Of a DNA stretch of 64,000 bases, positions 1 through 64,000 are shown one piece after another. The stretch covers positions 1 to 64,000 of the forward strand of contig CDROCS010003093.1 in the NCBI GenBank assembly GCA_977020255.1. Direction: 5' to 3'. A program made the translations under genes and the position numbers. How positions within the stretch are numbered: the stretch's first letter is position 1; each line of letters starts with the position of its first letter. This stretch comes from Obrimoposthia wandeli (taxonomy: Eukaryota). The notes below the pieces were generated by a model that saw only the letters and a list, made by a program, of their open reading frames with translations, did not search any database and had not been told where the DNA came from.

Positions 1-629
1 TAGCCGTAGTGCCCGCTATAAAGCACCAAAAAAAGACCCGCTATGTTCTCTAGCATGATTGATAAAGGTAATAGGCAAAAATGCTGCTCTACATTTAAAT
101 CACTAATTTGTTCATATAACGAGAGACACACATCATCGATTAAACCTCGACTAATACATACCCCTTTAGGTGCTCCAGTTGTGCCTGATGTATAAGTAAC
201 TAATGCTGTTTTAGCGGGCCAATTATGGGTGCTTAGCTCTCTTTCTAGCTTAAAGCACTGACAGCTCAAGCGAGGAAATCCAACGCTGCTCGCTTGTAAT
301 GCGCCTACTTGTGATTCATGCATTACAAATAAAAGATCTATTTGGCTTTGCGTTAATGCATGTATCACCTGTTGTTTACTGAAAAATAACGGTATTGGTG
401 TTACCGGTAATTTAGCTTGCATTGCCGCTAGCTGGATCACCACCCAATCGAACTGGTTATCCAAGTAAATACCGATATGATGCACTTGCAGCTCTACAAA
501 TTTTGCAGATAAGTCATTAATTTCTCGAACTAACATCGAATATGTAACTGACTTTTTGCCATCTGTTAATGCAATGCTATGAGGTGCTAGCTGTGCTTGC
601 TTTTGTATCTGTTGAAGTAACATGCTCAT
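1..629 (-). CDS. AMP-binding (ANL superfamily) acyl-CoA synthetase-like enzyme, N-terminal part; runs off the window edge
   Basis: Not in the ORF track; hand translation from ATG at 629 gives MSMLLQQIQKQAQLAPHSIA..., with the in-frame adenylation P-loop VTYTSGTTGAPKG at about 162-200; starts 2 bp after the upstream stop. Confidence 0.88.
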   Translation of the reverse strand, partial: MSMLLQQIQKQAQLAPHSIALTDGKKSVTYSMLVREINDLSAKFVELQVHHIGIYLDNQFDWVVIQLAAMQAKLPVTPIPLFFSKQQVIHALTQSQIDLLFVMHESQVGALQASSVGFPRLSCQCFKLERELSTHNWPAKTALVTYTSGTTGAPKGVCISRGLIDDVCLSLYEQISDLNVEQHFCLLPLSIMLENIAGLFLVLYSGHYG

Positions 630-630
630 A

Positions 631-1314
631 TTAAATACCCTCAACTGATAGCTGATAATTTTCATCAACAGCGGGAGCCTCAACCCGTTGTATGATTTTC
701 CTCATAAGCTCATTTTCTTCTAAGCTTTTGATACTATTATCAATATTTGCACAGACAACAATAGGATGCTTTTCATAATAATTACCCCAATTGCTTTGAG
801 AACTCTGCACAGCCTCAACTCTCGCTTTGGTTAACGTTTTAAGTTCTATTTCAATATTCAGTTTTTTAAAAATATTAATTACTTGGGGTATGGCTGTCAT
901 CACCATCCATTTAAAACCTATATTTTTGAAGTAATGTGCTAAATTTATAATCAGCCGCAGCGTACCCCCAGAAGAAAGTGATGCTAAATTTCCCACTTCT
1001 ACAATGTCTTTTCGATGGGGAGTTACTACATTCAAATGCTCAGCAATGCACTGCTCTATCGGGCTTGATAAATACTGCTCTAAATACAAGCGATGCTGTG
1101 CAGCACACTGGTAACCCATTGCAGCTTTTAAGCGAACATTCGTATCAATTAAGGCCAATGTATGTGGTAAGAAATCTTTAACATCCGCTCCATGAGCAGA
1201 CTTAAAACATGAGTTTGTAAAGTATCTGACAATTTCCCTATTCGCTTTTTGCTCAATAATAATGACTTGAGATTTCACGGGGCTTTTCAGATAACCTTCT
1301 AGTAATGCTGACAT
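631..1314 (-). CDS. 'Thermostable hemolysin' (delta-VPH / T_hemolysin family) protein
   Basis: Family motifs LYLEQYLSSPIEQ, IVEVGNLAS and KWMVMTA; typical position directly upstream of an AMP-binding gene. Confidence 0.8.
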   Translation of the reverse strand: MSALLEGYLKSPVKSQVIIIEQKANREIVRYFTNSCFKSAHGADVKDFLPHTLALIDTNVRLKAAMGYQCAAQHRLYLEQYLSSPIEQCIAEHLNVVTPHRKDIVEVGNLASLSSGGTLRLIINLAHYFKNIGFKWMVMTAIPQVINIFKKLNIEIELKTLTKARVEAVQSSQSNWGNYYEKHPIVVCANIDNSIKSLEENELMRKIIQRVEAPAVDENYQLSVEGI

Positions 1315-1361
1315 ATAAATGCCCTCTCTTTAGTTGATAACCAAGAGGATAAAGAGAGTTT

Positions 1362-1387
1362 CTTAAAGAAATCTTAAGGAAGTTAAG
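1362..1387 (-). promoter_or_regulatory. Putative OmpR-family (PmrA/QseB-like) direct-repeat box
   Basis: Minus strand reads CTTAAC-ttc-CTTAAG-atttc-TTTAAG; the YTTAAK-N5-YTTAAK pair lies about 50-65 bp upstream of the ATG at 1314. Confidence 0.45.
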
Positions 1388-1600
1388 AAATACTTGATAG
1401 CCAAATAAAATACGTACGAATTCGTGATATGAATTTAATATTGGGTTTACATATTTAAATTTAAGCGCAGCTGAAAACCAAGGGTGGGGGATCTGGTCAG
1501 TTATTGATAGCCTATTATGGACAAAATTCTCTTGAGTAGAGGAGTTAAAATATATCTAAATTAGTCCTTAGTTTGTTAATTTGCCGTTTATAGGCAAGTC

Positions 1601-3394
1601 TCAAAGCGGCCAAACCAGCATAATTAACGGCACGGCGACAACTACAATAATGACATCTAATGGCAAGCCCATGCGCCAATAATCACTAAATTGGTATCCT
1701 CCGGGGCCCATAACTAAGGTATTTGACTGATGCCCTATTGGTGTCATGAACGCACAAGAGGCACCAATTGCTACGGTCATAAAAAATGGATCCGGACTCA
1801 CATTCAAGCCTTGTGAGATGCTATAAGCTAATGGTGCCATTACTACTGCTGTGGCGGCATTGTTAATCACATCCGATAGCAACATTGTCATTATCAATAA
1901 GAGAGTTATGATCACGAAAACCGGCAATCCGGCTGTAACATCTAGTAGCTTGCTCGCCATTAAAGCGGTTAACCCCGTTTGCTCCAGTGCCTTGCCTACT
2001 GGGATCAATGAGGCAAGTAAAATTATTATTGGCCAATCTATAGCGTCATACAAATTACGAACAGGTATTAGCTCAAGCAGTACATAAACCATCACGGCTA
2101 AGACAAAGACAATAGCCAATGGTAGTATTTTTAACACCCCTAACCCAACAGCTACAGCAAAAACAGTCATTGCAATAGCGACCCTGCGCTTACTGCCGAT
2201 GGTTAAATTACGCTCTGCAAGCGGTACGAGTCCTAAATCTGAAAGTTGCTCTTCTATGCTATCTGCTGCACCTTGTAATAATAGAATATCCCCAGCACGA
2301 AAGTTTTGGCGTCTAATGCGCTTTTGTACCCTTTTGCCTTCTCTAGCAAAACCAACTAATGCAATCGAACTGTTACTTCTGCGCCGTAAAAAAGGCACAT
2401 CTCTCGCCTCTAAACAAGAGCCACGCTTTATTACAGCCTCAACTAAAGTAAGGTTACCTTGGGTCAGTTCAATAAATTTTTTATCAGCACTGGTAATTAG
2501 CTCCAGATCATTCTTATCTAATAATGGCTGAATATCTGATGGATCACCTTGTAATACTAAAATATCCCCCGCTTTGAGTAGCTGAAAGCGCTTCATAGAC
2601 ATGGTTTCACCGTGCCTATGTGCAATACCAACCACTTCAATATTACCATCTTCTAAGCCTTGTATAGCATCGGCAGGCAATCCAACTAACTCTGATTCTT
2701 CCCTTATAATCACTTCTGTTAGGTAATCACCAATTGCGAATAATTGCTCTGGTGCACTACGGCTCATTCTTGCTTTAGGTATAAACCGCCAGCCGATTAA
2801 CCCTACAAAAAGCACACCGACCAGTGCTATCACAACGCCTACAGGAGAAAAGTCAAACATACTAAATGGCTCGCCCGTAACTTCTGCTCGCATCATTGCT
2901 ATTATGATATTTGGCGGGGTACCGATAGCGGTGGTCATTCCTCCTAAAATACTACCAAAGGCTAGCGGCATTAAGAGTATAGCGGGAGATCGATTGTGTT
3001 TTGCACAAGTAGTAATTGCTACCGGTAACATCAATGCCAACGCACCGACATTGTTCATAAAAGAGGAGGCTATTGTTACTACTACTGTCAGGAGTAAAAT
3101 ATGGCCTAATAAATTTTTCGTATAGGGCATTAATCCATGCGCGATTAAATCAACAACGCCGCAGCGACGCATGACTTCAGATATGACCAAAACTGCTGCC
3201 ACAGTTATTACAGCGGGATGAGCAAACCCTACAAACGCTAGGTCTGAGGAAACTAAACCCGTTAATACACAACAACCTAATGACAACGCTGCCACTATGT
3301 CATGGCGATACTTTCCCCAAACAAACAGTGCGATTGTTAAAAATAAAATAGCAGCTATTAGCATCTGCTGATTAGTCATATCTTTACCGTCCAT
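1601..3394 (-). CDS. SLC13/DASS family permease with central TrkA-C (RCK_C) domains
   Basis: SSFMNNVG and LSDVINNAATA motifs, TAIGTPPNII, FMTPIGHQSNTLVMGPGGY.F.DY; hydrophobic halves flanking a soluble middle. Confidence 0.88.
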   Translation of the reverse strand: MDGKDMTNQQMLIAAILFLTIALFVWGKYRHDIVAALSLGCCVLTGLVSSDLAFVGFAHPAVITVAAVLVISEVMRRCGVVDLIAHGLMPYTKNLLGHILLLTVVVTIASSFMNNVGALALMLPVAITTCAKHNRSPAILLMPLAFGSILGGMTTAIGTPPNIIIAMMRAEVTGEPFSMFDFSPVGVVIALVGVLFVGLIGWRFIPKARMSRSAPEQLFAIGDYLTEVIIREESELVGLPADAIQGLEDGNIEVVGIAHRHGETMSMKRFQLLKAGDILVLQGDPSDIQPLLDKNDLELITSADKKFIELTQGNLTLVEAVIKRGSCLEARDVPFLRRRSNSSIALVGFAREGKRVQKRIRRQNFRAGDILLLQGAADSIEEQLSDLGLVPLAERNLTIGSKRRVAIAMTVFAVAVGLGVLKILPLAIVFVLAVMVYVLLELIPVRNLYDAIDWPIIILLASLIPVGKALEQTGLTALMASKLLDVTAGLPVFVIITLLLIMTMLLSDVINNAATAVVMAPLAYSISQGLNVSPDPFFMTVAIGASCAFMTPIGHQSNTLVMGPGGYQFSDYWRMGLPLDVIIVVVAVPLIMLVWPL

Positions 3395-3528
3395 AGCTGT
3401 ACACGAGGTTTTAAAATCGATATCTAGGGTATTTTTATTATAGTTTATAAATATTATGATCTATCTTAAATACTAGAATTTCTTATTTGAACAGCATTAA
3501 AATATCAAATCAGGATGGGTGCAGCAAG

Positions 3529-3610
3529 TTAACCTCTAAGGGCTTATTTGACTTGGCTGATGTTGCGAGAAAAATAAAAACGGCTGTTAGTTGAAATGAT
3601 ACGAGCTTTT
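3529..3610 (+). repeat. Degenerate left half of the palindromic element at 50744-50896
   Basis: Shares TTAACCTCTA, GACTT, GCGAGAAAA, AAAAC and CGAGCT in the same order and similar spacing; aligned by eye. Confidence 0.4.
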
Positions 3611-3657
3611 ATAAAATATTATAAGAATAGGGAGGGCAGTAGGAAATATTTAATACT

Positions 3658-3692
3658 TACCCACATGCCTAGTTTTTACTAGGCTGTGGGTA
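3658..3692 (-). terminator. Hairpin, likely intrinsic terminator of the ABC operon
   Basis: TACCCACA-t-GCCTAG-ttttta-CTAGGC-TGTGGGTA, just past the permease stop at 3701. Confidence 0.6.
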
Positions 3693-3700
3693 TCAGTATT

Positions 3701-4552
3701 TTAACCGGGTGTTAAACCTCTTTGACGCTCACTTCTACGTCTAATCAGTTCTAACACAGTCAGTAGTAATATTGAAATAGCGACGAGAATTGTCGCCACC
3801 GCTAATATTGTTGGGCTTATTTGCTCACGAATACCACCCCACATTTGTAATGGGATCGTACGCTCTTCAGGTCCTGCAATAAAGATTGCGACAACCACTT
3901 CATCAAAAGAGGTAATGAAGGCAAACAGTGCGCCTGAAATAACACCTGGCGTTACTAAAGGCAACATTACTCTAAAGAACACAACTCTTGAGTCAGCACC
4001 TAAACCCGCTGCTGCTCTGGTTAATGAATGATCAAAGCCCGACAAGGTAGCGGTTACTGTGATAACGACAAAGGGTATGCCCAATGCTGTATGCGCTAAT
4101 ATCAACCCAAGGAAAGAGTTAGCTAAACCAATACTAGAGTAAAAGAAGAACATGCCAGCAGCTGAAATGATCAAAGGTACGATCATTGGAGAAATCAAAA
4201 GACTCATTATCACTGTACGATAAGGCATTTCAGGTCGAGATAAGCCCAGTGCAGCTAATGTTCCTAGCGAGGTAGCTAACAAAGTTGAGCAAATGGCAAC
4301 AAAGAAGCTGTTCTTTATCGATTTCATCCATACTTCACTAGCGAAGAACTCTTCGTACCAGCGCATAGAGTAGCCTGCTGGATCAAAAGAAAGCATCTCT
4401 GGTGTAAACGTAAAGTACGGTTGTACGTTAAATGATAATGGCACGATTATAAGTATCGGACCTATCAAGAATAAGAAAATAAGTGCACAGATAATACGGT
4501 AAGAGTAGTACCAAGTGCGTTCAATTTTGCCTGCGTAAATTGGAATAGCCAT
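3701..4552 (-). CDS. PotC-like ABC permease
   Basis: EAA-type loop LTRAAAGLGA, ITSFDEVVVAIF, PLQMW. Confidence 0.9.
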   Translation of the reverse strand: MAIPIYAGKIERTWYYSYRIICALIFLFLIGPILIIVPLSFNVQPYFTFTPEMLSFDPAGYSMRWYEEFFASEVWMKSIKNSFFVAICSTLLATSLGTLAALGLSRPEMPYRTVIMSLLISPMIVPLIISAAGMFFFYSSIGLANSFLGLILAHTALGIPFVVITVTATLSGFDHSLTRAAAGLGADSRVVFFRVMLPLVTPGVISGALFAFITSFDEVVVAIFIAGPEERTIPLQMWGGIREQISPTILAVATILVAISILLLTVLELIRRRSERQRGLTPG

Positions 4553-4563
4553 GTTTATACCCC

Positions 4564-5826
4564 CTAACCCATCTTCATTTTGTCTATGCCGACAACTTTG
4601 TTAAATAAGGCATAAAACACCATCACGATCACTAATAGTATAAATCCTAGTGCACCTGCAAGTCCCCAGTTTAGAGAGTTCTGCATATGGTAAGCAATCA
4701 TATTACTGATCAACAAGCCACTTTGTCCGCCCACTAATGCCGGTGTTATGTAGTAACCAATTGATAGAATAAATACCAGCAAACTACCTGCACCAATACC
4801 GGTAACAGTCATTGGAATATACACTCTAATGAAAGAGACAACTGGATTAGCACCTAAAGAAAGCGCTGCTCGCATATAAGATGGCGGTATAGTTTTCATG
4901 ACACTATAAAGCGGTAAAACCATAAACGGTAATAGTATGTGCGTCATAGCGATAATGGTGCCGGTCTTGTTAAAGATCATCTGCAAACGGCCAGCTTCAT
5001 CAATTATATTTGCCCAAACCAGCACATCATTGAGCACCCCCTCGGTTTGCAGCAATACAATCCACGTTGTTGTACGTACTAAAAGAGATGTCCAAAAAGG
5101 TAGCAAGACCAATATCATCAATAAATTACTTTTAGCTAACGGTAACGTTGCCAGTAAATAAGCAATTGGATAAGCCAGTAATATACAAATCACAGTAATG
5201 GTAAAACTCATCAACAGAGTTCGGCCAAATAATGATTGATAAATCTGTTTGTTCTCAGCTTTAGGTACGACTTCACCCGCGTCATTGGTCTTGTAATCAA
5301 CAGCTGAAATTAGGTAAGAACTGGTAAGAATGCCCGACTCTCTTTTAATTAATGACCAAACGCCGATATCACCCCAAGACTTATCAATTTCGATCATCTT
5401 GTCTTTAAAAGGGCCTTCTTTTAACTTGGCCGCTTTTCGTGCTGAGCCTGTGATTACTCTTCGCATTCCGCTGCGTTCATAATTCAAGCGAGTGGCCACT
5501 TTACCAATATTCTTGTTTTTTCGCCCTTGAGTTAAATCTGTCACCAGTGCTGCATAGGCCGCTTCGTTAGGTAACTCTTTTTCATCCCAGCTCGCTAATG
5601 CTTTTACAACATTAGGCATAATATTCGCCACCTGTGGGTTTTCAACTCCACGCAACGTCATGTTAACAACAGGGATAATAAAACTAACGGTGATAAATAT
5701 GAGGAGTGGTGCGACTAACAAAAACGCCCACAATTTTAGTTTACGCTGGGATCTCTTCAAACTTACCTTCAATGGAACCCCATCGTTGGTTGTCATTTCA
5801 CCCACTTTTGAATATGTATTAGCCAT
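4564..5826 (-). CDS. PotB-like ABC permease with large periplasmic insertion
   Basis: LLPFWTSLLVRT, HILLPFMVLPLY, YMRAALSLGANP, GYYITPALVGG. Confidence 0.9.
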   Translation of the reverse strand: MANTYSKVGEMTTNDGVPLKVSLKRSQRKLKLWAFLLVAPLLIFITVSFIIPVVNMTLRGVENPQVANIMPNVVKALASWDEKELPNEAAYAALVTDLTQGRKNKNIGKVATRLNYERSGMRRVITGSARKAAKLKEGPFKDKMIEIDKSWGDIGVWSLIKRESGILTSSYLISAVDYKTNDAGEVVPKAENKQIYQSLFGRTLLMSFTITVICILLAYPIAYLLATLPLAKSNLLMILVLLPFWTSLLVRTTTWIVLLQTEGVLNDVLVWANIIDEAGRLQMIFNKTGTIIAMTHILLPFMVLPLYSVMKTIPPSYMRAALSLGANPVVSFIRVYIPMTVTGIGAGSLLVFILSIGYYITPALVGGQSGLLISNMIAYHMQNSLNWGLAGALGFILLVIVMVFYALFNKVVGIDKMKMG

Positions 5827-6097
5827 ATGCTCTCAACCTAATTGTAGAATGGTTATTTATTATTGTTGTTTAGTACTGCTTTTATGTACTTAAAACCAGT
5901 TAGGTACTGTCTTTACAAAATTTAAATCATCAACAAATTACCAATTTTCATTACATGAAAAATACTGTTGATTTAAAGGATATTATTTTATGCATGCCAT
6001 ACTTTGCGCTTTGATCAATGGTTACTAGTTGTTAAACACGACTAGTTAAAATATTGATTTGATAAGTATGCAGATTATTTTAGTGTCTCTTAAGGGG

Positions 6098-6138
6098 TTG
6101 TCTAAAAGCGTTAGTTTAACTTGGCAACTTTTAGACAA
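6098..6138. other. Intercistronic stem-loop between the binding-protein and permease genes
   Basis: TTGTCTAAAAG (6098-6108) pairs perfectly with CTTTTAGACAA (6128-6138); usual position for an mRNA-stabilising or attenuating hairpin. Confidence 0.5.
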
Positions 6139-6215
6139 GCTCCTAAAAAACCTCAAACTTAAAAACTTAAAAAAGCGAAGTTAGCTTTAGCTAACCTCAC
6201 TTTTAATAGTGTAAC

Positions 6216-7313
6216 TTACTTAGATAACCAAGCGTTGAAGCGCTCGTTCATGTCATCTTTATTGTTAGCCCACCATTCAGCATTTTTAATTACTGGGTTT
6301 TTGAAGTTCTCAGGATTTGTTGGCATATGAGGCTTCATGTCGATACCCGTATCAGCATGCTTTCCAACAAGTGATGCAGATGATGCACGTGCAGGACCGT
6401 ATGAAATGTACTTAGACTGATCAGCTAAACGCTGTGTATCAGTAGCAAACTTGATGTACTCTTTCATTTGTGGAGTCAACTTACCTTTTGGTACAACCCA
6501 GCCGTCGATTTCAGCTAACTGGCCATCCCAAATGATAGTGAATGGCTGTTTTTCTTCAACTTGTGCGCCGAAGAAACGACCGTTGAAACCACTCGCAATA
6601 CTTACTTCTTTATCTGCTAGTAGTTGTGGTGGTTGAGCACCCGCTTCCCACCAAACGATAGAGTCTTTAATAGTATCTAGCTTTTTAAATGCGCGAGTTA
6701 AGCCCTCTTCAGTACTTAAAACATCATACACATCTTTCGTTGCTACACCGTCAGCAACCAATGCCCACTCTAGGTTTCCATCAGGCACTTTTTGCAGTGA
6801 GCGCTTACCAGGGAATTTTTTCAGATCAAAGATATCTGCAATGGTGCTTGGCTTGTCGCCAGGGAATAGCTCGTCGTTATAAGCGAAAAGTGTCGCGTAT
6901 ACAATTTGCGGGATAAAGCAGCCGTTCAATCCACCTAAGAAATCTTTCATTGGTGAAGTTCCATCTGGAGCTGCAGCCAAAATTTCGTCGTAATTGATTT
7001 CTTCGATTAAACCTTCATCACAGGCGATCATAGAATCACCTTCAAGCATATCTACAAGATCCCAAGTTACATTGTTCGCTTCCACTTGTGAGCGAATGCC
7101 TGCTAGACCTGTACCAGATTTGTCTTCATGCAAAAACTTAGTACCGCTTTTTGCTGTCCAAGGCTCATGATATGCACGAGTTTGGCTTTTAGTGTAAGAG
7201 CCACCCCATGATACTACTGTGAATGTATCTTCAGCCTGAGCAACATTTGCCATGGAGAAAGATACAGCCGCAACAGCTGTCGCGACAATTGAACGTTTCA
7301 GTAACTTCTTCAT
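6216..7313 (-). CDS. ABC substrate-binding protein, PotD/PotF-like family
   Basis: Signal peptide, VVSWGGSY, TWDLVD, FDLKKFPGKR, WDGQ motifs. Confidence 0.9.
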   Translation of the reverse strand: MKKLLKRSIVATAVAAVSFSMANVAQAEDTFTVVSWGGSYTKSQTRAYHEPWTAKSGTKFLHEDKSGTGLAGIRSQVEANNVTWDLVDMLEGDSMIACDEGLIEEINYDEILAAAPDGTSPMKDFLGGLNGCFIPQIVYATLFAYNDELFPGDKPSTIADIFDLKKFPGKRSLQKVPDGNLEWALVADGVATKDVYDVLSTEEGLTRAFKKLDTIKDSIVWWEAGAQPPQLLADKEVSIASGFNGRFFGAQVEEKQPFTIIWDGQLAEIDGWVVPKGKLTPQMKEYIKFATDTQRLADQSKYISYGPARASSASLVGKHADTGIDMKPHMPTNPENFKNPVIKNAEWWANNKDDMNERFNAWLSK

Positions 7314-7424
7314 CTTCTTGTTTTCCTTTTTTTATTAGTTCTTAAGGTAAAAATAACGATTTTTTTGATACTTACTTTATTTTACACAATTCTTTTTTCT
7401 TAACTGCACTTAAGCATAGGACAC

Positions 7425-8531
7425 TTACGCATCTAATGCGCGGCAATCATCAGTGTTCCAACCAATTTTAATTGAATCACCTCGACTCATATGCTTTTGG
7501 TTGTGCGTGTTAGGTACTTTTATTATGAAATCGGTGTTTCCTGAAACAGAAACTCTGGTACGTGTATGATCTCCATGGTAAATAAGCTCTTCTACCATCG
7601 CACCACAGGTATTAGCACATTCGCCTTCACCTGGGTTTACAAGCACGCGTTCAGGGCGTAGCGATAACGTCGTTTCAGACCCAACACCCTCTACATTAAT
7701 TTTCTTTGCTTGTACTAATCCGCCACCGCCATTTAGCTCAACACTACAGTTTTCGCCCTCGACAGATACAACTTTACCCATCAAGCGATTATTTTCACCG
7801 ATGAAGTTTGCCACAAATGCATTGGTTGGCTGATCATATAAAACATGAGGTGATGCCAACTGCTGTACTATGCCATCGTCAAATACTGCAATGCGATCGG
7901 ACATAGTCAGTGCTTCAACCTGATCGTGGGTAACGTATAACATTGTTACGCCTAGATCTTCGTGGATATGCTTAATTTCGTACTGCATTTCTTCACGTAG
8001 GTTTTTATCCAAAGCACCTAATGGCTCATCCATCAATACAAGCTTAGGCTCAAACACTAATGCACGGGCAACGGCAACACGCTGTTGCTGGCCGCCTGAC
8101 AGTTGAGCGGGACGTCTGTTAGCAAAAAGATCTAAACGCACCATTTTTAGTGCACGATTAACCTTTTCAGTGATTTCAGATTTATTCATGTTACGTACTT
8201 GCAGCGGGAAGGCTAAATTCTCTGCGACGCTCATGTGGGGGAATAATGCGTAATTTTGAAATACCATTCCAATATCACGTTTGTGAGGGGCTACATTGTT
8301 TATTGATTGACCGTCTAAAATAATTTGACCGCTAGTCGCTGTTTCAAAACCCGCTAGCATCATTAAACAGGTTGTTTTACCTGATCCAGAGGGGCCTAAC
8401 ATCGTTAGGAATTCACCTTTCACCATGTCGACATTAAAATCTTTTACGACTAAATGGACTCCATCATAGCTCTTTTGCACATTCTTGAATTGCACCAAAA
8501 AATCTGGACTTGAATCCATAAAACTCTCCAT
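7425..8531 (-). CDS. PotA-like ABC ATPase with C-terminal TOBE domain
   Basis: Walker A GPSGSGKT, LSGGQQQR, LMDEPLGALD, YVTHDQ. Confidence 0.93.
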   Translation of the reverse strand: MESFMDSSPDFLVQFKNVQKSYDGVHLVVKDFNVDMVKGEFLTMLGPSGSGKTTCLMMLAGFETATSGQIILDGQSINNVAPHKRDIGMVFQNYALFPHMSVAENLAFPLQVRNMNKSEITEKVNRALKMVRLDLFANRRPAQLSGGQQQRVAVARALVFEPKLVLMDEPLGALDKNLREEMQYEIKHIHEDLGVTMLYVTHDQVEALTMSDRIAVFDDGIVQQLASPHVLYDQPTNAFVANFIGENNRLMGKVVSVEGENCSVELNGGGGLVQAKKINVEGVGSETTLSLRPERVLVNPGEGECANTCGAMVEELIYHGDHTRTRVSVSGNTDFIIKVPNTHNQKHMSRGDSIKIGWNTDDCRALDA

Positions 8532-8904
8532 TTATATTATTATTTTTAGCTGATTTTTATACTAGCACATGCGTTTTGAAATACACAACAGGCTTTCATT
8601 GTATTGCATTACTTAACTGATCAATCTTACACTCTACGACACTTTTGTTATTTAAAACGACATTTCCACTACTACTATTAACGACATATACTTAACCAAA
8701 AACTCCAATCAATATCTATTCATTTTATTTACTGATGAATAAACCCTTATTTTTTATAAAATAAAAAAAATATGTAATATTTTATGCAACGCATAATGTT
8801 TAGAATTTTTCCTAAAAGCGACACTCTTTAAAATGAAGTAAAACAATAGCATTCTACTTCTGCTAATTTAAACAAAGCCGCTATTCTAACTCTATTTTGA
8901 CGTT

Positions 8905-10119
8905 TTATTTACTGGGTAAAATCAAATGCTCTGGCCCGTATGCAAAACCTGTTACGTTCTCATTTCCCTGCTCGTTTATGACCAAAATATCGTGCTCTCT
9001 ATAGCCTCCAGCACCCGGTAAATGATCAGGTATTGTAATCATAGGCTCCATTGAAACCACCATGCCTGGCTCTAGCACCGTATGGCAATCTTCACGTAAC
9101 TCTAAACCGGCTTCACGACCATAATAATGACTTAGAACACCAAAGGAATGCCCGTAGCCAAATGATCTATATTGTAATAAATCCTCTGCTGCGTACATTT
9201 CATTTAGCTCTGCTGCTATGTCTGAACATTTGTTGCCAGGCACTAACAGCTCTTTACCTTTGTCATGGATCTTACAGTTAAAGTCCCATAGTCGAATATT
9301 TTCATCACTCGCTGATCCTGCAAACATGGTACGCTCAAGTGCAACGTAATAGCCTGCAACCATTGGGAAGCAATTAAGTGAGAGTATGTCCCCTTCTTCT
9401 ATGAGCCTTGAGGTTACAGGGTTATGCGCACCGTCTGTGTTCAGACCAGATTGAAACCACGTCCAAGTATCAAGTAACTCGCCTTCTGGCCAAGTTTTAG
9501 CGATTTCTCTAATCATAGTGGCGGTTGAATGTAGAGCGACTTCTCTTTCACTTACACCTACTCTTGCAGCCTCTGCACAAGCGGCTCCGCCTATATCGGC
9601 GATGCGCGTCATCTGTCTTATGTGCGCTATCTCTTCTGCTGATTTAATCATGCGAAGATGCATTGCTGATGCAGCTATATCTACGAACTCAACATTTGGA
9701 AACGCTCCCTTAAGACGCTGCAGTTGATCTAAATTACAGTGGTCAAACTCAATACCAATACGCTTTGCATCACCCGTTAACTTGGCAATTGCTTTAAAGA
9801 AGTTATCTTTTTGCCAATCGGTATAGGTAATGTTTTCGCCACGGGTGCGTCTCCAAGGCTGCCCTCCATCAATACCAGCACTCACACTTGTAACGTTTTC
9901 TTGATCTATCACTAATCCATAGTTTCGTCCAAAATAGCAATACATGAAGTCTGAGTAATAACATATATTGTGATAAGAGCTAAACAGTGCTGCATCTATG
10001 TCTTGTGCTGCCATATGGGTACGAATAGCACTGTGGCGTCTATTCATTTCTGCATCTGAAAAAGTGCCTTTTGCTTTAGCACCGTTATCTGCAAAGCTTT
10101 GTAGTGAGGGCATTTCCAT
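8905..10119 (-). CDS. Creatinase (creatine amidinohydrolase, M24 fold)
   Basis: Near-continuous match to Pseudomonas putida creatinase as recalled: DTWTWFQSG.NTDGAHNPVT, LNCFPM.AGYY.ALERT, GYGHSFG.LSHYYGREAGLELRED, GAGGYREHDIL. Confidence 0.93.
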   Translation of the reverse strand: MEMPSLQSFADNGAKAKGTFSDAEMNRRHSAIRTHMAAQDIDAALFSSYHNICYYSDFMYCYFGRNYGLVIDQENVTSVSAGIDGGQPWRRTRGENITYTDWQKDNFFKAIAKLTGDAKRIGIEFDHCNLDQLQRLKGAFPNVEFVDIAASAMHLRMIKSAEEIAHIRQMTRIADIGGAACAEAARVGVSEREVALHSTATMIREIAKTWPEGELLDTWTWFQSGLNTDGAHNPVTSRLIEEGDILSLNCFPMVAGYYVALERTMFAGSASDENIRLWDFNCKIHDKGKELLVPGNKCSDIAAELNEMYAAEDLLQYRSFGYGHSFGVLSHYYGREAGLELREDCHTVLEPGMVVSMEPMITIPDHLPGAGGYREHDILVINEQGNENVTGFAYGPEHLILPSK

Positions 10120-10271
10120 TATTGTATCTCCAAGAGTCGTATCAGGTTGCTTATAGCTACTTCATTTACTGAAATAAGTACGGTTAGCGCCCTTTTATGT
10201 TTGTTGATTAATTTCCTCTATTAAATGCCAGTGTGATGGCTTTGGTCAAACGAGCGTTTTTCAGTAATTAA

Positions 10272-10286
10272 ATGAATTTTATTCAT
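10272..10286. promoter_or_regulatory. Putative LysR recognition site
   Basis: Palindrome ATGAA-TTTTA-TTCAT containing T-N11-A, in the divergent creatinase/LysR intergenic region. Confidence 0.5.
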
Positions 10287-10514
10287 CAAGATTTTTTCTT
10301 CAATAATACTATGAATTTTCTAGTGTTTTTAACACAAAGCGCTCAATTACCGAATACATGCATGGTTTTACTGACACTTTGATCTAATCCTTTTTTTATT
10401 TTAGTATTTCGCTTTAACTTAACATCCTGTTACGCTGTAAATATTTCAGCGAATGTCATGCTTATCCAATGCTTTTCACTGACGATGTCATTAGCTAACC
10501 AAGGTAAATAGTCT

Positions 10515-11399
10515 ATGCGCAGCCTGCCTCTTAAAGCACTACAAACATTTGAAGCTGTTGCAAAGCACAACAACTTTAATGCGGCGGCTAAAGAGCTATT
10601 TGTCACACCGTCTGCAATTAGTCATCAAATAAAAAACCTAGAAACATGGCTTGATTGCCCACTTTTTTTAAGACGCGGCAACCAATTAGAATTACTTCCT
10701 CACGCAAAAGTGCTAGCAACACAGTTACAATTATCACTGGCTGACGTGCGCGCTGCATGCAACAAAGTTAAGCAGAACGTGCAAGCTAAAAGCCTTGTTA
10801 TTGCTGCTATTCCGTCAGTTGCCACTTGTTGGCTGATACCTCGGTTACAAGATTTTCAAAAGCGACACCCTGACATCGCCCTTCGCGTTACTTATGCAAT
10901 TCATGGAACAGCTGTTGATTTTTCGGATGTAGACATTGCTTTTGTATTTTCCCACAGCCCACCTATTATTCAGGGCACCCAAGTAGAACGCTTTCGCTCT
11001 GGAGAGAGCTTTCCTGTTTGCAGTGCACAATTTTTACGCCTGCGCGGATCTATTTCAGAGTCAGATATTATTACCCATCCATTACTACATGATGCTCAAG
11101 GTAGCGAGAACTGGAAAAATTGGTTCAAAAAAATAGACATTTGCTCACAAGTAAGCGATGAGGGCCCATCATTTGATGATTTCAATCTATTGCGATCAGC
11201 AACACTGGCAGGACAGGGGATAGCTTTGTGCCCTACAGCGATGATAGAAGACGATTTACGTGCCAACCGATTAGTTCAGCTCTCCCAAACCTCTGTATCA
11301 AACAACAGCGGCTATTATTTAATTAGACGATTAAGTACCCATGACGACTTAGCATCAAGCAGCCAGCTGTTCAGAAAATGGGTATTCGAACAGCAATAG
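10515..11399 (+). CDS. LysR-family regulator, GcvA-like
   Basis: LPLKALQTFEAVA..., ELFVTPSAISHQIKNLE, WLIPRLQDF, GQGIAL. Confidence 0.9.
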   Translation: MRSLPLKALQTFEAVAKHNNFNAAAKELFVTPSAISHQIKNLETWLDCPLFLRRGNQLELLPHAKVLATQLQLSLADVRAACNKVKQNVQAKSLVIAAIPSVATCWLIPRLQDFQKRHPDIALRVTYAIHGTAVDFSDVDIAFVFSHSPPIIQGTQVERFRSGESFPVCSAQFLRLRGSISESDIITHPLLHDAQGSENWKNWFKKIDICSQVSDEGPSFDDFNLLRSATLAGQGIALCPTAMIEDDLRANRLVQLSQTSVSNNSGYYLIRRLSTHDDLASSSQLFRKWVFEQQ

Positions 11400-11706
11400 T
11401 TCGATAAGTTATTCTCTGCTCAAAACAGAAATAAAATCTCAGTCTCTTAAGCCAAACTTTAGTACTTAGAACTACCTTCTCTACGTTGATCGAAGTTATT
11501 TAGCACTTTATATATGCCACTATTTACCCCAAGAACTCCGAAGCTTTTAACGATTTACATTGCATATAATTCACCTCTATTAAGCAGCAACAGATACAAG
11601 CAACTTTAATAAATGTATTGACCCTAGCTACACTCTTAGTGTATTCAATAACCTCTTGAATTTTAGGAATATGAGATCTTTTCACTTATCTAAGAGAGTA
11701 GCCTAC

Positions 11707-12891
11707 ATGTCTGATTCACATTTACATTTCTCGCGCGATGAATATGCTTTAAGACTGACCAAAGTACGTGTCGCAATGGCCAAGCACAATATTGACACTT
11801 TGATCATCCATGACCCATCTAATATGGCTTGGCTGACCGGTTATGATGGCTGGTCTTTTTATACTCCACAAGCAGTCGTCGTCGGTCCAACTGGCCTACC
11901 GCTTTGGTACGGTCGCACTATGGATGCCAATGGCGCCAGGCGCACTGTCTATATTCCCAATGATCATATTATTAGCTATCCCGATCACTATGTAATGAAC
12001 CCACCATTACACGCTATGGAGTACTTAGCCAACGAAGTGTTAAAGCCTAGACAATGGGATACAGGTAATGTCGGCACTGAAATGGATAACTATTATTTCA
12101 GTGCGACCGCTTACTTATCTATTAAAGAAAATTTACCTGCTGCCAATATTGTTGATGCCACTGCATTAGTCAATTGGTGTAGAGCGGCCAAGTCAAAACA
12201 AGAAATTGATTATATGCGTATTAGTGCGCGCATTGTCCAGAATATGCACGCTGCTGCATATGACATGATTGAGCCTGGACTACCTAAAAACCAACTAGTC
12301 GCTGAAGTTTATAAAACGTGTATACAAGGTCACGATGGTCACTTTGGAGACTACCCTGCCATTGTACCTCTACTACCTTCTGGTAAAGAAGCCTCTGCAC
12401 CACACTTAACCTGGGATGATAAGCCGTTTGCCAATAACGAAGGTACTTTTTTAGAGCTCGCTGGCTGTCATCATCGATATCACTGTGTGTTATCCAGAAC
12501 TATATATTTAGGCGAACCTGATGATAAGTTTAAGCGCGCAGAAGAAGCACTAATTGCAGGGCTTGAAGCTGCTTTAAAAGCTGCTAAGCCCGGCAATCGT
12601 TGCGCCGATATCGCCAATGCGCTAAACAGTACCATCAGCAGTTTTGGTTTCGATCGCGGTGGCGCTCGATGCGGCTACCCTATAGGCCTTAGCTATCCAC
12701 CTGACTGGGGCGAGCGTACTATGAGTATTCGCGATAGTGATGAAACCATTTTAGAAGCAGGCATGACATTCCACTTAATGCCAGGCTTATGGATGGATGA
12801 CTGGGGAATGGAAACAACTGAAAGTATTTTGATTACTGATACTGGGGTAGAAACGCTGTGTGATTATCCACGTAAGCTGTTCGTGAAATAG
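11707..12891 (+). CDS. doeA: Ectoine hydrolase DoeA/EutD-like M24 protein
   Basis: DPSNMAWLTGYDGWSFY, GDYPAIVP, APHLTWDD, FDRGGARCGYPIG.SYPPDWGERTMS match DoeA as recalled; start moved from the TTG at 11656 to ATG 11707. Confidence 0.85.
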   Translation: MSDSHLHFSRDEYALRLTKVRVAMAKHNIDTLIIHDPSNMAWLTGYDGWSFYTPQAVVVGPTGLPLWYGRTMDANGARRTVYIPNDHIISYPDHYVMNPPLHAMEYLANEVLKPRQWDTGNVGTEMDNYYFSATAYLSIKENLPAANIVDATALVNWCRAAKSKQEIDYMRISARIVQNMHAAAYDMIEPGLPKNQLVAEVYKTCIQGHDGHFGDYPAIVPLLPSGKEASAPHLTWDDKPFANNEGTFLELAGCHHRYHCVLSRTIYLGEPDDKFKRAEEALIAGLEAALKAAKPGNRCADIANALNSTISSFGFDRGGARCGYPIGLSYPPDWGERTMSIRDSDETILEAGMTFHLMPGLWMDDWGMETTESILITDTGVETLCDYPRKLFVK

Positions 12892-12922
12892 CCGATAATA
12901 TAAAGCGACACTCTTATTTTAG

Positions 12923-13079
12923 ATCATTGCTGTCCGGTTTAGTTTTTGTTGCTCTCTAACTGATTGATTTTACGTTGTAGACAAAGGCAATTTAGTTACA
13001 AAGTCACCTTTTAGCTATAACAGATATTTAGAAATCAATCAGTTAGAGGGCTTACATTTCTTAACCGGACAGTAATGAT
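12923..13079. mobile_element. 157-bp MITE-like element with 17-bp terminal inverted repeats and a 5-bp target-site duplication
   Basis: ATCATTGCTGTCCGGTT / AACCGGACAGTAATGAT (16/17); perfect inner 17-bp IR at 12954-12970 / 13032-13048; TTTAG on both flanks (12918-22, 13080-84). Confidence 0.8.
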
Positions 13080-13145
13080 TTTAGATGCTCAAAACTATGC
13101 ACTAAGATTGTAGCTAGCTACTATAAACCCGCACCTACTCTTCTT

Positions 13146-13568
13146 TCAATATTTAGACAACACGATACAAGATGTAGTGGCTGTTATACCTGGCGTTTCG
13201 CGAATATCATCTACTAACGCATCTAACTCGTAACTGGCCTCGACACTGATTTCAACAATCAAATCATACACTCCACTGACCGACATTATAGATGTTATTT
13301 GCGGTCTTTTTTGTAACGTTTTTATCACCTTACGAGACACACCTGGGGTCAAATTAACCAACATTTGTGCCTTGAGCAACCGCTGTTCGTATTTTTCATC
13401 AAACTCAATAGTAAATTTTTTTATTACATTTTTGCGCTCAAGCACTTCGATACGATTTTGCACCGTAGTACGTGACACACATAATTTTTTTGCAAGGCTG
13501 ACGATTGGCTCTCTACTATTTACCTGAAGCAATGCGATAAGCTGCTTATCTCTGTTATCTAATTCCAT
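13146..13568 (-). CDS. Lrp/AsnC-family regulator
   Basis: N-terminal HTH LDNRDKQLIALLQVNSR...VSRTTVQNRI; C-terminal VSGVYDL. Confidence 0.9.
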   Translation of the reverse strand: MELDNRDKQLIALLQVNSREPIVSLAKKLCVSRTTVQNRIEVLERKNVIKKFTIEFDEKYEQRLLKAQMLVNLTPGVSRKVIKTLQKRPQITSIMSVSGVYDLIVEISVEASYELDALVDDIRETPGITATTSCIVLSKY

Positions 13569-13756
13569 AGATCACCCTTTACACCCCATATAACCCCCGT
13601 AACAAGCACGCTGATTATAGTAAAATATTTTCATTAATGCATTTTGCCTAATTGTTATTTCGAAATGCAATCATTAAGTGGCATATTTTGCAGTATGCAC
13701 TGTTCATTGTGACAGCTGTATTTTGTAAAATTCTCTCTACTGATTAGGAGAAAGTC

Positions 13757-15022
13757 ATGCTACATATTGCTTATCAACAGGGATCTCTACATATGGAATC
13801 TCTAAATATAGAACAACTAGCGCAACGCTACCCAACCCCTTTTTACTGCTATAGTGCTAATGCGATTAGGCAACAATATCGCAGTTTTACCCAAGCACTT
13901 GAGGGCTTACCTGCCTTAGTTTGCTATGCTTTAAAAGTAAATTCAAATCAGGCTATTTTAAAAATCCTCGCCAATGAAGGTGCCGGTGCTGATGTTGTAT
14001 CTCAAGGTGAGCTTTGTAGGGCACTTGCAGCAGGCATTGCAGCGCACAAAATTGTCTACTCTGGCGTTGCTAAAACTGAGGCGGAAATAGTATTTGCACT
14101 GCAACAAAACATTCTCTGCTTTAATGTCGAATCTGAGGCGGAATTGCGCCAAATATCAGCCATTGCTGATTCGTTAAATCTCACAGCAACTATTTCATTA
14201 CGTATAAACCCTGATATTGATGCAGGTACTCATGCAAAGATATCCACAGGCAAAAGTGAAAACAAGTTTGGCATCCCTTACCTAAATGCCATTGCTACCT
14301 ATCAACTCGCAAATGAGCTACCTGCTATTAACATAGCAGGCATTGACATGCATATTGGCAGTCAAATCCAACAGGTAAACGCCTTTGATGCTGCAATAGC
14401 ACGTTTAGTCGCACTTATTGACCAACTTAAAACGCTAAACATACCCATCAAGCATATTGATTTTGGAGGTGGTTTAGGTGTTGCCTATCAAAAAGACGAT
14501 CAAAGTGAAGAGGTATTGCTAGCACAATATGCTGCAATTATTCATAAATATAGCAAGCAGCTAAACTGCCAACTCATTTTTGAGCCAGGCCGCTTTTTCA
14601 CCGCTAATGCAGGCTTACTTGTAACCAAAGTCGTTTACACTAAACCTTTAGCTCACAAAACTTTCGTGATAGTAGATGCTGCCATGAATGATTTAATAAG
14701 GCCAACTTTGTATGATGCTTGGCATGATATAAGTCCTGTTAAAGAACAGCAAAACGCAACCCAATGTCTTGTTGATGTAGTAGGGCCTGTTTGTGAATCA
14801 GGTGATTATTTAGCGTTAGATAGGTACATGAGTGCAGTACATGCAGGTGAGTTATTAGCTGTGCATTCAGCCGGAGCGTATGGTGCGGTCACATCTAACA
14901 CCTACAATACAAGACGCTTAATTGCTGAAGTATTAGTAGATGGCAACAGAGATCATTTGATTAGAGAAAGCCCAAGTGTCCAACAAATCATAGATTTAGA
15001 CAGCGTGCCTAGTTGGCTATAA
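13757..15022 (+). CDS. lysA: Diaminopimelate decarboxylase (fold-type III PLP enzyme)
   Basis: YALKVN (PLP Lys), DVVSQGE, HIGSQ, EPGR, DAAMNDLIRPTLY, GPVCESGD, GAYG; RBS AGGAG. Confidence 0.88.
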   Translation: MLHIAYQQGSLHMESLNIEQLAQRYPTPFYCYSANAIRQQYRSFTQALEGLPALVCYALKVNSNQAILKILANEGAGADVVSQGELCRALAAGIAAHKIVYSGVAKTEAEIVFALQQNILCFNVESEAELRQISAIADSLNLTATISLRINPDIDAGTHAKISTGKSENKFGIPYLNAIATYQLANELPAINIAGIDMHIGSQIQQVNAFDAAIARLVALIDQLKTLNIPIKHIDFGGGLGVAYQKDDQSEEVLLAQYAAIIHKYSKQLNCQLIFEPGRFFTANAGLLVTKVVYTKPLAHKTFVIVDAAMNDLIRPTLYDAWHDISPVKEQQNATQCLVDVVGPVCESGDYLALDRYMSAVHAGELLAVHSAGAYGAVTSNTYNTRRLIAEVLVDGNRDHLIRESPSVQQIIDLDSVPSWL

Positions 15023-15099
15023 ACACTCCTTATTAAAGCTGCATTTATTTTTAACAATCCCAAATGCAGTTTTTTCTCATTACAAATATAAATAATACA

Positions 15100-15561
15100 T
15101 TACACACTACTCAGTAAAATACTGGTTTCACTATTCAAGACCCCTTCAATCATTCTGACAGTGCGAAGCACTTGGTCAAACTCTGCTAAATTGCTGGTTT
15201 CAATTTCGGCCATTAAGTCCCAGCTGCCATTAGTGGTATGTAATTTTACCAATTGCGGAATTCCTCGTAAGCTACTGATCACTTGAGTCGTAGATTTACC
15301 AACAACTTCGATCATCATTACTGCTCGCACCCGCTCTTTTTCTAACACTTGATGGGAGCGGATAGTAAATCCCAAAATGGCTTCACTGGCGATCAATCTA
15401 TCGAGCCTATTTTGTACGGTTCCTCTGGATACTTTTAAAACGGATGCCAGCTTCGCGATGGGTGCACGACCATCTGAGCGCAGTGCCGCAATTAACTGAC
15501 GATCTAGATCATCAATCAAATAAGGGACTCTCTTTCGATTATTTTCTGGATTATTATGCAT
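15100..15561 (-). CDS. Lrp/AsnC-family regulator of the type usually found beside ocd/ctlX
   Basis: DDLDRQLIAALRSDGR...SRGTVQNRL; HTTNGSWDL; SETSILLS. Confidence 0.9.
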   Translation of the reverse strand: MHNNPENNRKRVPYLIDDLDRQLIAALRSDGRAPIAKLASVLKVSRGTVQNRLDRLIASEAILGFTIRSHQVLEKERVRAVMMIEVVGKSTTQVISSLRGIPQLVKLHTTNGSWDLMAEIETSNLAEFDQVLRTVRMIEGVLNSETSILLSSV

Positions 15562-15811
15562 ATTGACAATTATGTTATGAATTATGATTAATAATAGTAC
15601 ATTATTTACAATAAATTGACATTTTATCTAACATCATTGAGCTTTAAGATACCCTTTCTTTAATAAAGCTTAAATCCGCAAAGCCTCATTTTATGAAGTA
15701 GAAAGTTTAGGGTAATTAAAACCTGAATAGCTAATCCCTTCACAAAGCTAAAATGTGCTGTTGATTATTTAAGTTTAATCTATAAATCTCTATCGAATTT
15801 AGGTGAAAATT

Positions 15812-16753
15812 ATGTCTTCACAACACTCACAGGCAGCGAATGCTGTCGTTATGGTTAGGCCCCATCACTTCTATCCTAATCAACAAACTCGCCAAGATAA
15901 TAGTTTTCAGAGCGAGCCTAGCCAAATATCCAAACGTGAATTGGCAGTGCGCGCATTTAATCAAGTGACCAACATGGCTGAAACTTTGACTCATTTGGGA
16001 GTTCATGTGAGTTTGTTTGAAGACTTAGAGCAACTCACACCTGATTCAGTGTTTCCAAATAACTGGTTTTCAACCCACAGTAACAATCGTATTGTTACTT
16101 ACCCTATGTACCCAGAAAACCGACGTAAAGAGCGCCGTGTTGATATCATCAATACATTAATTGATAAATTCGATGTCGATCAAGTCATTGATTACTCACC
16201 ACTTGAAAAACAAGGAGTATTTTTAGAAGGCACTGGCGCTATGGTTTTAGACCATATAGGTAAAGTTGCTTATGTCGTGCGCTCTAAACGGGCCTGTGAA
16301 AGTGCACTCAATCAATTTTGTCAGCAATTTGGCTACCAAGCCGTTATGTTTGATGCTGCTGATGAGCAAGGTATCGCTGTTTACCACACCAATGTACTGA
16401 TGTGCATTGCCACTGAGTTTGTTATGTATTGCCCGCAAATGATCTCTAATAGCGGCCAAAGAGATGCAATTAAACAACGTTTTATCGCATCTGGGAAAGA
16501 AATTATAGCCCTAAGCGAGCAACAAATCAGGGAGTTTTGCGCTAATGCCATAGAGCTACAAGCAGATCAAGGCAGGATCCTGGTTTTGTCGCAAACAGCT
16601 TATAATGCGTTAACTGATGTGCAAAAAATACAGCTTAAAAACAGTGTATCGCTTGTACCATTTGATGTTAGTGCGCTAGAGACAGCCGGCGGTTCAGTGC
16701 GCTGCATGCTGGCCAGCATTCACCTAAATTTAAAAACGACTAAAACACCTTAA
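15812..16753 (+). CDS. ctlX: Citrulline utilization hydrolase CtlX (amidinotransferase/pentein superfamily)
   Basis: VMVRP..F..N.QT..DN.FQ, PDSVFPNNWFS, LEGTG.MVLD, YHTNV, GGSVRCM; ATG 15812 follows RBS AGGTG. Confidence 0.82.
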   Translation: MSSQHSQAANAVVMVRPHHFYPNQQTRQDNSFQSEPSQISKRELAVRAFNQVTNMAETLTHLGVHVSLFEDLEQLTPDSVFPNNWFSTHSNNRIVTYPMYPENRRKERRVDIINTLIDKFDVDQVIDYSPLEKQGVFLEGTGAMVLDHIGKVAYVVRSKRACESALNQFCQQFGYQAVMFDAADEQGIAVYHTNVLMCIATEFVMYCPQMISNSGQRDAIKQRFIASGKEIIALSEQQIREFCANAIELQADQGRILVLSQTAYNALTDVQKIQLKNSVSLVPFDVSALETAGGSVRCMLASIHLNLKTTKTP

Positions 16754-16826
16754 TTGTATACTCTTATGAACAAGCCCTGTGTTCTAGTGTTTGTTCATAA
16801 ATAGCCGCTTATTCATAAACTATAAC

Positions 16827-18020
16827 TTAATGCATCTCTACCAATAGCTCTGGCGTAGGAGATTTTTTCTTAAAGCGGTTTAAAACCAACAAACTAAGCC
16901 CTGGCATAAGTAAAAGCATGGCGACAAAATTACTGTTCTCCCAACCTATTGCATAAAATAAAGCACCTGCTGAAAACGCTCCTATTGTGTTTAGGAACGC
17001 CACCGCAGATTCATTAACTCCTTGTAACTTATGTGCATCTCCTGGCAATGTAGCGACCATTGAACTACCCCCTACATACAGCATATTCCAGCCTAAGCCC
17101 ACCCCAATCAATGCCATTAGCACTCCGTTGTAGTTAATCATATTAACGGCAATTAGCATTGATAAGAACATCACTATATATCCGCATAAAATAACAAATT
17201 GCGCGCTGGTTGCGCTTATTATACGACCCATAAATAATGAGGGGAAAAACATAGCAATGACGTGACATTGGATAACAAACATAATATCTGAAAAATCGAC
17301 ACCCATCGCACTCAGCTTTAAAGATGACTGCATCATCAATAATGCCATTAACATATAACCAAATCCCGATGCATATATAGCAACACTTAAAGGTAAGCTA
17401 AATACTTTATGACGGGCTTTAACTTCACCATCTACTGACACTTTAACGTCACTTGCAGGCTTACTTTGTGCAGGCAACACCAGCAATAAAGCGATAATCA
17501 ATACTGCGATAGCGAGAAAAGCCAAATAGCTGCCGCTAAAAGCATAATCTTCAATCAACAAGCGTCCATTTTTTGCAATCATTGGCCCTATGAAAGCGGC
17601 AGCAATCCCACCGAGTGTCACTAACGATATCACCTTAGCTTTTTCTGTTTCTGCTAAACCATCCGTTGCAGCAAACCTAAAATAAGCGAAGGCACTCACC
17701 GAGACGCCGAATGACACATGGGCCAATACATTTAAGCTAAAGCTGTGTAAATAAATCGATGTAGCACCCAATATGCCGCCTAACCCTAACGTTAAAGCGC
17801 CTAAGTAAAACACCGGTTTTCTACCAAAACGCTTCATCGACATAGAGAGCACATATGAGCACAAAATTACCGTCGCAAATTGTGCGCCATACGAAAGAGT
17901 CGATAGTGAGGCAATTGGCGTTAACATTTTTCCAACAATCGGGGATATAGATACCGAGATAACTGAGCTGGTCAGTGCTAGCGCCTGAGCGATACTATAT
18001 AACCACGTTTGAATACGCAT
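16827..18020 (-). CDS. MFS transporter
   Basis: About 12 hydrophobic segments; MKRFGRKP loop; YFRFAATD; GLGWN..YVGG. Confidence 0.88.
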   Translation of the reverse strand: MRIQTWLYSIAQALALTSSVISVSISPIVGKMLTPIASLSTLSYGAQFATVILCSYVLSMSMKRFGRKPVFYLGALTLGLGGILGATSIYLHSFSLNVLAHVSFGVSVSAFAYFRFAATDGLAETEKAKVISLVTLGGIAAAFIGPMIAKNGRLLIEDYAFSGSYLAFLAIAVLIIALLLVLPAQSKPASDVKVSVDGEVKARHKVFSLPLSVAIYASGFGYMLMALLMMQSSLKLSAMGVDFSDIMFVIQCHVIAMFFPSLFMGRIISATSAQFVILCGYIVMFLSMLIAVNMINYNGVLMALIGVGLGWNMLYVGGSSMVATLPGDAHKLQGVNESAVAFLNTIGAFSAGALFYAIGWENSNFVAMLLLMPGLSLLVLNRFKKKSPTPELLVEMH

Positions 18021-18058
18021 GCAGATGATCCTTAATTTTTATGAGTGAGGTATGCGTA

Positions 18059-18115
18059 ATCATTACTGTTCGGTTAAAAAATGTAAGCCCTCTAACTAAA
18101 CCGGACAGCAATGAT
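18059..18115. mobile_element. 57-bp internally deleted, inverted copy of the 12923-13079 MITE
   Basis: First 39 nt match the reverse complement of the parent right end at 37/39; last 22 nt match the reverse complement of the left end at 22/22; joined at a shared AACT; flanks GCGTA / TCGTA. Confidence 0.82.
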
Positions 18116-18149
18116 TCGTAATAAGCATTTTCTGATAGATTAAATAGAC

Positions 18150-18860
18150 TTAAGGCAGACACAACTCATCTGATAATGCTTCTTTTACCGCAGCTTGAGC
18201 ATGAATTTTGGTCGTGTCATACAAAGGTACTTGCGTATCTTTTTGCTCAACTAATAAAGCAATTTCTGTGCAGCCCAGAATAACTGCTTGTGCTCCTTGA
18301 CTAAATAGCGCTTGGATAATGTCTAAATATTTCGCTCTTGATTGTTCACTTATCACCCCTAAACAGAGCTCTTGGTAGATAATATCGTGAATCGCTTGTT
18401 GTCCTGCATCATCGGGTACTAATACTTCGATGCCATACGAATCTTGCAAGCGCGATTTATAAAAATCTTGTTGCATGGTAAATTTGGTTCCTAACAAACC
18501 GACTTTTTGTACTTTCTCACTCACTAACTGCTGCGCTGTCGCATCCGCTATATGTAAAATAGGTATCTTGATTTCTGCTTGTATTTGCTCCGCTACTTTA
18601 TGCATAGTGTTAGTGCAAATAAGTAAAAAATCAGCCCCGGCAAGTTCAACTTTTTTAGCGGCATTAATCAATATCGTCGCAGTGGCATTCCAATCCCCAG
18701 CATGTTGCAGTTTTTCGATCTCGGCAAAATCCACACTAACCATAGCCACTTTTGCACTGTGTAATCCGCCGAGTTCACTTTTCACGCCTTGGTTTAGCGC
18801 TTGGTAATAACTCACACTCGACTCCCAACTCATTCCGCCTAACATGCCTATTGTCTTCAT
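18150..18860 (-). CDS. PLP-independent Asp/Glu-family amino-acid racemase (YgeA/RacX-like)
   Basis: MKTIGMLGGMSWESS; both catalytic cysteines (ICTNTMH, ILGCTEI). Confidence 0.92.
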   Translation of the reverse strand: MKTIGMLGGMSWESSVSYYQALNQGVKSELGGLHSAKVAMVSVDFAEIEKLQHAGDWNATATILINAAKKVELAGADFLLICTNTMHKVAEQIQAEIKIPILHIADATAQQLVSEKVQKVGLLGTKFTMQQDFYKSRLQDSYGIEVLVPDDAGQQAIHDIIYQELCLGVISEQSRAKYLDIIQALFSQGAQAVILGCTEIALLVEQKDTQVPLYDTTKIHAQAAVKEALSDELCLP

Positions 18861-19045
18861 TACTTCCCCTTCGAACGCTTTTCAGATAATGCCCAACTGC
18901 TGATGCTAGGTTGAAATAAAGTGTTACATACCCTATTGTATGACACAATGATTTTATTGTATGACATACAACTTAAGCCCCTTGGGCTAACTATCTAATT
19001 TGGGACAAATAACCAAAAAGCACTTATAAAACAAGGTAATAATCG

Positions 19046-20365
19046 ATGTGGATTCCAAGTACAACTGATAGCAAAATGGGTGTTAATCAGCTGGTAAAAG
19101 CTATCGAGACAGCCATTACGCAACAAACACTAAAAATCGGAGACAGGCTTCCACCTCAACGTATACTCGCCTACAAACTAAACATTAACCCGACCACAGT
19201 ATCTAGAGCCTATCGCAGAGCAGCGGAAAAAGGCTTGGTTGGAGGACAAATTGGCAGGGGAACTTACGTATTAGCGCAAAGTAATGTCGCGCTATTTGCA
19301 CGTTGCTTGCTTGATCAACAACACAGCACCATTGATTTATCTATCAACAAATTAGAATGCGACACTACATTATTAAAGATTAATCAGGATATTCAAGCAG
19401 CTAATATATTTCTAGAACAGGGCCTTTATTATGAATATATAAGTGAACACTTGATCGTACGCTACCAACAAGCCATTAGCCAATGGTTAGCGAGTACACG
19501 ACACTTAACACTAGAGCCAAATCAAATATTGGCTATTCCCAGCTGTCAATACGCCATTCACTTTATCTTCACCAAACTACTTAAACGTGGCGATATTGTA
19601 ATAGTCGAGCAATATACTGCGCCGGGCATAATCAGTGCGGCAAAGGCGCTCGGCTTACGCCTATTTAATTGCAAATGCGATGAACAAGGGCTTATTCCAG
19701 ACGCCTTGAACTCCCTTATTAAACAAACTAACAGTCGTACCTTAATCACTGTTCCATCTAACCAATCCCCTACTGGAACGACTCAGTCAGAACAACGCCG
19801 CCAAGCATTGGCTGACGTAATTATTGCTCAAAATTTACTGGTCATTGAAGAGGATATTTATGGCATGTTCGCCAAGCCCGCACCTTTGGCTAAATACGCA
19901 CCTAAACACACATTACTATTATCCGGCTTCAGTAAATGTTTAAGCGGCGGACACAAAGCAGCATTCATTGCCTCAGCCCACCCTGTTTTAAAGAAACTCA
20001 GTCAATTTGTGGTTGAAACAGTGTGGCTGGTCTCATCAAGCGCCACTAGCCATATAATCACCGCAATTGAAAACCAACATTTAACTGCTGCAATTAAGCA
20101 CGTAAGTTTACAGACGAGAGAAAAGAACAAAATTTTAAGTAAAATTCTTGATATAGACCTTTGCTTAACTAATCCACATCACTGGATGCGCAGTAATGAT
20201 CAGTTCATCAATAATGCTGCAAAGGCAGGTGTTTTATTAGCGCATAGCGATAATTTTAGTAGTGATAGTGAAGCCGGTGTTAATACCCATTATCGTATCA
20301 GCACTAACAGCATAGGGATTGAAAAAGTTAAAAAAGCAGCGATTATATTGTCTAGTTTGACTTGA
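19046..20365 (+). CDS. MocR/GabR-family regulator (GntR wHTH plus PLP aminotransferase domain)
   Basis: LPPQRILA...NPTTVSRAY...GRGTYV; IEEDIYG; SGFSK. Confidence 0.87.
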   Translation: MWIPSTTDSKMGVNQLVKAIETAITQQTLKIGDRLPPQRILAYKLNINPTTVSRAYRRAAEKGLVGGQIGRGTYVLAQSNVALFARCLLDQQHSTIDLSINKLECDTTLLKINQDIQAANIFLEQGLYYEYISEHLIVRYQQAISQWLASTRHLTLEPNQILAIPSCQYAIHFIFTKLLKRGDIVIVEQYTAPGIISAAKALGLRLFNCKCDEQGLIPDALNSLIKQTNSRTLITVPSNQSPTGTTQSEQRRQALADVIIAQNLLVIEEDIYGMFAKPAPLAKYAPKHTLLLSGFSKCLSGGHKAAFIASAHPVLKKLSQFVVETVWLVSSSATSHIITAIENQHLTAAIKHVSLQTREKNKILSKILDIDLCLTNPHHWMRSNDQFINNAAKAGVLLAHSDNFSSDSEAGVNTHYRISTNSIGIEKVKKAAIILSSLT

Positions 20366-20389
20366 GGATGTAAAAGTAATTTTTTAACT

Positions 20390-20965
20390 TTATAGGCAGT
20401 GATCGACCATATCCTCGATTAGCGCTTGTATCTCTTGTTGGTAAACACGGCTATTTATATTGAGTGATAAGCCCTCATCCCTATAGCGTCTGTGAACCAT
20501 ATCCACAGCCCTACTGTATTTTTCACCTTTTTCAAATTTACTGTAGTTAACATCGGGATTGAATTTTGTATAAGTGGATAACAAGCGATAATTTGAGATA
20601 ACAGCGGCTTGTGAGATATTAGCTCTCTCATCATTTTGTGTCTTTAATTGATCATCACTTTGAACAGCCCGTATGAATAAGTTTTCTAATAGCAGTGCTT
20701 TATTTTCAATCAACTGTTCACGCTGTTCATCAGTAAGCAATTTGCCTTGACCTATATAATCTACACTTTCTGCTCGTTGCGCTTTAATGTAAATCTGTTC
20801 ACTCAATTTTTTATAGCAAGATGAGCCCAAACATTCATAGTGACCCTCATCAAAAAGCACGATATGAATACGTTTAAATACACTGTGATTGCAGCCTTTA
20901 TAATCACACCGAACACGCTTATGAGGACTAACTTCAACAACCATTAACAATGTTACTTGTTGCAT
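20390..20965 (-). CDS. Hypothetical protein with Cys/His-rich N-terminus
   Basis: 191-aa ORF filling the intergenic space; RCDYKGCNHSVFKRIH...CLGSSCY. Confidence 0.7.
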   Translation of the reverse strand: MQQVTLLMVVEVSPHKRVRCDYKGCNHSVFKRIHIVLFDEGHYECLGSSCYKKLSEQIYIKAQRAESVDYIGQGKLLTDEQREQLIENKALLLENLFIRAVQSDDQLKTQNDERANISQAAVISNYRLLSTYTKFNPDVNYSKFEKGEKYSRAVDMVHRRYRDEGLSLNINSRVYQQEIQALIEDMVDHCL

Positions 20966-21014
20966 CTATGCTCAACCTTATATGTGCAACGATATCTTAC
21001 CAAGGCTGGTGAGC

Positions 21015-21527
21015 TTATTTTTTCCAATTAGCCCAAGGGTCGTCAGAAACAGGGGCTGATTCATTATCAGATCTTGGAGATGATTTATAAGCAGGTTTAC
21101 TTCGCCCTTGCGAAAAGTTCTTAGACCCTGATGAGCGAGATCCACCGCTTTTTTTGTATTCAGCGGCTTTTTTCTCGCGCTTTGCTTGTAGTTGCAGTGC
21201 ATCTTCTAGTGATAGCTCAGCTGGCTGACCCGCAACTTGACCTTCAGGAACAACACGATCTCTTGGAGGATATTTAAACTGCTCAGAAGATGCTCTAGGA
21301 AAACCTTTATAATCATACATATAAAAGCCTTCTACTTTTTCACGCGCCCAATCAGTCTTCTTTAAAAACCTCACACTTGAATCGACACTCGGGTTAGTTT
21401 TAAAGCAGTTGATATTTAGATAGGCAAATAATATGTCAAAACCGTATTGACTGACCAATTCTTCCAGCATTTTTTTAAGACTAACCCCATTTAAAGGATT
21501 ATTTTTGTACTGAATTTCGTTGCTCAT
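21015..21527 (-). CDS. VF530/DUF2132-family putative DNA-binding protein with long C-terminal tail
   Basis: NNPLNGVSLKKMLEELV..YG...INCF..NPS..SS..FL.KT.WAREKVE; start taken at ATG 21527. Confidence 0.85.
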   Translation of the reverse strand: MSNEIQYKNNPLNGVSLKKMLEELVSQYGFDILFAYLNINCFKTNPSVDSSVRFLKKTDWAREKVEGFYMYDYKGFPRASSEQFKYPPRDRVVPEGQVAGQPAELSLEDALQLQAKREKKAAEYKKSGGSRSSGSKNFSQGRSKPAYKSSPRSDNESAPVSDDPWANWKK

Positions 21528-21687
21528 ATGTAGACCCAAGTAGAATAATAGTTAAGTAAGTATGCCTTGCAAAACTATTATCCTCGAATCTATGGTCCAG
21601 CGCAAAAAAGAAATGTTGATCCTGCCTTTAAAAGGGAATATCTATTCAATTTTCGCTATTTATCCTGTCATTCTAATGTGCTTAGTT

Positions 21688-22083
21688 TTACACCGTACTT
21701 GGTCTGGCTACGCTATGCTGTGTAGGCTGTGGTGTTACTGTCATTACTTTAACCCCTTTAGGTGATTCAAACCGATGCCAAACGCCGCAAGGCACCACAA
21801 ACACCTGTCCCGCTTGCATTAGATGATAAGTTTCAATGTGGTTCTCTAAGGTAATCAATTGAGTTTCTCCCTCCAAAACCTGTACTAATTCATCCCCTTG
21901 TGGGTGCTGCTCCCATTCACTACTGCCTGCATAGTGGGCTATAAATATACCCCCATCTCTGTATGTAGATAGCAGGCTAAACGCACCTTGCGCCTCTTCT
22001 TCAGTTGTATTGGGAGTTCTATCCCCTAGATAGGTCAGCTTTGAAAGCGCTTCAGTTAAGATAATAACGGATGATTTACTCAT
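21688..22083 (-). CDS. Cupin-domain protein
   Basis: WEQHPQGDELVQVLEG and VPCGVWHRF cupin metal motifs. Confidence 0.85.
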   Translation of the reverse strand: MSKSSVIILTEALSKLTYLGDRTPNTTEEEAQGAFSLLSTYRDGGIFIAHYAGSSEWEQHPQGDELVQVLEGETQLITLENHIETYHLMQAGQVFVVPCGVWHRFESPKGVKVMTVTPQPTQHSVARPSTV

Positions 22084-22123
22084 GACTTCTCTCTCTTTTA
22101 ATATATTGTTTGTAACCGCTAAT

Positions 22124-25100
22124 CTAAGCGGCGATTACTTCATGCTGGAAACGCAACAACGAGGCATACTGCCCATTTAACGTGAGTAGCTGTTGATGTG
22201 TGCCTTGCTCTAGCACTCTTCCTTGATCGAGCACTACAATTTTGTCAGCATCTTCAATACTTGCTAACCGATGCGCGATAACTAAAGTTGTCCGGTGTTT
22301 CATTAACTTTGCTAATGCGGTATGCACAGCCGCTTCGCTAATAGCATCTAAGTGTGACGTTGCCTCATCTAAAATAAGTACCGGTGCGTCCCGCAAAAAT
22401 GCTCTAGCGATAGATAGCCGCTGACACTGCCCGCCCGAAAGAGAAAAGCCCCTTTCTCCGACAACTGTATTTATCCCCTGTGGCTGCTTGGTAATAAAAT
22501 CAGATAATTGTGCCGCCTCTACTGCTGCAAACAACTCTTCATCAGTTGCTTTAGGCTTCGCCATGAGGAGGTTTTCTTTAATAGTATCGTTAAACAAGTA
22601 AGTATCTTGAGCGACAATAGAAACATAGCCTCTAAATTGTTCTAATGCTATATCTTGAATATTGACTTTATCCGTTAGATTATCACTCTTATCCTCTAGC
22701 CAAATACCGCCTTGCTGAGGGTCCCAAAAGCGCATCAATAAGTGTGCAATAGTGCTTTTTCCTGCCCCTGACGCCCCCACTAACGCAACTTTAGTCCCCG
22801 CTTCTATATCTAGGTTTAAATCATTAATGACTGGAGCATCAAACATTGACGAGTAACTAAAACGAATACCCTTAAAGTGCACACTCAATGCGCGATGGCC
22901 TACTTTACTTTGATTAAAAACAGCCGTTTTCGAGCCTGCATCTACAACCACCGCTTTCGTTAGCTCCACTTGCATCAATCGTCTGGTTGCCGCTAATGTC
23001 TCAGAAAGTTGGCGCCCCACATCTGCTACTTCTATGACAGGTAAAAAAGCCATTACTGCTGCCAGTGCAATTAGGGGTAAATACACGACATTAAATGTGC
23101 CTGAGCTAGCGATTGGTGCTGCAATAACTAGCAATAATAAGGCACTACTCAAGGTGATGAATTCTACTAACACACCCTGCCCCGCACTGATTTTAAAAAA
23201 TGACAGTCGCTGCTTGTTATGCTCTTTTATTAAGCTTTTATATTGGGTACGTCGTTTATCTGTCGCCTGGTAATTCAATAACTCTGCTAAACCTTGTAAG
23301 TTCTCTATACTGTGAGCTGATAAGCGTGCAAGTTGATTTCGCGCTTTAGCCGCAGCACTGTCTATACGTGTTCGAAACATGATAGGCATAGCGAACACTA
23401 AAACAATGAATGGTACTAATGCGATGGCTAATATGGGCGAGAAGCTAGCTAACATCAGTAATACTGCACTAGGAACAATCACCGCGACGAATACAGGAGC
23501 AATGGTATGCGCAAAAAAGTACTCAATCATTTCAATATCATGAGTTGCCAAGTTGATTAGGTCTCCGCTGCGATGTTTTACCATAAATGCAGGAGCCAGT
23601 TGCTCAAGCTTTCGAAACAGATTGATACGCATTTTGGATAACATTCTAAATGCCATATCATGCGCTACCCAAGACTCAAACCAATGTACGAGCGCTGCTG
23701 TGATAGCACTTACTATTAACAATTGAGTCCATACACTGTAATCAGCACCTGTTTTCACTGCAGCGGCTGCTAGTGCAGAAAAAACACTCACTCCTATGTA
23801 ACTAAATACCCTAACAACGCCAAAGGTAAAGGTCAGAAATAAGCGGCCTTTGTAATCTTTTGCAAAAGATAACAGCATAACTAAAACATTTCGCCAGCTA
23901 TAATTTTCACCGTTTAGTATGTTGTCTTGCTCAGTTTCAGTGCTTTTATACTCTAAACCCGCGCGTTTAATATTATCCTCCACCGTTGCTAGCTGTATTT
24001 CACTTTTAGACTCATGCTCTACTTTACTAAATGCATTACTCGCTCGATTAATCGATAATTGTGATGCCATTAAGCGTGCATACTTCGCTTGTTTATTGAT
24101 CAACTGCGCATGCGTACCCTGCTCTGCTACCGCACCATCACTTAACAAAATAATTTTATCGCAATTGATAATGCTGCCTAATCTATGGGCGAATATTAGT
24201 GTCGTTCGCCCCTGCATCAGCTTATTTAACGCACTTTGTATTTGTGTCTCGTTTTTGGCATCCACAGACGATAACGCTTCATCTAAAATGAGAATCGGTG
24301 CATCTCGAAGCAGTGCCCGCGCAATAGCGATGCGTTGGCGCTGCCCACCAGATAAACGTGTTCCTTGCTCTCCTATGACAGTATCGTAGCCATACTCTAA
24401 TTGCATAATAAATTGATGTGCATTCGCAGCTTTTGCCGCTTCGATAATCTCCTCACCTGATGAGTGCTCGCTGCCTAACAACAAATTCTCTTTTATGCTG
24501 GCGTGAAATAAATAAGTGCTTTGACTGACGACAGAAAACAGTGATCTAAGTTGCGCAACAGGTATATCTTGAATGTCTGTGCCGCCAATTTTTATGGATC
24601 CTTGTTGAGGTTGATAAAAGCGTAATAGTAGGTTTAAAATTGTCGATTTACCTCCGCCACTTGACCCTACCACGCCTACTTGTTCTGAATCTGCCACTGC
24701 AAAGCTCAATTGATTGTGGACTAAGTTGGTGACTTGAGTTTGAGTATCATCTTTATCATCTTCACCGCTAACCCTTGCACTGCTACGCGCTGCATAGGCA
24801 AAGTCTACATTCTCAAAACTAATCGACATATCTTTGAGCCTAACGTTTGCGACTTGCTTGTCTAAGGCTTGAGTCTCTAGAGTTTCGCTTTTAGCCTCCA
24901 ACACTTCAAAGATTTGTTTCGCTGCCGATTGCGCCAACATACCTGCATGCATGAGTGAGCGTAATTCACGTAGCGGTTTAAACACCTCTACTCCTAATAG
25001 CAAAATTAGCAATAAGCTTTCGTAAGACATAAGGCCTTCACTTACTCTATAGGCCGAAACGGTCAGTGCTGATGCAGCACCTAGTGTAATACCTATATCA

Positions 25101-25837
25101 GTGATACCGCGAGCAAGTGAATTAGTTGCCATTAGCCACATCGTCGTTTGAAATAGCTCGTGGGCTTTTTTCGCTAGCTTATTCTCTCTCGCCTTACTTT
25201 GACCAAAGGCCTTAAGTGTCACTAAGCCTTGTAATGCATCTAAAAACTCTGAAGCGAATGCTCTATATGCAACAGAGCGAGCCATTGATAGTTTACTGTC
25301 CCAACGCTGAAACAAACTTGGAGCGAACAAGGTAAACAACGAAGCCACTAGTAGTAGGCATGCAACAGGTAAATCGATAAAAGAGACGACTGCGAAAATA
25401 ACAAAAGGAGTGATACCTGCAACAAACAGTTGAGGCAGGTATTGTCCAAAATATATTTCTAACTGCTCTACGCCTTCAACTATCGTATTACTTATTTCCC
25501 CGCTTCGCTGATTGGAGAAATAAGCAGGCCCTAGGTCAATTAATTGATCAAACAGCTTGGTGCGTATTACCCCCTGCACAATGGCCGCCGTTCGTTGCGT
25601 AAGTAGTAAGCGCTGATACTCCAATAATGAATAACTGGCCATCAGCACTAATGTTCCTAACACCAGTGGCCATACTTGTAAGATTTGCTGCCCAGCCATT
25701 AGCTCACCAATGAGCCAACCTAGCATCAACAATCTGCTCATTCCGATAACAGACCCTATTAAGCCAATAGTAATTGAGCCTATAATTTTAGGTCGTACTG
25801 TTTTAGTGAGTGACCACAATTTTTTATTAAAATACAT
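22124..25837 (-). CDS. Single-chain ABC exporter (TMD-NBD-TMD-NBD), CydD-CydC-like fusion
   Basis: Two complete NBDs (GSSGGGKST/LSGGQ/LDEA/AHRL and GASGAGKST/LSGGQ/LDEA/AHRL); CydD-like YLPQ, LKAFG, FKPLREL; CydC-like FESWVAHDMAFR. Confidence 0.85.
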   Translation of the reverse strand: MYFNKKLWSLTKTVRPKIIGSITIGLIGSVIGMSRLLMLGWLIGELMAGQQILQVWPLVLGTLVLMASYSLLEYQRLLLTQRTAAIVQGVIRTKLFDQLIDLGPAYFSNQRSGEISNTIVEGVEQLEIYFGQYLPQLFVAGITPFVIFAVVSFIDLPVACLLLVASLFTLFAPSLFQRWDSKLSMARSVAYRAFASEFLDALQGLVTLKAFGQSKARENKLAKKAHELFQTTMWLMATNSLARGITDIGITLGAASALTVSAYRVSEGLMSYESLLLILLLGVEVFKPLRELRSLMHAGMLAQSAAKQIFEVLEAKSETLETQALDKQVANVRLKDMSISFENVDFAYAARSSARVSGEDDKDDTQTQVTNLVHNQLSFAVADSEQVGVVGSSGGGKSTILNLLLRFYQPQQGSIKIGGTDIQDIPVAQLRSLFSVVSQSTYLFHASIKENLLLGSEHSSGEEIIEAAKAANAHQFIMQLEYGYDTVIGEQGTRLSGGQRQRIAIARALLRDAPILILDEALSSVDAKNETQIQSALNKLMQGRTTLIFAHRLGSIINCDKIILLSDGAVAEQGTHAQLINKQAKYARLMASQLSINRASNAFSKVEHESKSEIQLATVEDNIKRAGLEYKSTETEQDNILNGENYSWRNVLVMLLSFAKDYKGRLFLTFTFGVVRVFSYIGVSVFSALAAAAVKTGADYSVWTQLLIVSAITAALVHWFESWVAHDMAFRMLSKMRINLFRKLEQLAPAFMVKHRSGDLINLATHDIEMIEYFFAHTIAPVFVAVIVPSAVLLMLASFSPILAIALVPFIVLVFAMPIMFRTRIDSAAAKARNQLARLSAHSIENLQGLAELLNYQATDKRRTQYKSLIKEHNKQRLSFFKISAGQGVLVEFITLSSALLLLVIAAPIASSGTFNVVYLPLIALAAVMAFLPVIEVADVGRQLSETLAATRRLMQVELTKAVVVDAGSKTAVFNQSKVGHRALSVHFKGIRFSYSSMFDAPVINDLNLDIEAGTKVALVGASGAGKSTIAHLLMRFWDPQQGGIWLEDKSDNLTDKVNIQDIALEQFRGYVSIVAQDTYLFNDTIKENLLMAKPKATDEELFAAVEAAQLSDFITKQPQGINTVVGERGFSLSGGQCQRLSIARAFLRDAPVLILDEATSHLDAISEAAVHTALAKLMKHRTTLVIAHRLASIEDADKIVVLDQGRVLEQGTHQQLLTLNGQYASLLRFQHEVIAA

Positions 25838-26003
25838 TCACAGCATCCTTGATAATAATGATAGACATATCTGCCTTAAACTCAGATTACTCTTAATGTA
25901 TTTGTATGGCTCTAAACAATTTTTAATATCACTTATACATATTTGTATAGTGTTTTTTCGCTATATCGCTGTAATATAAAGCCAAATAATACTAGGAAGA
26001 TAT

Positions 26004-26912
26004 ATGAGTCTTGATTGGGATGATTTAAAAGTATTTTTGGCTATACACGAAAACGGGACGTTATCTGCCGCCGCACGTACGCTAAAAGTGAGTCAGCCTA
26101 CCGTCAGTAGACGCTTAAAATCATTAGAGGACAACCTAGGTACACTGTTGTTTGATCGGCTACCCGATGGCCTCGCCCTAACATCTCATGCAGAGCGCTT
26201 ACTCCCTTTAGCAAAAGACATGGAACAAGCGGCAAGCGCAGTGCACCGCCAACAAGCCAATTTTAATGAAGAGCTTACGGGGGATATTTCAGGCAGTGTG
26301 CGTATATCAATGTATGAGCAAGTGGCACAATTTGTAGTACCCCATTTAAGCGCACTGCGTAAAAAATGCCCTAACATTGAAATTGAAATAGCCATTACCC
26401 ATACCGCTGCCAACTTATCCAGACGCGAAGCTGATATTAGCATTCGTAAATGTATACCTGACTTACCCGATATCATTGCTAAAAAATTGGGCCACTATCA
26501 CTATGCTATCTACGGTAGCGATACTTACATAGAGCAAAACCCAATCGCTTTAACTCAGCATCGCTTTGATGCTTGTGATTGGATAGGCTTTGATGAAGAA
26601 CATATTTATTTTAGCAGTCAAAAATGGCTGAGAAAGAAACTAGGTAAAAAGCTCCCTGTCATTCGATCTAACAATGGCGTCACGATTCTAGACGCTATAA
26701 GCCAAGACTGTGGATTAGGCATATTACCTTGCTTTGTTGGGGATAGAATAGCCAATTTACAAAAGCTACAAAGCGTGGCCGACGATAGCGCCTACCTCTA
26801 CCTACTTTTTCACAAAGATATGAAAAAATCACCCGCTATTAGATTAATAATGCAGGCTCTAATAGAGATGTTCGATGATCACCACGCTATTTTTCATGGG
26901 GCCGATCATTAG
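26004..26912 (+). CDS. LysR-family regulator, divergent from the fused ABC exporter
   Basis: WDDLKVFLAI...GTLSAAARTLKVSQPTVSRRL; LSRREADISIR. Confidence 0.92.
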   Translation: MSLDWDDLKVFLAIHENGTLSAAARTLKVSQPTVSRRLKSLEDNLGTLLFDRLPDGLALTSHAERLLPLAKDMEQAASAVHRQQANFNEELTGDISGSVRISMYEQVAQFVVPHLSALRKKCPNIEIEIAITHTAANLSRREADISIRKCIPDLPDIIAKKLGHYHYAIYGSDTYIEQNPIALTQHRFDACDWIGFDEEHIYFSSQKWLRKKLGKKLPVIRSNNGVTILDAISQDCGLGILPCFVGDRIANLQKLQSVADDSAYLYLLFHKDMKKSPAIRLIMQALIEMFDDHHAIFHGADH

Positions 26913-27007
26913 ATCGGCTATCTCGCACGTTCTCAGAAAACACTTCCGTTTTTGATTAATAAAGCTTCTCACATATATCTCTAAAATCGATGTAACCGTT
27001 AGGTTCG

Positions 27008-27883
27008 CTATTGATTACGCCTGCTTTTAAGTAATAAAAACAACCCACTGGCAATAACGATAGCTCCACCTATCAATGCGTATTGATCAGGTAATTGTGC
27101 AAAGAACACCCACCCCAAAATAATTGCCCAAAATATTTGCGTATACATAAAAGGCGCGACAATAGTCGCGGCTGTAAATTGGTGTGCAGCTATAATTAAA
27201 CTGTGCGCCACACCGCCAAATAGCCCGATAGAAAGTAGCGCCCCCCACTGCGCCCAACCCTGTGGTGATTGCCAAAACCAAGGCACGATTATAGAACTAA
27301 CTACTGCGCCTATCATGGCAGTATAAAAAAGTGTGACATATAAAGGGTCTGCATTGGCAAGTTTTCTGGTAATGACATTATACAAAGCAGCACAACACGC
27401 AGAACCAAAGATAAATAGCGCGCCAAGGGCTAAATCACTGTCCCCTGTTTGACTGATATCGGGCCTGACAATTATCAATGTGCCAGCAAAGCCAACACCA
27501 ATTGCTAACATTGTTGATGTACGTACCCGCTCTTGCAAAATAAATATAGACAGCACTATAACCAAAGCAGGGACGGTAAAGAAAATAGCGGTGGCTTCAG
27601 CCAAGCCGATCATCGTTAAACCATAAAAAAACAACGCAGTATCGAGTAATAAAATAACAGAGCGAACAATCTGCATCGATAAGATATTTGCACGTATTAT
27701 ACTGCTTCCATATTTAGGCCATAATACAACTAACATGAGTAATAAATGCCCTAAGTAGCGCGCCCATACAACTTGCGCGATGGGTAATATCTCGCCTAAA
27801 TATTTAGCGAATGCCTCCTGCACTGATATAAAGGCCATTGCAGCTAACATACACAATATACCTTTGGATTGATCTGTAAGCAT
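27008..27883 (-). CDS. DMT/EamA-family transporter
   Basis: Ten hydrophobic segments in two repeats; LAEATAIFFTVP, LQERV, VAPFMYTQI. Confidence 0.9.
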   Translation of the reverse strand: MLTDQSKGILCMLAAMAFISVQEAFAKYLGEILPIAQVVWARYLGHLLLMLVVLWPKYGSSIIRANILSMQIVRSVILLLDTALFFYGLTMIGLAEATAIFFTVPALVIVLSIFILQERVRTSTMLAIGVGFAGTLIIVRPDISQTGDSDLALGALFIFGSACCAALYNVITRKLANADPLYVTLFYTAMIGAVVSSIIVPWFWQSPQGWAQWGALLSIGLFGGVAHSLIIAAHQFTAATIVAPFMYTQIFWAIILGWVFFAQLPDQYALIGGAIVIASGLFLLLKSRRNQ

Positions 27884-28341
27884 ATGAGTCCATCTATAGT
27901 AGTTTAAGGCTGTGGGTGATCTAGTATCTATACTGAGTGCTAATATACGTAAACCTGTTTACTCTGTATTATCTTAAACAACGTTAAATACAAGTTTGGC
28001 GGTATGCTTCCCAAATCAGCAGTGAGCTATTTAATTGTAAATAATGTCAAACTACCGGTTTTAGGATTATTGACCTTAGCTTTATAGCACACTTTTGGAC
28101 TTATCTATCGGATGAATACATGACAACATTTACCCTCTGGCAACTAATATCAAATTAGTGCTTTGTATCTGACAAATTACTCCGCAATAAAAGCCTAAAC
28201 TCCCGTCGTTTATGTAATAATTAGCCTAACCTGCACCTCTAGCAGCACTTCACTATTCAAACTTGAGAACTCACCTTGCCACAGTTTTTTTCAACTCATC
28301 ATAGATCACATAATATGCCTTTTACTCTAGCCAGTTTTCGC

Positions 28342-28800
28342 ATGCACAGTATTTTGTTGCCAAGCTTTATACTACTGCTATTTACGCTTTTATTTTCGGT
28401 AACTGTTGCTGCTAAAACGAAAGAAGGGATAGATTTAGAAGCGGTAATGAAGCAAATGCGTTTTGAATACACTCAAGCGATGAAAACTGACTCAGCTGAT
28501 AAATTTACTCAGCACATTATAGAGTTCAAGCGTCAATTGGAAATCGCCAAGAAATTCCCGCATTCTAAAGAGCGCCTGGAAAAAGCAACGGAGGGATTAA
28601 ACAAGGTAAGTGATGCTATCAATGCCGTAGATATCCCTGTTAGTTCTGATAGCTTACAGAGAGTAAAAAAGAGTCTTTATGTGATCGACGATCTAAGGAA
28701 TCAATATCATGACAAAAAGCCAAGTTTATGGCAGAGGTTTTACGAAATGTTTTTTGGAACACCTGAAGGAGTAGAAAAACTGGTTCTATTAGAAGACTAA
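28342..28800 (+). CDS. Periplasmic cytochrome b562-family protein
   Basis: Signal peptide, DLEAVMKQM (Met ligand), RNQYH (His ligand); start uncertain (28276, 28315 or 28342). Confidence 0.78.
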   Translation: MHSILLPSFILLLFTLLFSVTVAAKTKEGIDLEAVMKQMRFEYTQAMKTDSADKFTQHIIEFKRQLEIAKKFPHSKERLEKATEGLNKVSDAINAVDIPVSSDSLQRVKKSLYVIDDLRNQYHDKKPSLWQRFYEMFFGTPEGVEKLVLLED

Positions 28801-28899
28801 TCAACAGCGAGCCGATCTAAAATATTTAAACCGAGTAAGGCTAGATTCAATAACACGATAAAGAACGCCTTCCTTAAAAGCCGCATAATACCAATATTA

Positions 28900-30258
28900 T
28901 TATGCTATTTTTGCTGACACATAGAATCTGATACACGATTTTCCAGCTGATTTAGCCTGGTACATAGCATGATCAGCATACTCAATTAACTGAGCGGGTA
29001 GCTGTGTATCGTCTGGGTAATGACTCACCCCTATACTTGCACTAACCAATATAAGATCAGACTCGTGCTCTATTTTCATATTGCATAACTGCAGCGTGTT
29101 ATTTGCAATGCGCTGCAGTATTTCTGGGCTAGCGTTAGGTACCACCATCACAAACTCATCACCACCCATACGCGTCACCAAATCATTTTGGCGTAAAGAG
29201 GCTTTCAGGCTCGATCCTATTTGCTGTAGTAGCTGATCTCCGCGCTTGTGACCTAATGTATCATTTACTTGCTTAAAACCATCTAAATCTAAGAAAAACA
29301 CCCCCACTTGGGCATTGTTCTGCTTTGCATTTTGTACATATTCAACTATTTTTTGATCTAACAATCGTCTGTTACCCAACCCTGTTAACGGATCAGTTAA
29401 AGCCTGATCTTTGTGTAAACTGTGTTGGTTTCGATAATGAGTCAAAGTTAAAAACAACATTAAAACCACTAATAAAGCGATCAAGAAATAGCTAATGAGC
29501 CACATTTTACTTTGTTGCTGCTCCATATCTGTTTCTTGAAGGTGCTCTGCAAAAAACCGACTCATTATCGCTAAATCATTTTGTAATCTAAGCTTCTCTA
29601 ATTGTTCATTCAAGCTCCAATCTCGTTGTTTCAAATCCAGTAAAATCTGTATATGCGTATTTACATTTTGCCATATTGGCAATATATACGGCGGTAGTGC
29701 GTCTGTATTTGGCGCTTCGCCAAGTGGCTTTCTATTATAAGTAACAAATTGACTCGTCATGCCATCAAAAATTTTACGCTGCATATATTGCCTAAAGCGA
29801 GTCACTTGCATTAGAGAAAGTAACTTAGAGCGATGAGCTTCACTTAGTGCCGCATTCACATTGTCTGCTACTTCAGGAAGATAGTTCAGTGAGTTGTGCA
29901 ACACAGCATTATTAGATTTAAGTTGTTCAATAATTGAAAACTTTTCGTCTAATAATAACTTCAAATTGGGTATGGTGCTGCTTAACTTGGTCGGTAATAG
30001 CGGCGGTTGATCTAATGCATCAGCGTATTCTTTGTGTGCTTGATTCAGCGCATCATAATTGCTGAAATACCAACTGTTCATTCTTAACACTTGTCTATCT
30101 AGATCTGCATCTAATTTCTCTAGTGTACTAACATAATTATGAATTACATTTTTTTGTAGCTGCTGATTGGCTTTCTTAAACTCAATATAGGTTAAAAATA
30201 CAGCTAAGACGATAACAGCCAATGTGAGTCCGTATGCCAAGCGTCTGAATGTAATCAT
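28900..30258 (-). CDS. Membrane diguanylate cyclase with a DAHL-type periplasmic sensor domain
   Basis: TM-periplasmic-TM layout; LEKLDADLDRQVL...NYDAL and KSNNAVLHNSLNYLP resemble DAHL; D.LTGL.NRR, LDLDGFK.VND..GH..GD, RQND I-site, GGDEF. Confidence 0.85.
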   Translation of the reverse strand: MITFRRLAYGLTLAVIVLAVFLTYIEFKKANQQLQKNVIHNYVSTLEKLDADLDRQVLRMNSWYFSNYDALNQAHKEYADALDQPPLLPTKLSSTIPNLKLLLDEKFSIIEQLKSNNAVLHNSLNYLPEVADNVNAALSEAHRSKLLSLMQVTRFRQYMQRKIFDGMTSQFVTYNRKPLGEAPNTDALPPYILPIWQNVNTHIQILLDLKQRDWSLNEQLEKLRLQNDLAIMSRFFAEHLQETDMEQQQSKMWLISYFLIALLVVLMLFLTLTHYRNQHSLHKDQALTDPLTGLGNRRLLDQKIVEYVQNAKQNNAQVGVFFLDLDGFKQVNDTLGHKRGDQLLQQIGSSLKASLRQNDLVTRMGGDEFVMVVPNASPEILQRIANNTLQLCNMKIEHESDLILVSASIGVSHYPDDTQLPAQLIEYADHAMYQAKSAGKSCIRFYVSAKIA

Positions 30259-31304
30259 GGCAGGAGCTCAGGGTGTATTGTCCCATTCAAGCTCTGTAAG
30301 AACTCGCTAATAAGCAGCACATTTTTTTGTGATATACGTCTGCCTAATTGATGCTTAGCCATTAATTTAATAACGCCTTCTAAACTTTTTATTGAGCCAT
30401 CGTGTAAATAAGGGCCACTAAGCGCTACATTACGTAGAGATGGGACCCTAAATACATGTTTATCCTCTTCTCTTTTAGTCAAGTTATAGCGCCCTAAATG
30501 AGCATTGCCCTCTTCTAGCCCAGCGGGACGGTAAGGAATAATCACTCCCAGCTTTTGCAATAAGTTACCACCGACGTTTTTCCCTTGATGGCAGGCAATG
30601 CAGCCAAAGCGCTGGAACACCTCATAACCTTGTATCGCACTTTTGGAAATGGCCATTTCATCCCCAAGCAAATAACGATCAAACAGCGATGGCGTCGTTA
30701 AAGCCGTTTCATAAGCAACTATTACAGCACTGACATTGTCTTTAGTGATACTTTGCCCGCCCTTAGAGGAGCTAAAAACACGATCAAACTGCTGCGTATA
30801 CTGAGGCGCATTTTTTAGTTTGCGAATAATCTCATTCCAAGTAAGCCCCATTACTTTTTTACCCTTCACTAATTTATCAAATTGGTGCGCTGCAGAATTG
30901 AGCTGCCCTATCCAACCCAGTTTATAATTGGTAGATAAATTAAATATTGATGTGGAGTTGTGCCCTGTCATTTTACCAGAGTACATTACTGGTCGACTGT
31001 CAGCACTGCTACCTCCAGATGAGAATTGATGGCATGTTGAGCAAGAAATTTTATTATCTCGAGAAAGGATTTTATCAAAAAACAGTTGTTTACCTAGCAA
31101 CATCTTCGGGGTGATCTGCTCAGGCCATTGGATAGGGGTGATGACCATATTCGAAGCCGCTAAAAGAAACGCTGCTTGTAATGAAACTAGCAAAATAACA
31201 ACTAAGCTCAAACACTTACTTTTATTTCCCAAAGCTCTTCCCCATTTTACAATCCAGCACTGACTAAATTTACTCCTGTAACTTAGTCCATTGTCTATAA
31301 ACAT
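30255..31304 (-). CDS. Diheme cytochrome c peroxidase/MauG-family protein with atypical active site
   Basis: Two CxxCH motifs (CSTCH, CIACH), LGKQLFFD..LS, FRVPSLRNVA..GPY.HDG; 4-bp ATGA overlap with the DGC gene. Confidence 0.87.
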   Translation of the reverse strand: MFIDNGLSYRSKFSQCWIVKWGRALGNKSKCLSLVVILLVSLQAAFLLAASNMVITPIQWPEQITPKMLLGKQLFFDKILSRDNKISCSTCHQFSSGGSSADSRPVMYSGKMTGHNSTSIFNLSTNYKLGWIGQLNSAAHQFDKLVKGKKVMGLTWNEIIRKLKNAPQYTQQFDRVFSSSKGGQSITKDNVSAVIVAYETALTTPSLFDRYLLGDEMAISKSAIQGYEVFQRFGCIACHQGKNVGGNLLQKLGVIIPYRPAGLEEGNAHLGRYNLTKREEDKHVFRVPSLRNVALSGPYLHDGSIKSLEGVIKLMAKHQLGRRISQKNVLLISEFLQSLNGTIHPELLP

Positions 31305-31354
31305 AAAGACAGTGTTTTATCAAACACTGCTTATTAATTACTTAGAGAAGTTCT

Positions 31355-31603
31355 TTATGCTTTCTCCAAACGCTCTTCAATTTCTTTGACCTTAGCTTCT
31401 AGTACTTCTAATTTTTCTCGGGTGCGTCCAAGTACTGCTGCTTGCGCATCAAACTCGTCTCTCGTTACTAAATCCAATTTTGACATGGCATTTTGAATTA
31501 GGCCTCTCATATGCTCTTGACCTGGTAATTGCTCACCTTTTGGCAAATTATTAACAAGAGTTGAAAACTGTTGCGTCAAACCCTCAATAAACTTCTCATT
31601 CAT
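31355..31603 (-). CDS. ubiK: Ubiquinone biosynthesis accessory factor UbiK (BMFP family)
   Basis: KLDLVTRDEFDAQAAVL.RTREKL..LEAKV; conserved position opposite Amt/PII genes. Confidence 0.88.
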   Translation of the reverse strand: MNEKFIEGLTQQFSTLVNNLPKGEQLPGQEHMRGLIQNAMSKLDLVTRDEFDAQAAVLGRTREKLEVLEAKVKEIEERLEKA

Positions 31604-31826
31604 AACAAACAACCCTAAGTGTGTAAAAAATATAGTTAGTGTTCGTCCAAAAACGGGACCGCTGTAGCAGCTGTTTCTGGATGGTACTGGTTGTTAAAGT
31701 ATAGCATACCCCTCATAAGCCATTAGCTATTTTATTTCGAACAAGAGTTTATTAACCGACATACTCTTGTTGCAATAAAAGACTTTTCGCACCATCAAAG
31801 CGAGTAAGTTCAAATTATTTACTCAC

Positions 31827-31843
31827 TGCACTTTTTCAGTGCA
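31827..31843. promoter_or_regulatory. NtrC enhancer site
   Basis: TGCAC-N7-GTGCA (TGCACTTTTTCAGTGCA), about 95 bp upstream of a sigma54 promoter; weaker CGCACCAT half-site at 31788. Confidence 0.75.
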
Positions 31844-31936
31844 AGCATCTGCTTTTATGCCACATATTCGTCTTTTTTTATCATTCTATTAGCAAAGCAC
31901 TGCTTGAAAAGGCGCATTAAGCTGTTTTTAAAAAGC

Positions 31937-31952
31937 TGGCACACTATTCGCA
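31937..31952 (+). promoter_or_regulatory. Sigma54 -24/-12 promoter for amtB
   Basis: TGGCACACTATTCGCA with exact GG-N10-GC spacing; fits Ntr control of Amt. Confidence 0.8.
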
Positions 31953-32011
31953 ATACCCCATGTAACTAATAGTTTTGATACTTCAATAACGAATTATCTA
32001 TAAGGGGTATG

Positions 32012-32178
32012 TAGCCCGGATATTGCATGCAATGCCGTGATGATAGCGCCGCTAGTTGTTTTTACAGGCTTTTTTCGATTGAGCGCCGTACTGGTGCGTC
32101 CGGTTGAGTGAGAAAGAAAAGTCAGTAAAAGCAAGGAGCAAGCTAGGGCGCGAGCAGATGGGTGCAATATTCGGGGTA
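32012..32178 (+). repeat. 167-bp palindromic MITE-like or structured element, copy 1
   Basis: 13 substitutions and 1 indel versus 63461-63628; terminal IR TAGCCCGGATATTGCA / TGCAATATTCGGGGTA; TA at both ends. Confidence 0.85.
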
Positions 32179-32250
32179 GGGCTTTATTGAGTTTATTCAG
32201 CCCAACAATAACCCCTAAAACTATTTTTCTATTTATCTTTGGAGACAATT

Positions 32251-33516
32251 ATGGAGTCACTAGTTAGCGACTTAAGTGCTGACCTAGTCCAGCTAAAATA
32301 CGCGCTTGATACTTTTTATTTTTTAATTTGTGGTGCGCTCGTTATGTGGATGGCGGCAGGTTTCGCGATGCTCGAAGCAGGCCTTGTGCGCGCAAAAAAC
32401 ACCACGGAGATTCTAACTAAAAATATCGCTTTGTATGCCATCGCTTGTACTCTTTATCTGGTGTGTGGTTATGAGATTATGTATAGCTCTCCTGAGGGAG
32501 GCGTTATACCAAGTTTGGGCTTTCTAATTGGTGCTGAGAACGAATTAGACGCCGTGCTTAAAGCCGATGATGATGCTCCTTATTATTCAGCGCGTTCGGA
32601 CTTCTTTTTCCAAGTGGTATTCGTTGCCACCGCTATGTCTATTGTATCTGGCGCGGTAGCAGAGCGCATGAAGCTCACGGCTTTTTTAATTTTCAGTATC
32701 GTCATGACAGGTTTCATCTATCCTGTTAGCGGTTATTGGACTTGGGGTAGTGGCTTTTTAAGTGCTGCCGGATTCTCTGACTTTGCAGGCTCTGGCATAG
32801 TGCACATGGCAGGTGCCGCTGCCGCGTTAGCGGGCGTACTTTTACTAGGTTCGCGCACAGGAAAATATGGTAAAGGCGGTAAAATAAATGCCATTCAAGG
32901 TGCTAACTTACCTTTAGCTACGTTAGGAACCTTTATTTTATGGCTAGGCTGGTTTGGGTTTAACGGCGGATCTGAGCTAAAGCTCTCTGATGTTTCAGAG
33001 GCCAACTCTGTTGCTCAAGTTTTTGTTAATACCAATGCAGGTGCAGCAGGTGGGGTGATAGCCGCTTTAATTTGTGCAAGGTTACTCTTTAATAAAACAG
33101 ATTTAACGATGGTCTTAAACGGTGCATTAGCAGGGCTGGTCGCTATCACTGCTGATCCGCTATCTCCTAGTGCATTAGGTGCATCTCTGATTGGTGCTGC
33201 TGGCGGTGTACTCGTAGTATTTTCAATTTTAGCGTTAGACAAGCTGCGCATAGATGATCCCGTCGGTGCTATCTCTGTGCATGGAGTAGTCGGTATTTGG
33301 GGATTATTAGCGGTGCCTATTAACAATGTTGACGCCACATTAACTGCACAGCTTTATGGTATCGCAGTGATATTTACTTGGTGTTTTACTGCAAGTTTAG
33401 TTGTTTGGAAAACCTTACAATTGACAATTGGTATACGTGTTAGTGAAACCGAAGAATACTTAGGTAGTGATATTGTTGAATGCGGAATGGACGCATATCC
33501 AGAGTTTAAGCGCTAA
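32251..33516 (+). CDS. amtB: Ammonium transporter (Amt family)
   Basis: M.AGFAMLEAG, SGAVAER, DFAGS..VH, GWFGFNGGS, DDP..AI.VHG (both pore histidines present); RBS GGAG before ATG 32251. Confidence 0.93.
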   Translation: MESLVSDLSADLVQLKYALDTFYFLICGALVMWMAAGFAMLEAGLVRAKNTTEILTKNIALYAIACTLYLVCGYEIMYSSPEGGVIPSLGFLIGAENELDAVLKADDDAPYYSARSDFFFQVVFVATAMSIVSGAVAERMKLTAFLIFSIVMTGFIYPVSGYWTWGSGFLSAAGFSDFAGSGIVHMAGAAAALAGVLLLGSRTGKYGKGGKINAIQGANLPLATLGTFILWLGWFGFNGGSELKLSDVSEANSVAQVFVNTNAGAAGGVIAALICARLLFNKTDLTMVLNGALAGLVAITADPLSPSALGASLIGAAGGVLVVFSILALDKLRIDDPVGAISVHGVVGIWGLLAVPINNVDATLTAQLYGIAVIFTWCFTASLVVWKTLQLTIGIRVSETEEYLGSDIVECGMDAYPEFKR

Positions 33517-33520
33517 AATT

Positions 33521-33557
33521 TAACTCTTGATGGGTTAGGCTCAGCCCAATTCATCTC
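33521..33557 (-). repeat. REP-like short palindrome, GAGATGAATT family
   Basis: Reverse complement GAGATGAATTGGGCTGAGCCTAACCCATCAA is 26/31 identical to the unit at 47281; lies just after the amtB stop. Confidence 0.7.
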
Positions 33558-33696
33558 AATTAATCAATCAACAAATGAATACGATGAGTACTATAAAGTT
33601 AAGATAAAAAATCACCTTGATCAGCATTTTTAGTGCTCAACTGCTGATTTTAGATTCAACCTTAGTCGTAAATGTATTTAATTATTGGATCTCTAA

Positions 33697-34146
<450 letters not shown>

Positions 34147-34181
34147 TACCTCAGATATTACTCTGTTTATATAAGTATTTT

Positions 34182-34217
34182 GAGTCTGCTCAGATATAGT
34201 ATTTTCTGAGCAGACTC
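34182..34217. terminator. Bidirectional intrinsic terminator
   Basis: Perfect 13-bp stem GAGTCTGCTCAGA / TCTGAGCAGACTC between convergent glnK and the kinase gene. Confidence 0.75.
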
Positions 34218-34245
34218 GCTCTTTTTTCTATTAATAAGCCTAACA

Positions 34246-35619
34246 CTAAATCTTCAGTTTTAGCGTCAAATTCACACGCAGCCCATTTGGTATAACATTT
34301 TCAATAGTTAAACTCCCCTGCTGCAACTGCATCGCTTGCTTTGCAATACCCAGCCCTAATCCATGCCCATCAATATTTGTATCTAAACGCATAAAGGGAT
34401 CACATAGCTGTGCAAGTGACTCATGCGGCACACCGGGCCCATTGTCTTGTATACTTATAAGTAATGTATTTACATCGGGATTAGATAAATAAACATTTAT
34501 CTGAGTTTGTTCATTTGTGTGTTTTAAGCAGTTCCCAAGCACGTTGCCAATCGCTCGCTCAAGTAATACTTCAGCACCTTGCGCGCTGCAGTTACAGCCG
34601 GCCTCAACTACCAGATTAATTGATCTGTTTTTTTGACTAAACTGACTGTCAGCCACCATTATTTCTATAATAGGCTCTACCTTGATCTCTGCATTAGCCT
34701 TTGTCTGCTGTTGTAATTTAGCCAATGATAACAGCTCATCAATAAGCATATTTAAGCGCTCGCACTCCAGCTGAATTCGATTTAAGGCCGGATGCTGTAA
34801 ACCCACTTGCTGCTCAATTATGCCACTTGCAGCGAGCAGCCTAGCTAGCGGTGCGCGTAACTCATGTGATACATTTTGAAATAATCGTTGCTGCCCTTTT
34901 AGAGTACCCTCAACATACTCAGCCATCTGATTAAATTCTCTTGCGAAATCGCCGATTTCATCCCCCCTATTACTTAGCTTTTCTACAACTCTCACACTTA
35001 AGTCACCACTCTTTAATCTCTGCACATGCTCTGTGAGTTCTTTGACGGGCCTGACCACAATAAAACTGACAATCAAACTAGCAATTGTCGAACTCAGTAA
35101 TATCAGTAGTGCTTGTACTGAAAAGATAAACGTTCGCCAGCGTTCAAAAGCATTGTATTTCTGCTTTAGGTAATACGCGACATGATAAGGTTTACCTGAT
35201 TTAGAGTGCACTTTCAAAATGACTTTTTCGCCTTTAGGCTGCTCTCTTCTTCCTAATATCTGCCTGCCTGAGTCGTCATGTAAAGTTATTAAAGGAAGTC
35301 CTTTACGCCCGATAGGATCGTGTTCTTCACTGTGTGACTTCATACGGCGCTTGTGCTCTTTGATTTTTTTTCTGAACTGTACGCTGCTTTCGTAACGCTC
35401 AACAAATTGCTCCATTTGCAAACGTACCTTAAACGTTATTTTAGAGCGGATGTTATCTTTATCTGCCAGTTGACCTATTACCAACACCGTCACAAACATC
35501 ACAGCTAAGCTAGAAACCCAAAGCGCTAAAAACACCTTCCAAAATAACCGGTTAAATTTACTTTGCACTTTATGTAAAAATTTAAGCATTAGCGACTCCG
35601 GCTTGTGAACCCTGCTCAT
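34246..35619 (-). CDS. Sensor histidine kinase, CpxA-like (HAMP-HisKA-HATPase)
   Basis: RGDEIGDFAREFNQM, VSHELRAPLARL, NVLGN, DNGPGV, GHGLGL. Confidence 0.9.
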   Translation of the reverse strand: MSRVHKPESLMLKFLHKVQSKFNRLFWKVFLALWVSSLAVMFVTVLVIGQLADKDNIRSKITFKVRLQMEQFVERYESSVQFRKKIKEHKRRMKSHSEEHDPIGRKGLPLITLHDDSGRQILGRREQPKGEKVILKVHSKSGKPYHVAYYLKQKYNAFERWRTFIFSVQALLILLSSTIASLIVSFIVVRPVKELTEHVQRLKSGDLSVRVVEKLSNRGDEIGDFAREFNQMAEYVEGTLKGQQRLFQNVSHELRAPLARLLAASGIIEQQVGLQHPALNRIQLECERLNMLIDELLSLAKLQQQTKANAEIKVEPIIEIMVADSQFSQKNRSINLVVEAGCNCSAQGAEVLLERAIGNVLGNCLKHTNEQTQINVYLSNPDVNTLLISIQDNGPGVPHESLAQLCDPFMRLDTNIDGHGLGLGIAKQAMQLQQGSLTIENVIPNGLRVNLTLKLKI

Positions 35620-36322
35620 TTACAATAAAGAGATAGCCTTCCCCACGTATTGTCTTTATCAACTCATGGCTGGGGAGAATTGCAGATATTTTTTGACGCA
35701 CTCTCGATAAATGCACATCGATAGATCTATCATAGGCAGTTAGTGGTCTGTGTAAGACTTTCTCTGTCAGCTCTGATTTGCTCACCACCACTCCGGGTTT
35801 TTGCATTAAGTGATACAGCACATTGAATTCAGCACTGGTAAGCTCTAATAGTACCTCTTTGACAAAAACTTCACGGGTTGATGGATGTAATGACACTCCC
35901 ATTAAATCAATATTACTATTTACGGCGATTGCGGGTACTTGCCCAACTCTTCGAAGCACCGCTTTAATTCTGGCCAACAGCTCCCTTGGGTTACAAGGTT
36001 TTGCCATATAATCATCAGCTCCCATTTCAAGGCCGACTATTCGATCAATATCTCCGCCTTTCCCGGTTAGCATAATCACCGGTAAATTGGACGTTGCTCT
36101 AAGTTGTTGCAGCAACTCTAATCCAGAAATCCCCGGCATCATTATATCAAACACCGCAATATCAAATGCGTTCTGCATAGCTAAGGTCTGTAACGCTTGT
36201 TCAGCACTATTAGCCGTACTTACGAGTAGACCTTCAAATATAAGGTACTGTGATAATAAGCTGGTTAGCTCTTTGTCATCATCCACAATTAATAAGTTTA
36301 TCTGCTGCATTTTTCTTCTCAC
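35582..36322 (-). CDS. OmpR-family response regulator, CpxR-like
   Basis: IVDDD, FDIMMP, GLEMGADDYMAKP, DRSIDVHLSRVRQK, TIRGEGY. Confidence 0.92.
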   Translation of the reverse strand: MRRKMQQINLLIVDDDKELTSLLSQYLIFEGLLVSTANSAEQALQTLAMQNAFDIAVFDIMMPGISGLELLQQLRATSNLPVIMLTGKGGDIDRIVGLEMGADDYMAKPCNPRELLARIKAVLRRVGQVPAIAVNSNIDLMGVSLHPSTREVFVKEVLLELTSAEFNVLYHLMQKPGVVVSKSELTEKVLHRPLTAYDRSIDVHLSRVRQKISAILPSHELIKTIRGEGYLFIVNEQGSQAGVANA

Positions 36323-36363
36323 ACATAACTAGAAGTTACATTATATCGCTATAAAAACGGTTA

Positions 36364-36387
36364 TTTACCTGCTTTACACAACTTTAC
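36364..36387 (-). promoter_or_regulatory. CpxR-type box
   Basis: Minus strand GTAAA-gttgt-GTAAA-gcag-GTAAA, between the regulator and the Spy/CpxP gene. Confidence 0.65.
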
Positions 36388-36463
36388 ACTATCGAAACCC
36401 TACTTATCACTTAGTTGCTGCAAACTACATCCATCAACAAAACATTATTCAAGGAGCACTACC

Positions 36464-36958
36464 ATGAAAAAGGCAATCGCGATAATTACCATTCCGGCAT
36501 TACTTTTAATCAGCAACATTTCAACTGCTAATTCAGATTCAATGGGAGAGCATTCTTGGGGTGAGGGTAAACACTCACAAGGAGAGCAGCACAATCAGAA
36601 AAACGGTGAAAAATTTGCTGCAAGAAAACTTAAAAAATTAAGTAAGAAATTGAATTTAAGTAAAGATCAAGAAACCAAACTTAAAGCTTTATTTGACCAA
36701 CGCCAATCCAGCAGAAAAGACGGTATGCAACAACGCACAGCATTACACAATAGCATTCGCACTTTAGATCCCAAGGCTGCTGACTATGCAACACAATTAG
36801 CAGCTGTTAAACAGCAAGCAGGCGTACAAGCGCAAAACAAAATCGATAAAATGATGAGCATGCGTGAAAGCTTACAGCAAATATTAACACCTGAGCAGTA
36901 CACTAAAATGCAAAACATGAAGAACAAACACACTAAAGGTAACAAGCATAAAAGCTAG
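36464..36958 (+). CDS. Spy/CpxP-family periplasmic chaperone or adaptor
   Basis: Signal peptide, LTxxQ-type motifs (LNLSKDQ, ILTPEQ), divergent from a CpxRA-like pair. Confidence 0.85.
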   Translation: MKKAIAIITIPALLLISNISTANSDSMGEHSWGEGKHSQGEQHNQKNGEKFAARKLKKLSKKLNLSKDQETKLKALFDQRQSSRKDGMQQRTALHNSIRTLDPKAADYATQLAAVKQQAGVQAQNKIDKMMSMRESLQQILTPEQYTKMQNMKNKHTKGNKHKS

Positions 36959-37037
36959 TCTATTGAGTTAAATTGGATTGAGCTGAGCTATATATACTTA
37001 GCGTCCAGCCATCGCAGCACATTTCTCCCTTCATAAA

Positions 37038-37061
37038 AAAGGCACCTATAAAGGTGCCTTT
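37038..37061. terminator. Bidirectional intrinsic terminator
   Basis: AAAGGCACCT-ATAA-AGGTGCCTTT with A/T tracts, between convergent genes. Confidence 0.75.
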
Positions 37062-37103
37062 CTGTGTTTACTAAGCTCTGTCACAAGCCAAGCGCTTAGC
37101 AGT

Positions 37104-38720
37104 TTATGGGTTCACAATTTCAGGCCCCATTATACTGTAAGGTAATGCTGTGGATAACCAAGGTACGTAAGTCACTATAATTAAAAACAACATAAGCACT
37201 AGCATGAAAGGTGTCGCAGCTTTAACAACTTTTGATAAGCTCATGCCCGTAATTGCTGAGGTTACAAATAGATTTAATCCTATTGGCGGGGTGATCATCC
37301 CTATTTCCATATTGACCACCATGATGATACCTAAGTGGATAGGGTCTATTCCCAACTCCATTGCGATAGGAAATACAATCGGCGCGACAATAAGCAGCAA
37401 CCCTGAAGGCTCCATAAATTGACCACCTAATAATAGTAAGATGTTAACGACTATTAAGAAAGTGAACCAATTAAAACCAACTCCTAACATCCATTGCGTC
37501 ACTATTTGTGGTATACGTTCTTCTGAAATAGTATGAGCAAAAAGCAGAGCGTTGGCGATAATAAACATTAACATCAATGTTGTTTTTGTGCCTGATAACA
37601 TCACATCACGTGTATCTCTACTATACAGTGCAGGTAGAAACAACTTCGTTAATAACAGTAGGTTCCGACCCCAAACAACAAAGCCTGCCATTATGCATTG
37701 CACAATACTACCCTTTATCTTCGCACTACGTATATTGATGTAAAATACGCTGATTACCACACTAAATATACCGCCCCATAATGCTCTACTGGCTGCGGTT
37801 ACTGTTTCAGATCCTGCGGTTACAAAAAACGACATAATCATCCACACCAAGAAGAATGACAAGCCATAAACAAGCCCATTAAATCCAACTCTTGCCGCAT
37901 CTGAATCAGTATCTGCAACCCATCTAACCCCTTTTAATGGCCCCATGTCTCGGTACACAAATAATGCGATGAATATCGAGTAAAGCGCAGCAACTGCCGC
38001 CGCTTCTGTCGGTGTAAACGCCCCCCCGTAAATACCACCCATGATGATAACGATTAAAAACAGTCCCCAACCGGCATCTTTACCCCCTTTAACGATGGCA
38101 GAAAAACCTTTCCAAGGCTCTGAAGGTAAGTTTTTAATCCGCGCGACCACATAAATAGCCAACATCAACATAAAACCGGCCAGTAATCCGGGGATCACAC
38201 CTGCCAAAAACATGCGCCCTACAGACACTTCTGTGGCTGATGCATACACTACCATTACAATAGATGGTGGTATTAAAATACCGAGCGTTCCCGCATTGGC
38301 AATAATGCCGGATGCAAACTCTTTTGAATAACCCACTTGGCGCATACCCACAATCGCGATACTACCGATGGCAACCACTGTTGCAGGAGATGAGCCCGAT
38401 AGTGCAGCAAACATCATACAAGCAAGTACTGATGCCATTGCTAAACCGCCACGAAAATGTCCTACGCAGGCAATCGCAAAGTTGATCAAGCGTTTAGCAA
38501 CGCCACCCGTCGACATAAAAGAAGAGGCTAATATAAAAAACGGTATCGCCAACAGTGTGTAATGCTGCCCTGCGCCAAATAGCGAAATAGCAACAGAGGT
38601 CAATTTTGCATCTGATACAAAAGTGATAAAGAGTATCGATGACAAACCTAGCGATATCCCAACGGGAATCCCTAAGAAGAGTAAACACAATACTAATCCA
38701 AATAATATGATAGGTTCCAC
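37104..38720 (-). CDS. dctM: TRAP transporter large permease with internal insertion
   Basis: LLAIPFFILA, ALSGSSPATV, GTLGILIPPSI, FTPTEAA, EIGMITPP.GLNLFV. Confidence 0.92.
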   Translation of the reverse strand: MEPIILFGLVLCLLFLGIPVGISLGLSSILFITFVSDAKLTSVAISLFGAGQHYTLLAIPFFILASSFMSTGGVAKRLINFAIACVGHFRGGLAMASVLACMMFAALSGSSPATVVAIGSIAIVGMRQVGYSKEFASGIIANAGTLGILIPPSIVMVVYASATEVSVGRMFLAGVIPGLLAGFMLMLAIYVVARIKNLPSEPWKGFSAIVKGGKDAGWGLFLIVIIMGGIYGGAFTPTEAAAVAALYSIFIALFVYRDMGPLKGVRWVADTDSDAARVGFNGLVYGLSFFLVWMIMSFFVTAGSETVTAASRALWGGIFSVVISVFYINIRSAKIKGSIVQCIMAGFVVWGRNLLLLTKLFLPALYSRDTRDVMLSGTKTTLMLMFIIANALLFAHTISEERIPQIVTQWMLGVGFNWFTFLIVVNILLLLGGQFMEPSGLLLIVAPIVFPIAMELGIDPIHLGIIMVVNMEIGMITPPIGLNLFVTSAITGMSLSKVVKAATPFMLVLMLFLIIVTYVPWLSTALPYSIMGPEIVNP

Positions 38721-38753
38721 AATAAAATCCTTACTGTTTGATCTTAAAAAAGG

Positions 38754-39434
38754 TTATTGGTCTTTTAAAATATCTTTGTTTTCTTCAACTAATTCTTGCC
38801 CTTCATGACCACTAATTAGCATGCGGCGTTTATCTGTATAAATATCGATGAACGCTTGGCCTGAACGGTAAACCAGTAACGCTAAACTTATCGGTAATAC
38901 AACCAACACTAACCAGCGATGCACTCTCGGCTGAAGGCCAAATGTTTCTTGTAAGAACTGTGGATAACGTAGCTCTTCAGAACCAATCCCTATTTTGAAC
39001 ATTTTTGCCCAGTACTCTATCGCACCACCGCGCACTTCAACGCCGAGCAAATGCAGCCAACTAGAATCAAGTAAAATAAGTCCATAAAACATACTGCCAG
39101 CAGCGCCAATTAAAGCCATCACTTTAGTTACCGGTTTAGACACAGCATTGAGCACTATATCAACCCCGATATGCACACCGCTTTTAATACCGTAGCTCAT
39201 GCCGAGTAATATCAGCCACGAGAAGGCTAATGTATTGAACTCTAACGCTGCCGACCAGCCACTATTAAATCCATAGCGTGCAACTACTTGGCCAAAGGAC
39301 ACCAACATAATGGCAGTAATAATAAATACCAATATGTTCTCCTCTGCGTTAGCGACCTTTTCAGGCCACTTACGCTCTAGCAACCAGATAATAAAAATTA
39401 ATATAAAGAGATAAATATGAGGCCAATAAGCCAT
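38754..39434 (-). CDS. dctQ: TRAP transporter small permease
   Basis: EE..LV, FGQVVARY.FN..W..A.E, SYG.K.G.HIGVD; ATG 39434 follows AGGAG. Confidence 0.88.
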   Translation of the reverse strand: MAYWPHIYLFILIFIIWLLERKWPEKVANAEENILVFIITAIMLVSFGQVVARYGFNSGWSAALEFNTLAFSWLILLGMSYGIKSGVHIGVDIVLNAVSKPVTKVMALIGAAGSMFYGLILLDSSWLHLLGVEVRGGAIEYWAKMFKIGIGSEELRYPQFLQETFGLQPRVHRWLVLVVLPISLALLVYRSGQAFIDIYTDKRRMLISGHEGQELVEENKDILKDQ

Positions 39435-39843
39435 GAAAACTCTCCTGCTGATATACACCAGCAAATCACATAAATAATTTGAAACGTTTAGCTAATTAAA
39501 CACTTAGCTGACGATCGGGTAACTCAATAATATACTGTGCATTACAGAGCCACTCTTTTAGAAAAAGTAAGTATAGACTTTGGTAATCAACGCACTAACG
39601 TAGTGAAATATCACTATGAGACCTCTGCATAACGACTGCACTTGAGAATACGGCCATTATTACTGCCATAAGTCAGTGTTATTTCAATATGTTAGATGCT
39701 CATCAATAAACGATACAGACTTTATAGCCCGTATTTTTAACCGGCTAATAAAACAGAGTATTAAGATATTGCAATTGAGCTACATCTTAATATTTTGTGA
39801 AAGTACCACCAACAAACGTCAGTGGCATTTGCTCTTACTTGAT

Positions 39844-40836
39844 TTAAGCGTCGGCAGCTGATTTGATTAAATCTGCACCGATATCGCTTTCAAACTTTTT
39901 CCAAACAGGCTTCATTGCTTCAACCCATGTAGCGCGCTGCTCATCAGTTAGCACGTTAATTTTTCCGCCAGCTTTAAGAATGTTTGCTCTGTTGCTTTGC
40001 TCTTTTGCTTTGACATTTTGGTTAGCATTTTGCGTAACCTCGTCAGCAATTTTTAAGAATTGCTCGCGTACTTCAGGCTCTAATCCATCTAAAAATTCAG
40101 AAGATGTCATAAATAAGTAAGCAAGTAACTGGTGGCTTGTTTCAGTAACACTGTCTTGAACTTCAAAGAATTTTTTGGTGTAAATGTTTGACCAAGTATT
40201 TTCTTGTCCATCTACAACACCTGTTTGTAGCGCGCCATATACTTCTTTAAACGCCATCGGTTGAGGTGATCCACCCATCGCAGCGATCATAGCTTTAGCA
40301 ACATCTGAGGATTGAACACGAAACTTCATGCCCTTAGCATCTGTTGGCAAGGTTAGCTTCTTATTGCCAGAGAAGTACTTCATACCAGACATCCAATAAC
40401 CTAAGCCTACAAAGCCTACGTTGTTCATGGCATTCAATAACTTTTTACCTGAAGCAGAGTTGGTATAACGAATCGCTGCATCCATATCTTTAAAGATGAA
40501 AGGTAAGTCAAAAACCCCATACTGACGAGTGTAAGAGCCAAATTTAGAAAGAGAAGGTGCTAAAATTTGTACATCACCAAGTAATAAAGCTTCTAGCTCT
40601 TTAGAGTCGCCAAAAAGCGTTGAGCTTGGATAAACTTCAATACACATTTTACCATTCATTTCTTTATTGACACGATCAGCTAAAGAGTTCGCTGCCACTA
40701 CTTTTGGATGCGTTGTGCCACCGGTTACATGGCTAAGCTTTGCGACGACTTCTCCAGGATCACACTGTGATGCAAAAACAGATGATACGCTGAACGCTAA
40801 TGTAAGGGCTGTAAGTGTTGATGTTATTTTTTTCAT
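39844..40836 (-). CDS. dctP: TRAP substrate-binding protein, C4-dicarboxylate type
   Basis: VYPSSTLFGDSKELEALLLGDVQILAPSLSKF, KFRVQSS, ALQTGVVDGQENTWSN. Confidence 0.92.
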   Translation of the reverse strand: MKKITSTLTALTLAFSVSSVFASQCDPGEVVAKLSHVTGGTTHPKVVAANSLADRVNKEMNGKMCIEVYPSSTLFGDSKELEALLLGDVQILAPSLSKFGSYTRQYGVFDLPFIFKDMDAAIRYTNSASGKKLLNAMNNVGFVGLGYWMSGMKYFSGNKKLTLPTDAKGMKFRVQSSDVAKAMIAAMGGSPQPMAFKEVYGALQTGVVDGQENTWSNIYTKKFFEVQDSVTETSHQLLAYLFMTSSEFLDGLEPEVREQFLKIADEVTQNANQNVKAKEQSNRANILKAGGKINVLTDEQRATWVEAMKPVWKKFESDIGADLIKSAADA

Positions 40837-40943
40837 TTATCAAGCTCCACTGGTTTTATAATATATTGTAAGTTATGAAGAACTTATCTCAGCTATTTAA
40901 TATGTTTGTAGCAAAGAACAAAGTCTACTTAGGATGTACTTAA

Positions 40944-40959
40944 AGCATTTTTGATGCCA
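40944..40959 (-). promoter_or_regulatory. Sigma54 -24/-12 promoter for dctPQM
   Basis: Minus strand TGGCATCAAAAATGCT, exact GG-N10-GC spacing, about 110 bp upstream of dctP. Confidence 0.72.
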
Positions 40960-41083
40960 ACCAGCAAAAATAACTAGTAACGTACTGAATAACAACAGAA
41001 TAACAAAAAAATAAAGATCAAATTAAATTTGTTTGATAAGATATAGTGAATAATAACGGGTGAATTTAACGCAGCAATAATGC

Positions 41084-41110
41084 AAAAATGGCGGGAATCC
41101 ACCCATTTTT
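41084..41110. promoter_or_regulatory. Candidate DctD-type upstream activator site
   Basis: AAAAATGG-cgggaatccac-CCATTTTT inverted repeat about 130 bp upstream of the sigma54 promoter; core resembles recalled DctD sites. Confidence 0.4.
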
Positions 41111-41175
41111 ATGAATAACGAACGCACGAACGCGTTAATCATTTAGGCTGTGCCTTATCCATCTTTTCAAAGGTA

Positions 41176-41958
41176 TTAACAATCCATAAACTGGCACAAT
41201 CCTAATGTTTTTGATTTCTTCACATTCTTTGCTAAACCACCGGTTCTGCGCATTTGTTTAATCACGCTCTTTAAAATTGGCTTTAGCTGGCGCTTCCCCA
41301 TCCCCGACTTAACCTTGGGATGATAAAGAACCTTTAACAAAGTTACATCTAATCCAGTCAGCATTTGATTAGCAGATTTGTCATTGAATATAGAAGGGTA
41401 AACAGCATCTGAGTCACGTGGTAATCCGAGCACTTGAGTTAGTTCTTCAACAATACAAGATAATAGCTTTGCGTGCATACGCGCTTGATTAACGGGAATA
41501 AAAATAGCAGCACTATTAATACTACTGTCACCATTGGCGCGCATAGTCGCCATACAAACAGCGGTTTTAAGATATTTTAGGGACGACTGACCCGATACAG
41601 ACCTTACTAGTGAAGGTAATTTTTTTTGAGACGTGAAATAGTATTGAATATTAGCGTTAGACTTCGACTTTACACGACGAATATTTAGACCGGTAATAGA
41701 TTTAAGATCTTTTATATGGGTATTAAGTAGCTGGTTATGCAAAGTGACATCACCGACTTGATGCTCAACGTAAATTTTTATCGGTTTTTCCCATTTTCTC
41801 ACCTTTAGAGCAGCCCCGCCATATTCACTGCCCAAAGCAATTTCATAAAAGCTATTGGTTATGAATTCACTCTTTTGCCAAGCTTGCGGCGCACCATATG
41901 TCATTATTGGGCTAAAACCTATCAAAAAAACAATCCAATGCACCCATTTACTCTTCAT
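41176..41958 (-). CDS. DUF2927-family exported protein
   Basis: FYEIALGSEY, VRKW, CIVEELTQVLGL..DSD.VYPSIFND, LT.LD..LL.VLY.P; signal peptide from ATG 41958. Confidence 0.8.
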   Translation of the reverse strand: MKSKWVHWIVFLIGFSPIMTYGAPQAWQKSEFITNSFYEIALGSEYGGAALKVRKWEKPIKIYVEHQVGDVTLHNQLLNTHIKDLKSITGLNIRRVKSKSNANIQYYFTSQKKLPSLVRSVSGQSSLKYLKTAVCMATMRANGDSSINSAAIFIPVNQARMHAKLLSCIVEELTQVLGLPRDSDAVYPSIFNDKSANQMLTGLDVTLLKVLYHPKVKSGMGKRQLKPILKSVIKQMRRTGGLAKNVKKSKTLGLCQFMDC

Positions 41959-42071
41959 CTTTTTACCAACCTTTTCCATTATTGATTTTGCTACGTATTT
42001 GTAAATAAAGATCACCGAGGCAAACCCTCTTGCGACACTCGATTTCACTTCGTGAAGCGGAAAATTTACCC

Positions 42072-42092
42072 TTGATGATTTAATTCATCTCT
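42072..42092 (-). repeat. Collapsed member of the GAGATGAATT REP-like family
   Basis: Reverse complement AGAGATGAATTAAATCATCAA equals the 47280 unit with the 11-nt inner hairpin GGCGCAGCCTA removed. Confidence 0.55.
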
Positions 42093-42441
42093 ATTAAAAG
42101 TGCAGTCATACACTCATTCAAGTATAGGCTTACTTTTTTAATGATAGCAATTATCTAATTTGCCACATCGCATGATATGACACTTAGCATAATACAAACG
42201 ACAAAAATGACGCTTACAGGCAATTTATGCGCGTATTGGAAACTTTATTTCAATTCTAAGATATGTTTCGTTTACTAAAATAATGGAGTCATAAATCTCA
42301 TCTAATTTAGGCTATTTCAACTCTTTGAGCCTTTAATATCCTTAGCGCTATGTTAAAATTTGCAGCTTCAGTGAAGACTGAAACCATCACCCAACAATCA
42401 TGCGTCATTTATTGATTACAAATACAAGGCACTAATCCAAA

Positions 42442-43683
42442 ATGAGTAATGCTACATCTTTAGATAAAAGCAAAATTAAAATTTTACTATTAGAAGGCGT
42501 ACACCAAAGCGCTGTAGATTCTCTTAATACAAATGGCTATTCGAACATCGAATATGTGACTGGGTCCTTATCTGAAGAAGAACTAATTGCGCGTATCGGC
42601 GAAGTCCATTTCATTGGCATTCGCTCTAGAACCCAATTGAATGAAAAAGTATTTGCCGCTGCTAAAAAGCTGATGGCTGTTGGCTGTTTTTGCATTGGAA
42701 CCAATCAAGTAGATTTAGCAGCAGCAACTAAAAATGCCGTTGTTGTTTTCAATGCACCTTTTTCTAACACACGCTCTGTAGCTGAATTAGTCATAGCCGA
42801 ATCGATTATATTACTGCGCGGTATTGCAGAAAAGAACGCTAAAGCGCACCGTGGTATTTGGCAAAAATCGGCAAAAGATTCTTACGAAATTCGCAATAAA
42901 ACGCTAGGCATCGTCGGCTACGGCAGCATTGGCTCTCAACTCAGTGTTATTTCAGAATCTTTGGGCATGAATGTATTATTTTTTGATGTTGTCGGAAAAT
43001 TACCAATAGGCAATGCAAAACAAGTGAGTAGCCTCTCGGAGCTATTAGCAAAAAGTGATATCGTCACTTTACATGTACCCGAAGTAGGTTCGACTAAAAA
43101 CCTAATGTCTACACTTGAATTTTCACAAATGAAAGACGGTGCTATTTTCATTAATGCAGCAAGGGGCACAGTTGTCGATATTGATGCATTGTGTGTGGCA
43201 TTAGAAAACAAGAAAGTCGGCGGAGCTGCTATTGATGTGTTCCCAGTAGAGCCACGCTCTAACGATGAAGAGTTCATATCTCCTCTTCGCGCATTTGACA
43301 ACGTCATTTTAAGCCCACATGTGGGTGGCTCGACAATGGAAGCACAAGAAAGCATTGGCTCTGAGGTTGCTGAAAAACTAGCCAAGTACAGCGATAACGG
43401 AACCACAGTTACTTCAGTTAATTTCCCTGAGGTTTCACTTCCTGAGCATTCTGATGCGGATGGTGTTCATCGTCTACTACACATGCATCATAACGTGCCT
43501 GGCGTACTCTCAAACATTAACTCGATTCTGTCTGAAAACAATATCAACATTTCAGGCCAGCACTTGCAAACAAATGACCAGGTCGGTTATGTAGTGATTG
43601 ATGTAGATGCCGATTGTTCGCAAAGAGCACTAGAGAAGTTATCTCACGTTAAAGGAACCATTCGCTGTCGTCGTTTGTTCTAA
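42442..43683 (+). CDS. serA: D-3-phosphoglycerate dehydrogenase with C-terminal ACT domain
   Basis: KIKILLLEGVHQSA, GCFCIGTNQVDL, NAPFSNTRSVAEL, GIVGYGSIG, PHVGGST.EAQ, H.NVPG. Confidence 0.96.
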   Translation: MSNATSLDKSKIKILLLEGVHQSAVDSLNTNGYSNIEYVTGSLSEEELIARIGEVHFIGIRSRTQLNEKVFAAAKKLMAVGCFCIGTNQVDLAAATKNAVVVFNAPFSNTRSVAELVIAESIILLRGIAEKNAKAHRGIWQKSAKDSYEIRNKTLGIVGYGSIGSQLSVISESLGMNVLFFDVVGKLPIGNAKQVSSLSELLAKSDIVTLHVPEVGSTKNLMSTLEFSQMKDGAIFINAARGTVVDIDALCVALENKKVGGAAIDVFPVEPRSNDEEFISPLRAFDNVILSPHVGGSTMEAQESIGSEVAEKLAKYSDNGTTVTSVNFPEVSLPEHSDADGVHRLLHMHHNVPGVLSNINSILSENNINISGQHLQTNDQVGYVVIDVDADCSQRALEKLSHVKGTIRCRRLF

Positions 43684-43750
43684 TTTCTAGCTTTTATTTA
43701 TCCTCATATATTAAGCTCATAAATTGAGCACATAAATTAAGCGTACAAAT

Positions 43751-43782
43751 AAGTTAGTTGCTTAACTGATGGCAACTAACTT
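43751..43782 (+). terminator. Hairpin terminator after serA
   Basis: Perfect 11-bp stem AAGTTAGTTGC / GCAACTAACTT followed by GTTT. Confidence 0.6.
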
Positions 43783-44032
43783 GTTTAGAACAACGAGACT
43801 AAGCTTAAGATTTATTTATTCAAACACCTCCTTTAGAGACTGTCATATCTACCTTTGCCAATCTTATTTTTACGTCCTCTCTCTTCTTTGAACTTAGCTT
43901 ATTATTTTTACTCTCAAGACTACCCCAAACTAATATTTTAACTATGCTGAAAGAAAGCAATCATAGTGGATGCAAATCCCTTACCCGATGTATACTCTGT
44001 ATCACCGTGAAATAATTTTTTGATTTAGGTAA

Positions 44033-45085
44033 ATGAGATTGAAACCAACTGATACTAAAAAAATTGCACACTTAAACTTTGCCAGTGGTTATCGCGGCGG
44101 AGAACGCCAAACCACCTTATTAATTAAAGAACTTGCAAAGCGCGGCTATCAACAACAACTTTTTACACGTATTAATTCAGAGCTAGCTAAACGCTGCGAA
44201 GGCGTTGAGAATTTAGAGATAATAAAAATTAGTAAGCCTTACATTCTCTCTTTTTATAAATTTAAAACGGCTCAAATAATTCATGCTCACGAGACAAAAG
44301 GTGCACAGGTCGCTTTTCTCTTGAACAAGCTATTTAACACCCCTTATATAGTTACCCGCAGAGTCGACAATCTAATAAAACAAAACCCATTTACTAAAGC
44401 GATGTATAGCAATGCAAGCTATAGTATTGCCTTGTCACAAGCGATAAAGAAAAAAATACTACTGGCTGCATCTCAAGCTAACGTTGTAGTTATTCCCTCT
44501 GCGCAAACCGACTTTAAAATGGACCCAACCAAAATAGAAGCTATTAAAAAGCGCTTTGATGGAAAATTTTTGATTGGTAATATTGGCGAATTAGAAAACA
44601 AACACAAAGGTCAGTTTTATCTAATTGAGGCCATTAAACGAATCGCTACAGAGCATCCAACTATTCACTTTATCTTCCTTGGTAAAGGGGTCGATAAAGA
44701 CAAATATCAACTCCAAGCAGCAGGGCTAAATAATGTAACGTTTGAAGGATTTGTTGATAATGTCGCTGACTACATTTCCTGTCTGCAGCTTTTCGTATTT
44801 CCTTCTATTAACGAAGGTTTGGGATCTATATTACTCGATGTGATGAAACTTAAAGTCCCTGTTATTGCATCAAACGTCGGAGGCATTCCCGATATCGTTA
44901 AAGATCTAGATACCGGTTTGCTAGTTGAAGCTAAAAACAGCGAAGCTATCTACCAAAATATTATTAAGCTTTATGAAGACCACAAGCTTGCTGGCGAATT
45001 AGCTGACAGAGCATATTTGAACACGTTTAATTACCAACCAAATACCATGTGTGAAGCGTACATAAATTTATATAAAACCATGTAA
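44033..45085 (+). CDS. Glycosyltransferase family 4 (GT-B)
   Basis: GGERQT, HAHE, TRRVD, FPSINEGLGSILLD, SNVGGIPD. Confidence 0.9.
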   Translation: MRLKPTDTKKIAHLNFASGYRGGERQTTLLIKELAKRGYQQQLFTRINSELAKRCEGVENLEIIKISKPYILSFYKFKTAQIIHAHETKGAQVAFLLNKLFNTPYIVTRRVDNLIKQNPFTKAMYSNASYSIALSQAIKKKILLAASQANVVVIPSAQTDFKMDPTKIEAIKKRFDGKFLIGNIGELENKHKGQFYLIEAIKRIATEHPTIHFIFLGKGVDKDKYQLQAAGLNNVTFEGFVDNVADYISCLQLFVFPSINEGLGSILLDVMKLKVPVIASNVGGIPDIVKDLDTGLLVEAKNSEAIYQNIIKLYEDHKLAGELADRAYLNTFNYQPNTMCEAYINLYKTM

Positions 45086-45208
45086 CTATGCTAATAGCGA
45101 AGTAAGTGGCTATCTAAATATAAATATTTAGTAACACCCGATGCCCAGCAAATGTACCCTTGATGATTTAGACTCTGTCTAATTTATCTTTATGCGAAAG
45201 AGACAACT

Positions 45209-45970
45209 ATGACAAGTATCAAACATATTTCTTGTGTCATTATCGTTAAAGATGGTGCAGTGACCATCGAAAATACCTTAGCTTCGTTAGCTAGCTTTAG
45301 TGAAGTCATACTCTATGATAATGGCTCAACTGATACGACACTGGAAATTGCCAAAAAGTTTAGCAATGTAAGCATTGTGCTAGGCGCATTTCTCGGGTTT
45401 GGAGAGACAAAAAATAAAGCAGCTTCTTATGCAACTAACCAATGGGTATTATCACTAGATGCCGATGAAACTCTCAGTGCTGAGTTTATCAATGCACTCG
45501 TTAACAAAGAACTCAAAGAGCATCAAGCATACCAAATGGTGCGAACAAACTTTTATCGCAATAAAGAAATAAAATACTGCTGGAAGAAAGAGCATATAGT
45601 TCGCCTTTATAACAAAGCTATAACGGCCTTTAACGACAATAAAGTTCACGAGTTTGTAATATCGGACCAGCTAGACGTTCAAACATTAGATGGGTTAGTA
45701 AACCATTTTCCCTACCAAAAAATATCTGACTTTATTAAAAAGTCAGATAAATACTCGGATCTTTTTGCCCTAGAAAACGCAGGAAAAAAGCAATCTTCTC
45801 CAAGCAAAGCAGTAGCTAATGCAGCTTTTACTTTCGTAAAAAAGTACTTTATAAAACGCGGATTCTTAGATGGCTACCCAGGCTTGCTTATTTCTTTTGC
45901 TCACATGAGTACTAATTTTTTCAAATACATGAAGTTATATGAAGCGAATCAAGAAAAGAATAATGAGTAA
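45209..45970 (+). CDS. Glycosyltransferase family 2, WaaE/KdtX-like LPS enzyme
   Basis: ISCVIIVKD, YDNGSTD.T, GFG..KN.A, WVLSLDADE, VHE, RGFLDG..G. Confidence 0.88.
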   Translation: MTSIKHISCVIIVKDGAVTIENTLASLASFSEVILYDNGSTDTTLEIAKKFSNVSIVLGAFLGFGETKNKAASYATNQWVLSLDADETLSAEFINALVNKELKEHQAYQMVRTNFYRNKEIKYCWKKEHIVRLYNKAITAFNDNKVHEFVISDQLDVQTLDGLVNHFPYQKISDFIKKSDKYSDLFALENAGKKQSSPSKAVANAAFTFVKKYFIKRGFLDGYPGLLISFAHMSTNFFKYMKLYEANQEKNNE

Positions 45971-46055
45971 AAGTTACTTTCTACTCATTCACAGTAGCTT
46001 TATAATTTATTGTTTTGTAAATATTTTTTAATAAATCTTTACTTAACAATATTTT

Positions 46056-47051
46056 TCAGCTGCTCTCATACTCATCTCCAATACAGTTGAACACTTGCTC
46101 TCTCAACACATCACTTTCATTAACCAAATGATGTTTTGCTCCTGGCAATATTTTCTTTCTTACATGCTCAAATTTATTCTCGATAACCGCAAGGTTATAA
46201 CGCCAATCAACTGTATCGTCATCATCTCCTTGCACAATAAAAATTGGATACTGCGATTTGTTATAATTGAAAAACGCCTTTTCCCAATTGAGCATCGCGC
46301 CAACCCAACTAACATTAATGTAGTTTATTGTTAGTGGGTCTTGGTATCGAATAAAATCTAAAAAAGTTAAGTTATGTGTGTTATTACTAAATGTACGTTT
46401 TACTTGCGTTACAAAATGCTTTAACAAATAGTATTGTATTTTAACCAATAAAGAATCGCAGCTTTTCAGCAGAGGTGCCAGTAATATCCGATATTTGATC
46501 TGCTTAAACTGTAACCAAACAGGGTTCAACGCATGCTCCATAATAATCGCACACCCTGTACTCTGCCCTATAAGCAACCAATTGTTAGATTGATCATTAA
46601 CAGCTAAAAACTGCAATACTTGTTGTAATTGTTGCGCATATTGAGAAAAACTATTAATTGAATAGCCCTTTCCGCTCGACAAACCGTGCCCTAATAAATC
46701 ATAAATCAGTACATCCCACCCTTGAGCTAATTTAGCTCTAATAAGATGCTGGTACAATCCACTATGATCCATGTAGCCATGGACAATAATACACGTACCT
46801 AGGCTCGCCTTGACTTGGCCATCAGAGTCTTGGGGATATTGTTTATAATACTGATACACAGTTTGGAGATCTTCTAAGTAATCAATGTCTATCAAATAGT
46901 GATCCGCTAAATCATCTAAGTTATAAAGTGAAAAGTAATTTTGCCAACCGACTGCTAAAGAGTCTATTTGCGATTTTGATTGATTGTTGAGTCCAGCGAG
47001 GTAATTTGATTGAGGTAACAACTCTATTAATTGATTTTTACTAAAATTCAT
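46056..47051 (-). CDS. Alpha/beta hydrolase, lysophospholipase-like
   Basis: VHGYMDH, DLLGHGLS.G, nucleophile elbow GQSTG, QGDDDDTVD, HHLVNE. Confidence 0.88.
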   Translation of the reverse strand: MNFSKNQLIELLPQSNYLAGLNNQSKSQIDSLAVGWQNYFSLYNLDDLADHYLIDIDYLEDLQTVYQYYKQYPQDSDGQVKASLGTCIIVHGYMDHSGLYQHLIRAKLAQGWDVLIYDLLGHGLSSGKGYSINSFSQYAQQLQQVLQFLAVNDQSNNWLLIGQSTGCAIIMEHALNPVWLQFKQIKYRILLAPLLKSCDSLLVKIQYYLLKHFVTQVKRTFSNNTHNLTFLDFIRYQDPLTINYINVSWVGAMLNWEKAFFNYNKSQYPIFIVQGDDDDTVDWRYNLAVIENKFEHVRKKILPGAKHHLVNESDVLREQVFNCIGDEYESS

Positions 47052-47279
47052 AAATCACCTTAAGACAGTAATTTTACTAATACTTACCTTGAGAGCTTAC
47101 GTAAACCATGGCGTTGATATCTGACTTAAAATAAACGCCTTACCCAAGAAACACAAACACACCATAAACTCATTCATATCAAGACCCTCTATGAAAAAGG
47201 GACACATTGCTATGAGTATAGCTTTTAGCTCACTTTTAATCCGTTATCCTCTCCTCTTTAATTGTAATTATGGTTTAAT

Positions 47280-47410
47280 AGAGATGAATTAGGCGCAGCC
47301 TAAATCATCAAAGAATTAACTCTCTACTATTTACTGAGAGAGATGAATTAGGCGTAGCCTAAATCATCAAAGAATTAACTCTCTACTATTTACTGAGAGA
47401 GATGAATTAG
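47280..47410. repeat. 59-bp tandem repeat (two full units plus a partial third) built on a REP-like hairpin
   Basis: GAGATGAATTAG at 47281, 47340 and 47399; units identical except C/T in the hairpin loop (GCA / GTA). Confidence 0.9.
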
Positions 47411-47499
47411 CTATCTAAACATAAACAATTTCTGTGTTTAATTTAGGCTAGCAGAAAATCACCGTTACTTAACAAACTTAACGATCGGACTACTACTAT

Positions 47500-50400
47500 A
47501 TGCGAGCGATTTTCAGTTGCTTTGTCTGCTTTATTTTTTTATCCCTACCTCTGTATGCAGAACCTGATGAAATTCCTAACCTGGTTTTAGATAATGCAAA
47601 ACGCCAACTAGAGCTCTTAGACCCAAGTGTTGCTGATGATAAAAACCTGCGAGATTTATATTTACAAATAACCGATACCTACTCGCAAATTGATGCTACC
47701 CAAGCGCAAATTGACGTTTTCAAAAAGAACCTCAAAGCATTGCCCAAAGATGTTGCAAACTTAAAGAAACTATTAGCAAAAGAGAAAAAAAAAGAAGTCC
47801 CGTTTAAAATTAACAGTGCTGTCTTACAAGAGCTAGAACTTACTTTAACGCAGTTGCAATCTACCCAGTTAGAGTTGCAACAAAATCGTAACAAAATAGA
47901 GAATGAAATCAATAGTTACAATGAAAAACCCGCTGAACTGCGCGCTGCCTTAGCTCAGTTAAAACAGCAAAGTCAAACGGATAACACCTCATCTTTAGAC
48001 GTTGAACAGCAGTTAGATGATGCACTTTTTTCATTGAAAAACTTAAAAATGCAGTCTATAAATCTTGAACTATTAGTTATCCCACTAGACAGTGAATACG
48101 ACCGATTAAAACTGAGCTGGACTGATATAGAACTACTTAAACTTGGCAGTAAAATCCGTGGTTACCAGGATAAAATTCAATTATTACGCCAATCTGAAAC
48201 CGATAAGTTGTTAGAGGACATATCACCCACTGAAGATAATAAAAACAACCCTGCAGCCATTACTCAATTAATAGCAAAAAACACCACACTCAGTGATCAG
48301 CTACGTACCAGCGTTATTAATACGACCGGTTTTGTTGCGCATTTACGTATTTTAGAGCAACAACATACACTGATTCGACAGAGCTACAAAGTCATTCAAC
48401 AACAACTAGAATTAAGTGAAAATAGTTTTGGTATAGAGCTAAAAAAGTTCAGCCAGCGCTTTTCTGTCGCTAACACGAAATCGAACACTGTTAAGAAAAT
48501 ATCTAAAGTAAGACTGCTAAAAATTGAATTAAACCAATTAAAGCTAAATCTCTCCATTAATCAGCCACAAACAGTGACATGGAGTAAGCAATCTATCACT
48601 GATTTAGCCGATGTACAAAAAACCAGTTTAGATCTCATCAGCAATCTTCACTCTGCATATATTCGAGAATTAGATGAATTATCTAAAATTCATACATTAG
48701 AAAAACAAATCTCAGAACAGCTAAATCTTGGCCAAACATTACTAACTGAATACTTACTCTGGCTACCTAGCGTTCCCGCTGTAAATATAGATTGGTTGCA
48801 GCAAATAAGTAACAGTAGCCAATCAATAATAAAAAGCAGTTACCAGCAACTTAGCACCCTTTCTTTTAATCGTGCACAGCAATGGCTACGTTGGATAATC
48901 ATCCTTATTATCGCTACGGGGGTATCCATTTTTTGTATTAGTTATCAAAAAGAGCATCAAAAGCTCTGGTCACGCCAAATTGGCAATGTATTGCAAGATA
49001 GATTTAGTCGCAGCGTTAAACTGATATTTCTAGCACCATTGATCAGCTTGCCTATCCCTCTGCTCTGCTTTATTTTTATTAACAAAATAATCGTTATTGA
49101 TCACCCTGACATTAAGTTCATCAACAATTTTTTATGTCTATCACTGTGGTTTTTCTTAAGTTTTAACGTGTGGCTCAAAAGACCATACGGTCTATTTATC
49201 AGTCACTTAGATATACCTGAAGATTTTTGCTCCAGGTTAAAAAAGCTACTTCCTCCGCTTTTTATACTCGGCGCGCCAATTACTTGGCTAATAATGTATT
49301 TTGATACGATTCCATCATTGGAATTGCATTCAGGCTTAGTGCGATTAATTTTTATCTTTTTGGCAGTATTAGCCGGTAGTTTTTGGGCTGCGCTATGGAA
49401 GGTATCCCCGCATGCCAGCGCCTCAGACAACATCAGCTGGTGGCAACAACAAAAGCTTTGGCTGTTTAGTTTAGTCATCATTCATGTACTGCTTGTGGCG
49501 GCGGCACTGTTTGGTTATTTATTTACCAGCGCGGTAATCATGGCGCTTTTATTGGCGCTCACTGTTATATTTTTTACCGTGTTTGCTGTTTATCGCTTAG
49601 GTGTTCGCTGGTTGTTAATCGCAGAGCGAAGAATCTCTTTTGCCAAAGCGCGTGCAAGGCGTTCTGAAATTCTCGCGGCACGTGAAAAAAATGAAGAAGT
49701 CCCGGTTTTAGAGGAAAACTATTTAGGCTTAAAGTCTGTATCTGAACAGGCATCTGTTTTGCTTAAAGCGCTTAGCTTTGGCTTACTGCTTTTTTCAATT
49801 TGGCTTTTAGTTAAAAATTTCTTACCTTCCTTAGATGTTCTGGAAAAAGTAGTGCTATGGCAAAACGATGTATCCACAGCCAGCGGCATCATATCAGAAA
49901 GTATTAGCCTTAGAAGTGTCGTGACCAGCATATTTACTATTGGCTTTACGGTTGTTGCGGCATACAACTTACCTGGCCTGTTAGAGCTTCTTATCTTGCG
50001 CCACATTAGGCTAACACCTGGAACAAGCTATGCAATCACCACAATCACTCGCTATTTGTTAATCATATTCAGCTTCATCGTGGGTGCAAGTCAGTTAGGT
50101 GTTGAATGGGCTAAACTACAATGGCTAGTAGCAGCTATGGGAGTTGGTTTAGGTTTTGGTTTGCAAGAAATTGTCGCCAATTTTGTTTCAGGTATTATTA
50201 TTCTTTTTGAAAAACCAGTACGTATAGGAGATACCGTTACCATTGGTGGTGTGACAGGAAAAGTAACTAAGATAAAAATCCGCGCAACAACTATCTCTGA
50301 CTGGGATCGCAAGGAAGTCATTATTCCTAATAAAACCTTCGTCACAGACCAACTTATTAACTGGTCTTTATCCGATGCAATTACTAGAGTGATTATAAAA

Positions 50401-50691
50401 GTAGGTGTCGCCTATGGCTCCGATACAGATTTAGTCACCAGATTGATAAAAAACACTGCGGATTCGAACTACCGTGTGTTGCAAACTCCTGAACCTGAAG
50501 TATTTTTTACAACCTTTGGCAATAGCACTTTAGATTTTGAACTGCGCTTTTTTGTCGATAACTTATCTGATCGTAACCTTGCCATTCACGAAATAAACCA
50601 ACAGCTCAACAAGAGCTTTGCCGAACAAAACGTGAGCATCGCTTTTCCGCAACTCGATGTGCATTTACACCGTGCAAGTACAGATAAATAG
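47500..50691 (+). CDS. Large MscS-family mechanosensitive channel (MscK/MscM-like)
   Basis: Signal peptide, long coiled-coil periplasmic region, multi-TM region, GVGLGFGLQEIVANFVSG, FEKPVRIGD, IPNK.F.T..L.NW, IAFPQLDVH. Confidence 0.92.
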   Translation: MRAIFSCFVCFIFLSLPLYAEPDEIPNLVLDNAKRQLELLDPSVADDKNLRDLYLQITDTYSQIDATQAQIDVFKKNLKALPKDVANLKKLLAKEKKKEVPFKINSAVLQELELTLTQLQSTQLELQQNRNKIENEINSYNEKPAELRAALAQLKQQSQTDNTSSLDVEQQLDDALFSLKNLKMQSINLELLVIPLDSEYDRLKLSWTDIELLKLGSKIRGYQDKIQLLRQSETDKLLEDISPTEDNKNNPAAITQLIAKNTTLSDQLRTSVINTTGFVAHLRILEQQHTLIRQSYKVIQQQLELSENSFGIELKKFSQRFSVANTKSNTVKKISKVRLLKIELNQLKLNLSINQPQTVTWSKQSITDLADVQKTSLDLISNLHSAYIRELDELSKIHTLEKQISEQLNLGQTLLTEYLLWLPSVPAVNIDWLQQISNSSQSIIKSSYQQLSTLSFNRAQQWLRWIIILIIATGVSIFCISYQKEHQKLWSRQIGNVLQDRFSRSVKLIFLAPLISLPIPLLCFIFINKIIVIDHPDIKFINNFLCLSLWFFLSFNVWLKRPYGLFISHLDIPEDFCSRLKKLLPPLFILGAPITWLIMYFDTIPSLELHSGLVRLIFIFLAVLAGSFWAALWKVSPHASASDNISWWQQQKLWLFSLVIIHVLLVAAALFGYLFTSAVIMALLLALTVIFFTVFAVYRLGVRWLLIAERRISFAKARARRSEILAAREKNEEVPVLEENYLGLKSVSEQASVLLKALSFGLLLFSIWLLVKNFLPSLDVLEKVVLWQNDVSTASGIISESISLRSVVTSIFTIGFTVVAAYNLPGLLELLILRHIRLTPGTSYAITTITRYLLIIFSFIVGASQLGVEWAKLQWLVAAMGVGLGFGLQEIVANFVSGIIILFEKPVRIGDTVTIGGVTGKVTKIKIRATTISDWDRKEVIIPNKTFVTDQLINWSLSDAITRVIIKVGVAYGSDTDLVTRLIKNTADSNYRVLQTPEPEVFFTTFGNSTLDFELRFFVDNLSDRNLAIHEINQQLNKSFAEQNVSIAFPQLDVHLHRASTDK

Positions 50692-50743
50692 AATTGCTCT
50701 ACCCATAGACTGATGTTTGCAGTACATACTTCACTGATTTGAT

Positions 50744-50896
50744 TTAACCTCTACTAGGAGCTTGAGGACTTAACCGATCGTAGCGAGAAAAGGTAAAACT
50801 CTTGGTCTTTTGAGGCAATAGCGAGCTATTTAGCGGGAAATATGACCAAATTCTGATTTTTCGCAGTGATTAGTGTTAAGCCCTACAGGCTGCTAG
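50744..50896. repeat. About 150-bp imperfect palindromic intergenic element
   Basis: Nested arms CTAGGAGCTT/AGGCTGCTAG, AGGACTTAAC/GTTAAGCCCT, GCGAGAAA/TTTTCGC, TTGGTC/GACCAA around a central AATAGC-GA-GCTATT. Confidence 0.65.
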
Positions 50897-51128
50897 ATCC
50901 CGTTTTTTAAAATGATTAAATGCCGATCTCTAATCGTGCCAATTTTAAGCGATTAGCCGCCACCCATCACGCCCCCTTTGTATGAATAAAACTCAATAAA
51001 TGAAACAGAAAACCGCCAGTTTATCTTAGCTTTATTTAAGCGGTGGTTAATTCATCTCCAATAAAGGACTTATTTCAACGTTAAACTGGACCATTAAAAT
51101 TTAGGACTAAAGTGTTATAACTAAAAAA

Positions 51129-51143
51129 TGGAAATTATTTTCA
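51129..51143. promoter_or_regulatory. IclR-type operator upstream of malate synthase
   Basis: TGGAAATTATTTTCA, 14/15 to the recalled IclR consensus TGGAAATNATTTCCA, 55 bp upstream of the ATG. Confidence 0.68.
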
Positions 51144-51198
51144 TTTTTGCTATTATTCATTCTCGCATGTAAAAACTACTAATATTTTGGATATCCGT

Positions 51199-53367
51199 AT
51201 GAGCCAGATAAGCCCTGTAGGCAATTTAAAAGTATCTACCGAACTGTACAATTTCATCAATGAAGAAGCGATTCCTGGCACCGGTATTAATGCTGAGTCG
51301 TTCTGGGCGCAACTCGATCAAATGATCCATGAGCTGATGCCAAAAAATGCCGCGCTATTACAAAAGCGTGAACAAATACAAGCACAAATAGATAAGTGGC
51401 ACCTAGATAATCGTGACAGCGGTTTTGACTTTGCTAGCTACAAATCTTTTTTGCAGGATATTGGCTATTTGCAAGAGGAAGGCGAGGATTTTTCTATTTC
51501 CTCGGCAAACGTCGATGATGAAATGGCGATTATGGCCGGTCCGCAATTAGTGGTACCTGTCATGAATGCGCGCTTTGCCCTTAATGCAGTAAATGCTCGC
51601 TGGGGAAGCTTATATGATGCATTGTATGGCTCTGATATTATCGATAGTGCTGATGGCGCTCAGGCGGGGGCTGAATACAATCCACTGCGCGGTAAAAAAA
51701 CGATTAGTTATGCTAGAGATTTTTTAGATCAATCGCTACCGCTTGCTAACGGTAGTCATAAAGATGCTATTAATTATAGTTTGGTCGATAAAGCCTTGGT
51801 TGTGGACCTAAAAGTAGGTACGAGCACTTTAGCTAACCCATTACAACTATTGGGATATAATGGTGAGGTAACCTCTCCTACTAGCATTTTATTTAGCAAC
51901 AATGGGATGCGCTTTGAAATTCAAATTGATGCAGACCATTTCATTGGCAAAACAGATGTTGCAGGGATCAAAGACATACTTTTAGAGTCGGCACTATCGA
52001 CTATTATGGATTGCGAAGATTCCGTAGCGGCGGTAGACGGTAGTGATAAAGTGGTTATTTATCGCAACTGGTTAGGTCTAATGCAAGGTAACTTAACCGA
52101 AGAAATCAGTAAAAACGGTCAAACATTTACTCGTTCAATGAACCCTGATCGCACCTATAAAGACCTAAATAACAAATCCATCAGTTTAAAAGGTCGTAGC
52201 CTTTTGTTTGTTCGTAATGTCGGACACTTAATGACTAATCCAGCCATTTTGAACAAAGATGGACAAGAAGTTCCTGAGGGCATGATGGATGCAGTGTTTA
52301 CCGCGTTAATTGCCATCCACGATCTTAACGGTTCGGGCAAGCATCAAAACTCTACCAAAGGCTCAATGTACATCGTCAAGCCTAAAATGCATGGCCCTGA
52401 AGAAGTGGCTTTTGCAAATGAGCTATTTGCTCGAGTTGAAGATATTTTATCACTGCAACGCTTTACCTTAAAAATGGGCATCATGGATGAGGAACGCCGT
52501 ACTACGGTGAACTTAAAAGAATGTATCCGTGCTGCAAAAGAGCGTGTTGCCTTTATCAATACCGGCTTTTTAGATAGAACAGGTGATGAAATTCACACCT
52601 CTATGGAAGCGGGGCCTATGATTCGTAAAAATGACATGAAAGCTCAAAAGTGGATTGCAGCTTACGAAGATTGGAATGTGGATACCGGCTTACTCTGCGG
52701 ATTATCAGGCAAAGCGCAAATAGGTAAAGGCATGTGGGCTATTCCCGATCAAATGGCCAACATGATGCAAGCTAAAATAGCCCACCCTAAATCTGGTGCT
52801 AATACAGCTTGGGTCCCTTCTCCAACGGCTGCCACTTTACATGCCATGCACTATCACCAAGTCAACGTATTTGAGCAACAGCAGCAAATAAAATTGCGTC
52901 CAAGAGCAAACGTGGATGATATTTTAGATATCCCAGTAGAAACACACCCTAGCTGGAGCGCACAAGAAATCCAAGAAGAACTCGACAACAACTGTCAAAG
53001 CCTACTCGGTTATGTGGTTCGTTGGGTTGATATGGGTATCGGTTGCTCTAAAGTACCAGATATTAATAATGTTGGCTTAATGGAAGACAGAGCAACACTA
53101 CGTATTTCTGCACAGCACATGTCTAATTGGATACATCACAACATTTGCTCAAAAGAGCAAGTGCTAGCAACCCTGCAAAAAATGGCCAAAATTGTTGATC
53201 AACAAAACGGCTCCGATCCCGCTTATCAAGCAATGTCGGCTGATTTTGAATCAAGCACTGCCTTTGCTGCTGCTTGCGAACTAGTGTTTGAAGGCTGTAC
53301 ACAGCCAAGTGGTTATACTGAGCCTGTATTACACCGCAGACGTTTAGAGCTAAAAGCTAAAAACTAA
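51199..53367 (+). CDS. glcB: Malate synthase G
   Basis: [73 protein letters not shown]. Confidence 0.96.
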
Positions 53368-53381
53368 GCTGTTCGTAAAAT

Positions 53382-53423
53382 AAAGTATGTCCCAATGCGC
53401 AATATGGCATTGCGACATACTTT
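53382..53423 (+). terminator. Hairpin terminator after glcB
   Basis: AAAGTATGTC / GACATACTTT outer stem with CAATGC / GCATTG inner stem. Confidence 0.6.
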
Positions 53424-53481
53424 ACTCTTCATATTTCCAACACTCCTTTATTGCTTCAAGCGACCCAGCAAAGAGTATTTG

Positions 53482-53508
53482 CACTTTCCTCACTTTCCTC
53501 ACTTTCCT
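53482..53508. repeat. 9-bp tandem repeat (CACTTTCCT) x3
   Basis: Three exact copies read directly from the sequence. Confidence 0.85.
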
Positions 53509-53651
53509 TTATTATGCCACTACATATAGACCTCGTATTAAAACCTAGGTATAAGATTAATATAAATTATTTAGTCAAAAGCTAGATCATCCAGAGTCAA
53601 TTGTTTCTAAATATACGATAACAACCAAAATCGCAAAAGGAGTGTAGTGTC

Positions 53652-54413
53652 ATGCCACAACCCATAGAGTATTTTATCGTCGATTTAGACGGCTGTGTTT
53701 GTGAGCCTTTCACTAGCCCTAACTGGCATCTAATCAGCCAATTACGTGATTTATCAGATCGCTCACATATCGACCCAGATATTCCTAAGCTTTCTATCTG
53801 TACCGGGCGCCCAGCCCCTTATACCGAAGCGGTTGGGCAATGGCTAAATATTCAACTACCCGTTATCTTTGAGTCCGGTGCTGGCATGTTAGATTTAACA
53901 AACCAACAAGTTTGGTACAACCCTGCCCTACCCAAAAATGCCAAACAAGAAATTGATAAAATAGCCGCTTATATAAGAGATTTACAAGATCAACACCCAA
54001 ATATCCATCCAGAAACAAGCAAACAAATGGATGCGGGGTTTACCAGTAGCGATACTCAGCTTATTACCCATCTCATCCCTCTCTTTAAAGCCTATGTAAA
54101 GCAACATTGTCCTGAACTACAAGTGCATAGCACCCCAATCTCTATGAGTGCGCTGTGGCCACAAGCCAACAAAGGATCCGGTTTAGATTGGTTATGTAAC
54201 CGATTAAATACATCAGCAGCTGCTATTGCCTATATAGGAGATACCTCTGGCGATATCCCTGCGATAGAATATGCGGGGATAGGGTTTGCACCTTTAAATG
54301 CAAATGATGAAAACAAACGCGTTGCAGATAGGGTAACGACAAGTGCTGCGACAGCAGGCGTTTTAGAGGCATGGCATTATTTAATTGAATTAAACAAATC
54401 GCCAAAGTTATGA
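53652..54413 (+). CDS. HAD-superfamily (subfamily IIB / SPP-like) phosphatase
   Basis: DLDGC motif I, CTGR motif II, NKGSG, GDTSGD motif IV. Confidence 0.87.
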   Translation: MPQPIEYFIVDLDGCVCEPFTSPNWHLISQLRDLSDRSHIDPDIPKLSICTGRPAPYTEAVGQWLNIQLPVIFESGAGMLDLTNQQVWYNPALPKNAKQEIDKIAAYIRDLQDQHPNIHPETSKQMDAGFTSSDTQLITHLIPLFKAYVKQHCPELQVHSTPISMSALWPQANKGSGLDWLCNRLNTSAAAIAYIGDTSGDIPAIEYAGIGFAPLNANDENKRVADRVTTSAATAGVLEAWHYLIELNKSPKL

Positions 54414-55819
54414 TAAATATCAAAGATAACAGTTTTTGGTTTGACCAACTTAATCTTGATATCCCATCCAGCGCTGCTCTTGTTGAAGATATTCAGGTGG
54501 ATGTGGCCATTATCGGTGCGGGTTATACGGGTCTTTGGACAGCTTATTACTTGAAACAGCAGCGCCCTGAGCTCAGTGTGGCTATTATCGAGTCTCAATG
54601 TGTAGGCTTTGGCGCTTCAGGGCGAAACGGTGGTTGGTTAATTGGTGGTATTAGCCACGATTTAGAAAGCCTCAGCGCTCTATCACCTTTTGATAAACAA
54701 CGCGCACTAAAGCTATTGCATTCAAGTATTGATGAAGTAGAACAAATCACTCTAAATGAAAATATTGAGTGTGACTTACATCGCGGTGGGACAATTCAAG
54801 TTGCTGCTCGTTACCCCGAACAAGAGAAAAACCTACACAATCAACTCGCATATTATAGACAACACGGGCTAACTGAAGCAGATTATCGCTGGCTTAATCG
54901 CGAAGAAACCCTCGATAAAATACACATGCGTAACACATTTGGGTCCATCTATTCTCCCCACTGTGCATCTATTAACCCAGCTAAATTAGTATTAGGCTTA
55001 GCAAAATGCGTGCGTAACAAGGGAGTACTTCTATTTGAAAGCAGCCCTGTTACTCAAGTTAAAAACGGTTGTATCTACACCGCAAAAGGTTCCATTACAA
55101 GTCATGTTATTGTGCCCGCAACCGAAGGCTTTAGTAGCCACTTACTGCAATTAAATCAGTATTTATTACCTATCCAAAGTTTACTCATTGCAACAGAGCC
55201 TTTATCAACAGAACAATGGGCTGAAATAGGTTTAACTAATAGGCCCACTTTTTGCGATGCAGGAAGACTCACAACCTATGGACAACGCAGTGTAGATAAT
55301 AGAATAATCTTCGGTGCGCGCGGAGGTTATCAATTTGGTGGCAAAGTGCAGTCTGAGTTTTCTTTACAAGATCCCGCGTTTAGAATGCGGGAATCATTGT
55401 TAAAAGCGCTTTTCCCTGCACTGGCGCAAGTTGAAATCACTCACGGCTGGGGTGGAACACTTGGCATGACACGCAGCTTTAGCCCTTTTGCGTTATTCGA
55501 CCCTACTTCAGGGATTGCCAGCGCGGGAGGTTACGGCGGAGAAGGAGTAGGCGCTGCAAACTTATTCTCCAGAACATTAGTTGATCTCATTTTAAACAAA
55601 GACAGCGAGCTCACACAAATGCCCTGGGCCTTTAATGATAAAACCCATCGCCAAGCATTGAAAAAATGGGAAGCAGAACCCGCTCGCTGGCTGACATATC
55701 AATTAATTCTTAAATCATTTTCATTTGAAGACGACCTTTACAGTAAACAATCTTCAACCAATCTATCTAAGTGTGTAACACGCTATTTTTGCGATCAATT
55801 ACACAAAATAATTACCTAG
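54410..55819 (+). CDS. FAD-dependent oxidoreductase, DAO/PuuB-like family
   Basis: IIGAGYTGLWTAY, GFGASGRNGG, ATEG, FGARG, WGG.LG, GGY.GEGV; ATGA overlap with the HAD gene. Confidence 0.88.
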   Translation: MINIKDNSFWFDQLNLDIPSSAALVEDIQVDVAIIGAGYTGLWTAYYLKQQRPELSVAIIESQCVGFGASGRNGGWLIGGISHDLESLSALSPFDKQRALKLLHSSIDEVEQITLNENIECDLHRGGTIQVAARYPEQEKNLHNQLAYYRQHGLTEADYRWLNREETLDKIHMRNTFGSIYSPHCASINPAKLVLGLAKCVRNKGVLLFESSPVTQVKNGCIYTAKGSITSHVIVPATEGFSSHLLQLNQYLLPIQSLLIATEPLSTEQWAEIGLTNRPTFCDAGRLTTYGQRSVDNRIIFGARGGYQFGGKVQSEFSLQDPAFRMRESLLKALFPALAQVEITHGWGGTLGMTRSFSPFALFDPTSGIASAGGYGGEGVGAANLFSRTLVDLILNKDSELTQMPWAFNDKTHRQALKKWEAEPARWLTYQLILKSFSFEDDLYSKQSSTNLSKCVTRYFCDQLHKIIT

Positions 55820-56224
55820 CAATTGCTCGGCTTCTAACGTTTTTAAAATGCTTTCCTGATTGATCGAGGCACAAGACTCGCACTTATTTATCTAAGAAAA
55901 AGTACTACTATTTTAATTGTAAACATTGACCACTCCCTTCTTTGACCTACACTTACCTGATTAACCAATCGCTTTATTACAATCCTAATTTCTAAAACAA
56001 CTGTTTTTATATTTATCAACAATATCGATTCAGTTGGTATTTTTCTCTGTAAATAGTGAGTAAGGTAAAACCTAGAGCCAGCAATTGGGCATTACTCAAG
56101 GTGCAGAATAATAACAACAGATTAGCTCACACCTAGAGCAGTCAACTGCTCAATCTAGGTTAAAGGTAATAAAGAACGTTTTTTTAACTACAATAATAAT
56201 TGTTTAGATGAAGTAATACTAAAT

Positions 56225-58180
56225 ATGAGCCTTAATTGTAACGATCTATCTACTGCTGTATGGATATACGACATAGATAACTATTGTATTCACTCAGCCA
56301 ACAAGGCAGCCCTACAACTATGGGAAGCTGACAGCCTTGAAGAGCTCGTTACTAGAGATTTCGAACCGGACTCTTCACAAGCGGTGCAAAAAACACTTCT
56401 AGACTACCGCCGCAGTTTTGAGAAAAACCAAACAGTCTCCGTTTACTGGCACTTTAGTCCCAAAAACATTCCCAAAGAAGCGTTTTGCCAGATGTCTGGT
56501 TATACATTTGACGATGGCCGTATTGGACTCTTATGTGAAGCAACCCCAGCCCACTTAACCACTAGCAATGGGTCGCAAAGCTCTATTCTTATGCTATCCA
56601 CTTATGATAGCCAAGGTAGCTTTATCAGTGCGAATCCGCCCTTTGTTGAGCTAATGGGCCCGAATATTAATTGCATTGAACAAATATTTACTAGCAATGT
56701 TGATTATCAAAATTTTTTACAGCAATTACAAGAGCATAAAAAATTTAGAGATGATTGCTTAATACATACCCAGCATGGAAAAGTATGGTTTGATTTACAA
56801 GCATCTGTTGCAAAAGATAACCCTAATAACAGCGAAATTTTAATACAGCAATTTAGTATTAATGAGCGCAAGCTAGAACAAATTTATTTGACCCAGCAAG
56901 TAAACACCGATCCATTGACAGGCTTATTGAACCGCAGAGGTTTTAAAGAGCAACTTGAAAAAAACATTAGAGAAGATACTGAGTTTTATATTTACTACAT
57001 AGACCTAGATAGCTTTAAAATGGTCAACGACTCTATGGGCCACGCCGTTGGCGATTTAGTTTTAAAGACGCTATCTGCTCGCTTAAAAAGTGACTTTTTT
57101 AAAGAGGCCATTACCTGTAGATTTGGTGGCGATGAGTTCATTTTAGTTGTAAATAAACACACCACAAGCCTTAGCCAAGGTAAAATAGCCAACGAGTTAT
57201 TAAAGCTTACCAGCTTGCCTTACACTGATATAAAAGGCGCTCCACTGTCGGTGTCTGCTAGTGTTGGCAGCGCCAATTTTCCCAGAGATGGTGATGATTT
57301 AGATAAATTACTACTGCGTGCAGATGCAGCGATGTATATGGCTAAATCTCAAGGTAAAAAACGCGGTGTACGCTATACCAAAGGGATGGAAGAAAGTTTA
57401 CAACGTTCAAGCTTAGTGGCAAGGCACCTCTTCTTAGCGATTGAAAACGATGAATTAAGCTTACATTACCAACCTATTTACGATACCTCTACCAACCAGA
57501 TCTATTCCTTTGAAGCGCTGTTAAGATGGCACAACCCTACCTTAGGCTCTGTCTCTCCAGATGAAACGATTGGCATAGCAGAAAGTACCGGTATTATTGT
57601 CGATATTGAAAACTGGGTAATCAATCAAGCCATTAAGGATTTACCTCAACTACGCAGCCTAACAGCCAGTCGTGCGTTAATATCAATCAATATCTCAGGA
57701 CTGCATTTTGTCGATCCTTTATTACCGCACTATCTATTAGGGATATTGGCTAAACATAAATTAACCGCATCAGATTTAGTGATTGAGCTAACAGAAAGCG
57801 CATTACTTAAAGATATAAATGAAGACAATAGTGGTGCTCAGCATATGTCTGAAAATGGCATTAGCTTGTCAATTGATGACTTTGGAACCGGCTTTTCGTC
57901 ACTCGCTTATCTACATCAAATACCGGCTAAAGTAGTAAAAATTGACCGCTCATTTACAGATAGATTAATACAGAGTTCTGCCACTATCACCAGTATCCAC
58001 TACTTATTAAAGTCTCTGCAAATGATTACCCTTGTTGAAGGGGTAGAAACCCGCGAACAGTCTGAGCTATTGCAAATGATTGGTATAAACTTACAACAAG
58101 GCTTTGTGCTCGCAAGGCCACAGCCGCTTAGCTATTATATCGATCAAGCTCAAATTAGTGAGCAAAGCCCTTTATTATAA
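56225..58180 (+). CDS. Cytoplasmic PAS-like/GGDEF/EAL c-di-GMP enzyme
   Basis: DPLTGLLNRR, GGDEF (no RxxD I-site), EALLRW, IELTES, DDFGTGFSSL, KIDRSF, EGVE, QGF. Confidence 0.92.
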   Translation: MSLNCNDLSTAVWIYDIDNYCIHSANKAALQLWEADSLEELVTRDFEPDSSQAVQKTLLDYRRSFEKNQTVSVYWHFSPKNIPKEAFCQMSGYTFDDGRIGLLCEATPAHLTTSNGSQSSILMLSTYDSQGSFISANPPFVELMGPNINCIEQIFTSNVDYQNFLQQLQEHKKFRDDCLIHTQHGKVWFDLQASVAKDNPNNSEILIQQFSINERKLEQIYLTQQVNTDPLTGLLNRRGFKEQLEKNIREDTEFYIYYIDLDSFKMVNDSMGHAVGDLVLKTLSARLKSDFFKEAITCRFGGDEFILVVNKHTTSLSQGKIANELLKLTSLPYTDIKGAPLSVSASVGSANFPRDGDDLDKLLLRADAAMYMAKSQGKKRGVRYTKGMEESLQRSSLVARHLFLAIENDELSLHYQPIYDTSTNQIYSFEALLRWHNPTLGSVSPDETIGIAESTGIIVDIENWVINQAIKDLPQLRSLTASRALISINISGLHFVDPLLPHYLLGILAKHKLTASDLVIELTESALLKDINEDNSGAQHMSENGISLSIDDFGTGFSSLAYLHQIPAKVVKIDRSFTDRLIQSSATITSIHYLLKSLQMITLVEGVETREQSELLQMIGINLQQGFVLARPQPLSYYIDQAQISEQSPLL

Positions 58181-58189
58181 TAGCCAAAA

Positions 58190-58651
58190 TTAATAGTCAC
58201 TAAGCAGCTGGTTAATTTCCTCGATCAACACATTGGGAAATTGTCGATAATCAAAATAAGGGGTGTATAAATACCAAACGTCTGCCTCACCTTGATAATA
58301 ATATACCCTTTTGCAACTACTTGAAGACATTAAAGCTAATTGATCTGTTGTTATAGCAAAACGTTTCCAGCAGCTTTTACCTGCAAAAACATGTACTTTA
58401 GCAGAGTGACTTAGCTGCTCACTAAAACAAATTTGCTCAGCTGTATGCAATAGCTTTTCATCTCTATACGCTCGCCAGTCCTTGGTGTTACAAAGCTTTG
58501 CAAAAATGGTCAAAATTTTGCGCCAATGGTTACCGTTATCTAATATTATCTGGGCTGTACTTAATGGCATAGCTTTATCTAACAACGGTTGGTTGTCTAT
58601 ATACAAAACAATGTTAGGCGCTTGGACGCCTATATAATCAGCACTTATCAC
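58190..58651 (-). CDS. Conserved hypothetical protein (DUF6942-like)
   Basis: GNHWRKI..IFAKL, W..YRD..LL, TPYFDYRQ. Confidence 0.7.
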   Translation of the reverse strand: MISADYIGVQAPNIVLYIDNQPLLDKAMPLSTAQIILDNGNHWRKILTIFAKLCNTKDWRAYRDEKLLHTAEQICFSEQLSHSAKVHVFAGKSCWKRFAITTDQLALMSSSSCKRVYYYQGEADVWYLYTPYFDYRQFPNVLIEEINQLLSDY

Positions 58652-58763
58652 CCATTAACCTCTTCATATTTATTAAACATAGCTTTCGCTCTTTATTGAT
58701 CAATTTTTAAATAACAACAGTCAACTTCTGTTAAAATGCGTGCTGTGAACAATTATTTTTTCC

Positions 58764-58819
58764 CAGTAAATTTATCACTGTAAACTCACCCCTGTAAATT
58801 CATCCCAGTAAACACCACG
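58764..58819 (+). repeat. Four degenerate 14-bp tandem units upstream of dbpA
   Basis: GTAAA at 58766, 58780, 58794 and 58808 (CAGTAAATTTATCA / CTGTAAACTCACCC / CTGTAAATTCATCC / CAGTAAACACCACG). Confidence 0.7.
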
Positions 58820-58827
58820 GTAACCGC

Positions 58828-60204
58828 ATGAACATAACGAGCTTTTCTGACCTCCCTTTAAGTGATGACACACTTGCCGATCTATCACAATTAGGCTATG
58901 TCAATCCAACCCCAATTCAAGTTCAAGCGTTACCGGCTGCTTTATCTGGACGTGATATACAAGCGAAAGCCGAAACAGGCAGTGGTAAAACGGCAGCCTT
59001 TGGTATCGGTATTATTGAAAAAATCGACCTTGATTTACAGCAACCTCAAGCACTGATTATTGCCCCTACTAGAGAACTGTGCAACCAAATAACCACTGCC
59101 ATGCGCAGCTTTGGCCGCTCTAAAGCAAACTTGAGAGTACTGACACTGTGTGGTGGCACAGCCAAACACCCACAACGCGACAGCTTAAAGCAAGGGGTGC
59201 ATATTATTGTCGGCACACCCGGGCGATTAATTGACCATTTAGAAGGCGAATATCTAGATTTAAGCGCCATGCAAACAGTGGTTTTAGATGAAGCTGATAG
59301 AATGCTGGATATGGGGTTTGCGCCGCAAATTGGAGACATTGTTAGCCACTTCCCAGATGAGCACCAAACACTACTTTTTTCGGCAACTTTCAACCAACAG
59401 GCGCGTGAGTTAGCTAATGCTATCACTGATGACGCCATATATATTGAAGTAGAGCCTGAACAAACCACTGAAAATTTAAAGCAAAAGCTGTGCCTTTGTA
59501 CGACAGAAAACCGAGACCAAACAATTCACAACTTGCTGATTCAACAACAATTTGAATCGTGTATTATTTTTTGCAACACTAAAAAAGTATGTCATCAGCT
59601 ACGTATTTTCCTAAGAAACATGGGCCATGCAGCACTTACTTTACACGGTGATTTAGAACAAAACGAGCGCGAAGATATCTTGGTTCAATTTTCCCACAAT
59701 AGCGCAACTATCCTCATCGCAACAGATGTAGCCGCCAGAGGCTTAGATATTGAAGCAGTACCTGGTGTGATCAATTACGATGTACCGACAGACCCTGCAA
59801 CTTATACTCACCGTGTTGGCCGTACTGCTAGAGCTGGGAAATTAGGAACAGCGATTACCTTATGCTCAAACCAAGAGTCACATCGTTGGGAGCGTATTTT
59901 AGAACTGCAAGAAACACAAGTTGACCCTATTATTGCCCGCGATTCACTCGGTAAAAAACCGATCTTCGCCCCTTATAAAACTATTTGTATCTTAGGTGGC
60001 AGAAAGCAAAAGCTGCGTGCAGGTGACTTATTGGGAGCTGTCACTAAAGATAACAAACTAACCCGTGATCACATCGGGAAAATTGATGTTATGCAAACTG
60101 TTAGCTATGTTGCGATTCTCAACTCGTATGCAAAAGAGGCGTTGAGCCAGATACAAGCCGGACGCATTAAAGGTAAGAAATTTCGAGCAAAAATTTTAAA
60201 CTAA
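58828..60204 (+). CDS. dbpA: DEAD-box RNA helicase with DbpA C-terminal RNA-binding domain
   Basis: Q motif, AETGSGKT, PTREL, TPGR, DEAD, SAT, ARGLD, HRVGRTARAG, GGRKQKLRAGD.LGA. Confidence 0.92.
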   Translation: MNITSFSDLPLSDDTLADLSQLGYVNPTPIQVQALPAALSGRDIQAKAETGSGKTAAFGIGIIEKIDLDLQQPQALIIAPTRELCNQITTAMRSFGRSKANLRVLTLCGGTAKHPQRDSLKQGVHIIVGTPGRLIDHLEGEYLDLSAMQTVVLDEADRMLDMGFAPQIGDIVSHFPDEHQTLLFSATFNQQARELANAITDDAIYIEVEPEQTTENLKQKLCLCTTENRDQTIHNLLIQQQFESCIIFCNTKKVCHQLRIFLRNMGHAALTLHGDLEQNEREDILVQFSHNSATILIATDVAARGLDIEAVPGVINYDVPTDPATYTHRVGRTARAGKLGTAITLCSNQESHRWERILELQETQVDPIIARDSLGKKPIFAPYKTICILGGRKQKLRAGDLLGAVTKDNKLTRDHIGKIDVMQTVSYVAILNSYAKEALSQIQAGRIKGKKFRAKILN

Positions 60205-60224
60205 AAACTTCCGCGTTATTACTA

Positions 60225-60262
60225 TTTACGGTGTACTTATAATATGAGAAGTACACTGTAAA
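60225..60262. terminator. Bidirectional terminator hairpin
   Basis: TTTACGGTGTACTT / AAGTACACTGTAAA (one G-U pair) between convergent genes. Confidence 0.65.
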
Positions 60263-60296
60263 TGCTTTACAAGCGGTTTATCTAGCGGCTTAAAGA

Positions 60297-60599
60297 TTAC
60301 TTCTTCTTGGTTTTCTCATCATAGTAACTGTCTTCATAATAAATTCCTTTAATCTCGAGCTTTCTCTCAACCCAGCGATTAAAACGACTCCATATGAAAA
60401 ACGCAGGTGTCATTGCTCCGCCTATGGCTAACATCAAACCGGAACCTTGGTACTCTTGAGAAAAAAAGGCGGTTATATAATCAAAGAAGCCATAGTGCTG
60501 TAGAGTAAAATACCAAATAATAAGAAAGGCAAAAGCAACTGCTGTAGCTAAATGATGTTTAAATTTATTATTCAAAACTCGTTTCCAACGCAAAGTCAT
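60297..60599 (-). CDS. Hypothetical small membrane protein (2 TM)
   Basis: 100-aa ORF filling the gap, two hydrophobic segments and a charged tail. Confidence 0.6.
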   Translation of the reverse strand: MTLRWKRVLNNKFKHHLATAVAFAFLIIWYFTLQHYGFFDYITAFFSQEYQGSGLMLAIGGAMTPAFFIWSRFNRWVERKLEIKGIYYEDSYYDEKTKKK

Positions 60600-60729
60600 T
60601 GTATGGGGTTGTCATTTTTCTAGTGTATTCTAAGAGCTTGTAGGACACGCTATTAACCACTACATTTTATAGTGATTTTAAGCCCACACCTATTACTTTT
60701 TAGCTAAACTCAACAGCAGGAGCATACAA

Positions 60730-61326
60730 ATGAGCCAAATTTTCATCGACGAACAGGGAGTACAACGTTGTATGTGGAGCATTGATGCGCCTGAGTTTTT
60801 AGATTATCACGATAATGAATGGGGGCAGCCTGTTACCGATGACTATAAATTATTCGAAAAAATATGCTTAGAGAGCTTTCAGTCAGGTTTAAGTTGGCGA
60901 ACAATTTTAGTAAAACGAGAAAATTTTCGTACTGCTTTTTTAGATTTCGATTTTGATAAGCTGGCATTATTTACGGAGCGCGATATCCAACGCTTAATGC
61001 AAGATGCTGGTATTGTGCGCAATCGGCGTAAAATAGAATCGGTGATTAATAATGCACAGTGTGCACAAGAGCTTATCGCAGAGCAAGGCTCTCTCAGTGA
61101 CTATTTATGGCGCTATCAAACAGATCCCACTAAGCCTCACACGCCACAAAGTATAACGACATCCGCACAATCAATTGCCATGGCAAAGGATCTTAAAAAG
61201 CGCGGCTGGAAATTTATTGGCCCCACCACCGCGTTTGCTTTTATGCAGGCGATGGGCTTTATCAATGACCATGTAGAAGGGTGTTTTATGCGAGAGCAAC
61301 TAAACCAGCAGCGTCTCAAAAAGTAG
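60730..61326 (+). CDS. tag: DNA-3-methyladenine glycosylase I
   Basis: RC.W, YHDNEWG.P, LESFQSGLSW..IL.KRENFR, IVRNR.KI, GPTT..AFMQA.G..NDH..GC. Confidence 0.95.
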   Translation: MSQIFIDEQGVQRCMWSIDAPEFLDYHDNEWGQPVTDDYKLFEKICLESFQSGLSWRTILVKRENFRTAFLDFDFDKLALFTERDIQRLMQDAGIVRNRRKIESVINNAQCAQELIAEQGSLSDYLWRYQTDPTKPHTPQSITTSAQSIAMAKDLKKRGWKFIGPTTAFAFMQAMGFINDHVEGCFMREQLNQQRLKK

Positions 61327-61333
61327 GGGTAAA

Positions 61334-62029
61334 CTATTTAGCGATAACAACCTGCTTTGTTTTAAAAAAGTTCGCAATACTCTCATGTAAATTTGCTGAA
61401 TCTAACCTATGCACAAACGACTTTTCAACCGCCTCTATTTGTGTAGCATCATACTGACCTTTTAAAAAGTCCAACAAGTCTTGAGCAAACTCAGTACTAA
61501 ACTCTGGGTGTGGCTGCATAGTCAGCACTTTATCAGAGTAGACTAAAAAGGCGTTTTTACAAAAAGAGGATCCACCTATACACTGAGCATCTTTGGGTAA
61601 ACCAACCACTTGGTCTTGATGCCACGCAATGATACGCGGATCAAAACGACTGCCTTTTATCTGATATTGATGGTTACCTACTCCCCATCCACCCGCATAC
61701 TTTTCTACTGTGCCGCCTAATGCGCTGGCAATAACTTGATGCCCAAAGCAAATCCCCACTAATGGACGCTCGCTTTTATATACTTCACGAATAAACACTT
61801 TAAGCTGATTAATCCACTCTAAATCATCATTAGCACTATTCACAGAACCTGAAATAAGCCAACCATCAGCTGCGTCAACTGAGTCAGGAAAGTCATTATC
61901 ACACACCGCAAAAGTAGTTATTTCAAAGTGGTGCCCTTGTAACATATCACTTAATACAGTGTTCACATCACCATGTTTTTCAAGCATAGCGCCACTTAAG
62001 TGACCTGCTTGTAAGATTCCTATTTTCAT
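61334..62029 (-). CDS. Type 1 glutamine amidotransferase-domain protein (stand-alone)
   Basis: ISGS, GICFGHQ (catalytic Cys), QPHPEF (His-x-Glu). Confidence 0.9.
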   Translation of the reverse strand: MKIGILQAGHLSGAMLEKHGDVNTVLSDMLQGHHFEITTFAVCDNDFPDSVDAADGWLISGSVNSANDDLEWINQLKVFIREVYKSERPLVGICFGHQVIASALGGTVEKYAGGWGVGNHQYQIKGSRFDPRIIAWHQDQVVGLPKDAQCIGGSSFCKNAFLVYSDKVLTMQPHPEFSTEFAQDLLDFLKGQYDATQIEAVEKSFVHRLDSANLHESIANFFKTKQVVIAK

Positions 62030-62048
62030 ATTGATCCTGTTTTTTATT

Positions 62049-63020
62049 TTAATAGCCCTGGCCCAAATCTACCGTTTTAGGCAAGGTGCCTTGTTCGCGA
62101 TATCCGCTAATGTTTTTTGCTGCCACTAAAGAAGCCGTGTGTATGTTAGTAGCCGCTGAAATGTGCGGCAATATAGAGATACCAGGACAATCCCACAATG
62201 GGCTGTCTTTGGCCAATGGCTCTTGCTCAAACACATCTAATACCGCATGTTCTAAGTGCTCGGTCTTTAAATAGTGTTGTAAATCGACATGATTAACCAC
62301 CGGTCCACGGCCAAAGTTTATTAAACACGCCCCTTTTGGTAAAGACTTAAAGGCACTCGCATTTAATAACCCTCTCGTTTCACCTGTTAAAGGTAATAGA
62401 CAGATTAGAATATCAGTAATGCTTAGTATTTGAGGCAGCTGCTCGAACCCATGAAAACTCTGCACTGCTGTAACTGATTTAGTACTGCGACTCCAACTAT
62501 TCACTTGGTAGCCCTGTCTTACTAGCGCTTGCATAGCACATACACCTAACTCTCCTGCACCAAACACTGATACTCGAACATCTTTAGCGGGTAGACAATC
62601 AAGTGGCTGCCACAGCTTTTGTTGCTGCTGTTGCATATACTGCGGTATTTTTCGGTGTAAATACAACGTCCATGCTAACACTGCTTCTGCCATCGTTTGT
62701 GCTAGTTGAGGATCAATTAAACGCACTAATTCTACAGGCGCTTTGTGTGCTCGTGCTCGTTTGGTATTGAGTAATTTAAAGCCATCAACCAGTTTTTCAA
62801 CACCTGCCCACAAACTTTGCACCCAGCGCAAATTTGTATACTGCTCAATAAGATTAGGGTCTGGGTCTGCAACTATCGCAATTTCAACCTGCTCAACTTG
62901 GCTTTGAGTCAATTGATGCGCTAATAAAATAGTCTCATTAGGGAGTAATAACTGTAGTCGTTCGAGCCATTGTTGCTGTTCTTTTTCATTAAGCCTGTGG
63001 ATAAAAACAATGGGTTGCAT
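62049..63020 (-). CDS. D-2-hydroxyacid dehydrogenase, glyoxylate/hydroxypyruvate reductase A-like
   Basis: SLWAGVE, G.GELG, LLPLT.ET, NFGRG, LDVF..EPL, PHISA. Confidence 0.88.
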   Translation of the reverse strand: MQPIVFIHRLNEKEQQQWLERLQLLLPNETILLAHQLTQSQVEQVEIAIVADPDPNLIEQYTNLRWVQSLWAGVEKLVDGFKLLNTKRARAHKAPVELVRLIDPQLAQTMAEAVLAWTLYLHRKIPQYMQQQQQKLWQPLDCLPAKDVRVSVFGAGELGVCAMQALVRQGYQVNSWSRSTKSVTAVQSFHGFEQLPQILSITDILICLLPLTGETRGLLNASAFKSLPKGACLINFGRGPVVNHVDLQHYLKTEHLEHAVLDVFEQEPLAKDSPLWDCPGISILPHISAATNIHTASLVAAKNISGYREQGTLPKTVDLGQGY

Positions 63021-63022
63021 GC

Positions 63023-63430
63023 TTAAAACACCTTATCTAAATGAGGAAAACCTTTAAACTCTATCGGATTACCAAAAGGGTCAAGAAAAAACATCGTATG
63101 CTGCTCCCCCTCTTTGCCAGCAAAGCGTACACAAGGTTTTATAATAAAATCTACTTTTTGCTCGGTTAGTTTTGCAGCAAGTACAGACCAATCCTCTAAG
63201 GCTAGCACGGCACCAAAGTGCGGCATAGGCACTTCAATATTATCGACCAGCCCGGTATTGTGTACACTAAATGGCTCACCTAAATGAAGAGATAACTGGT
63301 GCCCAAAAAAATCATAATCAACCCATGTTTGTGCCCTACGCCCCTGTTTACAACCTAGTACATTACTATAAAACTCGCAAGCAAGCTCTAAATCCAAAAC
63401 ATTAAACGCTAAATGAAAAATTGATTTCAT
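63023..63430 (-). CDS. VOC/glyoxalase-family protein
   Basis: FHLAF.V.DL, FY..VLGC..GR, DFFGHQ, VPMPHFG, FFLDP.GN.IEFK; ATG 63430 follows GAGG. Confidence 0.9.
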   Translation of the reverse strand: MKSIFHLAFNVLDLELACEFYSNVLGCKQGRRAQTWVDYDFFGHQLSLHLGEPFSVHNTGLVDNIEVPMPHFGAVLALEDWSVLAAKLTEQKVDFIIKPCVRFAGKEGEQHTMFFLDPFGNPIEFKGFPHLDKVF

Positions 63431-63460
63431 ATTTACCTCTCTCTTCTTATCCATCTGATT

Positions 63461-63628
63461 TAGCCCGGATATTGCATGTAATGCCGTGATGATAGCGCCG
63501 CTAGTTGTTTTTACAGACTTTTTTTCGATTGAGCGCCGTACGGGTGCGCCCGGTTGATGGAGAAAGAAAAGTCTGTAAAAACAAGGAGCAAGCTAGGGCA
63601 CGAGCAATTGGGTACAATATTCGGGTTA
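63461..63628 (+). repeat. 168-bp palindromic MITE-like or structured element, copy 2
   Basis: About 92% identical to 32012-32178; perfect 18-bp inner stem TTGTTTTTACAGACTTTT / AAAAGTCTGTAAAAACAA. Confidence 0.85.
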
Positions 63629-63696
63629 GGACAAATTAGCAATAAATCGACATAAGAGATACTATATTATGATTTACACAACCATAAGAGAAAGCT

Positions 63697-64000
63697 ATGG
63701 ATACTCGTTTTTTAGCAAGCTTAATCTGCGTCATAGAGACAGGATCTATAGCAGGTGCTGCTCGAGTACAAAATTTAACCGCAGCAGCGATCAGCCAAAG
63801 AATTAAATCTCTCGAAAACGCACTTCACTGTACCTTACTATCACGCACAGGTCATAGCGCTAAACCCACTGAAGCTTGCTTGAAAATTTTACCTAGACTA
63901 AGAAATATTAACGCTCAAATTGAGTTTATTGAGCACGATTTAGTGACGAGTGGTTTATCTGGTGAACTTAGATTAGGGGTTATTTCAACGCTTCTTAGTA
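63697..64000 (+). CDS. LysR-family regulator, N-terminal part; runs off the window edge
   Basis: Hand translation MDTRFLASLICVIETGSIAGAARVQNLTAAAISQRIKSLE...GELRLGVIST. Confidence 0.9.
   Translation, partial: MDTRFLASLICVIETGSIAGAARVQNLTAAAISQRIKSLENALHCTLLSRTGHSAKPTEACLKILPRLRNINAQIEFIEHDLVTSGLSGELRLGVISTLLS

What the first reader, a model, noticed from the sequence alone, without database searches (positions are those of the whole stretch)
28900..31304. Catalytically altered diheme peroxidase coupled to a DAHL diguanylate cyclase: candidate heme-based sensing system
Seen: ATGA overlap between the two genes. Aligned by eye to recalled P. aeruginosa CcpA, the protein keeps both CxxCH motifs, the bridging Trp (W94; LGWIG), Q104 (AHQF), the Ca-site Asn and the Met ligand of the electron-transfer heme (KLMAK). 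The essential peroxidatic Glu114 of the NxxEM motif is Val (GKKVMG, codon 30852-30854), and the His71 loop is replaced (RPVMYSG). The partner has a periplasmic DAHL domain and an intact GGDEF with I-site. Inference: the hemoprotein is a redox or ligand receptor (peroxide, O2, NO or another ligand) that docks on DAHL and sets c-di-GMP levels, rather than a detoxifying enzyme. I know of no characterised example of this pairing.
Basis: partly seen in the sequence, partly recalled or inferred. Interest (0 to 1): 0.72.

Follow-up and report, generated by a model that had tools for sequence, protein, structure and literature searches.

The report
Diheme peroxidase-like co-sensor of DAHL cyclase
A secreted two-haem, peroxidase-like protein that lacks the catalytic glutamate is encoded in one overlapping gene pair with a membrane c-di-GMP synthase; the same pairing recurs across many bacterial phyla whatever the receptor's output, so the haem protein is most likely the receptor's signal-sensing partner, a system not found described in the papers searched.

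Summary
Window 30255-31304(-) encodes a CCP_MauG diheme protein. It overlaps by ATGA the gene at 28900-30258(-) for a TM-DAHL-TM-GGDEF cyclase with an RxxD I-site. HMMER alignment to solved peroxidases puts Val151 at the catalytic Glu. The Phe and Pro of the distal pocket are also replaced, by Gly and Leu.

The pairing is not chance. All 6 DAHL domains in this 1.35-Gb mixed assembly follow a CCP gene, as do 55 of 61 DAHL loci from 351 gammaproteobacterial genomes. It also occurs in Alphaproteobacteria, Bdellovibrionota, Myxococcota, Bacteroidota and Cyanobacteria. Outputs vary: GGDEF, EAL, kinases, MCP, adenylyl cyclase, SpoIIE. On a tree of 100 CCPs, linkage changes once.

New here: the Agrobacterium VirA periplasmic domain, which binds the periplasmic protein ChvE, is itself a DAHL domain (131.7 bits). 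The modelled DAHL fold resembles McpS and TorS.

Corrections:
- 68% of DAHL-linked CCPs keep the Glu, so its loss marks this clade, not the pairing.
- Loss of His71 does not distinguish the group.

Docking and the signal remain inferred. I found no paper on the pairing. The scan noted the same module earlier on other DNA of this assembly (s1-200869, s1-224276).

The parts
30255..31304 (-). Gene for a periplasmic diheme CCP_MauG-family protein (349 aa as listed). The likely true start is the TTG at 31232, giving 325 aa with a signal peptide whose hydrophobic core is at residues 31-50.
31029..31043 (-). First haem c attachment motif, CSTCH (C88-H92), for the peroxidatic (low-potential) haem.
30846..30863 (-). 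GKKVMG segment that replaces the NPxEMG distal-pocket motif. Val151 (GTA, 30852-30854) occupies the column of the catalytic Glu (Pa Glu114, Ng Glu118).
30906..30917 (-). GWIG segment. The inter-haem Trp131 is kept. The preceding Phe of the P-haem cavity (Ng Phe97) is Gly in all 23 members of this clade.
30588..30602 (-). Second haem c attachment motif, CIACH (C235-H239), for the electron-transfer haem. Its Met ligand M315 lies in KLMAK (30354-30368).
30255..30258 (-). ATGA overlap of the CCP stop and the cyclase start, indicating translational coupling. The same 4-nt overlap is seen in most related loci.
28900..30258 (-). Gene for a membrane diguanylate cyclase of 452 aa: TM1 (about residues 7-27), periplasmic DAHL domain, TM2 (about 252-272), GGDEF domain.
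29530..30129 (-). DAHL periplasmic domain (residues 44-243). It is modelled as an all-helical stacked bundle. It carries the signature of CCP-linked DAHLs: D69 (in NYD), K114, N122, S123 and H202.
28936..29403 (-). GGDEF domain (residues 286-441). The active-site GGDEF is at 29152-29166 and the I-site RQND at 29182-29193, 5 residues upstream.
31309..31330 (-). Terminator-like hairpin between ubiK (BMFP) and the CCP gene. It marks the upstream limit of the two-gene unit.

Best explanation
The two genes encode a two-part extracytoplasmic sensor. The diheme CCP-family protein is exported to the periplasm. I infer that it binds the helical DAHL domain of the membrane cyclase, as ChvE binds the DAHL domain of VirA and TorT binds the stacked-bundle sensor domain of TorS. 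The state of the haem protein would be passed through TM2 to the cytoplasmic GGDEF domain and would change c-di-GMP synthesis. That state could be ligand binding at the five-coordinate low-potential haem, the redox state of the two haems, or both.

In the wider family the partner keeps the full peroxidase pocket, so hydrogen peroxide, or the periplasmic redox poise that CCPs read through their electron-transfer haem, is the most likely ancestral signal. In the window's clade the pocket is remodelled (Phe to Gly, Pro to Leu, Glu to Val/Ile/Lys) while both haems, the Trp bridge, the Ca-site Asn and the Met ligand are kept. This protein therefore probably no longer turns peroxide over quickly and acts as a receptor rather than a detoxifying enzyme.

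Shown: gene anatomy, residue replacements, conservation of the pairing, the fold class of DAHL, and that VirA carries a DAHL domain. Inferred: docking, the signal, and the direction of the effect on c-di-GMP.
For: Anatomy and residues.

Conservation of the pairing:
- 6 of 6 DAHL hits in the assembly lie directly downstream of a CCP gene.
- 13 of the 17 closest CCP relatives in genome contigs show an adjacent DAHL gene by my HMM, mostly with a 4-nt overlap, and a 14th (L024) by an overlapping ORF.
- In 351 genomes of one class, 55 of 61 DAHL loci have an adjacent CCP. One more (L073) is split by an IS66-type insertion.
- Precomputed Pfam calls confirm CCP_MauG followed by DAHL in a complete genome (AP025282.1), in Sediminitomix flava (Bacteroidota) and in Aliterella atlantica (Cyanobacteria).
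- Outputs behind DAHL include GGDEF, GGDEF-EAL, HK, hybrid HK, Hpt-HATPase, MCP, GAF-cyclase and SpoIIE, the pattern of a portable input module.
- In a 100-sequence tree the linkage label needs only one change (SH-aLRT 92).

DAHL as a docking domain:
- The DAHL model has pLDDT 93 and pTM 0.82. Its best structural matches are the McpS HBM domain (Z 14.9, 200 residues) and the TorS sensor domain (Z 12, 187-209 residues, from the TorS-TorT complex entry).
- VirA residues 40-259 match DAHL at 131.7 bits.
- 61 of 70 CCP-linked DAHL N-termini hit the VirA model NF010411.
- VirA perceives sugars through periplasmic ChvE (PMC9149312).
- A polar signature (D69, K114, N122, H202) is present in 57-68 of 70 CCP-linked DAHLs and absent from VirA.

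Loss of catalysis:
- BthA E277Q is inactive (PMC6405878).
- Single-residue variants at the conserved Glu and Gln were reported inactive (PMC10094543).
- In the window's clade (23 sequences) the Glu column is V 12, K 3, I 2, A 2, E 3, D 1, within a conserved xMGLSW context.
Against: - There is no direct evidence of binding. Multimer modelling was not available and there are too few pairs for coevolution analysis.
- No RNA data exist for this locus.
- 68% of linked CCPs keep the catalytic Glu, so in most systems the partner may simply be an active enzyme.
- About 10% of DAHL genes have no adjacent CCP, and VirA uses a quite different partner, so DAHL does not need a CCP.
- Helical-bundle structural matches at Z 12-15 are near the level at which such matches can reflect only a common arrangement (note).
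- The stand-alone CCPs in the tree were chosen from the top Pfam scorers, so the single-change result rests on a biased sample.
Confidence: 0.72

Rival explanations
1. Enzyme plus unrelated regulator. The CCP-like protein is only a periplasmic peroxide or redox enzyme that is co-transcribed with a receptor. The receptor's DAHL domain binds a small molecule by itself, as McpS-type helical bimodular domains do. The operon merely co-regulates a stress enzyme and a signalling protein.
For: - The best structural match of DAHL is McpS, which binds organic acids directly.
- Two thirds of linked CCPs keep the full catalytic pocket.
- Some DAHL genes lack a CCP neighbour.
Against: - It is hard to explain why one enzyme family precedes about 90% of DAHL genes across phyla, with translational coupling, whatever the output domain.
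- The linked CCPs fall on one side of a branch.
- A third of them have lost the catalytic Glu, in at least 10 changes on the tree.
- The window's clade has a conserved non-catalytic motif.
Confidence: 0.12
2. Protein-modifying enzyme. Like MauG on preMADH or MbnH on MbnP, the diheme protein uses peroxide to oxidise or cross-link a residue of the DAHL domain. The receptor would then be switched covalently rather than by reversible docking.
For: - The best NCBIfam matches are MbnH (145.6 bits) and MauG (122.8 bits), both below cut-off.
- The family is known for long-range oxidation of partner proteins (PMC6405878).
- Near-invariant His202 and Tyr68-Asp69 in CCP-linked DAHLs could be targets.
Against: - The electron-transfer haem has the Met ligand of canonical CCPs, not the Tyr of MauG and BthA.
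- PDB sequence matches to canonical CCPs (2e-50) far exceed those to MauG (1e-11).
- In this clade the Glu needed for the high-valent state is gone; BthA E277Q forms no bis-Fe(IV) (PMC6405878).
Confidence: 0.08
3. Decaying gene. The Val variant is a peroxidase on its way to loss, and the cyclase works alone.
For: Three of the five P-haem cavity residues are replaced.
Against: - The reading frame is intact.
- Both haem motifs, the Trp, the Ca-site Asn and the Met ligand are invariant in 23 clade members at 46-70% identity.
- A new conserved motif (GxKVMGLSW) is present.
- The gene pair and its synteny are conserved in relatives.
Confidence: 0.03

Closest known systems
ChvE-VirA of Agrobacterium (periplasmic sugar-binding protein plus DAHL-domain histidine kinase)
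   Same: - VirA's periplasmic domain is the same Pfam family, DAHL (131.7 bits).
- The signal is perceived through a separate periplasmic protein and passed through TM2 (PMC9149312).
- 61 of 70 CCP-linked DAHL N-termini hit the VirA model NF010411.
   Different: - The partner here is a diheme c-type cytochrome of the peroxidase family, not a solute-binding protein.
- The partner gene is translationally coupled to the receptor gene, whereas no partner gene lies upstream of virA (tzs does).
- VirA lacks the D69/K114/N122/H202 signature.
- The output here is GGDEF, not a kinase.
TorT-TorS (TMAO sensing) and other partner-dependent bundle sensors (XylFII-LytS, QseG-QseE)
   Same: A stacked helical-bundle periplasmic sensor domain in complex with a periplasmic or outer-membrane partner. 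The TorS sensor domain is among the best structural matches (Z 12, 187-209 residues).
   Different: There is no detectable sequence relationship. Those partners carry no haem.
Canonical bacterial diheme cytochrome c peroxidases (N. europaea CCP, P. aeruginosa CcpA, S. oneidensis CcpA, N. gonorrhoeae BCCP)
   Same: - Full-length homology (E 2e-50 to 1iqc).
- Two haem c sites, the Trp bridge, the Ca-site Asn, the His/Met electron-transfer haem and the distal Gln.
   Different: - The distal-pocket Phe, Pro and Glu are replaced by Gly, Leu and Val.
- The protein belongs to a set of CCPs whose genes are coupled to DAHL receptors and that fall on one side of a branch.
Haem-protein partners of c-di-GMP enzymes and kinases in the cytoplasm (H-NOX with HaCE or HnoK; NosP with NahK), and the periplasmic YfiR-YfiN (TpbB) repressor-cyclase pair
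   Same: A separate small sensor protein, encoded next to the signalling enzyme, controls a cyclase or kinase by protein-protein contact. YfiR acts in the periplasm on a cyclase. This comparison rests on general knowledge and was not tested here.
   Different: - H-NOX and NosP are cytoplasmic b-haem proteins.
- YfiR has no haem, and YfiN's periplasmic domain is not DAHL.
- Here the candidate sensor is a periplasmic covalent diheme cytochrome.
MauG / MbnH / BthA diheme enzymes
   Same: The same Pfam superfamily. They act on a specific partner protein encoded nearby.
   Different: - Those enzymes have Tyr-His ligation of the six-coordinate haem and keep the Glu.
- This protein has the Met ligand and lacks the Glu (PMC6405878).

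Membership tests
Bacterial diheme cytochrome c peroxidase / CCP_MauG (PF03150) | Pfam domain above the gathering score, and full-length similarity to solved bCCPs | tested here: met
   124.6 bits against a cut-off of 25.6. 1iqc matches at 2e-50 over residues 58-342.
Bacterial diheme cytochrome c peroxidase / CCP_MauG (PF03150) | Two CxxCH haem c sites, the inter-haem Trp, the Ca-site Asn, and a His/Met-ligated electron-transfer haem | tested here: met
   C88-H92, C235-H239, W131, N116 and M315 align to the reference residues.
Bacterial diheme cytochrome c peroxidase, as an active peroxidase | Conserved P-haem cavity of Phe, Gln, Pro, Glu and Met (Ng Phe97, Gln108, Pro112, Glu118, Met119; PMC10094543) | tested here: not met
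   The five columns read Gly130, Gln141, Leu145, Val151 and Met152, so only 2 of 5 are kept. No conserved carboxylate lies nearby in the clade.
Bacterial diheme cytochrome c peroxidase, as an active peroxidase | Peroxidase turnover with a cytochrome c, azurin or ABTS donor | not testable with these tools
   This needs an enzyme assay.
MauG / MbnH-type protein-modifying diheme enzymes | Score above the NCBIfam equivalog cut-off, and a Tyr ligand on the six-coordinate haem | tested here: not met
   TIGR04039 scores 145.6 against a cut-off of 362.85. TIGR03791 scores 122.8 against 443.85. The ligand column is Met, not Tyr.
DAHL domain (PF19443), the VirA-type periplasmic sensor domain | Pfam match above the gathering score, lying between two TM helices | tested here: met
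   58.1 bits against a cut-off of 38, residues 44-243. TM helices lie at about residues 7-27 and 252-272. NF010411 positions 8-255 match at E 6e-10.
DAHL domain (PF19443), the VirA-type periplasmic sensor domain | All-helical stacked-bundle fold | tested here: met
   The AF2 model has pLDDT 93.1 and pTM 0.82 and contains only helices. McpS matches at Z 14.9 and TorS at Z 12.
Active diguanylate cyclase with product inhibition | GGDEF domain with an intact GG(D/E)EF motif and an RxxD I-site 5 residues upstream | tested here: met
   PF00990 scores 158.5 bits. GGDEF is at 365-369 and RQND at 356-359. Activity itself was not tested.
Partner-protein-dependent periplasmic sensors (ChvE-VirA type) | Physical complex between the periplasmic partner and the sensor domain, and signalling that depends on the partner | not testable with these tools
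   Only indirect support: conserved translationally coupled gene pairs and the DAHL precedent in VirA.
CCP-DAHL gene-pair module (defined here) | A CCP_MauG gene directly upstream of, on the same strand as, and overlapping or abutting a DAHL-domain receptor gene | tested here: met
   ATGA overlap. The same arrangement occurs in 6 of 6 loci of the assembly and 55 of 61 census loci.

The most novel reading that the evidence does not exclude
CCP-family diheme cytochromes coupled to DAHL receptors form a widespread and so far uncharacterised class of extracytoplasmic haem-based sensors. In this reading, the periplasmic cytochrome reports peroxide, a diatomic gas or the redox poise of the periplasm by docking on a VirA-type domain. 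The window's Val clade is then a non-catalytic, pure-receptor derivative in which an enzyme has become a sensor subunit.
Probability: 0.5. Interest if true: 0.8.

Novelty: new variant of a known kind. Interest (0 to 1): 0.66.

Why it matters
Bacteria sense peroxide mainly inside the cell, through OxyR and PerR. Known haem-based partners of c-di-GMP enzymes (H-NOX, NosP) are cytoplasmic.

A periplasmic diheme cytochrome feeding a transmembrane receptor would be a way to read oxidants or redox state outside the cytoplasm and to convert it into c-di-GMP, phosphorelay, chemotaxis or cAMP outputs.

The module is common. It is present in about 15% of the gammaproteobacterial genomes sampled, and it accounts for roughly one in eight of their CCP_MauG matches. 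Many genes now annotated simply as 'cytochrome c peroxidase' may therefore be sensor subunits.

The link to VirA shows that the DAHL domain is a general docking platform for periplasmic partner proteins of different kinds.

The clade in this window offers a natural enzyme-to-receptor transition that can be tested with one point mutation series and standard spectroscopy.

Tried and rejected
- The search for related loci with the six-sequence DAHL alignment failed because no stretch was conserved enough. I used the CCP protein instead, and then family searches of whole genomes.
- Literature searches for 'DAHL domain', PF19443 and 'double all-helical', and for CCP together with diguanylate cyclase, histidine kinase or VirA-like, found nothing on the pairing. 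The hits for Myxococcus, Leptospira and SHP were unrelated.
- The His71 argument was rejected as a discriminator, because most stand-alone CCPs sampled also lack His there.
- The apparent natural CCP-DAHL-GGDEF fusion in L034 was rejected. The CCP C-terminus goes out of register and TM1 is retained, which would put DAHL on the wrong side of the membrane, so it is probably a 1-nt MAG error. For that reason, and because only pLDDT and pTM are returned, I did not use it as a pseudo-complex for folding.
- The neighbouring cytochrome b562 was considered as an obligatory third component and not adopted. It is adjacent in one relative, 4 kb away in another and absent in two.
- No run on record as RNA holds this locus, so co-transcription could not be checked and read laying was not used.
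- The promoter scan gave no more sites than shuffled sequence.
- I did not model the CCP itself. Model coordinates are not returned, so the question of whether another Glu reaches the site cannot be answered with these tools.
- The large representative protein search was not used, because the word search and family scans sufficed.
Full report
**1. What is in the window**

Two minus-strand ORFs fill the finding: 30255..31304 (349 aa) and 28900..30258 (452 aa). The stop of the first and the start of the second share ATGA at 30255-30258.

The first protein matches Pfam CCP_MauG at 124.6 bits. The second matches DAHL at 58.1 bits (residues 44-243) and GGDEF at 158.5 bits. The cyclase has hydrophobic helices at about residues 7-27 and 252-272. 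Its GGDEF motif is intact at 365-369, and RQND lies five residues upstream, which is the I-site spacing.

Upstream lies ubiK (BMFP), followed by a terminator-like hairpin at 31309-31330. The T-tail of that hairpin contains the ATG at 31304. The in-frame TTG at 31232 would give a 325-aa precursor with a normal signal peptide, close to the 327-329 aa of the nearest homologues. I take it as the likelier start.

**2. The residue-level observation**

phmmer against PDB sequences aligns residues 54-342 to N. europaea CCP (1iqc, 2e-50), S. oneidensis CcpA (3o5c, 1e-49) and others.

Kept in those alignments: both CxxCH motifs, the inter-haem Trp (W131), the distal Gln (Q141), the Ca-site Asn (N116) and the Met ligand (M315).

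Val151 (GTA at 30852-30854) lies under the Glu of NPxEM, and Tyr108 lies under His71.

The published P-haem cavity is Phe, Gln, Pro, Glu and Met. Single-residue variants at the conserved Glu and Gln were reported inactive (PMC10094543), and the equivalent E277Q in BthA abolishes peroxidase activity (PMC6405878). Here the five columns read Gly, Gln, Leu, Val and Met.

One correction applies. The His71 column is Val or Ile in 25 of 29 stand-alone CCPs that I sampled, so its absence says nothing particular about this protein.

**3. The pairing is a rule, not a coincidence**

*The assembly.* The window's 'genome' is a 1.35-Gb, 6912-contig assembly holding many bacteria. It contains at least 47 CCP_MauG matches and 6 DAHL matches. 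All six DAHL genes lie directly downstream of a CCP gene, on the same strand. In four of the six the two genes overlap by 4 nt; the other two overlap by 8 and 17 nt or are 3 nt apart. Their outputs are GGDEF, PAS-GGDEF-EAL and PAS-histidine kinase.

*Closest relatives.* A scan of one genome per species with the CCP protein returned 28 loci. Among the 17 full-length relatives, my DAHL HMM found a DAHL gene next to 13. A 14th (L024) has one by an overlapping ORF. These come from Alpha-, Beta- and Gammaproteobacteria, Bdellovibrionota and a 'Deltaproteobacteria' MAG.

*Census.* In 351 genomes of the class of the nearest relative, DAHL passed its cut-off in 52 genomes, with 63 matches. I fetched every locus.
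- A CCP gene sits directly upstream in 55 of 61 loci.
- In one more (L073) an IS66-type element separates the two genes.
- CCP_MauG matches in the same genomes number about 450, so roughly one in eight is DAHL-linked.

*Other phyla and outputs.* Precomputed Pfam calls on public contigs confirm CCP_MauG followed by DAHL-GGDEF in a complete 5.2-Mb genome (AP025282.1) and in two metagenomic contigs. One of those has exactly the window's synteny: ubiK, CCP, DAHL-GGDEF, b562, EamA, LysR. The same order appears in Sediminitomix flava (Bacteroidota, DAHL-SpoIIE) and Aliterella atlantica (Cyanobacteria, DAHL-PAS-kinase-receiver). Further outputs found behind CCP-DAHL are hybrid kinases, an Hpt-HATPase protein, an MCP and a GAF-adenylyl/guanylyl cyclase. 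One input pair joined to many outputs is the signature of a sensory module.

**4. Phylogeny and the Glu column**

I aligned 100 CCPs, 71 DAHL-linked and 29 stand-alone. In a quick IQ-TREE the 29 stand-alone sequences form one side of a branch (SH-aLRT 92), so the linkage label needs a single change. The caveat is that the stand-alone set was drawn from top Pfam scorers and a few others, and the tree is unrooted.

| Group | Glu kept | Other residues at that column |
|---|---|---|
| DAHL-linked | 48 of 71 | His, Val, Leu, Gly and others |
| Stand-alone | 27 of 29 | Lys, Gln |

The difference gives Fisher p = 0.01. That figure is not corrected for relatedness. The tree needs at least 10 changes of the Glu/non-Glu state.

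Loss of the Glu is therefore enriched among linked CCPs but does not define them. The ancestral partner looks like a competent peroxide-reactive haem protein.

The window's protein belongs to a well-supported clade (100*, long stem) with two other sequences of the same assembly or related MAGs that have Val and one that has Glu.

A word search of 5.8 billion proteins found 22 clusters at 48-70% identity, then a drop to 43%. In this clade of 23 sequences:
- the Phe column is always Gly;
- the Pro column is Leu (21) or Phe (2);
- the Glu column is V 12, K 3, I 2, A 2, E 3, D 1;
- the Gln column is Gln with V, I or K, and His with five of the six E, D or A;
- the flanking xMGLSW, the haem motifs, the Asn and the Met are invariant or nearly so.

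That is a stably remodelled pocket under selection, not decay.

**5. What DAHL is**

I found no paper on the domain.

An AlphaFold2 model of residues 1-290, built with 70 CCP-linked DAHL sequences, is confident (pLDDT 93.1, pTM 0.82) and entirely helical. The best structural matches are:
- the helical bimodular domain of McpS (VIA-align Z 14.9 over 200 residues; Foldseek E 0.01);
- the TorS sensor domain, including the entry of its complex with TorT (Z 12, 187-209 residues);
- PilJ.

For helical bundles such Z values are only moderately specific.

The more telling result is by sequence. 61 of 70 CCP-linked DAHL N-termini hit the N-terminal 255 positions of NCBIfam NF010411, 'VirA-like sensor kinase'. 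The authentic VirA of pTiC58 carries a full-length DAHL domain at residues 40-259 (131.7 bits, E 4e-38). The VirA periplasmic region is known to perceive sugars through the periplasmic protein ChvE (PMC9149312).

DAHL is thus a domain with an experimentally established habit of reading a periplasmic partner protein.

CCP-linked DAHLs share a polar signature that VirA lacks: D69 (68 of 70), K114 (57), N122 (60) and H202 (63), against R, G, D and E in VirA. Two CCP-less DAHLs also lack it. These residues are candidates for the CCP interface or for a shared ligand site.

**6. Mechanism proposed**

- Shown: the anatomy, the conserved coupled pair, the remodelled pocket, the fold class, and the VirA relationship.
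- Inferred: the exported diheme protein docks on DAHL. Its ligand or redox state is relayed through TM2 to the GGDEF domain, and c-di-GMP changes.

For the family as a whole, peroxide or periplasmic redox poise is the most economical signal. In this clade the protein is probably a slow or non-catalytic receptor. Which ligand it reads (H2O2, NO, O2, CO, sulfide) cannot be told from sequence. I put the sensor-partner reading at about 0.7.

Rivals:
- an enzyme merely co-transcribed with a self-sufficient receptor (about 0.12);
- MauG-like covalent modification of DAHL (about 0.08; disfavoured by the Met ligand and, in this clade, the missing Glu);
- a decaying gene (about 0.03).

**7. Novelty**

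Ten full-text searches of about 8.4 million papers and preprints found no description of DAHL or of a CCP-receptor pair. [quoted passage not shown] Absence from this library is not proof of absence.

The scan itself had already noted the same module on two other pieces of this assembly (s1-200869, s1-224276), and follow-up agents reached the same reading. Those are not independent evidence.

I class it as a new variant of a known kind, namely partner-protein-dependent periplasmic sensing, with a haem partner of a type not described for it.

**8. Limits**

- There is no expression data.
- Multimer modelling was not available and model coordinates are not returned, so 'a Glu reaching the site in a structural model' could not be checked. 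The sequence shows no conserved carboxylate near the motif.
- The census covers one class thoroughly and other phyla only by examples.

Noticed in passing
window 31309-31330 and 31230-31232: A terminator-like hairpin follows ubiK, and its T-tail contains the ATG at 31304. The CCP gene therefore more likely starts at the in-frame TTG at 31232 (325 aa, normal signal peptide).
   Followed up: partly
window 28276-28800 (+): A cytochrome b562-like gene with a signal sequence converges on the cyclase gene. It is also adjacent to the pair in one relative's contig and 4 kb away in another (L128), but absent in L127 and L014. It could be a periplasmic redox partner or just a neighbour.
   Followed up: partly
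L034:3908-6232: A Nitrincolaceae MAG reads the CCP and DAHL-GGDEF genes as one 774-aa ORF. The CCP C-terminus is out of register from about residue 322 and TM1 is retained, so this is probably a 1-nt assembly error rather than a real fusion.
   Followed up: partly
L073 (G049:C3), ORFs at 1-542 and 585-938: IS66-type ORFs lie between a CCP gene (3.3 kb upstream) and its DAHL receptor gene. This is a disrupted instance of the pair.
   Followed up: partly
L083 (G297:C28) 2643-7011: One CCP gene is followed by two tandem DAHL histidine-kinase genes, so one haem protein may serve two receptors.
   Followed up: no
L125 (G296:C9) 1064-3732: Two tandem stand-alone CCP genes have Lys and Gln at the catalytic Glu column. 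They lie outside the DAHL-linked group.
   Followed up: no
alignment A3 (window clade of CCPs): The distal Gln column covaries with the Glu column. Gln goes with Val, Ile or Lys (17 of 18 sequences with Gln), and His goes with Glu, Asp or Ala (5 of 5 sequences with His).
   Followed up: partly
G000 as a whole: The window's assembly is 1.35 Gb in 6912 contigs and holds many different bacteria, with at least 47 CCP_MauG genes and six CCP-DAHL pairs on contigs of very different composition. 'Own genome' searches are therefore metagenome-like.
   Followed up: no
L129:15832-18330 (pTiC58 virA): The Agrobacterium VirA periplasmic domain is a full-length Pfam DAHL domain (131.7 bits). The VirA papers I read do not use that name.
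   Followed up: yes
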